The notes beneath the pieces were generated by a model. That model was given only the letters and a program-made list of their open reading frames with translations. It was not told where the DNA came from and ran no database searches. A DNA stretch of 58,265 nt, counting the filler, from Sphacelaria rigidula (Eukaryota): assembly GCA_964200075.2 (NCBI GenBank). It is 5 parts of 5 records of this genome, joined end to end, with 100 filler letters (N's around TTAATTAATTAA, not from the genome) between each part and the next. Parts side by side here need not be neighbours in the genome. Positions count along the whole stretch, not along the records: positions 11,676 to 23,248 come from CAXNAA020004761.1; 4 more parts are not named here. One strand, given 5' to 3'. How positions within the stretch are numbered: position 1 is the stretch's first letter; each line of letters opens with the position of its first letter. Below, piece by piece: positions 1-58,265 of the stretch. A program made the position numbers and the translations under genes.

Positions 1-19
1 CCCTATCGTAGGATGACTC

Positions 20-230
20 CTGTGTTGTACCGTACCCTGTGGCACCGTGCGGTGTCGTACACTAAGCATCACTGCACTTGCACTACTTTACTGCACCACG
101 GTGAACTGCAGGGCACTGGAGTGCTGTGCAGTATACAATACGGACATGGCAGTACAGTGCAATGCCGAGCCCTATATTGTAGTACACTGCGGTATGGTGA
201 AGTACAGCGATACCGTAAAGATTGTACGGC
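20..230. repeat. Degenerate pentamer-periodic simple repeat (GTAC/GTGC/CTGCA-type units)
   Basis: Repeated cgtac/gtgca/cagta/ctgca units at ~5-nt spacing; explains the Cys/Tyr/Thr-rich spurious ORFs on both strands. Confidence 0.55.
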
Positions 231-1924
231 ATCATTTTCAAACAACAGACAAGGCCACATTGCAATGAATTTCCGACAGCCGCCCATGACGGTGACCCAA
301 GACGTCGGGACCTCTAACCGGGTGGTGAGGCAGCCAGGTGCAGCACTGTTTCCGCGCTGTAGATGACGAACCGTTCACACCGTCTTCTCCTGGCTGAGGT
401 TGGCGAGCGTGAGGAGCTGTAACCAAGGCAACGTTTGTACCCGGCTTATTTTTTTAATTTCACCCAACACAACCAAGCGAATGCTGATACCATGGCGGCG
501 ACAAGGAGGTCCTCTGATTGAGATGCCAAGCGTTTCCACTTCGTGACTGGTTCATGGTGATCAGCATGGTAGGTGTGATGTATGTTCCACCTTGCTTGTG
601 GGGGTATATTGATTGTGAAATGGCGGTGACCGTGGTGGTAGGGGGATAGGTGTGTTTTTTTCCGTTCCACTACGAAGTTTGAAGAGGCACACCCAGTGTC
701 CGAGTGGAGTGCTCTAAACCGGACTCTGACTCCGAAAAGTTGACTCTGAAACATTTTTTTATGATGGAAAGTGTACCGTTACCGGCTTTCCTCCTTCCAC
801 TATGACCCTAAAAAATGGCACCCCCTCCACATTTCGAAATAAGATCACATCTGCGCTCATTATTGAACGACTTACGGGTCGACCGGTTTTCTGGGGGTCC
901 TGAGACTACCCAGCCCCGGGTTCTGACCCTTGAGTATTTCAGCTCGATTGGAGCAGTTTCGATCGTTTTCGTGGACAATGAAAATTACTATTTTTTTCTT
1001 TACTTTCCACCTATTTATTGCGCTCCAAGTGAAAAACTATGTTTTTTAAACCAGTGACGGTCGATAAATACCCTCCTGATGAACAAGGTACTTACTCCGT
1101 ATCACCCCGACAACACCAATCGAGGGTTTTGTTCTGAGCACGACCTGCTTCTCTTCCCAAAACCGATCGACGCGAAGAATTTATAGGCGCCAAGGACACG
1201 AGAAAATTCATAAATTTACCCAAACGAAAATTGCCCAACCGAGCTTTGCATAGCACAGGCGAGGGCGATCACCCTTACGAATGATTTTTTTACAGACGTT
1301 AATTTTGTGGACTTACCTATTCATTGCGCCAGAGCCGAAAAAAATGTGATTCGGGCCAAAAACGGTTAGTAACACCCCCTGTCAATTCAGCTTGGAAGCT
1401 GTTTAATATTGAGCACTGAGACGACCTTCGTTTTTCACAATGTGGAGCGGATGGCCAGGATCTCCCGACTCTGAAACGTTGGGATCAACCGCTCGCTGGG
1501 ATCAGCAGCGGCACGCGAAAGACACAATGAAAATCGCCGACTACAAAAAAATTACGAGAACATCCTATTTCGGGTGAAAACTGCTATAACTTCTCGTACA
1601 GGCTGATACTGTGAACACTACCACTTTGTGAACTGCCCCTACCGTTTCGTACCGTGCTCGAATTCCAGTAATACTGTTTAGCAATCCACGAGTTCAGGTA
1701 ACATATGGCTGTGCCCACGCAGCAAATGATTCAAAGTATGAGTGTATTGTGCAGTTCGCTCGGCATCCGTGTACTATTTCTTGTGTCTTGCAAGATACAG
1801 TGTTCGCAGTGAAATCCGGATTTTGGAATTCGTTGGTCAAAACTGTTCCGAAATGACCTACTGTATGACCACTAGATTCGTCGCGTTCTTATCAGTGAGC
1901 AACCTGTTGCAGACAATCCTTTAC

Positions 1925-2119
1925 CTTGGCGAGGCAGTCCGATGTATTTGCCGGGACCACATTATCATAAAATTCACCAAATGCCGCGCCTATATCGGCC
2001 TTTGCCGGCACCAGGGCCCCTGCGAACATGGCAACTCCAAGCATGAGGACGCCGCTCAGCCCGTGGCTGGTGCTTCTTCCGTCCGCGCCCGTCCGCTGTA
2101 TGCCGCGATAGGCTAACAT
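1925..2119 (-). CDS. Putative first coding exon of a secreted or membrane protein of unknown family; remainder of the gene not identified
   Basis: ATG at 2119, 65 codons (MLAYRG...GVLMLGVAMFAGALVPAKA-DIGAAFGEFYDNVVPANTSDCLAK) with a hydrophobic stretch and an A-x-A site, ending at a phase-0 AAG|GTAAAG donor. Confidence 0.4.
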
Positions 2120-2539
2120 GATTTCAGACGCGCGTTGATTCACAACAACAGCAGGGTGTCGGCATTCCCTCGGTGCATGTGCAGTACAACCAGCGTTGTC
2201 GTCCTCTGAAGTAGTTGAAGCTATGCTTACATCCACATCCACCAACTTGTAGAAAATATCCAAACGACACTCATTCGTCCGCACTCGCGAAGATCCAAAC
2301 GACCGTTACAAACAATTCACCAGTAGTAGGCAGGAGGCAGACAGAACTCAGGCATCAGCATTACGAGTATACAGTTTTATACTGACTGTTTGGCGATATA
2401 CTGTGCCGTATACTACACTGTGCTCCATTGTCGATCTGTGCTGTAGTGGTTTGCGCTGATTCGCACAGGTGAACGCTTTCTACCTTCCCCTTGGCGCTGC
2501 AATACAGACCGGTGCTATCATACGAGTAGTGCCAACTCT

Positions 2540-2680
2540 AATACTACTGTACCTACTCTACTACTACCACAGCCACCACAACTACCCCTTCTCTTCTTCT
2601 TCCTCTTCCTCTTCCTCCTCATCCTACTCCTCCTTCTGCTACTACTGCTCCTGCTGCTGCTGCTGCTGCTTCTACTACAA
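2540..2680. repeat. Compound trinucleotide microsatellite (CTA/CTT/CTC/CTG)
   Basis: Directly visible tandem triplets. Confidence 0.85.
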
Positions 2681-2960
2681 AGTACAGCGGCACCAGGTCC
2701 TTTAGGCAGCACTATAATAGAAACGGCGAGGAGCCATTCGAGTACGAGTGCAACTTCAGCAATAGTAGTAGTTCCTGGGCGAGTGCTAGTGTTAGCGCTA
2801 GAATCAGTACCAGCAACACAACACCAGCAGCGACGGCGACGGTGGACCGGAATTTTTGGTGTAAAACGGCCGCACGTTAATTATTTACCCTACGTTAGAT
2901 TATGCCGAGATTAACTGCCTCTGTGTAGTCAGGAGGTATAGCGCACCGACGACGCCTTCC

Positions 2961-3318
2961 ATGAGCGGAAAGGACGTGATACACCAACAACGAGAATTGA
3001 CCAGCACGATCGCTGAACCCTGGGAGGTCGTCACCGCAGAAGAATATTCAGGAAGCTATCAGCTCAAGGGGCACGAATTGGATACCATGTACCGAAGCGA
3101 AGATATAGGCAAGCGTGTGTTGCCATCTGGCGGAGGGGGGGCACCTCAACGCCTCACAATGCGGTTGATAGCAGAGTGTACCGGCGCAGCAGCTAACACC
3201 AGCACTACAGAAAGGTCACTGAAGTTATTTGCAATACGTTTGATTGACGGTACACGCATTGCTTTTCCCAAGTACCGGTCAAAACCGAAAACATAATTGT
3301 CTCTGGTGATCCTGGGCA

Positions 3319-3369
<51 letters not shown>

Positions 3370-6300
3370 CATCCCATCTATTCTGCATGTTAGTCTACGC
3401 CTTTCGGTACATGTGGGCGCATCACCCGGGGACATACAGGAGGAAGGCCATCACAGATTTCTTTTCATTTTCAACTTTGATTTTGTACTCCACCCTCCTT
3501 CTGCAGTGCTTGCCTTATTTCTTTGTCGCGAGAACGGTGCAGCGGTCCCTCTATTCCCTCGTCAAAGGTGCAGTCGAACTTCTGTGTACCCACGACCTAG
3601 TCGCTCTCTCCTGTTGGGCATGTTGTGAAAACAAATCCTAGACAGAGTGACTGCACCGAGATTCGAATCCACTCCACAACCGTCAGAAGGTTTCGAGGGT
3701 ACCAACTAAGCCACCCGGGCGACCGGAGTAGCTCCAGTTTTCTCCATGGCGTGTATTGACGTGTGTTTCCTTCCTTGTGTTAACCTTGGGCACGTCTATC
3801 TTGTGACGACGGGTTGGATTCGAAGCGGATTGGTTGAATGTTCCAGTAAAAAGAATAATCGACTAGTACACAGCAATATCGTAGGGTAGCTCTGATTTGA
3901 CTGCACGTTACCTCGGAATTCTATGCATACCGTACAGTGGCGCTGTGGATGGTATCAGGGCAGTATTGTTTTAGCATTACAGTGGTTCATTCGAAGCTGT
4001 GGCGGCAGCAGCAGAAGCAATGGCAGCATCGTGCTAGCAGTGGTATATTAGCACACAAGACAGACACCCACATTTTTCGTCTCTACACCATCGTATATCT
4101 ACTCGTGGGGGTCGTGAGGTTTGTACACCAGAAGGCGGCGTCTACCGCTCACTAAAATATTAACCTCGCTCGATACCGATGCACCTAGGAGCGACCAACT
4201 GCTGCAGACCGAAATTCTCCGGCTCGATTGGCGAGGGATCAGTGGTATTGAAAACTTGGATTCCTTCACCCAAGTTCGAGAGCTATACCTGCAGCACAAC
4301 AGGATTCGCATCATCGAAGAACTGGATACACTGACACGGCTGGAGTTCCTTGCCCTCGGATCGAATCACATCCGTTGCCTGGAAAATCTGACCCACCTCA
4401 CCAAGGTAATGAGCAGAGTCCGGAAGAAATGTAGAGACAAGTGTTGGGAACATGCATTGCAAAGTCCACCACTACTATTCGATACCTCACATATTCGTCC
4501 AACTGACGGCTCTCAAAACCCCTTTAGTGGGTTCGGGTGTGTATCGGCTACATGAATACGTGCGTCCTTGATGCATCCACCATGTTTGTTTGCTGTTATC
4601 ATGTAAAAAACAAGGTCATACCATGTGTACAAACGATTACGTCTGGTCGTGCAGTTACAGGTCTTGGATGTATCATACAATGAGATTGAAGACGCCGACA
4701 CGCAGGAGCTTCCACCTGGCCTTGTAATCCTCAATCTCACCGGAAATCCATGCTGCCTGAAGCATGACTTCGATCACAAGATCGCCTCGACACTACCCAA
4801 CTTGATGGTGAGCTTCATGACTCCAGTACCGAGGAATGCCGACAATACTAGCTAGTTCGTAGAATGAGACCCTTATGTTCACACAACCGTGTTCCGTGCT
4901 TTGATTGCTCCTTGCGACCTATCAGTAATGGGCGCGTCTACGGCGAGGTACCAGTTTTGAACATTAACCTGCTCAAACGGTGCTGAGGTCCCTCCATGAC
5001 TGTAATCGGAGATGCCGATCTATCGTACACATAGGTATTTGTTGCACACCAGCATCACACAAACACAGTATGAACAACCCCACTCAATGGTTTCAGATAC
5101 GTGTGTGGATACTTACAGGGGCAAACTGCAACACCACCAAGGGTATGTCAAGTGCCGAGTTGTGCCGCGATAGCCAGCTCCAGAAAAATGGCTGGGTTGA
5201 GGAGACAAAATGTACATGTAACCCGAAATGACAAAAGCGAAGCACACCGAGCAGCTGGGAACGCCCATGCTCGGAACCGATTTTGGGATCGTTTTCGCCA
5301 ATGTCGCCTACATGAAGAGGCTTCATGAAGTCTGAAACCAGCTGTCACGTGCCGTATGACCATATTCTTCGTGAACAGTTTGGGGCTGGTTTGGAGGGGG
5401 ACTATCTCGACACCACTCTGCTCATATCCATTACACATTGTTAGCGATGATAAGACATCATTTTACCTGCTTATATCTGACCAAAGGGCCCCAACGTCGA
5501 ATCTCGACCCGTCCATCGTAGTCAAGACAGAAAGCGTTCTGAGCAGAAAACGAGAAGCAGGAATATTCGGACAGGGGAAAGCAAGCAGAGCACCCGAACC
5601 CACGAACAACCTCTCTTGTGGAGATCATTGGGCACCCAATACACGCAAGAGTGACGTGGAAAACGAATATAACAGTATCTTTTCACCGCCAACCGGCGAA
5701 AACAGTTGCCTCTGCAAACCGCTTCTCACCACTATGACACACAAATATGCTCGTGAAGGAGAGGGATGGTGGTGATGTGGATACTCTACCCTATAGGAGG
5801 GGTAAATTGCAACGAGGGTTCGTCGAAGATTCGTAACGCTGTCGCGTGTGCACCAAGATCGAGGAAAATGAAAGCAAACCCTACACTATCGCAGGCGAGG
5901 ACTTTTCTATGTCTAAGAAGTGTGAGCATTGATCGCCAAATGCGCGCTGAAACTACAGGTCTTGAATGGAAGATCTTTACGTGGTGGGAACAGTACTACA
6001 GACAACGGTGGAGTGACAGAGTGCAAAGGCGACCCACATTGCAGAGAAGAGGTTGTTGGGTGTCACTATGGGGACACAACTACATTGTATGTGACAGTAC
6101 AAACCGGCGACCGCAGCAACATGATTCCCCTACTCTTCAGGAAAGGGGACAACTTTGCACAGGCAAGACTATAGTATTCTCATCAACGGCGTATGGGGTA
6201 GCGGTGGGTGACGCGCCTGCTCTACCAGCGGGGATATTGAAACTTATCGTTGGAATGCCGCTGTTTCCCTGGAGAAGAGTGCACTGTATGTAGTTGTAAT

Positions 6301-7598
6301 CTTTTGCAGATAAATCGCGTCCTGAAAAATAACACTGCGCATGTGACCATCGTCAACATCTTCGGTCGGAGAACCATTTCCATGCACCCGTATGCGTGAA
6401 GCATTAAAGGGTAACGGCGCCTAGGAAACCATATCTTAGTTCAGCAACCCTACTGCAAACGTATCGCAGAAGGTGAAGTGGTTCTGCGCCGAGAATAGTC
6501 TGTGTGGTACAGAAGCCCAAACAACTCTAAAAAAGCACATGGAAAGGGCTGTCGCTGGGAGTAGTACCAGCCGAGCTTACGTCCCGCTGGGTCGACGTGC
6601 TCAACAACCAGAGAGCACGGACGACCAACCAGGCCGAGATCTTGGACAGGAAAGGATGGATGCGTTCGTCAACCTCCAAGAAATACGAGCTCGAGCAATA
6701 GAGCAATCGATCAACTCAATTGACCAGGTGACGATTATTTTTGTCCGATTAGGTACAGCTTCATGCTTTGGGCAGATTCAGTGTAGTTGTCTACTTATAA
6801 TACGGCTAATCTGTAATGGTGATTCGGTGTGTGCTAACTGGACGTCGTACATAGCACTGTGCAAAGCCATTTCTGGGAAGTACTGATCATTCGTAACGAC
6901 CCAATCAGGTAGCCTTGGCATGGTTGCAGATTTACGGCACAGTAGTTGGCTTTACTTTGTTGTAGACTCAAAACAGTCCCATACGCCAAAGCATTATCTT
7001 GCTCGCAACGACTCAATTATGCTGCTTCCTCCGTGTGGTGTCTGCATCACAGCCCAAGTACCGCATCCGTTCCTCAACTCGTCAGCTCATGGAGAGAAAA
7101 ATGGCAGCCGCCCACGATCGTTCCGTCGCTCTAGAAGACGACACTAGGAAGGTGCGATATTTGATGACGAGCAGCAGAGCTATCGTCCCACTCACAGTTT
7201 CTCTTGACCAATGTACGACCCTTGTATTAGAGATTTCATAAACCATTCCCCGGCGGCTATTATACCTTACTCGCAACTTGTCGTGGGGTACTCGAAAAGA
7301 AACGAAATATACTCCATAGGATGTAGAAATGCATGCGCCCATCGGAGAACATACCCTGCTTCCTGGACCATCTCAGTCGGCCAAATTTGTACCGAAACTC
7401 GGTGAGGACGAGAACGACTGCGGGCATATGGCTTCAGTTACCGCCAGATACTCGGCCGTGCCCCGTGGGTCAAGCTGATATTATAAAGCTAATCGCCTTG
7501 GAGGAGGCAGCCTCACTTTACCTTTGCCCTGATGTTCTCACGAACAGAGGCTCAAGCTGTGGGTGCTGGATTGCAAAGCGTTCAGCAGAGTGCAGTAA
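2961..7598 (+). CDS. LRRC46: Leucine-rich repeat protein (SDS22-like LRRs plus LRRcap), LRRC46-like; spliced
   Basis: Proposed exons 2961-3214 (weak donor), 4132-4405, 4655-4807, 5959-(end unresolved), 6513-6727, 7053-7151, 7548-7598. Core translation LRLDWRGISGIENLDSFTQVRELYLQHNRIRIIEELDTLTRLEFLALGSNHIRCLENLTHLTK|LQVLDVSYNEIEDADTQELPPGLVILNLTGNPC...TLPNLM|VLNG follows the LRRC46 pattern (VRLDREGI...LQFLDLSENLI...EFPQSLLILNLSGN...LDLDG). The LRR exons are secure; the first and last exons are less so. Confidence 0.75.
3321..3366. repeat. (GT)23 microsatellite, forming the (CA)n tail of the adjacent SINE
   Basis: Direct; abuts the 3' end of the minus-strand SINE. Confidence 0.95.
3367..3726 (-). 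mobile_element. tRNA-derived SINE, copy 1 (in predicted intron 1 of the LRRC46-like gene)
   Basis: Minus strand begins CCGGTCGCCCGGGTGGCTTAGTTGG (A box) ... GGATTCGAATCTCGG (B box); body aligns by eye with 21224-21578 and 39767-40117; ends AGAATAGATGGGA plus a CA tail. Confidence 0.85.
5225..5400 (+). repeat. Dispersed repeat shared with 33364-33525
   Basis: Shared blocks in the same order on two contigs: GAAATGA..AAAG, GCAGCTG, CGTTTTCGCCAATGTCGCC, ATGAAG..TTCATG, GTATGAC.AT.TTCTTCG, GGCTGGTT. Confidence 0.7.
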
Positions 7599-8859
7599 AT
7601 CAATACAGACCCAATACTATGACAGCAGCAGTAATCGAATTCAGGTGCCCACACAAACAAAATAGATTATCTCTTTCTAATTCACAATACGAACCGGAGC
7701 CAGTAGTTTCTTCAAGACCACAACTCTCCGGTAAGGACTCTCTTGGAACTCAGAGCAACGGCGGCAAGGCTGATGTTATCCTGGGCCCAAAATGAAGTGA
7801 GCTCAGATGCGCTCAGGGTGATGGTGTAACCACCTTACGCAAAAATTATATCCACATCAAATCATAGTACAATAACCAAAGAGCAGAGATCCTCCATCCA
7901 ACAAACGTTCCTGGAAAACTCTTCGTTGTGCACATGATTATTCGATGTGCAGCAAACATCAGCAATACTGTATCTCCCATCGACTATCCAGAACACATTG
8001 TATATCTGTATCTTCCAACAAGCTGACCAGCCACGGCAGCCGACCAAGAGTCATATCCAACGTTCATTTACTCCGACATCTGATGTACACGGCGCCACGG
8101 TACCTTATCGACGCCAGTTCCTTCAAATACCATACAATAGCCCACTCTAAAAGGTGAGCATGCAGGAGCTTGAAGAGCTTCGAAGGCTCACATTTTACCA
8201 TCATCTTCCATACCACAAAACAAAACGATGAAACAATCAAGGGCAAAGAAACTCCTGCAGTATAGCAAATAACGGAGGTCCAGCTCCGGCGCAGGGTGCC
8301 TGTTGTGCGATCAGCCAGGCTGTGGTACACACAGGGAAGGCGCTTTGCCTGCCAACCACAACCTACAAGACAAGTAAGTCACCCGGACGGTCAGATTCAA
8401 CCCATCAGCATGAAAAATATAAAAAAATAAACACGCCGCCGATAACATTTGCGCATTAGGCGGATGGTCTCACGACCAACACTCTGGAAGCCCACTCAAG
8501 CCGGACTACTTCTCAGACAACGGGAACTGTTTTGCCCTCAGTCGAACGAACATCAAGGAGGAGCGCAACACTCGCGAAAGGATTTCACGTTAATCAGTTC
8601 CAAGGGGCCCGCCAAGGCATAACGATCAAGAAGACATCACTTTCAACATTGAGATAGTGCATGCAAAAACTCATACCGTTGGAAAGACCAATGAGAGAGC
8701 TCGCGGTATATGATCTCGGAGCGGCAGCAGTGGCCGATTGAAGCTCCAGGATCGTGCAGCGATAATCGCCGCGCGGCGCGTACTGAGGAAGCCCGCGGGG
8801 AGTGGTCATCAGTTTTCGCACACGCCAACAAACAAAAGTCACTGTCATTATACCCACAA

Positions 8860-9310
8860 ACACGTGTCAATTTGCTGAGGAAGCCCTTGGGGTATCGGTC
8901 ATCCGTTTTCGCAAATGTTCGGTTGAAGAGAAGAGACGGGGTGTCTCGGGTCCCGGGTCCAACGATTCACGAGGGAGTGAAAGTCGTGGAGACGCAGGAA
9001 CAAAAGACAAGAAAATAAAATAAACGAAATAAAATAAAATAAAATAAACGCATAATGGACACCGACACATGACAATTTGCTGAGGAAGCCCTCGGGGTAT
9101 CGGTCATCCGTCGGCACAAATGTCCAACACACAGCCGGTCATATAAAGAAACACTTACTTGAGAAGCCATTGGGGTATCGGTCATCCGTTTTCGCAAATG
9201 TTCGGTTGAAGAGAAGAGACGGGGTGTCTCGGGTCCGACAGGCCACTAGAACCGCCTGTGATATTGGTTTCCGTGAGGTCGGAGAGACGTAGGAACAAAA
9301 ACAAGAAAAA
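8860..9310. repeat. Tandemly duplicated ~285-bp-period unit downstream of a Gypsy remnant (possible terminal repeat of that element)
   Basis: TTGGGGTATCGGTCATCCGTTTTCGCAAATGTTCGGTTGAAGAGAAGAGACGGGGTGTCTCGGGTCC at ~8887 and ~9170, a partial third copy at ~9073-9110; both main copies are followed by GAGACG.AGGAACAAAA. Confidence 0.85.
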
Positions 9311-9802
9311 CCGAAACACTGAACGAGAGAAAAAGGTCGTTGAGACTCTCACAGCTAGCAAGGAGCAAGTACAGGGAGTATCTCAGCATAAAATGGACGA
9401 CAGTGGAGGGAAAGACTACAATCGTAGTCTCTGTTCTCCAGAAACGTCGAGCCAAACGAGGACGGAAGAGTGAAGTTGCGAGAGATTCACAACTCACAAC
9501 TCAACACGATGAACACACACCCGTCCTCAAGATATCACCAGATCACCAATTTCAGGTGGGTTGATGGATGTAAAACCTCAATGAGGGGTCTTCACAAATA
9601 CCATACGGCGGGCTATGACAGTGGGTCGAGCCAACTCTCGAAACGGAACAAAACAAAATACGCTCGTGCCAGTGCGTCTGTGTCACCTTGTATGGGGACA
9701 CAAGTGTGTTCGAAACAAGGCATCACAGTTCCAGAACTAGTTCAACCCGACCTACAACATGCGGTGGCTCCAGAATGGCATGGAAACACGACCATAGCCA
9801 GG

Positions 9803-9932
9803 TACACACACATACACACGCATATCCACACATGCGCACACGGATACACGCGTATGCGCATACAAACCTCCAAATACACATGAAGGCATACACGCACATG
9901 GATATGCGCATACACTCACACACATATACACA
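9803..9932. repeat. Degenerate alternating purine-pyrimidine (CA/TA/CG) microsatellite
   Basis: acacacatacacacgcatatccacacatgcgcaca... visible directly. Confidence 0.75.
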
Positions 9933-10079
9933 GACAATAAATGAAGAGGGGGGGGGGGGGTTGCGGCCGTGGCGTCGAAGCAGCTAGGCAACCCAACGGG
10001 GAAAATAGGACAGCACGCATCAAGACTCGTCTTTCCTCCATGAATGGTCGGTATTCCGGAGGGTGACGTCGTCTATGTT

Positions 10080-11310
10080 GCCGTCGTCATGACGCTGGAG
10101 ACACCAGTACCCGCGGCGAGCGGACAGTGCTTCAGTGTAGTAAGCATCGTCCAAAATGAGCTTCAGGGGGCCGGGGTCATCGAGGAAGCGGATGTAGTAG
10201 GCGTTGTCGGAGTCACGTGCTGGTGAATAAATCTTGCCCAGCCACCCGAGCGAGTCCTGCGCCTTATTCTAGAAGTACGCGCCTGTCAGTAGACGTTTCC
10301 TGCGAAAAGAAAGCAAGTATTGCGCACGCGAAACAAGGCTATAGCCAGCCATGACGAACCGGGCCGAATGCCCCCGGGCCAGCTCCCGTGCCGCCGCTCC
10401 CTTCCGCATAGACCTGTTTCTTCGGTTCAACGGACGGTGTGGCGCAACATCGCCTGCCCAGTACAACAGAATATGTCTACGAAAATGCCGCAAGTCGACT
10501 TCCCGTTCCCACGTGACCCGCATCAATCCTTTCCCGTGCGTCTGGTACATCACTGCTAGTTTACCACCACGACCGTGGACCAGTTGGTGTCCGCTGATAT
10601 TATCGACTACCACGCGTTCCACAGGGGCTTCAACGCCTTCAGCCGTGACATGAAAAAATGGCGACTTGGTGGCATGCCTCGTCAGTACGTTCTGGCTGAG
10701 TCCTAACGGCAATTGTTTGGTATCAGTGGTGTCGTGCGGGGCGGTGCAGGGTTTATAGCGCCGGACAGACACGCGGTGTGTCTGCGGAGGCCCAGCTTCA
10801 TCCGTGGGGAAATCGAGGTACAAAAGGTTGTCCCCGATGGGCCGATCATCCGGTGCTGTAGCACTTGGCCCAACACTTAAACTTTTCCACGGTCCAGTCC
10901 AATTGAGGGACAGCTTGGCCTGCAACACCTCACCGGTGAATCCTTACTCGCTCTGGCTCCTTGGCGAATCATCTGTACATCCTTGTACACCCACGCCCAT
11001 GCACCTACTTTCCACACTAGGCGCCCATGCATCACCGCATCCAACATGGCATTGGCACTAACCGCTCTTGCCAAATTGATCTGGTTTTGCTCGCGCACCA
11101 AATTATACGCCAACCGCAGACGATGACTAAAAAGGTCCTGATACTCCCTGATATCCCTGTCCAGACTCTGATGATCGCCCACGTTGCGGGGTTTGAATAT
11201 AGTCAATGGCACCCGCGGCATGCAACCGATGTGAATTTCATTTTGTGCAAGGCCGGTGGCGGTGTGGACCGAGTTGTTGTAGTTTACTAAATATTGGGTC
11301 AATTTGAGTC
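10080..11310 (-). mobile_element. Degenerate Ty3/Gypsy LTR-retrotransposon pol 3' end (end of integrase core, GPY/F region, chromodomain-like module)
   Basis: YNNSVHTATGLAQNEIHIG (integrase YNxxxHxxTGxxP-type motif), KLSLNWTGPWK (GPY/F), VVDNISGHQLVHGRGGKLAVMYQTHGKG...TWEREVDL (chromodomain-like); frameshift near 10900-10930 and an in-frame stop at 10269; 5'-truncated. Confidence 0.8.
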
Positions 11311-11575
11311 GAGTGTGCAACTATCAACCGAATTGATCGATCGAATTCGTTCGAAGCCTTACGGTAGCAGCTAATTTCACGTATATCTGTAGTGGAAAGT
11401 ATGAGAACATCGGTAATCAAAAAGGAAACGATAAAAATGGACGGGATGCGATAATGGTGATCCAATGCCCAACAATACGGTGCAAGGCATAAGACAAGCA
11501 CGGTGCCAGGGGGGGGGGGGGGGGAACTAAGATGCAGGGAGGGGGGCGGGGGGGGGGGGGAGGGGGGTGTGGGGG

Positions 11576-11675
11576 NNNNNNNNNNNNNNNNNNNNNNNNN
11601 NNNNNNNNNNNNNNNNNNNTTAATTAATTAANNNNNNNNNNNNNNNNNNNNNNNNNNNNNNNNNNNNNNNNNNNN
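11576..11675. other. Artificial contig linker (N44-TTAATTAATTAA-N44)
   Basis: 100-nt N run with a central 12-mer that gives stops in all six frames; identical to the other three linkers. Confidence 0.98.
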
Positions 11676-12222
11676 AAATGTATAAAAGAGCATGCGCCTG
11701 CAAACTTCAAATCCGCCTCTAGGCTGGCCCAGCTCGTACTTGTCGAGAATTTTTGGACGAAATTGCCCACATTTTGGGAATATTTTTAGACTTGTGATGA
11801 TATTTTACTTGTAATTGTGCGCTTTCCCCAAAGAACTTCGATGGTTAATCGCCCACTACCCACCACAATCGAGTTGGACCCTCCCGTGCACACTCCCTTA
11901 CGAAGTAGACAGGGCGCTGAAGTGACCTTGGGCCGCCGTTACGAAATGGCGGTGGAGATAGCGTCGGCTATTTCGCCAGGCGACTCAAGAGTACCGAAGG
12001 GATTCTAAATTCGCTCACCGGGCGCGACGGCATTGGTCCCGAGTACATTACAAAACTATCAACGAAAAAAACGAAAAAAATTGATCAAGAACATGTTTTT
12101 CTGACACATTGGACACGGTTAAGGGCCCGTGTAAACGTACCGACTTCACGCATGGGACAAGGAAAGTACGGGTATGAGAGGAGTGAGTTGACAACCTCTT
12201 CAATACAGCAGCTGTGCATAGT

Positions 12223-12398
12223 CCACACCCTGGACAGTATATGGTCAATAGATGCAATAGACGAGAAGTGTACCGCATGAAGTATAGGCCTGTTGCAACT
12301 ATTGCCGGCCGGCCGACAATAGTCGCAATAGGTCTATACTTTATGCAGTACACTTCTCGTCTACTGCAACTATTGACCACATCTTGTCCAGGGTGTGG
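12223..12398. mobile_element. Fold-back palindromic MITE-like element, copy 1
   Basis: CCACACCCTGGACA...TGTCCAGGGTGTGG; almost the whole 176 bp is self-complementary about GCCGGCCGGC (12304-12313); homologous copy at 16681. Confidence 0.8.
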
Positions 12399-13861
12399 TA
12401 TAGTCAGTACTTCTTTGTGTGAGTTTAGAGGGGCAAACAAAACCAGCCCGCCCTGGACGGAAAATACCACGCTGCCCTCACGGCTGGCACCTCACACCGC
12501 ACGACCTAGCCATCAACATATCTCCCACAAAAACACCACAGACATATCTAACCATCGCACCTGTCATTGTGTTTGTTCAGAGGTTGCCCTTGTGCTTAAC
12601 GGGGTCGTGTTTGGGCTGGGTGACCAAGATTCTCCCAAAACAACGCATAAAAACAGGCAACCTACGGGAGACAACACTCCGGGGATTCATTCAACACGTA
12701 AGATCCTTGCACGATCGTGACTGCTCGCATGCACGCAAGACAGTTGTGATAAAAGAACCAACCTCGACTCGACTAGCCCCATAGCACATAAGGACTCGCC
12801 ATGCACGGTAGAGGGGCAGGAGGGAGGCAATTCCCGGATTGGGCATGAGCGGTGAAGCTCAGGCACACCAACCCACGGTGGGCACCTCAACCGTTCGCCG
12901 GGCCAAAACGTCATGGCATCGACCTCTAAAAGCGACTTCATGCCTCCGTGTGCCTCATAATAACGTGAGTTTTCCATCAGTGCCCTAGTTGTCCATGTCA
13001 GAGTACCGAGATGGAGGCAACACCACAGAATATGGAGGTGTGGTGGATTGATGTGTGCCATTTGCCCGTTTTTGAAATTGATCTCGAGACAAAATGGTCC
13101 AAAGTCTTCGACTGTTCCACAGAAGAAAAATGTTTGTATCGACAGTATTTCACAAGGTTGCAACACAGGTGGTGGACGTATCAAAGGCTCTCATCCGCGC
13201 AATGCTACGAAAAAATCTCCTGCCTCTCGGCACGCATATGAGCAAGTGTCGGAAAACTTGCCGTAGGTGGCGTGGGATCTCCATCCGATTGCACTCGATG
13301 TGAGAGACGATATAGCAAAATTCTGTCCTTCTTTCGGGGCGGACGAGGGCTGTAATGTCGTAGGTAGTCACTGGCGATATTTTGGAGGACAAGTCGCAGA
13401 TGCGGACGGTGTTGTCCTGCTGACAACTCAGGATATCTTGATGTCCAAATTGAATTAGACCTTTACCCGACAACCACGCCCCGACAGCTGCCATGTATTT
13501 GAGGAGCGCCGATATCTGCAGGCGAAATCCACCCAGTAAAAAATAACCCATTTAAATGACGCCTGATACGCTTGCAATGCTGCCATGGTGAAATAAGAAA
13601 AAAAACGTACAAAACCATACGCAAGAGTACACACAACAGCAACGGGAAATCACCCAAAATGTGCTCATCGAAGGCTCACGTCCTGACATTCCCATCACGA
13701 AACAGTCCCACTTCTGATGGACATCCGCCGGTCGAGCAACGAACGAACGAACACCCGAGAAAACAAGCCATCTACTACCTGCACAAAGAAACAAAAAAAT
13801 ACTTTTTTTCGCAAAAACCATGTCCTACCACAAAATCCTCTTCTGCCGGTGCCCCCCTCAA

Positions 13862-15164
13862 TCACGCCTTGCTCTCCTTCTTTCTTCGCTTCTTCTTCTT
13901 AACCGCCTCGGTGCCTGCCTCGGACCCGTTCCCTGACCCCAATCCTTTGACTCTTTCGCGGGCCTTTCCCCCTCCCATTCGCTTCTCCAGCCCACATCCT
14001 TTAGCACCACATTCCTCCGCTAACGCACGTTCCGCTCCTTCCAAGACCCCCGACCCATCCCGATCCTTCCTCTTTTTTCGTGATCGGCTGGCCGCCGTTG
14101 CTGTGGTTGCTTTGTTCTCGTCAACACTCCCGCAGCCCTCTGCATGATCCATCGAGTGTGTTCGAGGTCGTTGGCGGCTTTGCACGCCTGGAGGCGAATC
14201 ATCTCCGTCTGCGGCGGTGGCTGTAGCGGCGGCCGGCGTGGTTTCGGCCCGTTCAGCGAGGTCCATCGATCGCGTCCGAGGACGGTGCGGAGACCCAGCC
14301 GTCCGTGCTATCTCACCATCATCATCGGTCTTGCCGTTGCTTCCACTAATCCGTTCCTCCCTCCTTCGCTTCTTGTCCTTCTTCTTGGCGCTTTTCGCCG
14401 CCGCCTTCTCTAGTTTTTCCCGAGCAGTGCTCGATTTACTACTACTATCGCCGCCGCTGATGACAGGGTAGGACGGTAGCGAGGGCCCCGCCGACTTGCC
14501 GAGAATTGCTCGCAGGTCCTCGGCGCTGAAGCTCTTCACATCCTTGGAGCGTACGCGCCGTGCGCGCGAGGGACAGGCGTAGGCACCTTGGGCATTGACA
14601 CTGGCGGTACCACTGCCGTTACTCTCGATATCACTACCACTGCCTGTACTACCATCAGAGCTACTGCGGTTACCGCTCTCACCCTTTTTTCTCCTTTTGT
14701 CCTTTTTGCTCTTCTTCTTTCTTTTTTTCGACTTCTTTTCGTTACTGTCATGAGCGGTACCATACGCTTTGGCCAGAGTCTCCAGCACGCCATTAAAGCT
14801 CACCGCGGTGCTCGCCCAACCCGCCGCTCCCGTTTGATCTCGCGTGGCGCCCAACCCCAAGTTGTTGGACTTCTTGGACACCTTGACGTGCTCCGACACA
14901 CCGTCCTCGTTCTTACCCAGGCCTTTGCCCTCTGTCCACCCCATCTTTTGGAGCATTTTCAATCCAAACTTGCTTTTGTCGTTTTTCCATGATTGGTTGA
15001 GGGTGTCGCTGGCCCCGGAAGCAGCCATGGCAAGGCTAATGCGAGGTGCAAGAGAATGGATCCGGGTGGAGGGCACGCCATGACGTGGATTATGACCTTT
15101 GTCATATTGGAAAATAACATAGAGAAATCGGGGGCATTCACCCTCGTGTCGATCTCTGCGACAT
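13862..15164 (-). CDS. PINX1: G-patch domain protein, PINX1/Pxr1(Gno1)-like rRNA-processing cofactor
   Basis: NQSWKNDKSKFGLKMLQKMGWTEGKGLGKNEDGVSEHVKVSKKSNNLGLGAT matches the PINX1-type N-terminal G-patch, then FNGVLETL, RVRSKDVKSFSAEDLRAILG and a Lys-rich tail. Proposed exon 1 15164-15142 (MSQRSTR, GG|GTGAAT), 106-nt phase-2 intron with a pyrimidine tract (CATTAG|), exon 2 15035-13862; alternative start ATG at 15028. Confidence 0.88.
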
Positions 15165-15181
15165 ATTGCTCTCTCTTGACC

Positions 15182-18100
15182 ATGGCAGCAGCATCCCCTT
15201 TCGAAGAACTAGATGTGAGTGGTGTCAACTACAGTGGGATCGCATGTTGCATGTCGCAGTAAAGTTCAATGGTACATATTGAACGAGGTTGTGGTGACAT
15301 GTTGTCTTGGCTTTCTCGTGACATGCGGTGTCAAGAACAAACTCCAAGCCATTCAAAACGTCGACACCCCAGATCCATCCTTGCTGCGATCTCGAGGAGG
15401 TGTGAACTTGCACGTTCACCGTGCTTGCGCCAATATATCTAGAGTAAGTCTATACACTACGCTAGTGTGCGGCTATATTGCTTCGGCTTGGCAGAGTAGG
15501 ATGGAAGAATGACCGTCGGCGCACATGCTCATATTTGATCGACGCCCATCCTCACAACGCCGAAGACCGTTACACGGTGTATGGGAGGCAGTGTTGCCAG
15601 CGAACGGGAAGGATATCGTGACGAATGCACACGACTATGGGCACGTAGATGCTTCACATTGGTGATCAGTGCCATTTTCAGCGCGTGCGGTGTGAGAGTA
15701 CAGCGGATATTGCAGCGAGACTTCTCACTTCCATACCATGTACTGTGCGGCAGTGCACTCGTACAGGACAGTCGTCCATGCGACGCAAAACAAATGGCGG
15801 TGGATAACACCCCCTGTCCCCTGTATCCAGCACCCCGTTCCATGCTCTGAAATCCACGCTGTGATACAAAAAAGCAATAGACCTCAAAATTCAGTCGTCG
15901 AAATAAGATGCCAAGTACTGAATATGGAGCAGAAAACGATTCGGTCATGCTTCATGTTTGTGGCCTCGGGTGTCACGGTTCCCCTTTCCTGTCGTGGTGC
16001 TGTGCACCTGTTTCGAGGATACCTTGGCGCTTGGTTGATGGTTTTCTCGAAGGAAGGAATCGACGCGTTGACGACACTTGTCTTTCATTCGTTTTCTAGA
16101 AGCTCCGCTCTTACTTTTCTGTACTGCTTTGTTGTAGCAAGGTACCGAACGAAGACTTTACAGGAAGTAGTCAAACACTGCGATAATGCTTAGCTCGCTG
16201 CGGTAAGTGGAGCTAGAGTAGGAGACGTGTACCCATGCACAGATTTCAGCTACTCGAGATGCGTCTCAGTTGCGACGCGCGGTAAGGTTTGCATCAATCC
16301 AAGCACTTCACGGGTGCAACGGCAACGCAACTCCTGTTGGAAAATCGCCTTTCCCGCCATCAAGTTGGGCTGGTGTACGCCGCTACTACAGGACTGCAGT
16401 AATGTACGATGTGCTCTGCTCATGTTGTCTCACGTTACACGTGAGGCAATCACACACAGCCATAGCGTATTTTTCTCCGAATCCTGAAAACTCAAGCCCA
16501 ACTGACTGTGCTCCGTTACAGCGGTATCCCCGCTTTGAGGCGGTTATCTGTAAGGCGGCCCCTAGCTTTACGGCGGTGGAAATCGGCTTCCACCATTAAT
16601 TCTCTGGTAGCTTGGGCCCAATTCACTTCGAGCTTCAGGCCGGCTTGAAGGCAGCCAATCATTGTTTGCATTGCAATATACCACACCCCGGACAATATAT
16701 GGTCAGTGAATGCAGTAGGCAAAAATGTACTGCGTTGAGAGTAGGCTTATTTCAACTATTGTCGGTCCGACGATAGTTGTAATAGGCCTACACTCAATCG
16801 AATCCATTTTTGTCTATTGCATCTATTGATCATATGTTATCTAGGGTGTGCAACATACCGAATAAAGTGCTCCCCCCACTAAACAAGATAAGAGGTAGGT
16901 GAAAGAGTAGTGCAGCGAGCCAGGGGTCCAATCACTGTCTCACGGGAGGGAGGGAGTGATGAGGTCACCGAGTAAAGCTTCTGGCACAAGCCTATTTGCT
17001 GAAACAATGATTGCTGCGTCATTGAAGCTGCAAACTAAAGTAAAACCTCCTCCGCCCTTCCGTTATCATGCATGGACAAAAACACCCTAATAACAACATC
17101 GCCCGGGTGCACAGTTGGAGGTATGTGTGAGCCTTCTCCCAAGCGACATCGGGGACATATACGCGGGCATCCGGCGGCACATTTACCGCTACCTCATGAA
17201 GTATAACGACGCGGTGGGCGGCGTACTTCTAGCTGTCTCAAGCCTATCCTTCGCGGACGGCGCGCGGGAAGGACGGATCACCGACGAGATGCCGCATATT
17301 CACTTTGATGTCAAGGCCAAGGCGCAAGTGTTCCGGCCACGAGCTGGCCACGTTTTGGAGGGGCGCGTGAACAAGGTGGGAGGGTGGATGATGGATTGCC
17401 CGGTGGAGGATAGCAATGCGCATGTCCTCCTGTGGTACGAGCAACGTGCCGTAGCGTGTGGTCAAGGCGTTTATTTTAAACGATACTCGATGGAGGCATC
17501 TTGCCAACTCCAATATCTATACGGAAGGGATCAAGACTTGCCTTGGGTCGCTGCTTGTGGCGAACAAAAGTACAAATACGGAAGACTGTCTTTCTGAAGC
17601 TCTTGTGTCGTTTTTCGCCCTAAAAAAGACCCAGGCGAATTTTGACACCTCGGAATGTCCTGCTGTACTCGTTAAGACGGTTCCAGCTCACCTGTATATT
17701 TTCCGGATAGCCACAGTATTTGTTGTGGCTGAACTTGTAGTTTTCTCGGATAGCGCTCATTTTTCTCGCAGACCGCATAGCTTTCTTACAGAGCGTAAAA
17801 ATGACGCAGACGCCCCGAAACAGTTTCCCATATTTGTTGCTGTTGTTTGCCATAAGAAGCGACCTTGACCAGTGCACGTGTCTTGCAAGCCGAAGACCTG
17901 CCGTAGTTGGCGTAGCGTTACTTGAATTTGTCCCACTTTTATCTAAGTTGACGTGAAGTTGCCTTGATTTGCCGAAGACTTGCCTTATTTGCGCAACATC
18001 GCCCTAATATGCCCACCACTTGCCTCAGGAGGCATGGGATTGCCTTATGCAAGCATTACTGAGTACCTACCGGCGCAATATGCGTATGGGTTCAAAGTGG

Positions 18101-19882
18101 GTGTCCCACCACAGTGCAGTCAAAACCACTGCCGTCCCAATTCATTGTACTAATTAATATTCAAGTAATTTGTACCATACCCAGTAATGTGTAGGGTCCC
18201 AACTTAGTGCAGCCATGCCAGGCTCGTAATCCACCTCACTGTGCTGGGACCCCCACCGTCTGAGCATGCAGCAGAAACAAGGTGGACCAATGTGGTTCAC
18301 ACTGAAGTGTCGGTCCAACATCAAGTTCCGCTTCTTAACCAGTGTCGGCCGAGGTATTTCATGAAAAGCGGATATTCAACAGTACCGTTGAGCGCTGAAT
18401 GCAGTGTGGACGATACTCAGCACAAGCACGCACTCCTAGAACCCACGAGCGGTGTTTTCATCATTGTTTACAAACGTGCAGACCGGACGCAAAACGGAGG
18501 CAGCCGACGTTGTTGTCCGACCTGGCACCAGAGTCAAAGATGAAGCTGTTGACGCGACACTGATCAGGACAAGTATATGTGGCACGATCTCAACATGTGC
18601 GAAATCAAAGCTCAAATGGGGCCATACTCCGCCAAACGGGACTCGAAGCGAAACACAAAACGAGGAAGGCACCCGCGGTGCTCGCGTACACTCTCTCAAA
18701 TAAAATGCACCGATAATTGACTTGCAGCCGAGCATTAACACACAGTTTTTTGTTCCCACTGTTGCCTATTGTGGAGTACGACGGTGAAATTTCTGCAGTC
18801 GTAGCCGCCCCAACGGTCGTCAGGAGTCTGGCAACGTAGTATGTGTTCTAAACTCGTGGTCGGACGTTCCGTACATCCGTGGGCTTCTGTTGGACGCGCC
18901 CAGGCCCGGTTCAGCGACTCAAATAAGCCCATCTGTGAAAATCGGACTCGATTACGACTGTAGAAGTGCCTTCAAAGGCTGGGATATGGGGGAATTCGCG
19001 CTGTGGGCATGGTCGGGTCCGTGCCTGGGGTGTTGCAGTTGCTATCAAGGGGTAGAGCTTACCATATCGTACCGTAGCTTGACACGTGTGCAATGCGTAA
19101 CCTGGTGAGTGGATTTGGGGTCGCGTACGCTTCCGTAGAGACGGTTCGTCCTGGGTGAATGCGGTTGTATGTATGCAGCACTGATATGCATCAAGCCACG
19201 TTGAGTGTAAGTTGCTGTTTTTTTTTTGTCGGTTGACCACGTCGACACACTCCGACCGCCATGTGCCGTTGCGCCTGCCTCATGAACGTTGCATATCCAC
19301 GGTGTATGTCGTGCGTCACCTGTATGGTTTCACAGGAACAGTGTCCCGTTAAGCATGATTCGTCAGCGCAATCTTACGCTTCAGTCGCCGAGTCGTTGTT
19401 GCTGGTGTCGTTTTCACAATTCGAATTGGTTCCGATCTCTGAGCAGCATCTTCTAGCTTCCGCACTGCGCACCTGACGCGGGCGCCTTCCGTGGTCACAG
19501 GTCAACTACCCAAAAAATAGTTAGAATGAGATCAAAGAAAAAATGTAACAAAATGACCCGAAAAAGTTTAATGCAGACGTGTGTATTAAAAGAAGAAAGA
19601 AGCTGTTCAAAATATATATATATAGTCAAAGCCGAGGGTACCTACCTTTTGAAAGTGTTAAAGCACCCTCGTCGCCGTTTATTCTGTTGGGTGTCTGCAC
19701 TCCTCCGTTCATTAGGTCACAAGCACTCACGTGGGTATGTTAGTGTGCGGGATATTCAATGCGTCGGTGGCGGCCGAGGCAATGGGAGAGGGGTTCACGT
19801 ATGATATGGCGGAGCTGGCCTGGAGAGGACCTCGAGGCGAGGTCATTGCCCTGGGGAATGCCATTCAGTTTGTCGTACAAAG
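15182..19882 (+). CDS. RPA43: RNA polymerase I subunit RPA43 (Rpb7-like SHS2 plus S1/OB domains); spliced, final exon not found
   Basis: Phase-consistent exons 15182-15214 (MAAASPFEELD|GTGAGT), 17115-17375 (LEVCVSLLPSD...YLMKYNDAVGGVLLA...GRITDEMPHIHFDV...VFRPRAGHVLEGRVNK), 19716-19882 (VTSTHVGMLVCGIFNASV...GEVIALGNAIQFVVQ). LMKY...GVLLA, FRP..G..LEG.VNK and H.G.LV.G.FNAS are RPA43 hallmarks. Confidence 0.9.
16681..16850. mobile_element. Fold-back palindromic MITE-like element, copy 2 (in RPA43 intron 1)
   Basis: TA|CCACACCCCGGACAATATATGGTCA...TGATCATATGTTATCTAGGGTGTG; diverged homolog of 12223-12398. Confidence 0.75.
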
Positions 19883-21223
19883 GTGAGGGCGACACCAACC
19901 CACACGCCAGTAGCCCTCCGACTACGAATCGTGTGGACATTTCTTTTTCGTCAATGTGTGCCGACACTAGCTTTGCGTCGCTTGGTTTTTCATGGATAAA
20001 ATGTTTGGAATAACTCATCAGATGATATTCCATCTGCGAGGTTGACCCAGTGCCTACACAAGCGACCGGGTAGAACAGGATCGAGAGTTGAGCTAGTGAG
20101 GTTTGTAGTGAACGTATTTTGATGTTGATACAGACATCGCCGGTGCGAGTGAGGAGCTAGTGTTACGAGAAAAATGAGGAGGAGCCCATAATTTTGGTTG
20201 AGGCCACGCACCCCCCCCCCCCCGGTGTGCTTACGTCAATGATCCATCATATATACATATATGTATATAAATGTACAAGTATCATTTCACATTTCCCACC
20301 ACTTTTGCCGAGTTTTCTCTGGCGGCCAGGCATTTTTTCCCGCGCTTTCTTTTGCAGCGCACTGAGAAGGCTCAGCGGTACATCAATTACCGTTCAGGTT
20401 TGGGTGTCATCTGATACCCGTGGCGCGTGTTTTCGCCACCGAAAGTCGCTCAAAGTGGCTCTTTTCAGCGGGCTCTCGATCCCGAACCACAGAAGCCTTT
20501 TTAAAGATAATGAGAAACTTGGAAAAAGAGTCCGAACTACCAAAAAAATCTGTTGAAGATAATGGAAATCTTCATTATTACTTCTGGCGGGGTATTTTCC
20601 CCCCGTGTTTCTGTTTGTCGCGTTCTCGTTCATTTGGGAGCACGCACACACCGGTTATGCCACCAATGTCACGAGAACATGAGAGCAAAGCAGTTGGAAA
20701 GACATGAACATTGCCTTGGCCTCAGTCAGCAATAAACACAAGACCGTGCAATGGGCCATTGGCGAGTCGGACAAGGCACAGCAGCACGGCAGCACAGGAA
20801 TGTTTTGCCGCAAAACAATCACCTTGTTGTTCAAAGAGTCCCGGTGATGTGGAAGCCGCAGTGATGTACAAACAAGATGCCAAGAATGTTCCACGCATTA
20901 CTATTTTTCTGGAGTGCTTCCCGCTGTCATGTCTTTATGGCACAAGAGCTACTTCGCACCCTGGCACCTCGGAAATACGACACATATCCTACGCCGGCGG
21001 TTCAGCCGTCGGCCTCCGTCCGAATTCCCACATTTCCGAACGGCATCCGATAACACATGCGATGTTTTGTACAGCCACGATCACAGCTGTACATTGAGAT
21101 AACACAGCGATACGCGTTGCGACATCTGCCCCCTTTTCCTCAACTTGTAAAAAGAATGGCTCCCGCTGTTGAGCAGGCCATGGTTCCGTGGTTATCATTT
21201 TTCTGTGGTCCAATATATGAATA

Positions 21224-21578
21224 CCGGTCGCCCCGGTGGCTCAGTTGGCAACCTCGAAACCTTCTGACGGTTGGGTCGTGAGTTTTAATCTTGGAGCGAT
21301 CTGGGATTTTTCCTCACACGATGCCCAACAGTGGAGAGCGACTCTGTCGTGGGTACACAAAATTCGACTCAACGGTCGACGAGGGAAAGGGATTCCTGAA
21401 CCCTTCTCGCGATAAAAAAAGAAAGGAAGCACAGCAGAAGAAAGGCGGAGTACTAAAAACAAATCGAAAAGGAAAAGCTCTCGTGTTGACCCTCCTACTG
21501 TGTAGCCCTGGTTGATGCGCCCACATATACCGAAAGGTGTAGACCGGTGTCCAGAATAGATGGGACGACAAAACACAC
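21224..21578 (+). mobile_element. tRNA-derived SINE, copy 2
   Basis: CCGGTCGCCCCGGTGGCTCAGTTGG head, degenerate B box GAGTTTTAATC, conserved body, 3' CCAGAATAGATGGGA plus ACAAAACACAC tail. Confidence 0.85.
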
Positions 21579-23248
21579 TCGTTGCCATGCCATGCCTTGC
21601 CTTACCTTGCCCTACGCTGTCCTAACGTGTTCGGTCTTTCGACCTGTGTTGTTTCCGTCTATTGGCCTTTCTTAGCCTATTATGGCCTGCGGACCGTATA
21701 ACCGACGATTCGTTCTCATTTCAGTTCTTCTGGGTCGTCCATACATTTATGTGTATATCAGGTTTTCGCTGACGTGTTTGTATAAAAAACCCCGCCCTTT
21801 GGGGAACCGTGTTTTCATCTTCGTGGGCATATTATTATTGTCTCCCTTGTATTTTGTCTTTTTGTGCCATAGCTTTGTGACGACGGGCGCTAGATTTCTG
21901 GGAAAGGGCAAATGTGAGATACAGCAGCAACAACAGGAACAACGGGGGGTAGGTACGTGAGATAGTTGCTTCTGGCCGCATAGCATCACACTCGGCTGGC
22001 TGTGAGGTGCCTTACCTATACGCACGAGAATGAAAGGTTTCTCTGAACCAGAAACCGATCCACTGCACCTTTCAGCATGATGAGATCAACTGACTGGACT
22101 ACCCTGGCTACCAGCACCATGTTTCAGCGCCACAGGTGGTCAGGGAAGATGGACGACTCCGAGCATCACCGGACGCAAGACATACATATCCGGAAGGATG
22201 AAGACTGAACTTACTTTCGATATGCGTCCTTTTTTGGGCTACATTTTCATTTGTATTATATGCGGTCACGGCTGCCCGTGGAGGGCTTGAAAGGCTAACC
22301 CCAACGCGAATCCCCTGCCTAACCCTAACCCTACCCCTACCCCTACGACTGTTGAGGCTTGCCGGTCGGGAGGAGAAGTGTTGTTGTTTCATTTCGGGGT
22401 TACGTCGTGCACTAGTTCAAGTCACGGCACATGTTTGGAAGCTTGCCCGCGAATTTGTATCTGTTTCAGGGTGTACTTGAACTCGCATCCCCGACACACC
22501 GCTCGTACTGTAGTGTCGAGTTCGTCCGGCTCCACCGTAATCGCACCACTCGGCCAAGGTGAATCGGACACCAACGGTGAGAAAAATCCTGCCGTCGTGG
22601 GTGGTTAACGGAATGTACGAGGTTCGCGTGTCCGCCGATTGACCACTTTGCCACCAGAATAGCCGAAACGGAACTTCTGCGATTCACGTGGGAAATAGAG
22701 CAGTATGCGTTCTAAGTAAGTCGGCAATACGGCTTTTAAAACTCCAAATCGCCGCGTGATCTGTATTGACGATATGATACGACATACTTCCTCGCGTTCG
22801 GATCGTACGGGTGCAAGACCCGTCTCTGTTCTGCCAAGGTGCTACACACCCCTCGCCCCCAGACCCACATGCCCACGTACACATCAGACTGGATCAAGTA
22901 CTAGTCACAACAGTGCCACGCACCACACGTACCACCTCAACCGTCATTCTGAGCTTTCGAGTTAACCTTCCAGGGGCACACAAAATGGTTGATGCCACCC
23001 TCAATGACTGCACCATCAACCGCGGTGCCAGCTCCCCTACTTGATAGCACGTCTGATGTTTTGTTCAACACAACCAACCCCGCAGCCGGGTGGAAATTTC
23101 CCCTAGCCCCCGGTGGCACATTATTGCCCGCGAATCAAACTCAACGGAGCATGGCTCCCGACGACACTTTCTACGATAGCCCCCCCCAAAAAAGTGCCCG
23201 GTTTCGGGAGGCAAAATCTTGACGTAAATTGAAATAGGAAAGGCCGAG

Positions 23249-23348
23249 NNNNNNNNNNNNNNNNNNNNNNNNNNNNNNNNNNNNNNNNNNNNTTAATTAA
23301 TTAANNNNNNNNNNNNNNNNNNNNNNNNNNNNNNNNNNNNNNNNNNNN
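23249..23348. other. Artificial contig linker
   Basis: Same N44-TTAATTAATTAA-N44 structure. Confidence 0.98.
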
Positions 23349-24699
23349 GAGACAGGCTTTAGAAGTAAAAATCTAGAACGAGAACCGACTGCTGCCCGAC
23401 ACCGGAAGCACTAGGGTCCTCCAAGGAACGCTACTCCAGGTGAAACGTATGGGTTATGATGTGAATATTTTATGCGAGTTGAGAGATTATTGGAGTCATG
23501 TGTTTAGGTCAACGCGAAGTTAGCCCCTCAGTGTGCATATATATATCACCAGCATGACTAATCAAATAGCCGAGCGCGAAGTTAGACTTTTCAAGGTGCA
23601 GTATATGTCACCTATATGGCTAGTCAAACAGTGAAAACGCGAAATTAGTTCCATCAGAGTGCATAGGATGTCACCAAGATGGTTCACAAAACAGCGAAGC
23701 CACACGTGTCAACCAACCTTGAACCAGCACAGTGCTGGAGGCACGGCAATTAATCAAGCAGGCCGACCTCTGGAAACGCGGAGACTCGAAATAGCACTAA
23801 CAAAAACTTTACCCAACCTGCGAATGCACGACCTTGTCAATCCCTACCATTTAGCAAAATAAAGAAAGGGAGGTGTATTGAATGGTCTTACAGCATCCCA
23901 GCTCGCAAGCTGAGAGGAGTTGCAAAGTACAGGCAGTTCAATATTCCACACCTCAGTACGCATGAAATGGAGAAAAGTGTCAACCGTCAGGTGAAAAACG
24001 AGTCGGAGAGAAACGGTTTCGTAGTCAGTACAATAACTAACTTCATCAGAAGGGCACCAAAACAGCCCTCAGATGTGGTGTGAAAATACATACGAAGAGC
24101 AGAAGCTCAAAAGAGCACGATGAGAGTCGGTCCCTGAGCAGCCTTCAGAGCAGCTGTGGGAAAAACAATACACCACACGAAGGAACTCGTGAAACAATGT
24201 AGCTCAACTTGTTGAAGCTCTCAAGTATGTCACATTCTGCGCCGTACCCCAAGGGATCGGTAACGTTACATCCCGTTGTAAGCAGGGGCTAGTGATTCCA
24301 AATCGAAACACCAGTCTTCCCTTTGCAACCCGACATTAGATTATCACTGTTGTGACTCGTAACAACGCATCATCACCCGCCAGGTATACAGATGCGCCCA
24401 TAGGGCTATCCTGTCCACCAGCCTGCGTTAGAGTTGCAGCCAGAGTAAACGGTACCCTCGCTGGAAATAAACATAATCAATTCCGCAGCAGATGTACCGT
24501 ATATCAGCAAAAGTTGATAGATGAACAACAACCCACCATGGCTGCCGAGGATACAAAACCAGTACCGCCAGGTCCCATCGATTTCAGAAGCGCGGCTGGT
24601 TCCCCCATAAAAAAATCCGAGGGTTCCGGCATAAAATGACAGTACTAGTTGGAAAGAAAAAAATATCTGTCAACTACCGAGTGGTAAAAGTCACCTCAC

Positions 24700-25640
24700 A
24701 ACAGCTGTCGTGGAGCCGCACATAATAACTGATGAAGACACTTGATCGCCTGATGTACCTCAAGCATTCACGCGCATCATTGTTTCAAGAACAGCATGCA
24801 TGTAGTCGACGAATAAAACGGACATGGTACAAACCGCCAACCCGTTGAGCCGACAGGTAAACCCCGATAAAACTTCATGATAATGATGAGGGACAACACC
24901 CGGAGAAATTTCATGTTATTCCGCACATCCTCTCACGACTGTTTGTGCTACTACAACTATGTGGTAATGTGCCAGAAGACCATGCGTTGCAAATAGCCGA
25001 ACCACATAGCACCGTCAAATATTGGCCGAGAAGCTCTTCCGTTTGACGCTTGTGCAGAGTGACCGAGAGCTGTCAGTTTACCGCGAAAAACAAAAATCGC
25101 AAAAAGAGCGGAGACGGGAATGCGCACACTATGTCAGGATTGCCAACGCCGGGAAAACGGTTCACAACCGGCCGAAATTTGCCGATGGGACACGTTACGG
25201 TAGGACGGCTATACAAACGAGCACCGGCAATCCCAGTCGAATGAAAAACAACTTCGATGTCAAAAGCTGGAATACTAAAGATGCATTGTCCGTATTGGAC
25301 CACCTCACAAGGTACGCTTTGCTCATTCCGGTGCCGAAAAAACAGACCACATCAATTTAGCCAAAACTATAATTGACTTTATTGCATTTGGCATCCCGGG
25401 AAAAACTCTTTCTCGGTGTTCAAACACAGTCAAGGGGTACTCCTGTACTCACCATACCAGGACTCAGGAAGGCCGAAACCGAAACTCCAATTTACGTGCA
25501 GAGGACCTTTCATGGTAACCGAGAGACAATTGCCAGTTACGTACATAAGCGAAAACTCTAAAACAAATGTCAGTACATCTCGCTCACTTGAAAAAATATC
25601 ACCCGCAGTAAACACCACCCGCATCAGATGTCGATAAATC
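24700..25640 (+). mobile_element. Highly degenerate Ty3/Gypsy pol remnant (RNase H end, integrase core, GPF motif)
   Basis: Fragments in the expected order: KFHVIPHILSRL (~24907; ADALSR-like), LSVLDHLTRYALLIPVPKKQTTSI (~25290; integrase core), KPKLQFTCRGPFMVTERQLPVTY (~25480; GPF); many stops and deletions. Confidence 0.65.
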
Positions 25641-25803
25641 GAGCGAGTTGTTCCTAGACAAACAGATACCTCTACCAGAGAGACCAACCACAGGAAACGT
25701 TGTCTACAATAGAACGTTACGCTGCCAAAAAATGGTAGGTCACGCGCCAGGCCCAGGTCGGAGAAGTCATCACAACGATCAACATCTGTTGAGACTACAG
25801 AGC

Positions 25804-26231
25804 TACAGCCCAGCGGCTGACCTGACCTACGGTAGAATTGCTCAGCACCGGACTTTGACAAAGGGTTAGCTGAATGCTCACATCCGGACTTGGACTCCAA
25901 AGCTACAGGGAAACGGAAACGGATGTGACTGTTTAACATATTGTTTGGGCGTCCTAGCAAAACACTCTAAGGGTTGAGCAGTAACCTGAGGTCAAAATTT
26001 GGAGGTTAATGAGACCCAAAAGATACAGCCCAGCAGCTGATCTAACCTATCGAGCTGACGAAACATCACAAAGTAGACACATCCTCGATATATACCGTCA
26101 TGATCTCGGGTTAGCAAAGCACTCACATCCGGAGTCGAAATCCGAACATATCGGGAAACGGAAACGGATGTGATTGTTCAAGAGACTGTTCCAGCGTCCT
26201 AGTAAAACGCTGTACGGTTGAGCAGTAGCCC
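25804..26231. repeat. Two diverged tandem units (~220-245-bp period) with a conserved hairpin
   Basis: TACAGCCCAGC.GCTGA, TCACATCCGGA, GGGAAACGGAAACGGATGTGA, GCGTCCTAG.AAAAC and GGTTGAGCAGTA.CC occur in both units. Confidence 0.85.
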
Positions 26232-26410
26232 GTCACAATTCGGAGATCAAGGAGAGTCACAAGAGAAAAAAACAAAAACAACGTTAGAACAATGCAGACA
26301 TGAACGAAAAAAAAATCGACATGTCAACGGTGACTGGAGTGCAACTTCCCAAGGAAGATAATCTCTCAGCAATCGGAGTAGTGCTGATCATTTCGACGAT
26401 GGGTAGACAA

Positions 26411-27195
26411 GAAAGCACGATGCTCACACGCCGAAAACATCGTATGCACCGCTTTGTTACTGACACGAGGACGTTGTACTATTCAGGTGTCAGCGGAACC
26501 GAAGGTATCCCAGACCCCAGACATGAAAAACCCAGGCGCCCATGGACCGATCAGTGTCCCAGTGCCCAGGTATGTAGGAACAGCAGATGCATCCAGCACC
26601 AAAATGCAACGCATCTCGTGGATCATCACATGGGACACACGTCTATGCCACAAAATGATACGAAGCAAATAACATGTCGATGTTTCACCAAAGAGCACAA
26701 TGCTCGCAAGATAAACATCAAACCCACCGCTTTGGTACTAACGCGAGGACTTTGTCCTATACGCCGGTGTCAGTGGAACCGAGGGTATCCCAGAACCCGG
26801 GCAGAAATACCTCAAGCGCCCGTGGACCGGGTTCCCAGTGCCTAGTCAGGTATACCTAACTGATGCAGCCTGCACCAAAGTACAAAAAGCACCCCATAAA
26901 AAATGTGTCACTTATGATGCATCCATTTGACACAATACAAGAAGCAAAGGCCATTCCGACGGTGTTTGGCCAAAAGAGCACAATGCTCCCGGGTGAAGAA
27001 AAAAAAGAACATATATGTATCTGCAACACCGCCTTGTTACTAACCCGAGACTTCACCCTACTCAGGTATCCGCGGAACCCAAGGCATCCCAGAACCGGGG
27101 CAGGAATAACCCAGGCGCGCGTGGACCGATCAGTGTCCCAGTGCCCAGTCATGCATACCAGCAGATGCAACTAGCACTCAAGTGCAAATATATCT
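26411..27195. repeat. Three diverged tandem units (~280-bp period)
   Basis: AGCAC.ATGCTC at 26414, 26694, 26977; each followed by CACCGC.TTG.TACT, GGAACC.A.GG.ATCCCAGA, TGGACCG..CCCAGTGCC and GATGCA. Confidence 0.88.
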
Positions 27196-29699
27196 GATGG
27201 AATCATGTCACATATGACAGCTACATGACAAAAAAACAAGTTGGAGGGATTGGAATCACGGGTGGCCACTGGGGTCTGTAACCTGGCCATTTTGGGACCT
27301 TATCCACCTTTGGCAAGGTCCGCGGGTTGGGTAGACAACTGAGGAGCATTCGCACAGCATGGACAGGATCGAAACAAAACATGTTCCAGTATATAGGCGG
27401 GTGAGGGTTAGGAACTCACGTGTTGCATAGCGTCATGTTATATCTACAAGCAGCTCTCTTACTCAGTACAGCCGCGGCGCAGCTATAGGAGCAGAGCGTA
27501 GTGATGGCCCAGAGTTGACCACGGCAAAGCCAGTAACTGATCGAGGTGGGTGCTGGCCGCGGCCGGACAATCCTTACTAATGACAGTATCAAACGCAGTA
27601 ACAACGCATCACGGAATCCCGGGTCTACGAGCAGACCCGTACATTGTGATATCTTACTGCCATCAAGCTTCATCACACTAGCCCATCCTAGACGAGTCCT
27701 TATGCAGTTGAATCATCATCACCTCGGCAAAATATAATTGCGCCGAGGAACTCCAAAATTCAACGAGAAAGGGCTCTTCTACACTACAGCCGTACAAAAA
27801 CATAAAGCGAAGGAAAAGTCATGACTCTCCCACACCTCTTAACGGCGAGCATTGCTGCGACCCAACACATCAAACGTTCAATTCACAAGAGGGAAACCGT
27901 TGTATCCACGTGACACTCACGACCCATGTTGAACAAGACAACACACACGCAAGTCCATCTACAGAGTAAAGCACTAAATGGTACGCATGCGTAGACTTCA
28001 TTTACCAACGGGACAAAAAGGGAATGCCAGGCAATCCAGGAAGAGGGGAGGGAAAACACAATGTGGCACAGCATCGCGGCAACTGCTCCGGTCGGACGCA
28101 GATCCAAATGAGCTCCACGTCTTTGTCCGACTCCGTCCCGACACATCCGTCGCACATAGCGAGAGTGGCACACCGCTCGTTTCCGTGGCAGGGCTTTTGA
28201 AGTATCAAACCTGCCTTGAAAAAGGCGTGCAGCGTGAAGTACGATGCGATGGGGGAGGCCTACGCAGCAAGAGGGAGATAAAAGCGTGGATGCAGCCGAA
28301 GTTCAGATTTGGTGTGCCCGAAGTGCGAAAATCAAAGTCCTGCGGGAGTGGGCACGAGCCCATCCAAGACGACACTCAGGGTAAAAAGCCAAGGGTCGTT
28401 AGCGAGAAGTTTTCGTTCAGCGCGGCGGATCAACTGTCGCGTGTTATAAGCAAAAACTTGATGTCGATTAAAAAGAAACAATTCGTCAGGATGCAATACT
28501 CAACTCAAAGCAATCGTCCGGCGGAAATACGGCCTACAAAAAGGGCGGTATGATTCGTCATTCCCGGGGGAACACTGGACCACGAGAAACGGAACGATAC
28601 AAGAGAAAACACCCGTGTCGCCAGCTGACCAGGCTGCGCCACGGGATAGGGGTAGAACAAACAAACGAACACATCCAGATGAATTGTCGAAATGCAGTAA
28701 CTCACTTCAACCTGAAACAGTCGTCGGGCATAAATACCGCCTACCACAAGGGCGTTATCATTATTAGCAGTACACGGTGTAACCAAGGACCCGTGCAACA
28801 AGACGATGTAAGGGAATACTTTCGTGCGGGGAGCTCTCTTGGCTGGCGGCAGGAGGTTGAGCAGTGACAACAACAAACACATCCAGAGAACGAGTCATCA
28901 AAATTCCAAATATGCGGGAGGCTGGAATAAATCTACAGTCCTCTTATCGTCGAGAAACCTCGAAGACAAACAGAAGAACACTGGATGCTCAGGGGACACG
29001 GACAGAGATGCGACAGCGACAAGAAATGTGACTACGGGTACTAGAAACGCAGGCAACAAGAAGGCGAACTCAGCACAATGAAACACGACACCAAGTGCTT
29101 TTGTCTGTCGTGAGTGTCCCGGACCTAGTGACTACGTTAAGCTATGATTCCTCGAGTGAGGTGCCACCGCAAGGATTACCTTGGTGTGTCCCACTCGGGG
29201 GTATAGTACATTCTCGTCAGATGCGTGTCATAGTCGGCTCCGAACATTGTTTCGGTCATTGCTTTAGTGAGTTTTGATTGGGATGATAGTCTGAGTTCCC
29301 GATGTGCGAAATCAGGGAGGGCGTTTATCATGTGTAGTCTCAGTCATCAGTTTTGGGGGGTGATATTGTTCCGAGAGTGCAGGAAGAGGGTACAGAAAAT
29401 GGAGAACCATATACCCGTTTCTGGAATGCTGTCCTTTGAAGGTACAAAACAAGGTGCAGGACGGCTGCACGTTGAAGGGATGATCGCCTTGATTAGGGAA
29501 CAAACAGATCGGCAGCTGCGCCCGTCGTTTTACTTCTCCACCCTGGGTCCGTGGGTGCTTTCTCTCCATTTGTGCTGCTACGCTGGGTGTCATCGGGAAA
29601 GATAAAGCCAAACTACTTTGTTCTGAGTGACTACCGGCTCGGCAGTAGGTGCTGAGCGAGTCATCCTTCACGTATCGATCACACAGTCAGTGCCCTTTG

Positions 29700-30272
29700 G
29701 ACCAGCATGCCTGAAGCTTCAAACAAAGCAGACGAGGAAGGGCACCTGAGGATATACGGCGGGTTGAGAGAGTGGGTGGGGACGAAAGCATACTTGTATG
29801 GCCCAAAGGGCTCCGCAGGAAAGTTGAGACTGCGATTTTGGGTGAGGGGCCGGAACGTGCCGGAAAGAAGGAGATATACCAGTAGCCAAGTAGGGGAGGA
29901 AGTAGATGCACCGAGTTTCCCCTGCAGTGAAGGAATAGAGAGTGGGGCTCAGTAATATGGCAGAATGTGAACTATACAAGGAGGAACGGGACGTGCCAGA
30001 TGGGGGAATGGGGGAAGTGAACGAAGGTGGCATGGGATCGTTTGGTGCATCTATCAGTAGGAAGGAAACGATAGCTATACTATAAGATCGATGGTGGCCA
30101 CAGAGAACGAAACAGGATAGGGATAAGATGACAAATCAAACGTTGCCGTGAAATATATGGAAGAAGACTCGTGAGTACCCAGATGTTGTGAGTGTCTCCA
30201 CCAGAAACAGGAACGGTGCTCCGTCTTGAAAGAGATGGGTAGCCAACGGCCACACGACTAGAGCAAGCAACA
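29700..30272 (+). mobile_element. Degenerate 3' end of a non-LTR retrotransposon (LINE) ORF2
   Basis: HLRIYGGLREWVGTKAYLYGP...KLRLRF...PERRRYTSS...PCSEGIES, then ECELYKEERDV and DRWWPQ across stops and frameshifts; degenerate Cys/His knuckle region; resembles a LINE C-terminus I recall as abundant in brown algae (not search-verified). Confidence 0.65.
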
Positions 30273-33200
30273 CATGAACACGCCCCCTCCCCGCCCCCCT
30301 CCCTCCTCCGCGCCATTGCGGCGGCCAGCCAGCTCCATTGTGTAACGAGAAACTTCTACTACACTCGTAATACGTCGCTTCTCGCAGCCCTAGGGCGGCC
30401 CGCAGAACATGATCATTGGCGTTTTATCGACGAAGGCGGGTTCATCTGACCTTTATCAGTTCAAGACCTTTGCTGGACTTTTGCACATAACGTGTTTGAA
30501 GCATTCGCTCGAAACTCACACGCGACGCGAGTTTAGTGCCAACGGTGCCTAAGTAGTCCCACTTTGGATAGCGTTGACATGAAAACAGGAACCTCCCGAG
30601 CTACGTAGCCTATTCAATACGCAAGACATGCACGTGATGCAGAAACTATGAGAAAGCCGGCGGAGACGGTTTGACAGGGCCCCACCCATGCCGTGAAGCG
30701 AACAGAGGGACGCCAGTTGGGCGAGCTTCCCTACAAAAAACGGGATGTAAAAGCGGCTTTGACCTTACGTTTCAGTAGTGAGCAGGCTGTATCCATCACA
30801 ATGACTGCACAGTCCCATAAAGGAATTGTACGTGCTTTCGAAGACGGAGAAGGGCCCTGTCTGCATGATAAGTCAAACTTTGAATAGCACATGGATGACG
30901 TGAACGCATGACACAAGACGGTACACGGCAAAAAGTACAGCCTACTAGGCCCAGAGAGTCCACGTTCTCCAAAACGAATTGAGATACACGCAGGATTCTC
31001 CACACTCATCATTATTTCTTTCAGTAGCTAGCCGCTTCGACCGCGCGGTCTACACGCAACAGCTTGCACATATCTGACAATATTTTATCTCAGCCCAAAC
31101 AGAGCCTACCGAAGCAGCTCAACAGGCGCTCTGTAGGGCACGCACGCCATATTTACACACGAAGTGTCTATCTGTGCTTATTTAACATACCCTTGCCGTA
31201 AATTGATAATCGAGCGCGGAGCTTAGCGCTCCATCCGTAAACGGTATCGCACTTCCTATTGAGGGCTCGGCACAAGTTCGGACTCAAATGGAGGTTGCTA
31301 GCAAGTGCTATTCAATTATGCAACGGTGATTGCTGAGTCTTTTCCACCGTAAGTTATTCGATATCGCGTCTCGGCGGAGAATAGTTTACGGTCCTCATCA
31401 AACGTCGGTACAGGGTGTTGGCGGTTTCCAAGAGGCATCGATCCATTGCCAATATATGGGCTGTATTGGATGGAATCAAGTTGGGGTTTGTTTCAAAGTG
31501 GTGGGTCGACCAGAGTAAGGCTGTGGTTTTTCCATGGTCTACACACTTTCACAGATATCGCCAACCCTAACCTCAACGAAAGGCATACCGGGAACCGTCG
31601 GGCAAGGGAGATGCATATAGTTGCCCTGGCGAGATGTGGCGTTTGTAGACCTCGGATGGGCGCCACAAGCGCCCATTTGTACGAAAGCGTCTTCAGCAAA
31701 CACTAGGGGCACAGGGGAATGTCAAGTCTAACTGGAGATATTTTTCTCGTTGCTCGCACTCGAATCAAGTCATAACAACTACGTCGTATACATATATACA
31801 ACACGTATGTAGATTGTAGGCTACCTCCGGTTGAATCTACTGGTTGAAAGGCGTCGTCAAAGATCCGCTATACACATTGCCCGGTGAAAACAGAACGCTC
31901 GATCGAGTTCGTTGACTAGTGTGTTCCAAATACTGCAGTAGTGCTCGCAATTGACTCATTTACCTGCGAAGTGGACGCATACGATGAACGTGTAGAGGTG
32001 ACGTTTTCAGAAGACGTGTGCACGTATTAGATAGCACGCACGTTATGGTTGACGGATTGATGATAGCTGGTGGTCCGATACCTCTCCTATCGAAAAGAAA
32101 AAGAAAGTTCGCGCGAAAAAAGGCGGAGAAAAGAGTTTCGTTTCGTGTGGGTGCAATCCCGTAGAAAGCAAGACCCCGAGAAAGAAAGAAATCGCTTCTG
32201 TTAATAGGCAATTATGGTGCTGTCGGAAATGAATACCGAGGTAGCTGCGAGCGTCCCGGCAAAGCACTTGCGAGCGTCTCGGAAAGAAGCGCCTTGGTTT
32301 CGGCGAGGGTTGCTGAAAATCACTGTCGAGCAAAAGGTGTTGCGAATGACGCCTGTGGTCTGATCTCGAAACAAACCTCGCGCGGAAAAGTGGAGAGTTC
32401 AGTATCTGAAGTTCGCTGGAGGCTTGGCAAAGCGCGAACGCGAGGAACACGATCTTGTGGTGATGCTGTTGAACCGACCTAGCTTGAGCTTGGTGATGAT
32501 GCGGTTGATTCCGACGTCCGTGATCGAAGATCTCTCCAAGAACTTGGATGTCCGGGGGAAGAACTGCAGTGTTTGACACCATGGATGCGATGTGCCGATC
32601 CGCAGCATAACGAGCTGCACGCAGACACGGTTGCTCTATGCACTGCTTGTACGAGGCTCATAACCTATCGGTATAGCGGAGTGTGTACCGCAATGCGAAG
32701 TGGTCTATCTGTCGACTCGAAAAGAGACGCACACGGGCTATTGTTCGTACCGACAATGATGAAACGTTTCGACCCCCTGTCCCTTCGGCCTCCGCGGCCG
32801 CCCTGTGCGGCCTCAGCGCGGAGTCTATCAAGGCGTCTCGTTGTAGCTTTCGTACGCCCCCAACTGTCGTCCGTCCGCTTCTCGGGGCACCTTTGCTTCG
32901 TCATCAGCATCCTCTTCCTCATCCTGGTTCGGCTACTCAAATATCGAGTGACGTGATTCACCTTTGCTTGGACCAAGTAACTTGGCTCGGCTATTCCGCC
33001 ATCAAGCGCCGTGTTTCACCCGTGCTCCGTTCAAGAAACTACCGCTGAAACACGACTCCACGGGTCTCCCACGGCGGGAGGTGCGTTTCGTACATCTCTA
33101 CTATCGCTGCTTGAGTGCGCTGGTTGAGCGTCCTCGCCCGGGAAATTAACTCCTCGAGAGTGAAGTCAGCAGATATCTGTTCCGCTTTGATGGGCCTGGA

Positions 33201-33363
33201 GGGGAGCATAATCAGCTGTTTTGGTGCCGAACGAGGGACACATTGTCCCGAAACGAAGTATGCACCAAACAACTACAGCAACTAGAGACTTTCCGCGATA
33301 TCATCGTCCTCTCCCCTCAAAAAAACGTTGCTGGTTTGGAAACGTAAAATCAACACGTAAATC

Positions 33364-33525
33364 GAAATGAAAAAGGCAGAGTACAACTCGCAGCTGCGAA
33401 TTTTCACGCTTTGGTGCGTTTTCGCCAATGTCGCCCATATGAAGTTTTCATGCAGCCTTAAACCAAACACCAGGCGCTGTATGACTATTTTCTTCGAGAC
33501 AGTTCGAGGCTGGTTCTGGGGGTGT
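33364..33525 (+). repeat. Dispersed repeat shared with 5225-5400
   Basis: Same conserved blocks as 5225-5400. Confidence 0.7.
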
Positions 33526-34921
33526 ACTCATGATCATGCATGCCATAGTGGGGGGCGGGCGGGGGGGTGGATACCGTAGAAAGAGTCACTGGCTTCATAT
33601 AGTGTGTCTGAAACATTCTTTAGTTGTGTTTATCGTCCACAAAATTATTTTTCATTATAATTATGACTAAGTTGTTCACATCTTCTTGTCCCTGAACCGT
33701 GGCTATACTGTCAATCTTGACTTCAGCCCCTGTTGTAGACACGGCCACGTTTATCCGTAGCTTCCTGTATGGGCTCGATCTCGGGCGAAAAAATGGCGGA
33801 CCATGCTTTTCTCTCTGGGGTATGGGGATCTTCTATGATAACCTTGTCAAGCAGATTTCTTTACTTTGAAACAAGTGATAATATTTTTCTATGCAGTTAT
33901 CTTGACCGATCGTTCGATGTATGGGTCTCAATGGCCAGGTTAAAAACGAAAACCTGATATATACGATCTAGGTCAAAATATTTTCTTTGTTTTCAAAATA
34001 ACTCGTCATGCTCAGAGAGTTTCAGCCGTCGAAACTACTTCATTCGCGCTCATTTTGGTCGGAGTGCGTTAAACGAATCTCAATTATAGAGGGTTTTGAG
34101 AACGCGCGGCTTTCCGTCAGCGCAATGTTTGTCAGTGGACATATAGTGAAGTTGACAGTTTGAGAAACGTTTTGCATCTTCATACAACAAATGCGAATCT
34201 CAATATGCCAAAACAACAAATGAAACCTTTAGAGAGTATCGACGCTATCATATGGAAGCTGAAAAAACTTCCGCTGCCGCCAAAACCTTCCTTTCCGAAG
34301 CTCTCCCCTTTGCAGCAAGATGTTGGTTGGTTCTAACTGTTGAGCGACCGCCGTAACAATGCCAAGTATACCATGTTTTTTCTCGACAGGTTTAGCTTGT
34401 TGTAGTATCGTGAAAGATCGAGTAATTTCGGCTACAAACAGGTACGGACCACTGCGGGCACGCCCGGGTTTTATCAAATAAGCACGAAACGTACGCCAAC
34501 AACTCACGGTGTTAACCTTTCACTCCTGAACCCAAGCACGGATCATTTGCGTTGATCGCACGAGTAGAGGTCCACGATATTGTACGATATGAATACGAGG
34601 TGAAGTTTCGGAAACCCATTAGTTGTTGTGAGCTTAATACTTCAAGGTGTTTGTCTTTTCGCATGTTTGGTTGATCGGTTGCCTCACATAGAATGATCTC
34701 CGAGGAATCCGGGCGTGGTCACAAGGTGGACGTTTTCAGGGTAGAGGAAACGGAGAAACTCGTGAGGGGAAGTTAAACAAATGAAAAGACGAAGATTTCA
34801 ACGCATGGAAGTACAAACGGAGTGAAGAGAACGACAACGAGGCGCAAATAAAACAGAAAAAGAAGGACAAGGAAGAGCCATCCTACGATAGGGGGGGGGG
34901 TATTTTGGGGCATTTGTTGCT

Positions 34922-35021
34922 NNNNNNNNNNNNNNNNNNNNNNNNNNNNNNNNNNNNNNNNNNNNTTAATTAATTAANNNNNNNNNNNNNNNNNNNNNNN
35001 NNNNNNNNNNNNNNNNNNNNN
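34922..35021. other. Artificial contig linker
   Basis: Same N44-TTAATTAATTAA-N44 structure. Confidence 0.98.
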
Positions 35022-35128
35022 ACGGTCAGCCTTCTTTCTTTCGTGGTGGCTACGGGTAGCCGTGGGGTTAGAAGTTCGTATTTGCTTTTACTGATGGATA
35101 TTGGAGAATATCGGGGTCATTTTCGATT

Positions 35129-35132
35129 CTTA

Positions 35133-35164
<32 letters not shown>

Positions 35165-35165
35165 T
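35129..35165. repeat. (TTA)n microsatellite
   Basis: Direct. Confidence 0.9.
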
Positions 35166-35746
35166 CAGGACATTGGTTTGATCTCGCAAACTCGTGGTCA
35201 CACACTGAAATCCTTATCGGTTTTCACACTCAAATCAAGTCGAAAAACTCCGGGAAAGTCCCATCCGACCAAGTGGTCACGTCCGTTAATTGGCTCTAAA
35301 AGCACGAGGAAGCCACCAACTAGAAATACACCCGGTGCCAAGCGCCCAGACGTGATGGGCTCGTCCATCACGATTACTTTTCAGAGCGCTGTACCGACAC
35401 AGGATATTTGGGACGGTACTCCGTCCAGGGCATCTGCGTGTTTCTCCGTTGGTGGGAAAACAAACGATAGATGGAAAAAAGAGAGGCAAAACTGACTATG
35501 ATTATGATACCACAATCCACACAGTATGCGCATGCTGTCAGACGTTCTACTGCCGAGTGCGCTTGTCACGCGGTGTTGCTGCTCCATGGCCATCATTTTC
35601 TTTAGTTGGGGCCACTGAACGCTCTGGATATCACATAAAACTTCTCTCACTCAGAGGAATCTTGCCCCCCTACGAGTGTGGTTGCGCCAAAATACCAATA
35701 CCACGCTGCCTCCTTCCCCTTGCAACTGACGATTCTGCCACACCAG

Positions 35747-35866
35747 TTCATGAAGAAGCTCATGGCGGAGGTTCCAGAGACTCAAGTCAGCCCAGCACCA
35801 CAAGACGCTCTCATAGCAACGAAAAGGGCGGTGGAGGAGCTGGAGGCCGTAGCGGCCGGCGATTAG
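35747..35866 (+). CDS. Probable terminal coding exon of an unidentified gene whose upstream exons were not found
   Basis: Pyrimidine tract, CTGAC branch site and CAG acceptor, then FMKKLMAEVPETQVSPAPQDALIATKRAVEELEAVAAGD-stop with GC-rich codon usage. Confidence 0.5.
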   Translation, partial: FMKKLMAEVPETQVSPAPQDALIATKRAVEELEAVAAGD

Positions 35867-38038
35867 ATGGTTTCTTTATGCGGCATTGCTAATTAGTTCT
35901 TCCTCGGGTTTTTCGTACAGCATGGATATGTGTGTGACGTTGGTTCAGACTTCGTTGTGCTTGTGCCTATTTTTTGTCTGTAAAATTTCGAAAACGATGG
36001 TGAAACGTTACTCAGGTAGGTGTGATGTGCAGGGTAGAATATAAGCTCGATATACATGCGAAATATTGTGCGTAAGTACCGGTTTTAAACTCGTGTGTGA
36101 TTTCCGGGATGTTGACGAGTTGTCCAGGGAAAACATAACTTGTTGCTGATTTTTGTAAGAACGTCGCCGTTGTTCGTGCGACATATATATGCAGTGTGGC
36201 GCACGTCCAAGTCGCTCGGACGTGAACGAAGAAACGTATTCAAGGGATGAAGTGAGTGGCTTGTCATGGTACAAAATATAGTAGACGCGCTGCCACGAAG
36301 AAGGCAACGGTGCGCGCGGAAATCCCAGTTTTGCTGCATTGCAGCGTTATTATTGGAAGCGTATGCGGTGCTCACCATGGAAGTTAATCTGCTGCGACGT
36401 ACATGTAGAACTCTTCTTTGGGTATACAGTAGACACATGAACGTCGATTTAACAAGCGAGCCGAAAATGGACAACGCCGAAAAACATGTTTGTCGCGATT
36501 AAAAAGGGTAGAAAGAGGAGGTGTACGTTTGGGTTGGCGAATACAACGAGGGTGGTACCTACACCACACTGGGCGCATCCGAAGATCAATTCGGTCAATC
36601 AGTACATGAATTCTTTTAGTTCCGAAATACACCTCCACCAGGCCCAACATGCTTTCTGTGGTAGTTTGTCACTGAGGCCTTGATATCCCCGAGTAGGATA
36701 TCGACGCGTAGCTGTAAGCACACGCCAATGATGGAGGCAAAGAAAGGCAGACACGGAATAAAAAAATGGCCGAGTTGGAGCGAATGATCAAAACCACTCT
36801 CAATCTCACGGAAACATTGTTTTCAGTAGCACCAACCCCTCGCTTCTGTTTTTGCGCTTGGGCACACTAAGCATGTGTACACACTACAGGGTTGCTCCTC
36901 TTGTGTGCCAGCAATAGCCGTCACCCGAAGCAAAATACTGTCACATGGCTACGACTGTGCACGTATCTCCATCGGCATATGTGACGGCCCCCACTGTACA
37001 CTCCTGTTCTCATCAACTCAAAACCCTAATGCTCAATATATATTCAATTATATGCACATGCATTGCCTATGGAATACCATCCTCAAACGCAAGTCCAAGC
37101 CGAAGCGGCTGCAATTCCTCAAACATGGTACAACTAATTGTTCGTCGCTGACACATGACGACAGAACCTAAATTGAAGAACACAACGTATCTGCGTTCAA
37201 AAGACATGCACTCGGCGACCTATGGTGCCAGGGGAGTTTTGTTGCCCAGATTACGGGGTCACGCATGCCCCGTTGACGATTTCTCGGGGCCCTCTCAGCC
37301 TTCACGTTCGACATCCCCGCGAGGAACAACGAGAACAGAAAGATGGCGTATGTTCTCGAATTATTACGGCGGTTGATCGTTGCCTACGCGCAGTGAGAGC
37401 ACACTGCATGTCGCAAGTCAAAACAAGAATGAAAGCACCACAAGGGGCGCATCGAACGGCAGTATTTCAACCCTTACACGGCTTGAGTAGGTAATCTGTT
37501 GAATCGGCATCGATTTCCCTCAACAGAAGTGTGCATACTCCAGATTAACTACCCTCCTCGCCGTGCAAGCGTAAAGCCACCACTTGTCGATGTCATATTT
37601 TCTCGGCCACAAGCTCTTGAGCACTATACTGGCCATCTTCTACACCCCCATCGACTGAAACCAAAAAGCATTCGACATACCAACACCAGATAGATGTCGC
37701 CTTGCACTTCAATCAGAAAGGGCATACGCTAACCTTACTTTGCCTACCCTGCAATCACTCAACAGGCAACACTCCTCGACGAAACAACGCGCATGATGAA
37801 CAGCAATGACTGCACGTTTCCTCTTACATGAGTCCCCCGCCCCCTCCCCTGACATGTATAATCCCAACTCTGTTGTGCAACAGAAGCGATTAACTATCGA
37901 TAGCAGGCACCAGCAACACGCTGGCTCACTCAACTCTCATCCATCCCGATAATGGCAAACGACGAAACGTGTTAGGCCTGATGAAACACAGCACATGCAC
38001 CACGTCCGCACAAGCATGAGCTCGAAACCTAGGCGCGT

Positions 38039-38377
38039 TTACTTGGGAAGGTCCCACGTTGTGGTTCCCGTTGCCTTGTTCCAGTAGTAGGTGTCACCAC
38101 TGGATTTGTCCGTTACGGCCTGCCAACCAGGAGGCAAAGCTGGCGAAGCTGGGGCGGGTGTGGGCGCCGGAGCGGCGGGCGCCGGGGTAGGGGCAGGCGA
38201 AGGGGTCGGGGCCGGGGCTGGCGTGGCCGCAGGAGTTGGTGCAGCGTACACGCCGTAGGGCACAAGCGACGGTTGTTGCCGTTGCTGTTGCGTGGGAGTT
38301 TGTTGCTTCGGGGGTTGTTGTCCATAGGATCTCGGCTGCTGCTGCGGCTGCTGGGATTGCTGTTGCTGCTGAGATTG

Positions 38378-38411
<34 letters not shown>

Positions 38412-41400
38412 GGCTGTTGATGTGGTTGCTGTTGCTGTTGCTGCTGCTGCTGCTGCGGTTGTTGACGTTGGGGCTGGTTTTGGGGGATCGGCCGGCCGTA
38501 AGGGTCGAGCTGCGGTTGTTGCTGCTGCTGCTGGCGGGACTGCTCCTGCTGTTGCAATTGAGGAGGTCGTTGCGTCTGCGGAATCGGACGCCCGTAAGGA
38601 TCCAGCTGCGGCGGCTTGTTTTGCTGTTGTTGATGCTGCTGAACGTGCTGCTGCTTCGGCAACCCGTTTTGAGGGGGGGTTGCGGAAGGCGGTGGTTGCT
38701 GCTGTTGAGGCGGCTGGCTTCCTGGAATAGGACGGCCATACTGATCCAACTGTGGCTGCTGAGGCGCACTCGCTGGTGCCGCCTGAGAAACCGCCGGAGC
38801 CACCGCTGAAGCCACCGCTGCAGGTACCGTCGGAGGTCTGAATTGGCCGCCTGGAGCAACAGCACTTGTAGGCGCAACGGGCGGCACACCAAAAGGAGGG
38901 GGTACGCCAAACGGACCCGGAGGCATGAGTTTCTGCCCTGGCTGCGGCTGCACCGGAGGTTGCTGAGAAGCTGGAGCAGACGAGAACGGTGGCTGCGCCT
39001 GTTGAGGCGGCGGGAACTGATTGGACTGCTGCTGTTGCTGCGGCTGCTGCGGCGGCTGCTGCGGCGGTTGCTGCGGCGGTTGCTGAGGGGGAAACTGAGG
39101 TAAACCAGGCGGGCCTCCTGGGGCGGGCCCCGGGGCGCGCCCGAAACCATGATGAATCTGTGCGGCCCACGATGTGTTCAGAGCAGACGAAGACGAAGAC
39201 GAAGACGAAGCGAGCGGAGGACGAGCGGAGTAAGGAATGCGGTTGGGGAAAGATTTGAAACGACGCATACAGATATTGACATCCTTTGATCCACGAGACG
39301 CCCCTACGGGCCAACGAAAACAAGCCAGGAGGGCAAGACACGTTGATACACGTCCATGCGCCTTGAACGGTCGCCGTACTTGGGAATCCCCCCGGTTCTC
39401 CTGGAAAGGACGCAAGACCGTCGGGTCGTCGAGTAGGGAATGAGGGTGAGAGTTTCGTGCAATATTACCTGCTGAGGCGCTTGCCCGGGTGGCTGCTGAG
39501 GCGGGAAGCCCGGTGCCTGCCCTTGCTGGGGAGGGAATTGCTGCGATGGTGGGGCACCTCCGCCAGCGGGCTGCGGGACACTTGGAGGTGGTACTCCGAA
39601 GTTTGGCTGAGCAGGAGGTTGTGCGAGGGGAGCACCGAAGGTCGTGGGGGGTGGGCGCTGGCCGAATGCATTTTGCGGAGGCTGCCCAGGTGGTACCTGT
39701 GTTCAGCACGCAGGAGAGAGAAAGAGCCGGGCAAGTGGGCATCACGTAAGGCGAGTATGCTGATGTCCGGTCGCCCCAGTGGCTCAGTTGGTCACCTCGA
39801 AACTTTTTGACGGCTGGGTCGTGAGTTTGGATCTCGGAGCGATCTGGGATGTTTTTCTCCCACAACGCCCGGCAGTGCAGAGCGACCATGTCGTGGGTAC
39901 ATAAAATTCGACTCAAGGGTCGACGAGGGAAAGGGATTGCTGAACCCCTCTCGCGATAAAAAAAAATTAAAGTCAAGCACCGCACAAGGAAGGTGGGGAA
40001 TAATTTGAAAAAATCCTGTGTTGGCCTTCCTCCTGTGTGGCCCCGGCTGGTGCGCCCACATATACCGAAAGGTGTAGACCGGCGTCCAGAATAGATGGGA
40101 GGACGACACTAACAACATGCTGAGTGGTGTGGAGCGTTATCGGACAATCATGAATCTTCAGGTCAGCCGTTGAACGCGTAGACAGGTACGCATGCAACAT
40201 CTCTGCTGCACGACATTAGTAACCGAAACATACAAAATCCAAAGTTATCCAACACTGATCAACGCCGGTGATCTTCGTCGTTGAAGCACACAAGCCATGG
40301 CCTAACCGTAACCCCAGCGCCATGTAGCCCACACTTTACAGGTCGCTTGTTTGCATGCTACCCTACGAAGCCACCACCAGTACTCATGGCGTTAGGGTGC
40401 ACCCAACGAGTGACGACAATCTTCAACTTTTCAAGCGTGTACACTCATTCATTGCACCAACCTGGTTGTTGTCTCTGCGCCCTCCGTCCTGCGTCGAGGA
40501 CTGCTGTTGCTGATGCTGCTGGTGCGGTTGCTGCTGGGGCGGGAGCCCTTGCTGGCCTGGTGGTCCTTGCCTCCCTCCAGGACCCGTTACAGCGAACGGA
40601 GGAGGTTGGGCGAGCGGAGGCCCGAAGCGAGAAGGCTGGGGGGCGGGCGCGCTTGTCGTCGGAGGTGCTTGGCTAGTCCTTCCATCAGAAGTAGCAGCAC
40701 CGTAGCTGTACTGCTGAGGCGGCTGCTGAGGCGGCTGCGAAGTTGGTGGGGCACTGGTGGGAGGTGTCGGTGGCGGTGCACCAAAGCCAGCAGGTGGCGC
40801 CTGCGGGGGAGGCTGCGGTGGAGCAGGGGTCGGCGCTGGAGGCTGGGTTCAGAAAGGGGACAGAAAGGACGGCAGGAAAAAGAGCAGACAGGAGATATAT
40901 TACTTGGGTGGGCCGGGTAGGTGCGTGTTGCTTGGGGAGATAGCTTGACACGCGGCATGGTTTCCGTGGTGTTGCTTTTCATGACCCCCACCAGTAGCAG
41001 AGACGGCACTAGGTCTATTGGATCCATACGCCCTAGCCGTGTGTGCCACACAAGTGAGACTTGGGCATTTGCGGTGGGAGGAGGCCGTGTTTGTTTCCTC
41101 TTGTGCTTATTTTGGGGTTACGGTGTGCGTGTAGAGCGATGCTCAACCTGTGTGGTGCATTGTGCATTTCAAGTTAACGTCTTACAGCAGTTGCTCCGCC
41201 AGTGTCGCTCTCACCACCACTTCGACGTTTGCGGCTTTTGGTTTGACGGTCACCGGGTTGTTCTCGTGCAGAAGCGAGTTTACATCATGATTGGCTCATT
41301 TATACACGAACACACACATACGGAAACTACTCGAAAGAGGGATACAGCTACATCATACAAACAGGTTCATACCTCCCTTTCGAGCTCTTTTGATCACACT

Positions 41401-44400
41401 GAAACTGACTTCATTTCATGTGTAGATCGCACCTGTTGCCTTTCCCGCGAAATATCCATCCATACTGCCTGCACATTACCTGACTCCGTTATATTATCAG
41501 ATCCTCGTGTGCATGGTGTTTTCTGTTGTGAGATGCAGTTACCGCGGTTTGCAGTTGGAAGAAGCTTACCGGACCACCGACTTGCCGCTGCTGATTGGTC
41601 ATCCACGCTGGCAGTACCATTCCCCTGCCTCGCCCCCCAGAGGGGGGAGCGCTACCCCCTCCAGGGTATCCCCCACCTCTGCTGTCTACCCCGCGCATAG
41701 TGGGCTCTCTGTCGCCGCTGCTTAGAAGGACGACAACATTTTTACGAGTATTCGGTTTTCCCAACCCACCATAAGAAGGACAAGAAAAAACAGCAAACCA
41801 GAGGATGTTTTTGTTGAGGTTGGTGGATGAACGAGACGCGACAGAGACACGATTTCAGGAGGGCGAGCCAACACTACGGTAGCGCACGCGCAGAGATAAT
41901 AATGTGGACCTCCACGGTACAAAATTCGCAACATGCGCCCATGCTCAATGGTGCCCCATAGCTTCTGGTGACCCAAACTTTCTCGGGCTGCAATCGGTCA
42001 TCGTTGCTTCCAAGCACCATCGCCTCGTTCTTGTGATGAAACCGTTCGGTGTTGTACGCGCAGCCACTAAGGTACGGTTAGTTTAGTTTGTCTTGTTCTT
42101 CATCTCTCAAATGACGATGCTCAAGACTCCAGAAATAGACAAAAAGTGCGGGCACAACCACGTTTCAAACAGAAGGACGACGGATATACAAGTCTTCAAT
42201 GGTATGTAGAGCCTTGCAGTAGCCTCCTTCAAAAGAGCTCTCCGCACGGGTGCGAATGACTGTCGCTGTCGCAGCCACGGCGACAGGCATCACCTTCGCC
42301 CGTGTTGATCAACTTCTCACTGTCGATCGGTTCTTGTTACATGACATCGAAGACAAGACATGAAGAGACATTGCACCGCACCCTGTCGGCCGTGAATGAA
42401 GTCTGCCATTTCGGTTGACCACATTCACCACCGCTGAATTCACGTCCTTCCCCATATACACCCAGTGAATGAACACGGTACGATGAAACTTTGATTGAGC
42501 GATGAAAAAAACATGTTGGCGCGTGCGTACCTGCGGCAATAAAACAAGACAAGAAACTAACGTACTACTGCGTACATATTTGGACGAGGCAAATACATTG
42601 CTCTAGACCAACACCAGGATGGGGGCGGTGCTCAAGAACCCGCTCACCGTCCAGAGTCTCTGCCACCGCCGTACCCTCCGCCGCGTCCGCCTCTCCCGCC
42701 CCTCCCGCCGTCCCGATCCCTGCTTTCTCTGTGCGAATCACGGTCACGGTATCCTCCACCTCCGAAGTCCCTGCGGCGGTCCCTGGAGTCGCCACGTCGC
42801 CCGCGGTCTCTGTCTCTTGAGTTGCCCCGCCTGCCACGGTCCCTGTCCCTGTCGTGGCGACCTCTGTCCCGACTGTCGTCACGCCTGTAGCGGTCTCGAT
42901 CGCGGCTGCGGTCACGGCTGCGGCTGCGGGGGCGCCCGGAGCCACCGCCGCCACGGCCGCTGCGGCCACGGTCGCGGCTATCGTCTCTTGAGCTACCCTT
43001 TTTGGCCACCAGCTTGTCCACCTCGCTATTTCGCGATTCACGAGAGCACGTGGATAGTGTGGGGTGAGCTCGTCTGGAGCACCATTATTGTCATTACACC
43101 GGATCGGGAGTCATATCATACGTCGCCGTGGTTACTTTGGGTTGCTTACATATGCTGAGGGAGGGAGCGGTTGGAGATCGGGTTGTGGGCCGGAGATGCC
43201 CATGTCAGTTCCACGAGGCAAAACCAAGCAACACCCGCCCATATCAAGAAACGTCGAAACTTTTACTGTAGGTATGTGCTGACCCCGTGTGAACTTTCCA
43301 ACCCTGAGGCTGTGACTTCCCGACAGATCTTCCGAGGACGCTTGCGTCCAATGCCGCTTCCGAGATACTTCGGAATGTTGATTTTAAGGAGATGCAGGAC
43401 GCCTACCTACAAGAACAGGTTGACGGGGAGGTACTGTAGGCGATTCTAAGCCATCTGCACGGGGACATGATGGACCAAGCAACCTCTCAGAACTGTCAAA
43501 ATCGTGAAATATCTTGGAAGCACATGGTGGTTGATCTGGAAAGCTTCATTTGAGATAGGAACCTGCTCGCCCCTGCTTTCAAGCCAGGGACTGTCCGCCG
43601 GCGATACTGCTCCGAGTCGAAGCTTGTAGCCAAAGGGTCAACCTCTCGAACGCTCATACCTCGGGTTGAATTTAAACGGACAGGCTTTATGGGGAAGTTT
43701 GGAATAGTCGTTTTCGGTGGAGAGACAGCACCTGGACAGAAAAGGTCGTTGGCAAGCACTCACCACGCGCCACCGTTATCCGTGCCTGAGGCGCGGTCAG
43801 ACACTTCGTCTCAGTACAGGAAAAAGGAATCGGTGATGGCGCCAGTCAAGGTAAAGGGCACACAACAAAAGTATAGACATGGGCCAGGTGTACGTTATAC
43901 CCTTTGGCACCAGCTGTACTGTGGGGATGCATGAACATACGCCACTTGTATTGCAACATGGAATTTTCTTCCTCTTTTCCTTTTCGGTTACCCCGAACAT
44001 ATCATCAAATCACGTCTGACTGTTCCAATTTTTAATAGGAAAGTTCATTGTTCACACTGTTTCACGTGCCGCACTTGTGAAGGAAAATCGACGTGGGAGC
44101 AACGTGTTCTCTGCAGCTATGAGCGGCACCTCGCAGATGAGCGTGTTTGGTGGCGATTATGTCACGTGGTAAGAGTTGGAAGTTTGTCGAAATGATGGAA
44201 GCATCCATGACCACCTGAAACTTGACACGTTTCTACCCATTATTGTGGGAAGCGTGAGTATTACTCTAGCGCATCGTGGGTCCCTTTGGTATTATGCCAA
44301 CGTGCATTGAATCATCATACGAACAAGCGCGTTCTTGGTAGTTGAGGCGAGAATCTAGTAGCAGTACCAGCCTCATCACGAGAAAAAGTGTAGAAATTCA

Positions 44401-46184
44401 ACATGAACACGAAAAAAACGTGAAGCACTCCAACTAGTAGCAAATGCTGCTGTAAGCCTATTTGGCAAAAACTGTGTTTTATGCTTGACTACTGCCGGGC
44501 GCCCATGTCCTTTCAGGGTCGATTTACACCTACAACATCCATCCTCCGAAAACTCCAATGACTGTCGGCGGACAGATTTCGGATTGAGAAGCCCGCGTTC
44601 AAAGTGGCTCACCACCCACCAATTGTTATCGATCCCATCATTGGGAGCTGACAGTCCCGCCTGCAAAATCGTCGCTAGTGGAGAATTGTTGAAGCGGGAT
44701 CCCTTTTACCGTACCGGTAGAATTGATCAGCAACGATTTCCAACTCTCACCAAGGACCATTCAACTGACGTTGAACTGCTGATCTGAGCGCTCGGGGGGT
44801 CGAATAGACTGAGAGACGGTCAGATGATGCTGACCGCACATACGAAGGACATGGTGCAGCGACCCCAAAGATCGGAAAATCGGAGTAGAGCCAACGGACT
44901 GCGTAATATGCTAAGAAGTAACGGAAGGACCGAAGGGTAATTTTTCACGGAGACAGCCAACATGAAAGTGGCGCCCCATTTACGCCAAATGGTGCACCGA
45001 CGGCACTGCATCCTGTCCAACAAAGCATAGCTTATGATGCGATGTTTGTACAGATGGTACATCATCAGAGGAAAAGGTGGAAAGCCGAAAAGAAAATGAT
45101 GCTCTGTTTACCAAGTGTGGACAAGAACGACTGTAAAATCGTGCCGCTGCATACACATGGTGAGAAACAACTTGATACTGCACGCTGCACGCTGCACGCT
45201 GCACGCACCTCTGGAGCATGGTACGTACACGTCCAAACTCGTCGGTATAATCAACCATCGGATCCGGCTTCGGTGGTGGTTCAATATCCATGTCTTCTCC
45301 GTCGTCCTCGACGGCACCCTCCTCCTTACTTTCCACCTGACCGTTTTCCTTCTTGCTACCATCGCCACTAGCACCATCAACAGTGGTCGTAGTTCCATTG
45401 CCATTCGATGCGGTGTGGTCGTTGTTAATGCTGCCGCCATTGACGGCTGCATCTCCGGGTGCCAGGGTGGACGAGTCATTTTCCATTCTGCCCTGTTGCC
45501 CATTTTCGAGCGGTGGTGTTGCTCCTTGAGCTCCGTTTTCTCCTTGCGCTACCGACGGCAACTTTCCCTCTGAGATTTGTCCAGAGATATTGCTGTTGGA
45601 TGCGGCAGTCGACACTGGTGCCGGATCTTCGTTTTTCGCTACGGCAGCATCCTCGGTCTTACAGTATCGCACAGGCAGCAGGGGGGCATCAAACGACGAC
45701 AATGTGTTGGGAGGCGGGAAGAAGGCCATTCGGTATTATTGTATAACATCACATACAGTCAGTACTATCTGTATACCATAGTAACAAGGTGTCCAACAAA
45801 GCAGGACGTGGTGTTTCCGCCTTCGTGGGGGTATCACGATACAAATATAAAAAAAAAGTACCATCGGTCGGATAAAAGCGGAGCTGGACAAAGGGGCTGC
45901 GCGATATCAAGCTATTTACGGTGTTGACGTAGCTTTCCAACAGGGAAACTTGTTGATATGTGATGTGACAACCCCGACGCAACAACGAGGGCGGTGCATT
46001 TTGTGGATGGGATGGCAAATACCACCACACACCAGAGTTGTGCAGGATCCCTAAGAACGAGTACGCCTACCTTCGCCTGTTCAGCGCTGGCAGAAGCATC
46101 TTCGGCATTCGCAGCATCGACGACCGTCTCCGGTATCTTTGCAGCCGTCGCCGCTTGTGATCTCGTTGATCTGGTCGCAGGCAT
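38039..46184 (-). CDS. ~938-aa low-complexity protein: acidic N-terminus, DEFGR motif, RD/RS and RGG tract, P/Q-rich region, C-terminal WW domain
   Basis: Seven phase-consistent GT-AG exons: 46184-46071, 45657-45209, 43025-42648, 41717-41570, 40842-40462, 39696-39469, 39157-38039 (2817 nt including stop). WW domain: [31 protein letters not shown]. Confidence 0.85.
39767..40117 (+). mobile_element. tRNA-derived SINE, copy 3 (antisense in intron 5 of the WW-domain gene)
   Basis: CCGGTCGCCCCAGTGGCTCAGTTGG head, GAGTTTGGATCTC B box, conserved body and 3' end, ACACTAACAAC tail; flanked by ATGCTGATGT / ATGCTGAGT (possible target-site duplication). Confidence 0.87.
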
Positions 46185-46593
46185 CGGTGACCCTCCGTCC
46201 CTTGGGTAGAATGCTTACTGTTGTTTGGACACTCCAGTGTTTTTTTTTTTTGCATCCTTGCTGGGATGGAAAATGACCACTATCTCGAGGCTTGCGGTGG
46301 TCGGAGCACACAACCCTAACATCTCCTCATAATTCACCAGGGCAAACTGCAGCATCCAGTGAGCTTGAACGATCGTGACAGCGATAAATCCTGTTTCATA
46401 GGTGAAGGTCATAGTTTGGAGGATAATTTGGAGAAGGATGAAACTGCATGGGGTGTGGGATGAGGGAGGATGGTGGTTGTTGCCGTTTCGGTGTTTATCA
46501 CCCCCCCCCCCCCCCCCCCCAAAGAAAGAGAACGGCCAAAAAAGCGCACTTCCCGCGGAAGGGCCCACGCAGCAAACACACGGCCTGAGGGTG

Positions 46594-46693
46594 NNNNNNN
46601 NNNNNNNNNNNNNNNNNNNNNNNNNNNNNNNNNNNNNTTAATTAATTAANNNNNNNNNNNNNNNNNNNNNNNNNNNNNNNNNNNNNNNNNNNN
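46594..46693. other. Artificial contig linker
   Basis: Same N44-TTAATTAATTAA-N44 structure. Confidence 0.98.
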
Positions 46694-46774
46694 ATCTCAG
46701 TATCGGAGCGGGTGATCATTTTGGTGACTTGATCCCAGTATCGAGCGGGACATCATTTTGGCTATTAATACTAT

Positions 46775-46821
46775 TGATGATAAATAATAATAATAATTAA
46801 TAATTAATAATTAATAATAAC

Positions 46822-46859
<38 letters not shown>

Positions 46860-46890
46860 TAATAATAAATACTACTACTACTACTACTAC

Positions 46891-46926
<36 letters not shown>

Positions 46927-46945
46927 TAACAATAATAATAACAAA
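46775..46945. repeat. (AAT)n/(ACT)n/(AAC) compound microsatellite
   Basis: Direct. Confidence 0.95.
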
Positions 46946-47815
46946 GAACCATATTGTAAGCAAGTAGTGCACGTCTCACAATGTACTCAGTGATAGCCAT
47001 ACCTGCTATGCACGTGCGAAACCTTTTTTAGACTCTTGTAGCCCTATCGGGCAAAGGTCAAAGCCTCAGTTGTACCTGGTCAGCCCTTTTCGACGTTGCG
47101 CCCCTCGCGGTTCTGTGGCCTTTCTCATATGGCTATCACCAGTGAGTTAGAAAAGCAACTCACACTCGCGTTCCTGGTAGCTACTGCCGTCTATCTTGAT
47201 GCTCCTTATCATCACCACGAGGATTATGTGAATTCAGAAGCAGTGCCGAAGAACAAAGCGGGTGAGGGCCATACAATACTCAATGGTCAACCGTGAGTGA
47301 CCACAAGGCGTAAGGGGCTGCGGATCCAAGAGTTCACGAAATTATCGGAAGCTCTAGGGTAGGTGAAGCTTTCATTTGCCCCTGCGTTAAAATCAAGCGA
47401 CCTATCCCCAACACGAAAATCAAGGAATTCCCCGGTGATCGACAACAATGCAAGTACTAAACTAAACTCAAGTAGTCGGCCAACTCCCTCTGGTAAACCC
47501 GCCCATCTCCTCGTCATCTAATGCAAACTCCTGGAGTTTATGCCCCTTCATCATTTTTTTCTGACGCCCTTCGTGCCCTCCCCTTTCCCACCTCACAGTA
47601 TGAGGGGTCGTTACTTTTTACACTCTTCCCCCCGACCTGCGACGCCTGTTGAAGACGAGTGTTCATCGATCGTGCTTGACGAACATGTTTGCACAAGGCA
47701 CAGGATCACCCATTTGCAATCTATGGTTGTCGGGAAATGCTGCCAATTTGAAGTAAATAAGACTTCCTCTGTCCCCTGCTTCCTCTAAACACGGTTCTCT
47801 CCTCGCCCTGTCCAG

Positions 47816-50800
47816 CATGCTGAGAAGCGTCTCCTAGATGAACTACCGCCATCCGAGCGCTCCAAGATTCTCCGAATGAAGGCAGAGCCACAACTCGATG
47901 AAATATATCAGGTATGTATCCGTGATAGCCAAGGTCGCATGTCAACGCTCTTGCATTACCCTTCGGGTAGCCCTTCTCAAGATGCCACAACAACAGATTC
48001 CCGTGTTTCCTAGTCTTTGTCATTTTCGATGAAGGGGCATCAGCTGTCATGGTAAGTAGAAAACCTGATATATACCATCTTCACGGCGGTTTCCGCTATT
48101 GGGTAAGTTCTGTGAATCACATTTTGATGAAGCTGGGGACGCGTTCTGTGGAGGCGGTGCGCCTACTGCAGTTATAGTAGAACCCCCAAATAGATTGAGC
48201 TAAAAGCGTCGTGAGGGGCGGAGTTTCTAGGATGCTTCTTTCGACTTGCTCATTTAAACTTTTCCTCTTGTCGCGATTCATCCCGCGTTCCTGCTCCATG
48301 TACCAGGCAACAAACGACCTACGTGACTGGGAGGTGGAAATGGAGAGGACATCGATGGCGCTCAAAACGGAGAAGCACGATCGGCGCGCTCCTGGTTGGT
48401 CAAGTAATATCAGTATAAATTCTGAGGAGTGCACCCCGACTGTGGTGAGACATTCACTGGTGCGAATGTTGTCGAGCGAACCAGCTTGGAGCTAAAGGAC
48501 TTGCCTTGCGGTCTTGATCGTGGTCAGCCGTATTTGGAAATTGCGTCGATAGTACTAATTTCAACGTTGCTCTGACAACATGCATGCGGGGATTGCATCC
48601 CATCCCCTTCAGGATGAAATTCAAACGCAAGCACGCAGCGAAGTCGAGGCGGAGGATGCGAGTGGAGAAACCTGCTCCCGCCTACCCACTCCCGAGCAGC
48701 CGACGTCGAACACGATCAACGCATACGATTTCAGGTACCCGTGAATTTAGAATGTATTTGACTTTCCTGCCCACGTATGTTCCTTTGTACGCGCATTTTC
48801 TTTTGGCACAATTCCAACCGCTATCCTTCTTCGGGGCGAATCCGTCGTCTCAAGGGATCGACCCATCTCTCCCCCGGTAAATGCCCACGCCTTGCATTTT
48901 GGTATCGCGGGTTGGATCATGACTGTAGTACTATCAGCACTCACGCACCGTGTCGACTGTCGCCTAACAAACTCGGCCAAACATGATCTTTTTGCTACTC
49001 ACACTCTCACGCTCGCAACGACGGAATTCAGATACAGTACTTCTGAGGAAAAACCAAACTAGACGCATTTGGCGGGAGTCGAACCTGCGTTTTCCCTGCC
49101 CTGATGGTGTCAGTTGTACCATTGGATCATTGGACCACCGAGGCGCGCTGTAACGTATGAATAGCGTCTACGCGAAGCTGGCTTCGGCTCGCAGTTTAGC
49201 TGTCTGTTGTTTTCCCAGCACTTAGCACGGTCGACATACTGTTCGCATTCGCAGGAGTCAAGCGAGAGCAATATGTTGCAAGCACTACTTTATATTGACT
49301 CTATTTCGGGCAAACTTCGAGGCTCGAACATAACATACTAGTACTTGGCGAGTGGATGCGTACAACAGCAGCCAGGAGTATTGAGTCAAGCTAATGTTTG
49401 ATACCCACTTGACTAAAGAGCCAGATGTCTCGTACGTATCTCCGAATAATGGACGAGCGGAAGAAACAAGGGATATGATAACATGAGCTTTGAGTATAAT
49501 CAACAATTACTATAAACGGACACAGTTCAACAGGAAGGCTGTTGCTTACCATTGAATAGGTACCGACTGCCACGCGTATATCATCACGCGATGATATTAA
49601 TAGCTGGTCCGATCGTGATGTGACTGGCTGACCATTTCTGCATACTTCTGTGATTGGCCGAAGTCCGCTCAGTCGGGTGGTTGTTAGCACCGGTGGTTGT
49701 TCGGTGAATGATTACATGGTGCCATAGTGGATCGATTATTGGTTGTCTTTTGATATGATCAACTCGTGATTGTTGTCACTGATGACTGCACAACAGCAGT
49801 TTTGGTTTGAAAGAGAAGTTGGAGGTCTTGCCCATTCCTTCTCTCGCTCTTCGTTCTCTGCAACTTCAATTCGGCACCTAGAATTTGGTGACGACTGTTT
49901 ACATGTTTTCTTTTGCTGACGACGTCGTTGTGTCTGTTGAGAGGGTTGATGGGTGTGTGCGTTTCTCTGGTGCTAATTAACACGACAACCCGGGAATGTG
50001 TACTTCATCTACCAAGCACCGATACTGATACGATGCTGATAAACACAGCAAATATAAAAGTGCGAGCTGTCCACCGTTAAGGACACAAACATTGGCAGTG
50101 AGGTGCTCAGATTATCTTCGGTCTAAAATGCCTAATTTGTAGAGTGCATGCCAACACCTCTGGAAAGCAATGAGCTGAATACTCCGGTGCGCTTTTCCTG
50201 ATAGCCAAGATTGCCTCTTCAAATTGATATAACGGCACATCCGAGCAGAGTTATCAATTTCACAACATTGGCTGCTGCAGGGCGTGGGAGCAATATGACG
50301 TCGAAGGCGAACTCTCGAGGCTTGAAGACGAAGACAACGAAGATCAACGACTGCAGAGAGAGGTGAATCGCCGGCACGAGCTAGTACTGTTCTCACGATA
50401 TCAGAAGACGCGATCGTAGTAGGATCGATGTCGCAGGGGTCATAGTCAGGTGCAGCACCCTTACCTGTACATTCTCAGGTTATCACCACAGCTAAAGCAC
50501 GGACTGAGCAAGAAGAGCGAAGGCGAGCTAAGAGGAGAGAGGAACAAATCGAAGAAGCGAAAAAGGGTCGGTTCAAAAAGCCACTGTCGGTTGTCGAGCA
50601 GAAGCGAGCAGCGAATCACGAGCGTTTGAAGGGCAACGAATATTTCAAGGTGGGTATGACTCAATTTTATTCCTCGCAACGTGGCGGCCAATTTCGTTTC
50701 AAAGTGGGTATGGCGTCATTTATTTATCTCAACGTAGCGGCCAATTTCGATGCTTGGAAATCGAGGAGTGGTGAAGAGGCACATGCAGAAGTTCATTACG

Positions 50801-53800
50801 CTGAATCGACGTGGGGAATGGGGTGCTCAATTAGACGGGGATCATTTTCATCGAGATAAATGAGGCTAGTACAGACAGGTCCAAAAAAATCGTGAACGAA
50901 CCACATCGGGAGCCGAACTTAGCGAATGCCTCGCCCTAAACATGACCGTTGTAGTTGGTGGCATCATGTCCCACATTCAGTGGTTTAATCGTCACGCTCG
51001 TAGGCCAAGGAATTCGAGGAGGCTTTCCGGTGCTACACTTGTTCTCTTGCACTAGATTCCAGTAATGCACGGGTGCACAGCAACAGGGCTGCAGCTGCAC
51101 ACAAGTTGGAGAGGTTGACGGAGGCCGAGGACGATTGCACCAGGTGGGGATCATGTTAGGCCTTCAGATGTCGTGTCTCTTCTAGCGACTACCGAAGAAT
51201 AGTTGTTGGAGCACTATCGCTCTCGAGTATTTGCATAAGGCGACGAGTAATACCCTCTTAAATTTGGCCTCACCAGGGATATGTTCTTGATTTTCACAGG
51301 GCTATTGCTCTCGACCGTGCGTTCAAGAAAGCCTGGATGCGGAGGGGAATGGTGCGCCACAGCCGCGGGAAATATGTAGAAGCGGTGTCCGACTTCTCCG
51401 AGGCCTTACGCCTGGATCCGAGTGACATGTGCGCTCTGAAACTCCGGGAGCACAGCGCGACGAAGGCACGAGAGGTGAGAAGTACATCCTGGGTGTTCGC
51501 GTGCGCGGGCCGGTGCAACTCATGGTCGTATTCTTCGTAACCTCTCATCTGCTATTCTGAAAGTTAGTTTGCCGGTGGGGACTCTTCGACGTTGTGCTGG
51601 AATATCGGGTCTCTGACGCAGTCACGACGGCCATCTCTCTCCCTCTCGTTATATATATATGTATATATGACAGTAGTAGCACCTATAGATCGCGGTCCTC
51701 ACGCGGCGGGCATTAACTCCGTTAGCACATCATCACATTGCCGTCCTTCGCCCTACGATGTTCCCATCTCATTGTCGTGTGGTTTCTACGCAAGGTGGGG
51801 GGCGAAGCAGCACTAGACACGCAAGCAGGTTCTCGGCGGAAAGTAGGACGGATTCTCATCGAGGAAGTGGAGTCTTCTCAGGTGCTAATGGCCTTGTAAC
51901 CTGCGTTTCAGCGTCGTGTTGGACAATATTCTCCACGCGCGAGTACATATTCTACACGTGCAATGCATAAAGTGGTATCATATGGTGATGCATGGCCTTG
52001 TACGCTGAGATCTGTCGGTATATACTCCGACTGTACTGTAGTAGAGTCTGAAGGATGTAGGCTCTTGCTGGTACTTGTACCACCCGTCGAAAAACAGGAT
52101 GATGGAGAAGGCCAGGACGACGGAGAAGGCCAGGAGGACGCCATACCTTGTCCGACGGAAGTGGCCCCCCCTCCAATTCTCCCTACCAGCAGCGAGAGAA
52201 CCGTAATCGCGCATGGGTGGATTGAGCAAAAAATGGAAAATTTGAAGGCTAGTGCGATGAGTGTACAAGTGGCGGTGTGTGCTGGCGGAGCCATACAATG
52301 CTGGCGGAATCGCGTTTCTAATCTTGTTTTTATTGTTGAGAAGTTTCAATGTCAAGCCTTGCAACACCCCTTGTGTATCTGCATATGAGCCATTGCCACA
52401 AATTCATCTCGAATGAACGTTCAACCTTCGAATTACAATTTGAGCCTTCAAGTTGGAAATGGGACCTTCAAGTTAAAATTTGAACCTACAAGTTAAATGC
52501 AACGTTCAAGTTGAACGAATGTTCGACTTGAGATTTCAAATTTGACGTCGGCATTCAAGTCAAGTCCTCAAGACACGAGTAGAGCGCTCAAGCGACCAGA
52601 ACGCTATATTCGAACGTTCGATCTTGAAGTCGAACCTTCGAGTAAATCTAGCATTTGATTTCAAGCTCGATCTCGAACTTCGCATTTAAGTTGATGGTGA
52701 AAGTCAGACCTCTGCATTCAAATAGAAGGTTGGAGATAAACGTCGCGAAGTTTAACTTAAACGTCCGGTTAACCCTTCAAGCTGGGGGCCTCCTTTCATC
52801 GAAGGCCTCACTTCGTTCTCTGATTCAACCTGAGGGTTCGTTTTTAAACGTCTTTGTGACATTAGATTTTTGACGTGAATGTGGAAGTCGTGAGACTCCC
52901 GGTGACGGTAGGGCCCGTCGAAGGTGGCCGATGGTTTTCCTCGGGTCATGTAGTCAAGGATTGACCGGAAGTCGTGGGGTTGAGGCAAGTGGATCACTCG
53001 GGAAAGCTCGACGAGCGCGAGCGAGTTGGCCGGGAGACGTTTTCAGAAGTGAAGAGTGATTCCCAGGGATAGCCAGCAGTTCGCAGGAAAGATCCCTGTT
53101 ACCTTGGGGTCCCAGATCCGGCTGCACAGATATGGGAGTTTCGGGGCTCCTGCGAGAAGTACCCCTGCAACAGCCATTCACTAGGTTAAACGTCATAAAA
53201 GGAAATCTCTCCTCACATGCGCGAATGGCGATTTCCACATCACCCCCCCCTTTGCGCCTCGAGACCATCTGTGGAGGCTTGTGGCGGACATTCGGGAGAA
53301 TTTTATTTTTGGGAGTCTAATTTGTATGTGCTTTTGAGATACTTTTAAGTAGCCTGTAGTTGAACGCGTGATATCCTCTATACTAGGTGTTGAGAAACAC
53401 TAACCAATACATTTTATTGACGTTCTCTTACAGGCATGTGTAAAGAAAAAACTGGAAAATGAAGTGCTTTCCTTTAAATTTCGTGCAAGTTTCGTTCAGT
53501 GATCAGCTGAACGCTCTGCACAGATTACCGTATCCGACAGTCTGTACCAATGAGGTCCACAGTGGAGATCGCCATGTGGGCATGTGAGGAGAGATCTCCT
53601 GTTATGATGTGTAACCTAGTGAACGGCTGTTGCAGGGGTACTTCTCGCAGGAGCCCCGAAACTCGCATATATGTACAGCCGGACCTGGGACCCCAAGGTA
53701 ACAGGGATCTTTCCTGCGAATTGCTGCCTCTCCCCGGGGATGGATCACTCTTCACTTCTGACAACGTCTCCCGGCCAACTCGCCCGCGCTCGTCGAGCTT

Positions 53801-54458
53801 TCCCGAGTGATCCACTTACCTCAACCCCACGGCTTACAGTCAATCCTTGACTACACGACCCGAGGAAAATCATCGGTCGCCTTTGACGGTTCCTACCGTC
53901 ACCGGGAGTCTCACGACTTCCACACTGGCGACACCAGTGAGGGAAGGTTCAACATCCAACTTGAACGTTCACCTAAGGTTGAAGACTGAACTTTGAAATT
54001 GAGTTCATGGTAGTGGCGTCGACCCTATCTGCATGGCTTGCGAGTTTCACATATCCACTCGAAATCTACGGGGTGGGGTGATGTTGGGGGAGTCCCCGTC
54101 GTGAGGGTGAGAAGGGTTTCGTGCCATCCGATCACTTGCATGCTCGACCTGCACCCGATACCGTGACCTGTGAAGTCCTGGGAAATCGCTTGCTCACTGT
54201 AAGGCAGACATCGTTGCCAATGTTTCGATACATGATGGAGACTGACGAGTCGTCTGTACTCTATGCATGTTTATATTCTACTCCGTATCTCAGAAGCATC
54301 CACCACGAATCCAAGATACTGTCGCCAACAGCATCGTCACGGAAGGAACACGGCGAGTGAAAGTGTACGAGTCGGATAGCGAAGATGAAGAAGTGCTGAC
54401 GCGGACCACAGCGGGCGATAGCGTTTGTCACGAGAAGCAATCACCCGTCCCTGCATAG
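47816..54458 (+). CDS. SPAG1: TPR co-chaperone, SPAG1/RPAP3-like; spliced, 5'-incomplete, 3' end uncertain
   Basis: Phase-consistent exons 47816-47911, 48307-48444 (DLRDWEVEM), 48613-48734 (INAYDF), 50281-50362 (RAWEQYDVEGEL), 50479-50649 (LSVVEQKRAANHERLKGNEYFK), 51004-51143 (AKEFEEAFRCYTCSLALD..VHSNRAAA..KL..AEDDCT), 51300-51474 (AIALD..KAWMRRG..GKYVEAVSDFSEALRLDP), 51795-51881 (RILIEEVES); less certain 52098-~52247 and 54294-54458. Three-TPR carboxylate-clamp pattern; the N-terminal motifs fit SPAG1 better than RPAP3, but orthology is untested. Confidence 0.8.
49063..49146 (-). pseudogene. tRNA-like sequence (tRNA pseudogene or head of a second SINE family) in an intron
   Basis: Minus strand GCGCCTCGGTGGTCCAATG(ATCCAATG)GT...GCAGGTTCGACTCCCGCC: A-box-like and good B box, but a duplicated D-loop segment, no clear anticodon arm and a mismatched acceptor stem. 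Confidence 0.55.
52410..52870. repeat. Repeat built of dense TTCAA/TTGAA/TTCGA motifs; resumes at ~53940-54010
   Basis: Many ccttcaagtt, ttgaac and gttcga units; the same motif type reappears right after the inverted repeat. Confidence 0.55.
52880..53924. mobile_element. Long inverted repeat (two ~360-bp arms, ~320-bp spacer) in a predicted intron of the SPAG1-like gene
   Basis: Arm 52880-53238 (TGTGGAAGTCGTGAGACTCCCGGTGACGGTAG...) is the reverse complement of arm 53562-53924 (...CTACCGTCACCGGGAGTCTCACGACTTCCACA); the ORF track shows near-identical peptides on opposite strands. Confidence 0.9.
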
Positions 54459-55076
54459 AGGGCACCCGATACCTTATCAACAGATGAATTTTGACATTTC
54501 CGTGTACGCCGTACGTGACTCGTTCGAAGGCTAGAACCATGAAGATTCCCTCCGTACAATCGACGCTGATCGTATCTGGCTTCGAATATTCCGTGATGAC
54601 TGGATAACTTCCGCTCACTCAAACCCAGGCGAATGCGTGCATGCAAGGGGCACACTTTCGAGGGCTTCGCTGTGCTGTCGTAGCCACTATCATTTCTCCT
54701 AGGGTTGTGTGTTGATGGGTTCCATCAATATAATATATATACATATATACAAGAGTTTCGGCGGCTTCGCCACGATCAGTGGATCGACATCAAAGATACA
54801 TGAGCACCGGTGATAGCTTTGTGCGTTGCGTAATGGCAGAGGTCATAGTTTGGAGAGGCCGTAACTGCTCACCAGCTGAGCATGTTGTGCGTGACGATTC
54901 CAATAATGAATTTTTTTGCGTCGTTTGTAATCTGAAGAGAAAGATAGGCGTCACGTTCACAGGGACATATGCGAAGGCTTGACACTTGATAAACAACCCA
55001 ACACTATCAAAGGTGATCCTCTGGAACTCATTGCCCCCCCTAAAATAAAAACACACAGCACGTAGATGGTCATTAC

Positions 55077-55768
55077 CTGAGCTGTGCGTGACCTTGCCTA
55101 AACCTGTTCAGAATTCGATGAGAAAGATGATTTGTGTGAGACGCGCGCGAACCGGTGCTAAATGCGTGCGTTGCGTAGTGGCACAGGCCATACTTCGAAG
55201 AAAACACCGTAGCTGCTCATCAGCTGAGCACGTTGCTTATCTCTTGAAGCGCGAGGGTAGATCATCTGGTCATGCAGTGTATTTTTCAAGGAAAACGGAT
55301 GCTGATTCCACAGGTGACCCATGCTCACGGTCAAAGAGGTACGACCTCGCACAAAGCTGTTTAGAATCAAATGAGGAAAGATCCAGAAAGCGGTGCCGAT
55401 TTAATGTTTGGAGTGATGTCGACTGATATTTGAAAAAACATTGCGCCCACCGCCCCTCATCGTGAAAAATAGCTACTCATCACTGAGCTGTGCGTGACCT
55501 TGCCTAAACCTGTTCAGAATTCGATGAGAAACGATGATTTGTGTGAGACGCGCGCGAACCGGTGCTAAATGCGTGCGTTGCGTAGTGGCACAGGCCATAC
55601 TTCGAAGAAAATGCTGTAGCTGCTCATCAGCTGAGCACGTTGCTTATCTCTTGAAGCGCGAGGATAGATCATCTGGTCATGCAGTGTATTTTTCAAGGAA
55701 AACGGATGCTGATTCCACAGGTGACCCATGCTCACGGTCAAAGAGGTACGACCTCGCACAAAGCTGTT
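55077..55768. repeat. Near-identical ~285-bp direct duplication (55077-55361 and 55483-55768), with an older partial copy at ~54805-54890
   Basis: CTGAGCTGTGCGTGACCTTGCCTAAACC...GACCTCGCACAAAGCTGTT repeated at 406-bp spacing with only a few mismatches. Confidence 0.93.
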
Positions 55769-58265
55769 CAGACGACTCAAATCTGTGGAGTCATCATCAT
55801 GATAAAAAGATCGCATGTACGGTAGAGTAACAGTCCAGATGCAGTAAAGCGGGAGTACAGAGCCATGCTACGATAGGGGTTGCATTTTTTGTTTCTGAAT
55901 CTCTTTTTTGTAGCAGCCCAAATATATGGGGCGCACTGTGCAACCCGAATCTCCGGGAACCGGACATGGAGATGCAAGCGGGGGCCTTTTCGTGAATCGG
56001 CATCATTTTCACTCTTTTTCAAGCAAAAATGATGCCGATTCTCAAAGTGACCCGTCAAACAACCCGAGGAAGATTTTCGCTAAAAAATTGCAACCCCTGT
56101 CGTTGCACCGTGCAACACCCCAGCTTTGTTGGGATGCGAGGTCAATTGTCTGATGACTATGGCATGCATGATCATGAGTACGCCCTATCGTAGCATCACT
56201 CTCCAGTAGAGACAATGCGACATGCGAGCAAGAACACAACCTGCTCGAGGTGTGCCCCGAGAGTATAACTGAGAGCGATGGCACTTTGCCGCTCCGTACC
56301 GTTCCGATTCATTTGAGCATGATGCCGATTCAATTACCAAGTCAAAACGGTGCCAGTTACACGAATGAATGTGGCCTGTGTGCGGTCGAGAGGTGGCATT
56401 TATGACGGTCAAAGGGTCCACGGAGACGTCCAGCGAGGAAATGCATAAAACAAAACGCATCGCAACGTCAAAACGCCGTGCGGAACACAGCGCGGGAAGC
56501 GTATGCACTCCAAACCCAAGCAGAACCGGAACGCACCGTAATGTCCAGCAAAATGCAAGCGAAGAGGCTGATATGTATAATCAGCGAAGAAGTATATTCT
56601 AAAACCAAGTAAAGGAGAAGTGCTGGCTTCTCAGAGCTTGAAAGAACGAAATGGCCCCGAAAAGCATGTACTCTAATATCAAGTATATAAATGCAGCAAG
56701 GGCACCTGTCTGCAGGGAACGAATCTCAGAATAGTTATAACTGATATAATCTCTGCAAGGTTTTTGGCGCTTCGCGCCACCGCTTAATGGAGCGTTTCCC
56801 AAGGCAGAGGATAATATAGAGTGTTCGGTGCTGAAAATATAATTGAGAAATAGTTTCAAAATGTAGAGAGAAAAAAAATGTTCGAAAGAGGATAAGCCGT
56901 TGTGTGTGCGGGCTGGAGATCGCATGCACGACTTTGCCATTCGGGTTGTTTATAGCTCATAATGAAACTGCACAGAACATTCCTCACTATATCCCTCAAT
57001 CACCGACGAGAAGATAACACAGAGAATGAAAAACTCAATTGCGCAGACTTAATTATTATCGGTCAAAAGTCTTCAATGCGAATACCTCACAGAAGACACT
57101 TATTCTGTACTGATCCTGTGCAATACCAAGCGTTGATTATACAGAACACACCACGACTCAGGGCGTAACGGCTAAAATTATTCACTGGAGAACTCCCAGA
57201 CCACCACAGTCCGACGAAACGTGCAATCGTGCATCCAAGGGATTGCAAATAAGCGACGCACCCAGGCGGTACTCCAGGCCGAAGTCTCGCGGGCCCAATT
57301 CTGATCAAATCAAGATAAGAACATGGTCCGACTGGAAACTCGGTGGAAACGCTGAATTCGAGATGACTTTTGCGATGCTCACCCTTATTTCACTGGAACA
57401 CCACCATTTTACATTTGAGACAACCAATTCGGGATATTTAAGACGGACAATGAGAAATTTATCCCGGGAATCGCATCCACGCTGTCGAATAAGTGAAGAT
57501 AGGAAAAACTGCGGCCGAATCGGCCGAAGTCCGGCTTCGAAAACTCGAAATAAATTTAGCTGCCGCACTTGTACCGACGGGTCCTGACCAGCGCATTTGA
57601 AGTCAGACCAACTTGCGGGCTCGTGTTTTCCGTCTTTTGCTTGGGTTGTTTCAGTACATTGAAGATCTCGTCAAGAGTCGAGCATGTAGTGCATGCACTT
57701 GTGATTACATATAGAGCAGCTTCTTGCATCGGTGATGTCTCCGGATAGTATCCCCCGCTTTGTCTTGTCGCAAACGAACGACGGTACCTCTGACGATCCT
57801 GGGAGTGCCTAATCATAGAATATCGATTTTTTTATATACCTCTCATGCGCTTTGGAGAATCATCATTATTTAGTCCGCTCACAAACGTCTTATGTCAAAG
57901 ATTAATTATTGTCCGGCCGCAAATGGCTCAACCATCGAGTTAAATTCCCTCCCGCTGAGATGTTCTGGTAGGAGATGCCTGATTTTATGCTCAAGGAGGG
58001 GGGAAACAGTATTTTCGGTGAAGACGTTTGAACGACGCCCCCCGCGTGTTCGGGGCCATCGCCGTCTATGCAACTAGTCTAAACGGTAGGTATCACCCCC
58101 AATCATGTTTGGAGAGGGGATGAAAAAGCGGTTTCATCGGCGGGTGAGGAAACAATGAATTCTTCACACGTTCTATCGATGCACTCGTGTGTTCAGGTGC
58201 ATCGCCGTTCGTGTGTAAGAGGACAAAACGGTAAATACACCACCCGTGTGATCATGTTCGGGGGG

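What the first reader, a model, noticed from the sequence alone, without database searches (positions are those of the whole stretch)
15028..15214. Two ribosome-biogenesis genes (PINX1-like and RPA43) head-to-head, with start codons possibly only 17 bp apart
Seen: the RPA43 ATG at 15182 (+) opens an 11-codon exon that splices in phase to the RPA43 domain. On the minus strand, an ATG at 15164 opens a 23-nt exon that splices in phase through a 106-nt intron to the G-patch exon, leaving 17 nt (ATTGCTCTCTCTTGACC) between the ATGs. Even with the fallback ATG at 15028 the gap is 153 bp, in a genome where introns run to kilobases. Known: RPA43 is a Pol I stalk subunit, and PINX1/Pxr1 is a G-patch activator of the Prp43/DHX15 helicase in rRNA processing. 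Inference: the transcripts either overlap at their 5' ends, with each promoter inside the other gene, or are almost leaderless, coupling rRNA synthesis and processing through one bidirectional promoter. This is the strongest candidate for an undescribed arrangement in this window.
Basis: partly seen in the sequence, partly recalled or inferred. Interest (0 to 1): 0.72.

Follow-up and report, generated by a model that had tools for sequence, protein, structure and literature searches.

The report
Back-to-back ribosome-making genes in brown algae
In a brown seaweed, two genes needed to build ribosomes sit back to back with start codons 153 bases apart (not 17), and they are neighbours in other brown algae too, but close back-to-back genes are a common layout in these genomes.

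Summary
The head-to-head pair is real; the 17-bp claim is not supported. RPA43 exon 1 (15182-15214) is confirmed: a transcript-like contig splices 15214^17115 and relatives begin with the same peptide. The proposed PINX1 intron is not: none of 4 runs shows 15142^15035, two run unspliced to 15093 (probably one data set), close relatives start at the 15028-equivalent ATG, and 6-16% of shuffles give such a model. The ATGs are therefore 153 bp apart, with contig ends 83 bp apart; true start sites are unmapped. Linkage is conserved: consecutive accessions in two Ectocarpus genomes, and 17 of 33 RPA43 records share a contig length with a PINX1 record, including Choristocarpus and Discosporangium; Cladosiphon ids are 10 apart. 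In Ectocarpus 61.7% of genes lie in divergent pairs (median 409 bp) that share a nucleosome-depleted region yet are not co-expressed (PMC7784034); adjacent ribosome-biogenesis pairs are known (PMC3500266). Verdict: an old shared-promoter pair, a new member of a known kind; co-regulation untested. The scan had not noted this pair on other DNA.

The parts
13862..15028 (-). PINX1/Pxr1-like G-patch gene, single coding exon, 388 aa, start ATG 15028 in GCCATGG context
   Evidence: G-patch PF01585 E 1.3e-15; best solved-structure match of the family profile is yeast Pxr1; one unspliced contig over 13600-15044 or further in 4 of 4 runs
15029..15093 (-). PINX1 5' leader, unspliced, at least 65 nt in X1/X8; holds an out-of-frame ATG at 15081
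   Evidence: contig 13600-15093 without gap or other letters in X1 and X8; to 15045/15044 in X2/X3; strand inferred, contigs are not stranded; upstream ATG
15094..15176 (.). 83 bp between the two contig ends; inferred shared promoter / nucleosome-depleted region, AT-rich at 15100-15119 (GC 25%)
   Evidence: contig ends (upper bound, not mapped start sites); GC; promoter role inferred from PMC7784034
15142..15164 (-). Proposed 23-nt PINX1 first exon: not supported
   Evidence: no joint in 4 runs, acceptor bridged unspliced in X1/X8; chance-level model; no like peptide in 40 relatives
15182..15214 (+). RPA43 exon 1 (11 codons), ATG in ACCATGG context
   Evidence: joint 15214^17115 in X3, contig starts 15177; relatives begin MAASPFEE/MATSPFEE/MVNSPFEE
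17115..17375 (+). RPA43 exon 2 (SHS2/Rpb7-N part)
19716..19883 (+). RPA43 exon 3 (OB domain part); exon 4 was not found in the window
   Evidence: joint in 4 of 4 runs; PF17875 E 1.2e-5; start of exon 4 has 0 matches in the window

Best explanation
PINX1/Pxr1-like and RPA43 are an old divergent gene pair of brown algae. Two RNA polymerase II start sites face away from each other inside a short AT-rich stretch (about 15094-15176), most likely one shared nucleosome-depleted region as described for close divergent pairs in Ectocarpus. PINX1 gets a short unspliced leader and starts translation at 15028; RPA43 gets a short leader, starts at 15182 and splices 15214^17115. The transcripts do not, or barely, overlap. 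The pair persists mainly because a break inside so short a shared promoter damages two housekeeping genes; shared function in ribosome biogenesis may add to this but is not shown. Shown: gene identities, RPA43 splicing, unspliced PINX1 leader to 15093, same-contig linkage in relatives. Inferred: start sites, chromatin state, orientation in relatives, reason for conservation.
For: (contig ends 15093 and 15177; RPA43 joints; no PINX1 joint). (GCCATGG at 15028, ACCATGG at 15182). (two close relatives start MAASCVG-DT, in register with MAASGAS-DT at 15028; 33 of 40 relatives start 7-19 residues before the DT[LQV]N motif). (a leader reaching 15164 unspliced would carry five upstream ATGs; no plus-strand ATG between 15093 and 15181). 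(CBJ48455/CBJ48456 and CAB1098844/CAB1098845 consecutive; offsets 67-76 in the other named genomes, same on 8-kb and on 3.7-Mb contigs). (architecture is general in brown algae).
Against: RNA evidence is assembled contigs of runs only guessed to be RNA, unstranded, unable to show starts; X1 and X8 have identical PINX1 contig length and depth, so the bridging rests on probably one data set; rare spliced forms are dropped from contigs. The proposed acceptor (CATTAG) equals the real acceptor of RPA43 intron 2, and a 10-residue extension would still fall within the relatives' range of N-terminal lengths. Cladosiphon okamuranus ids are g8504 and g8514, so the pair may be broken there. Spacing and orientation in relatives were not seen at DNA level.
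Confidence: 0.78

Rival explanations
1. The pair is a selected ribosome-biogenesis module: one bidirectional promoter co-regulates a Pol I subunit and a pre-rRNA processing cofactor, an exception to the independent regulation usual for Ectocarpus divergent pairs. (Compatible with the anatomy of the best explanation; it differs in the reason for conservation.)
For: Both genes act in ribosome biogenesis; linkage reaches the earliest-branching brown algal order, older than the ~236 My FDI clade; adjacent ribosome-biogenesis pairs are enriched and more tightly co-regulated in yeast (PMC3500266 passages); conserved divergent pairs are more often functionally related (PMC2871058 abstract).
Against: Pairs closer than 600 bp in Ectocarpus show r = 0.054 in transcript abundance. 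Rough expectation: with 282 such genes, about 17,000 genes (recalled) and 61.7% in divergent pairs, about one such pair is expected per genome by chance. No expression series was available here.
Confidence: 0.25
2. One reading: PINX1 starts at ATG 15164, splices out 106 nt, and the two start codons are 17 bp apart, so that the transcripts overlap or are leaderless.
For: The model is in phase with GT..AG ends; the acceptor equals a real one in RPA43; a minor isoform could be missing from contigs.
Against: 0 of 4 runs show the joint and X1/X8 bridge the acceptor unspliced; such models arise in 6-16% of shuffles; no relative among 40 has a like N-terminal peptide (15 of these are complete eukaryotic gene models, most others are ORF calls that could not show a spliced exon).
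Confidence: 0.04
3. RPA43 starts upstream at an in-frame ATG (15056, 15080 or 15092), so that its transcript overlaps the PINX1 leader in antisense.
For: The RPA43 exon-1 frame is open upstream and holds these three ATGs; contigs are unstranded; Choristocarpus has a longer N-terminus.
Against: The only contig with exon 1 starts at 15177; Ectocarpus, Scytosiphon, Pylaiella, Nemacystus and Cladosiphon models begin at the 15182-equivalent Met.
Confidence: 0.05

Closest known systems
Closely spaced divergent gene pairs of Ectocarpus and other brown algae (PMC7784034, section read; bioRxiv 10.1101/2024.02.19.579948, section read)
   Same: Head-to-head layout, short intergenic region in an intron-rich genome; distance well under the 600 bp below which start regions share one nucleosome-depleted region.
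   Different: At most 83 bp between contig ends (153 bp ATG to ATG) is shorter than the 409-bp median; the tail of that distribution was not seen. Both genes belong to one process.
Adjacent ribosome-biogenesis (RRB/RiBi) gene pairs of yeasts and other eukaryotes (PMC3500266, passages; PMC2871058, passages, e.g. RRP3/SSF1 and UTP17/RPABC5 in fungi)
   Same: Two unrelated ribosome-biogenesis genes as immediate neighbours, kept across a lineage.
   Different: Different partners; stramenopile lineage; co-regulation shown in yeast but untested here. 'rpa' and 'pxr1' have 0 occurrences in the main text of PMC3500266 and 'pinx1' 0 in PMC2871058; their supplements were not read.
Brown algal M1PDH3/M1Pase1 head-to-head pair (bioRxiv 10.1101/2024.02.19.579948, passage)
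   Same: Functionally related pair, head-to-head and adjacent across brown algae.
   Different: Mannitol cycle; intergenic 500 bp to 10 kb.

Membership tests
Bidirectional (divergent) gene pair | Adjacent genes on opposite strands with 5' ends within 1 kb | tested here: met
   ATGs 153 bp apart, contig ends 83 bp apart
Bidirectional (divergent) gene pair | One shared nucleosome-depleted region / promoter driving both directions | not testable with these tools
   Inferred from PMC7784034; only an AT-rich stretch seen
   0 of 4 runs with the joint; acceptor bridged unspliced in X1/X8. Minor isoforms cannot be excluded with contigs.
Adjacent co-regulated RiBi pair | Both genes act in ribosome biogenesis | tested here: met
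   By homology: human RPA43 E 7.9e-35 against Rpb7 E 4e-6; yeast Pxr1 best match
Adjacent co-regulated RiBi pair | Adjacency conserved across a lineage | tested here: met
Adjacent co-regulated RiBi pair | Correlated expression beyond background | not testable with these tools
   Contig depths cannot rank genes
PINX1/Pxr1 G-patch proteins | N-terminal G-patch closest to Pxr1/PINX1 | tested here: met
   best named non-algal hits are PINX1
PINX1/Pxr1 G-patch proteins | I-patch segment with FVKGE motif (PMC11584650 passages) | tested here: inconclusive
   FVKGE is not in the brown algal consensus; a different conserved block CPSRARRV..DLRAILG follows the G-patch; no alignment beyond residue 92 with a fungal PINX1
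PINX1/Pxr1 G-patch proteins | Activates Prp43/DHX15 | not tested
   Inferred from family
RPA43 (Pol I stalk) | SHS2/Rpb7-N plus RPA43 OB domain | tested here: met

The most novel reading that the evidence does not exclude
PINX1-RPA43 is a brown-algal ribosome-biogenesis module held head-to-head for more than about 236 million years by one very compact (under 100 bp) bidirectional promoter that truly co-regulates rRNA transcription and Prp43-dependent processing, against the brown algal rule that close divergent genes are regulated independently; start-site choice around the upstream ATG at 15081 could tune PINX1 translation.
Probability: 0.2. Interest if true: 0.45.

Novelty: new member of a known kind. 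Interest (0 to 1): 0.22.

Why it matters
As it stands: a specific, old gene pair that my searches did not find in print, and a compact candidate bidirectional promoter for brown algae, where promoter elements are poorly known. It is a good test case for whether any brown algal divergent pair is co-regulated. The striking version (17 bp, mutually embedded promoters) is not supported, and the layout itself is common in these genomes.

Tried and rejected
No run on record as RNA was listed; four runs were laid, three guessed RNA and one of unknown kind, and all four show spliced RPA43 joints. 15094-15176, including the proposed exon, has no cover in the four runs; absence of cover in contigs is not used as evidence. 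The 29-nt loose end of X3 at 15044 was tested as an alternative upstream exon: no match in the window, one exact match of its first 20 nt on another contig with the rest following and no GT-AG fit, so read as a chimera. Linkage outside brown algae: 40 metagenome loci with G-patch genes (37-71% identity, many short, not all PINX1) gave no RPA43 profile hit better than E 0.66, a weak negative; no brown algal DNA came back, so promoters could not be aligned. PINX1 of Tribonema was found but no RPA43 of a named non-brown stramenopile, so linkage there is open. No Pylaiella-named PINX1 was retrieved. The antisense trace of RPA43 exon 1 was sought in N-terminal read-through of relatives and not found (longest extension 55 codons), uninformative for most. 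The genome search found one RPA43 locus (2 exons) and one PINX1 plus a 48% G-patch match elsewhere; exon 4 was not located. Literature: 0 papers with 3 of PINX1, TWISTNB, RPA43, bidirectional promoter, head-to-head; listing showed no such pair; the library lacks most subscription papers, and supplements were not read (bioRxiv supplements with co-expression modules, 10.64898/2026.04.27.720984 Table S3, would bear on co-regulation and could not be seen).

Full report
Observation. The minus gene has a G-patch at residues 19-61, and a profile of its brown algal relatives matches yeast Pxr1 best among solved structures (E 1.2e-11, next 1e-8). The plus gene has SHS2 and RPA43-OB domains, and its profile matches human RPA43 at E 7.9e-35 against 4e-6 for Rpb7. 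The closest named relatives of both are brown algae. The locus lies on one 11.6-kb contig (window 11676-23248); the window looks like five such contigs joined by N spacers, so the rest of it is not known to be linked.

RPA43 first exon: confirmed. Ectocarpus, Scytosiphon and Pylaiella models begin with the same peptide. Of four runs laid (assembled contigs; three guessed RNA, one of unknown kind), X3 joins 15214 to 17115 with GT-AG ends and starts at 15177; X2 has the exon-1 end as a loose end; all four join exon 2 to exon 3.

PINX1 upstream exon: not supported. No run shows 15142^15035. X1 and X8 hold one contig that runs without gap through the proposed acceptor to 15093, 58 nt into the proposed intron; X2 and X3 stop at 15045 and 15044, too close to count as bridging. 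An in-phase ATG-exon/intron model arises in 316 of 2000 shuffles with a GTR donor, 112 of 2000 with GTRA, and 5 of 62 intron stretches. ATG 15028 sits in GCCATGG and two close relatives start in register with it; 33 of 40 relatives start 7-19 residues before the conserved DT[LQV]N motif, the other 7 have longer read-through with a Met 7-21 residues before it, and none resembles the proposed extension. Against my reading: the proposed acceptor equals the real acceptor of RPA43 intron 2, most relatives are ORF calls that could not show a spliced exon (15 are complete eukaryotic gene models), and a 10-residue extension would still be within the length range.

Anatomy. Contig ends leave 83 bp (15094-15176), with an AT-rich core at 15100-15119. 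An unspliced PINX1 leader reaching 15164 would carry five upstream ATGs, and an RPA43 leader reaching 15092 would gain in-frame ATGs that relatives lack. The simplest reading is two outward-facing start sites in this stretch (inference).

Conservation. Ectocarpus siliculosus has CBJ48455 (RPA43) and CBJ48456 (PINX1), and Ectocarpus sp. CCAP 1310/34 has CAB1098844/CAB1098845: consecutive accessions on contigs of equal length. Left out: distant hits, EukProt records without contig length, exon 3/4 fragments and the window's own protein. The 17 are 9 Ectocarpus records, Scytosiphon, Choristocarpus, Discosporangium and 5 unnamed contigs, so they are not independent. Of the 16 unmatched, 14 lie on contigs under 7.2 kb, one is an E. 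fasciculatus model that lacks exon 1 and one is Pylaiella, for which no PINX1 was retrieved. Discosporangium belongs to the order that branched first, before the ~236 My FDI clade (passages; placing Choristocarpus there is recalled). Against: Cladosiphon okamuranus has g8504 and g8514. Orientation and spacing in relatives were not seen, and linkage outside brown algae is open.

What is known. In Ectocarpus 61.7% of genes lie in divergent pairs, median intergenic length 409 bp; below about 600 bp the two start regions share a nucleosome-depleted region, yet transcript abundances are uncorrelated (r = 0.054) (PMC7784034, section 9 read). Short divergent intergenic regions are shared by all brown algae, and M1PDH3/M1Pase1 is a described conserved head-to-head pair (bioRxiv 10.1101/2024.02.19.579948, one section and passages). 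Adjacent ribosome-biogenesis pairs are widespread in eukaryotes (PMC3500266, passages), and conserved divergent pairs are more often functionally linked (PMC2871058, passages). Pxr1's role as a Prp43 activator in ribosome assembly: PMC11584650, passages. A rough count (282 genes, about 17,000 genes recalled) expects about one RiBi-RiBi divergent pair per genome by chance, so one pair does not show selection. This pair was not found in print, within the library's limits; supplements were not read.

Verdict. A real, old head-to-head pair with a very short shared promoter region, 153 bp ATG to ATG. New member of a known kind; the 17-bp overlap is unlikely (about 4%); true co-regulation is possible (about 20-25%) and testable.

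Noticed in passing
window 14959-15081 (-): An out-of-frame ATG at 15081 in strong context (GTCATGG) opens a 40-codon frame that overlaps the PINX1 start; the X1/X8 contig reaches 12 nt beyond it, so start-site choice could affect PINX1 translation.
   Followed up: partly
window 15080-15105: TGACGT at 15081-15086 (recalled as a bZIP/aureochrome-type site, from no call) and a small inverted repeat ATGAC..GTCAT at 15092-15105 lie at the edge of the AT-rich core; both are short enough to be chance.
   Followed up: no
window 14993-15262 (+): The RPA43 exon-1 frame is open upstream with in-frame ATGs at 15056, 15080 and 15092; relatives do not support the extension.
   Followed up: partly
window 11576-11675, 23249-23348, 34922-35021, 46594-46693: N spacers (the first holds TTAATTAATTAA) separate five pieces of nearly equal length (about 11.57 kb), apparently length-sorted contigs; neighbours across spacers are probably unlinked.
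   Followed up: partly
window 14400-14590 (-): A block CPSRARRV..DLRAILG is nearly invariant in brown algal PINX1 and present in Tribonema; it might play the part of the Pxr1 inhibitory segment but lacks the FVKGE motif.
   Followed up: partly
window 38039-40108 (-): 689-aa open frame with a WW domain at its end (E 3.4e-12).
   Followed up: no
window 4118-4555 (+): Open frame with leucine-rich repeats.
   Followed up: no
P0011/P0081 (Cladosiphon okamuranus g8514): RPA43 is fused in a 1235-1248 aa model with transporter and pyruvyl-transferase domains, probably a gene-model artefact; its id is 10 away from PINX1 (g8504).
   Followed up: no
P0049-P0052 (Ectocarpus PINX1 models): Several Ectocarpus models (240-249 aa) skip about 90 internal residues that other Ectocarpus models (334-337 aa) keep: an annotated internal intron that may be spurious or alternative.
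   Followed up: no
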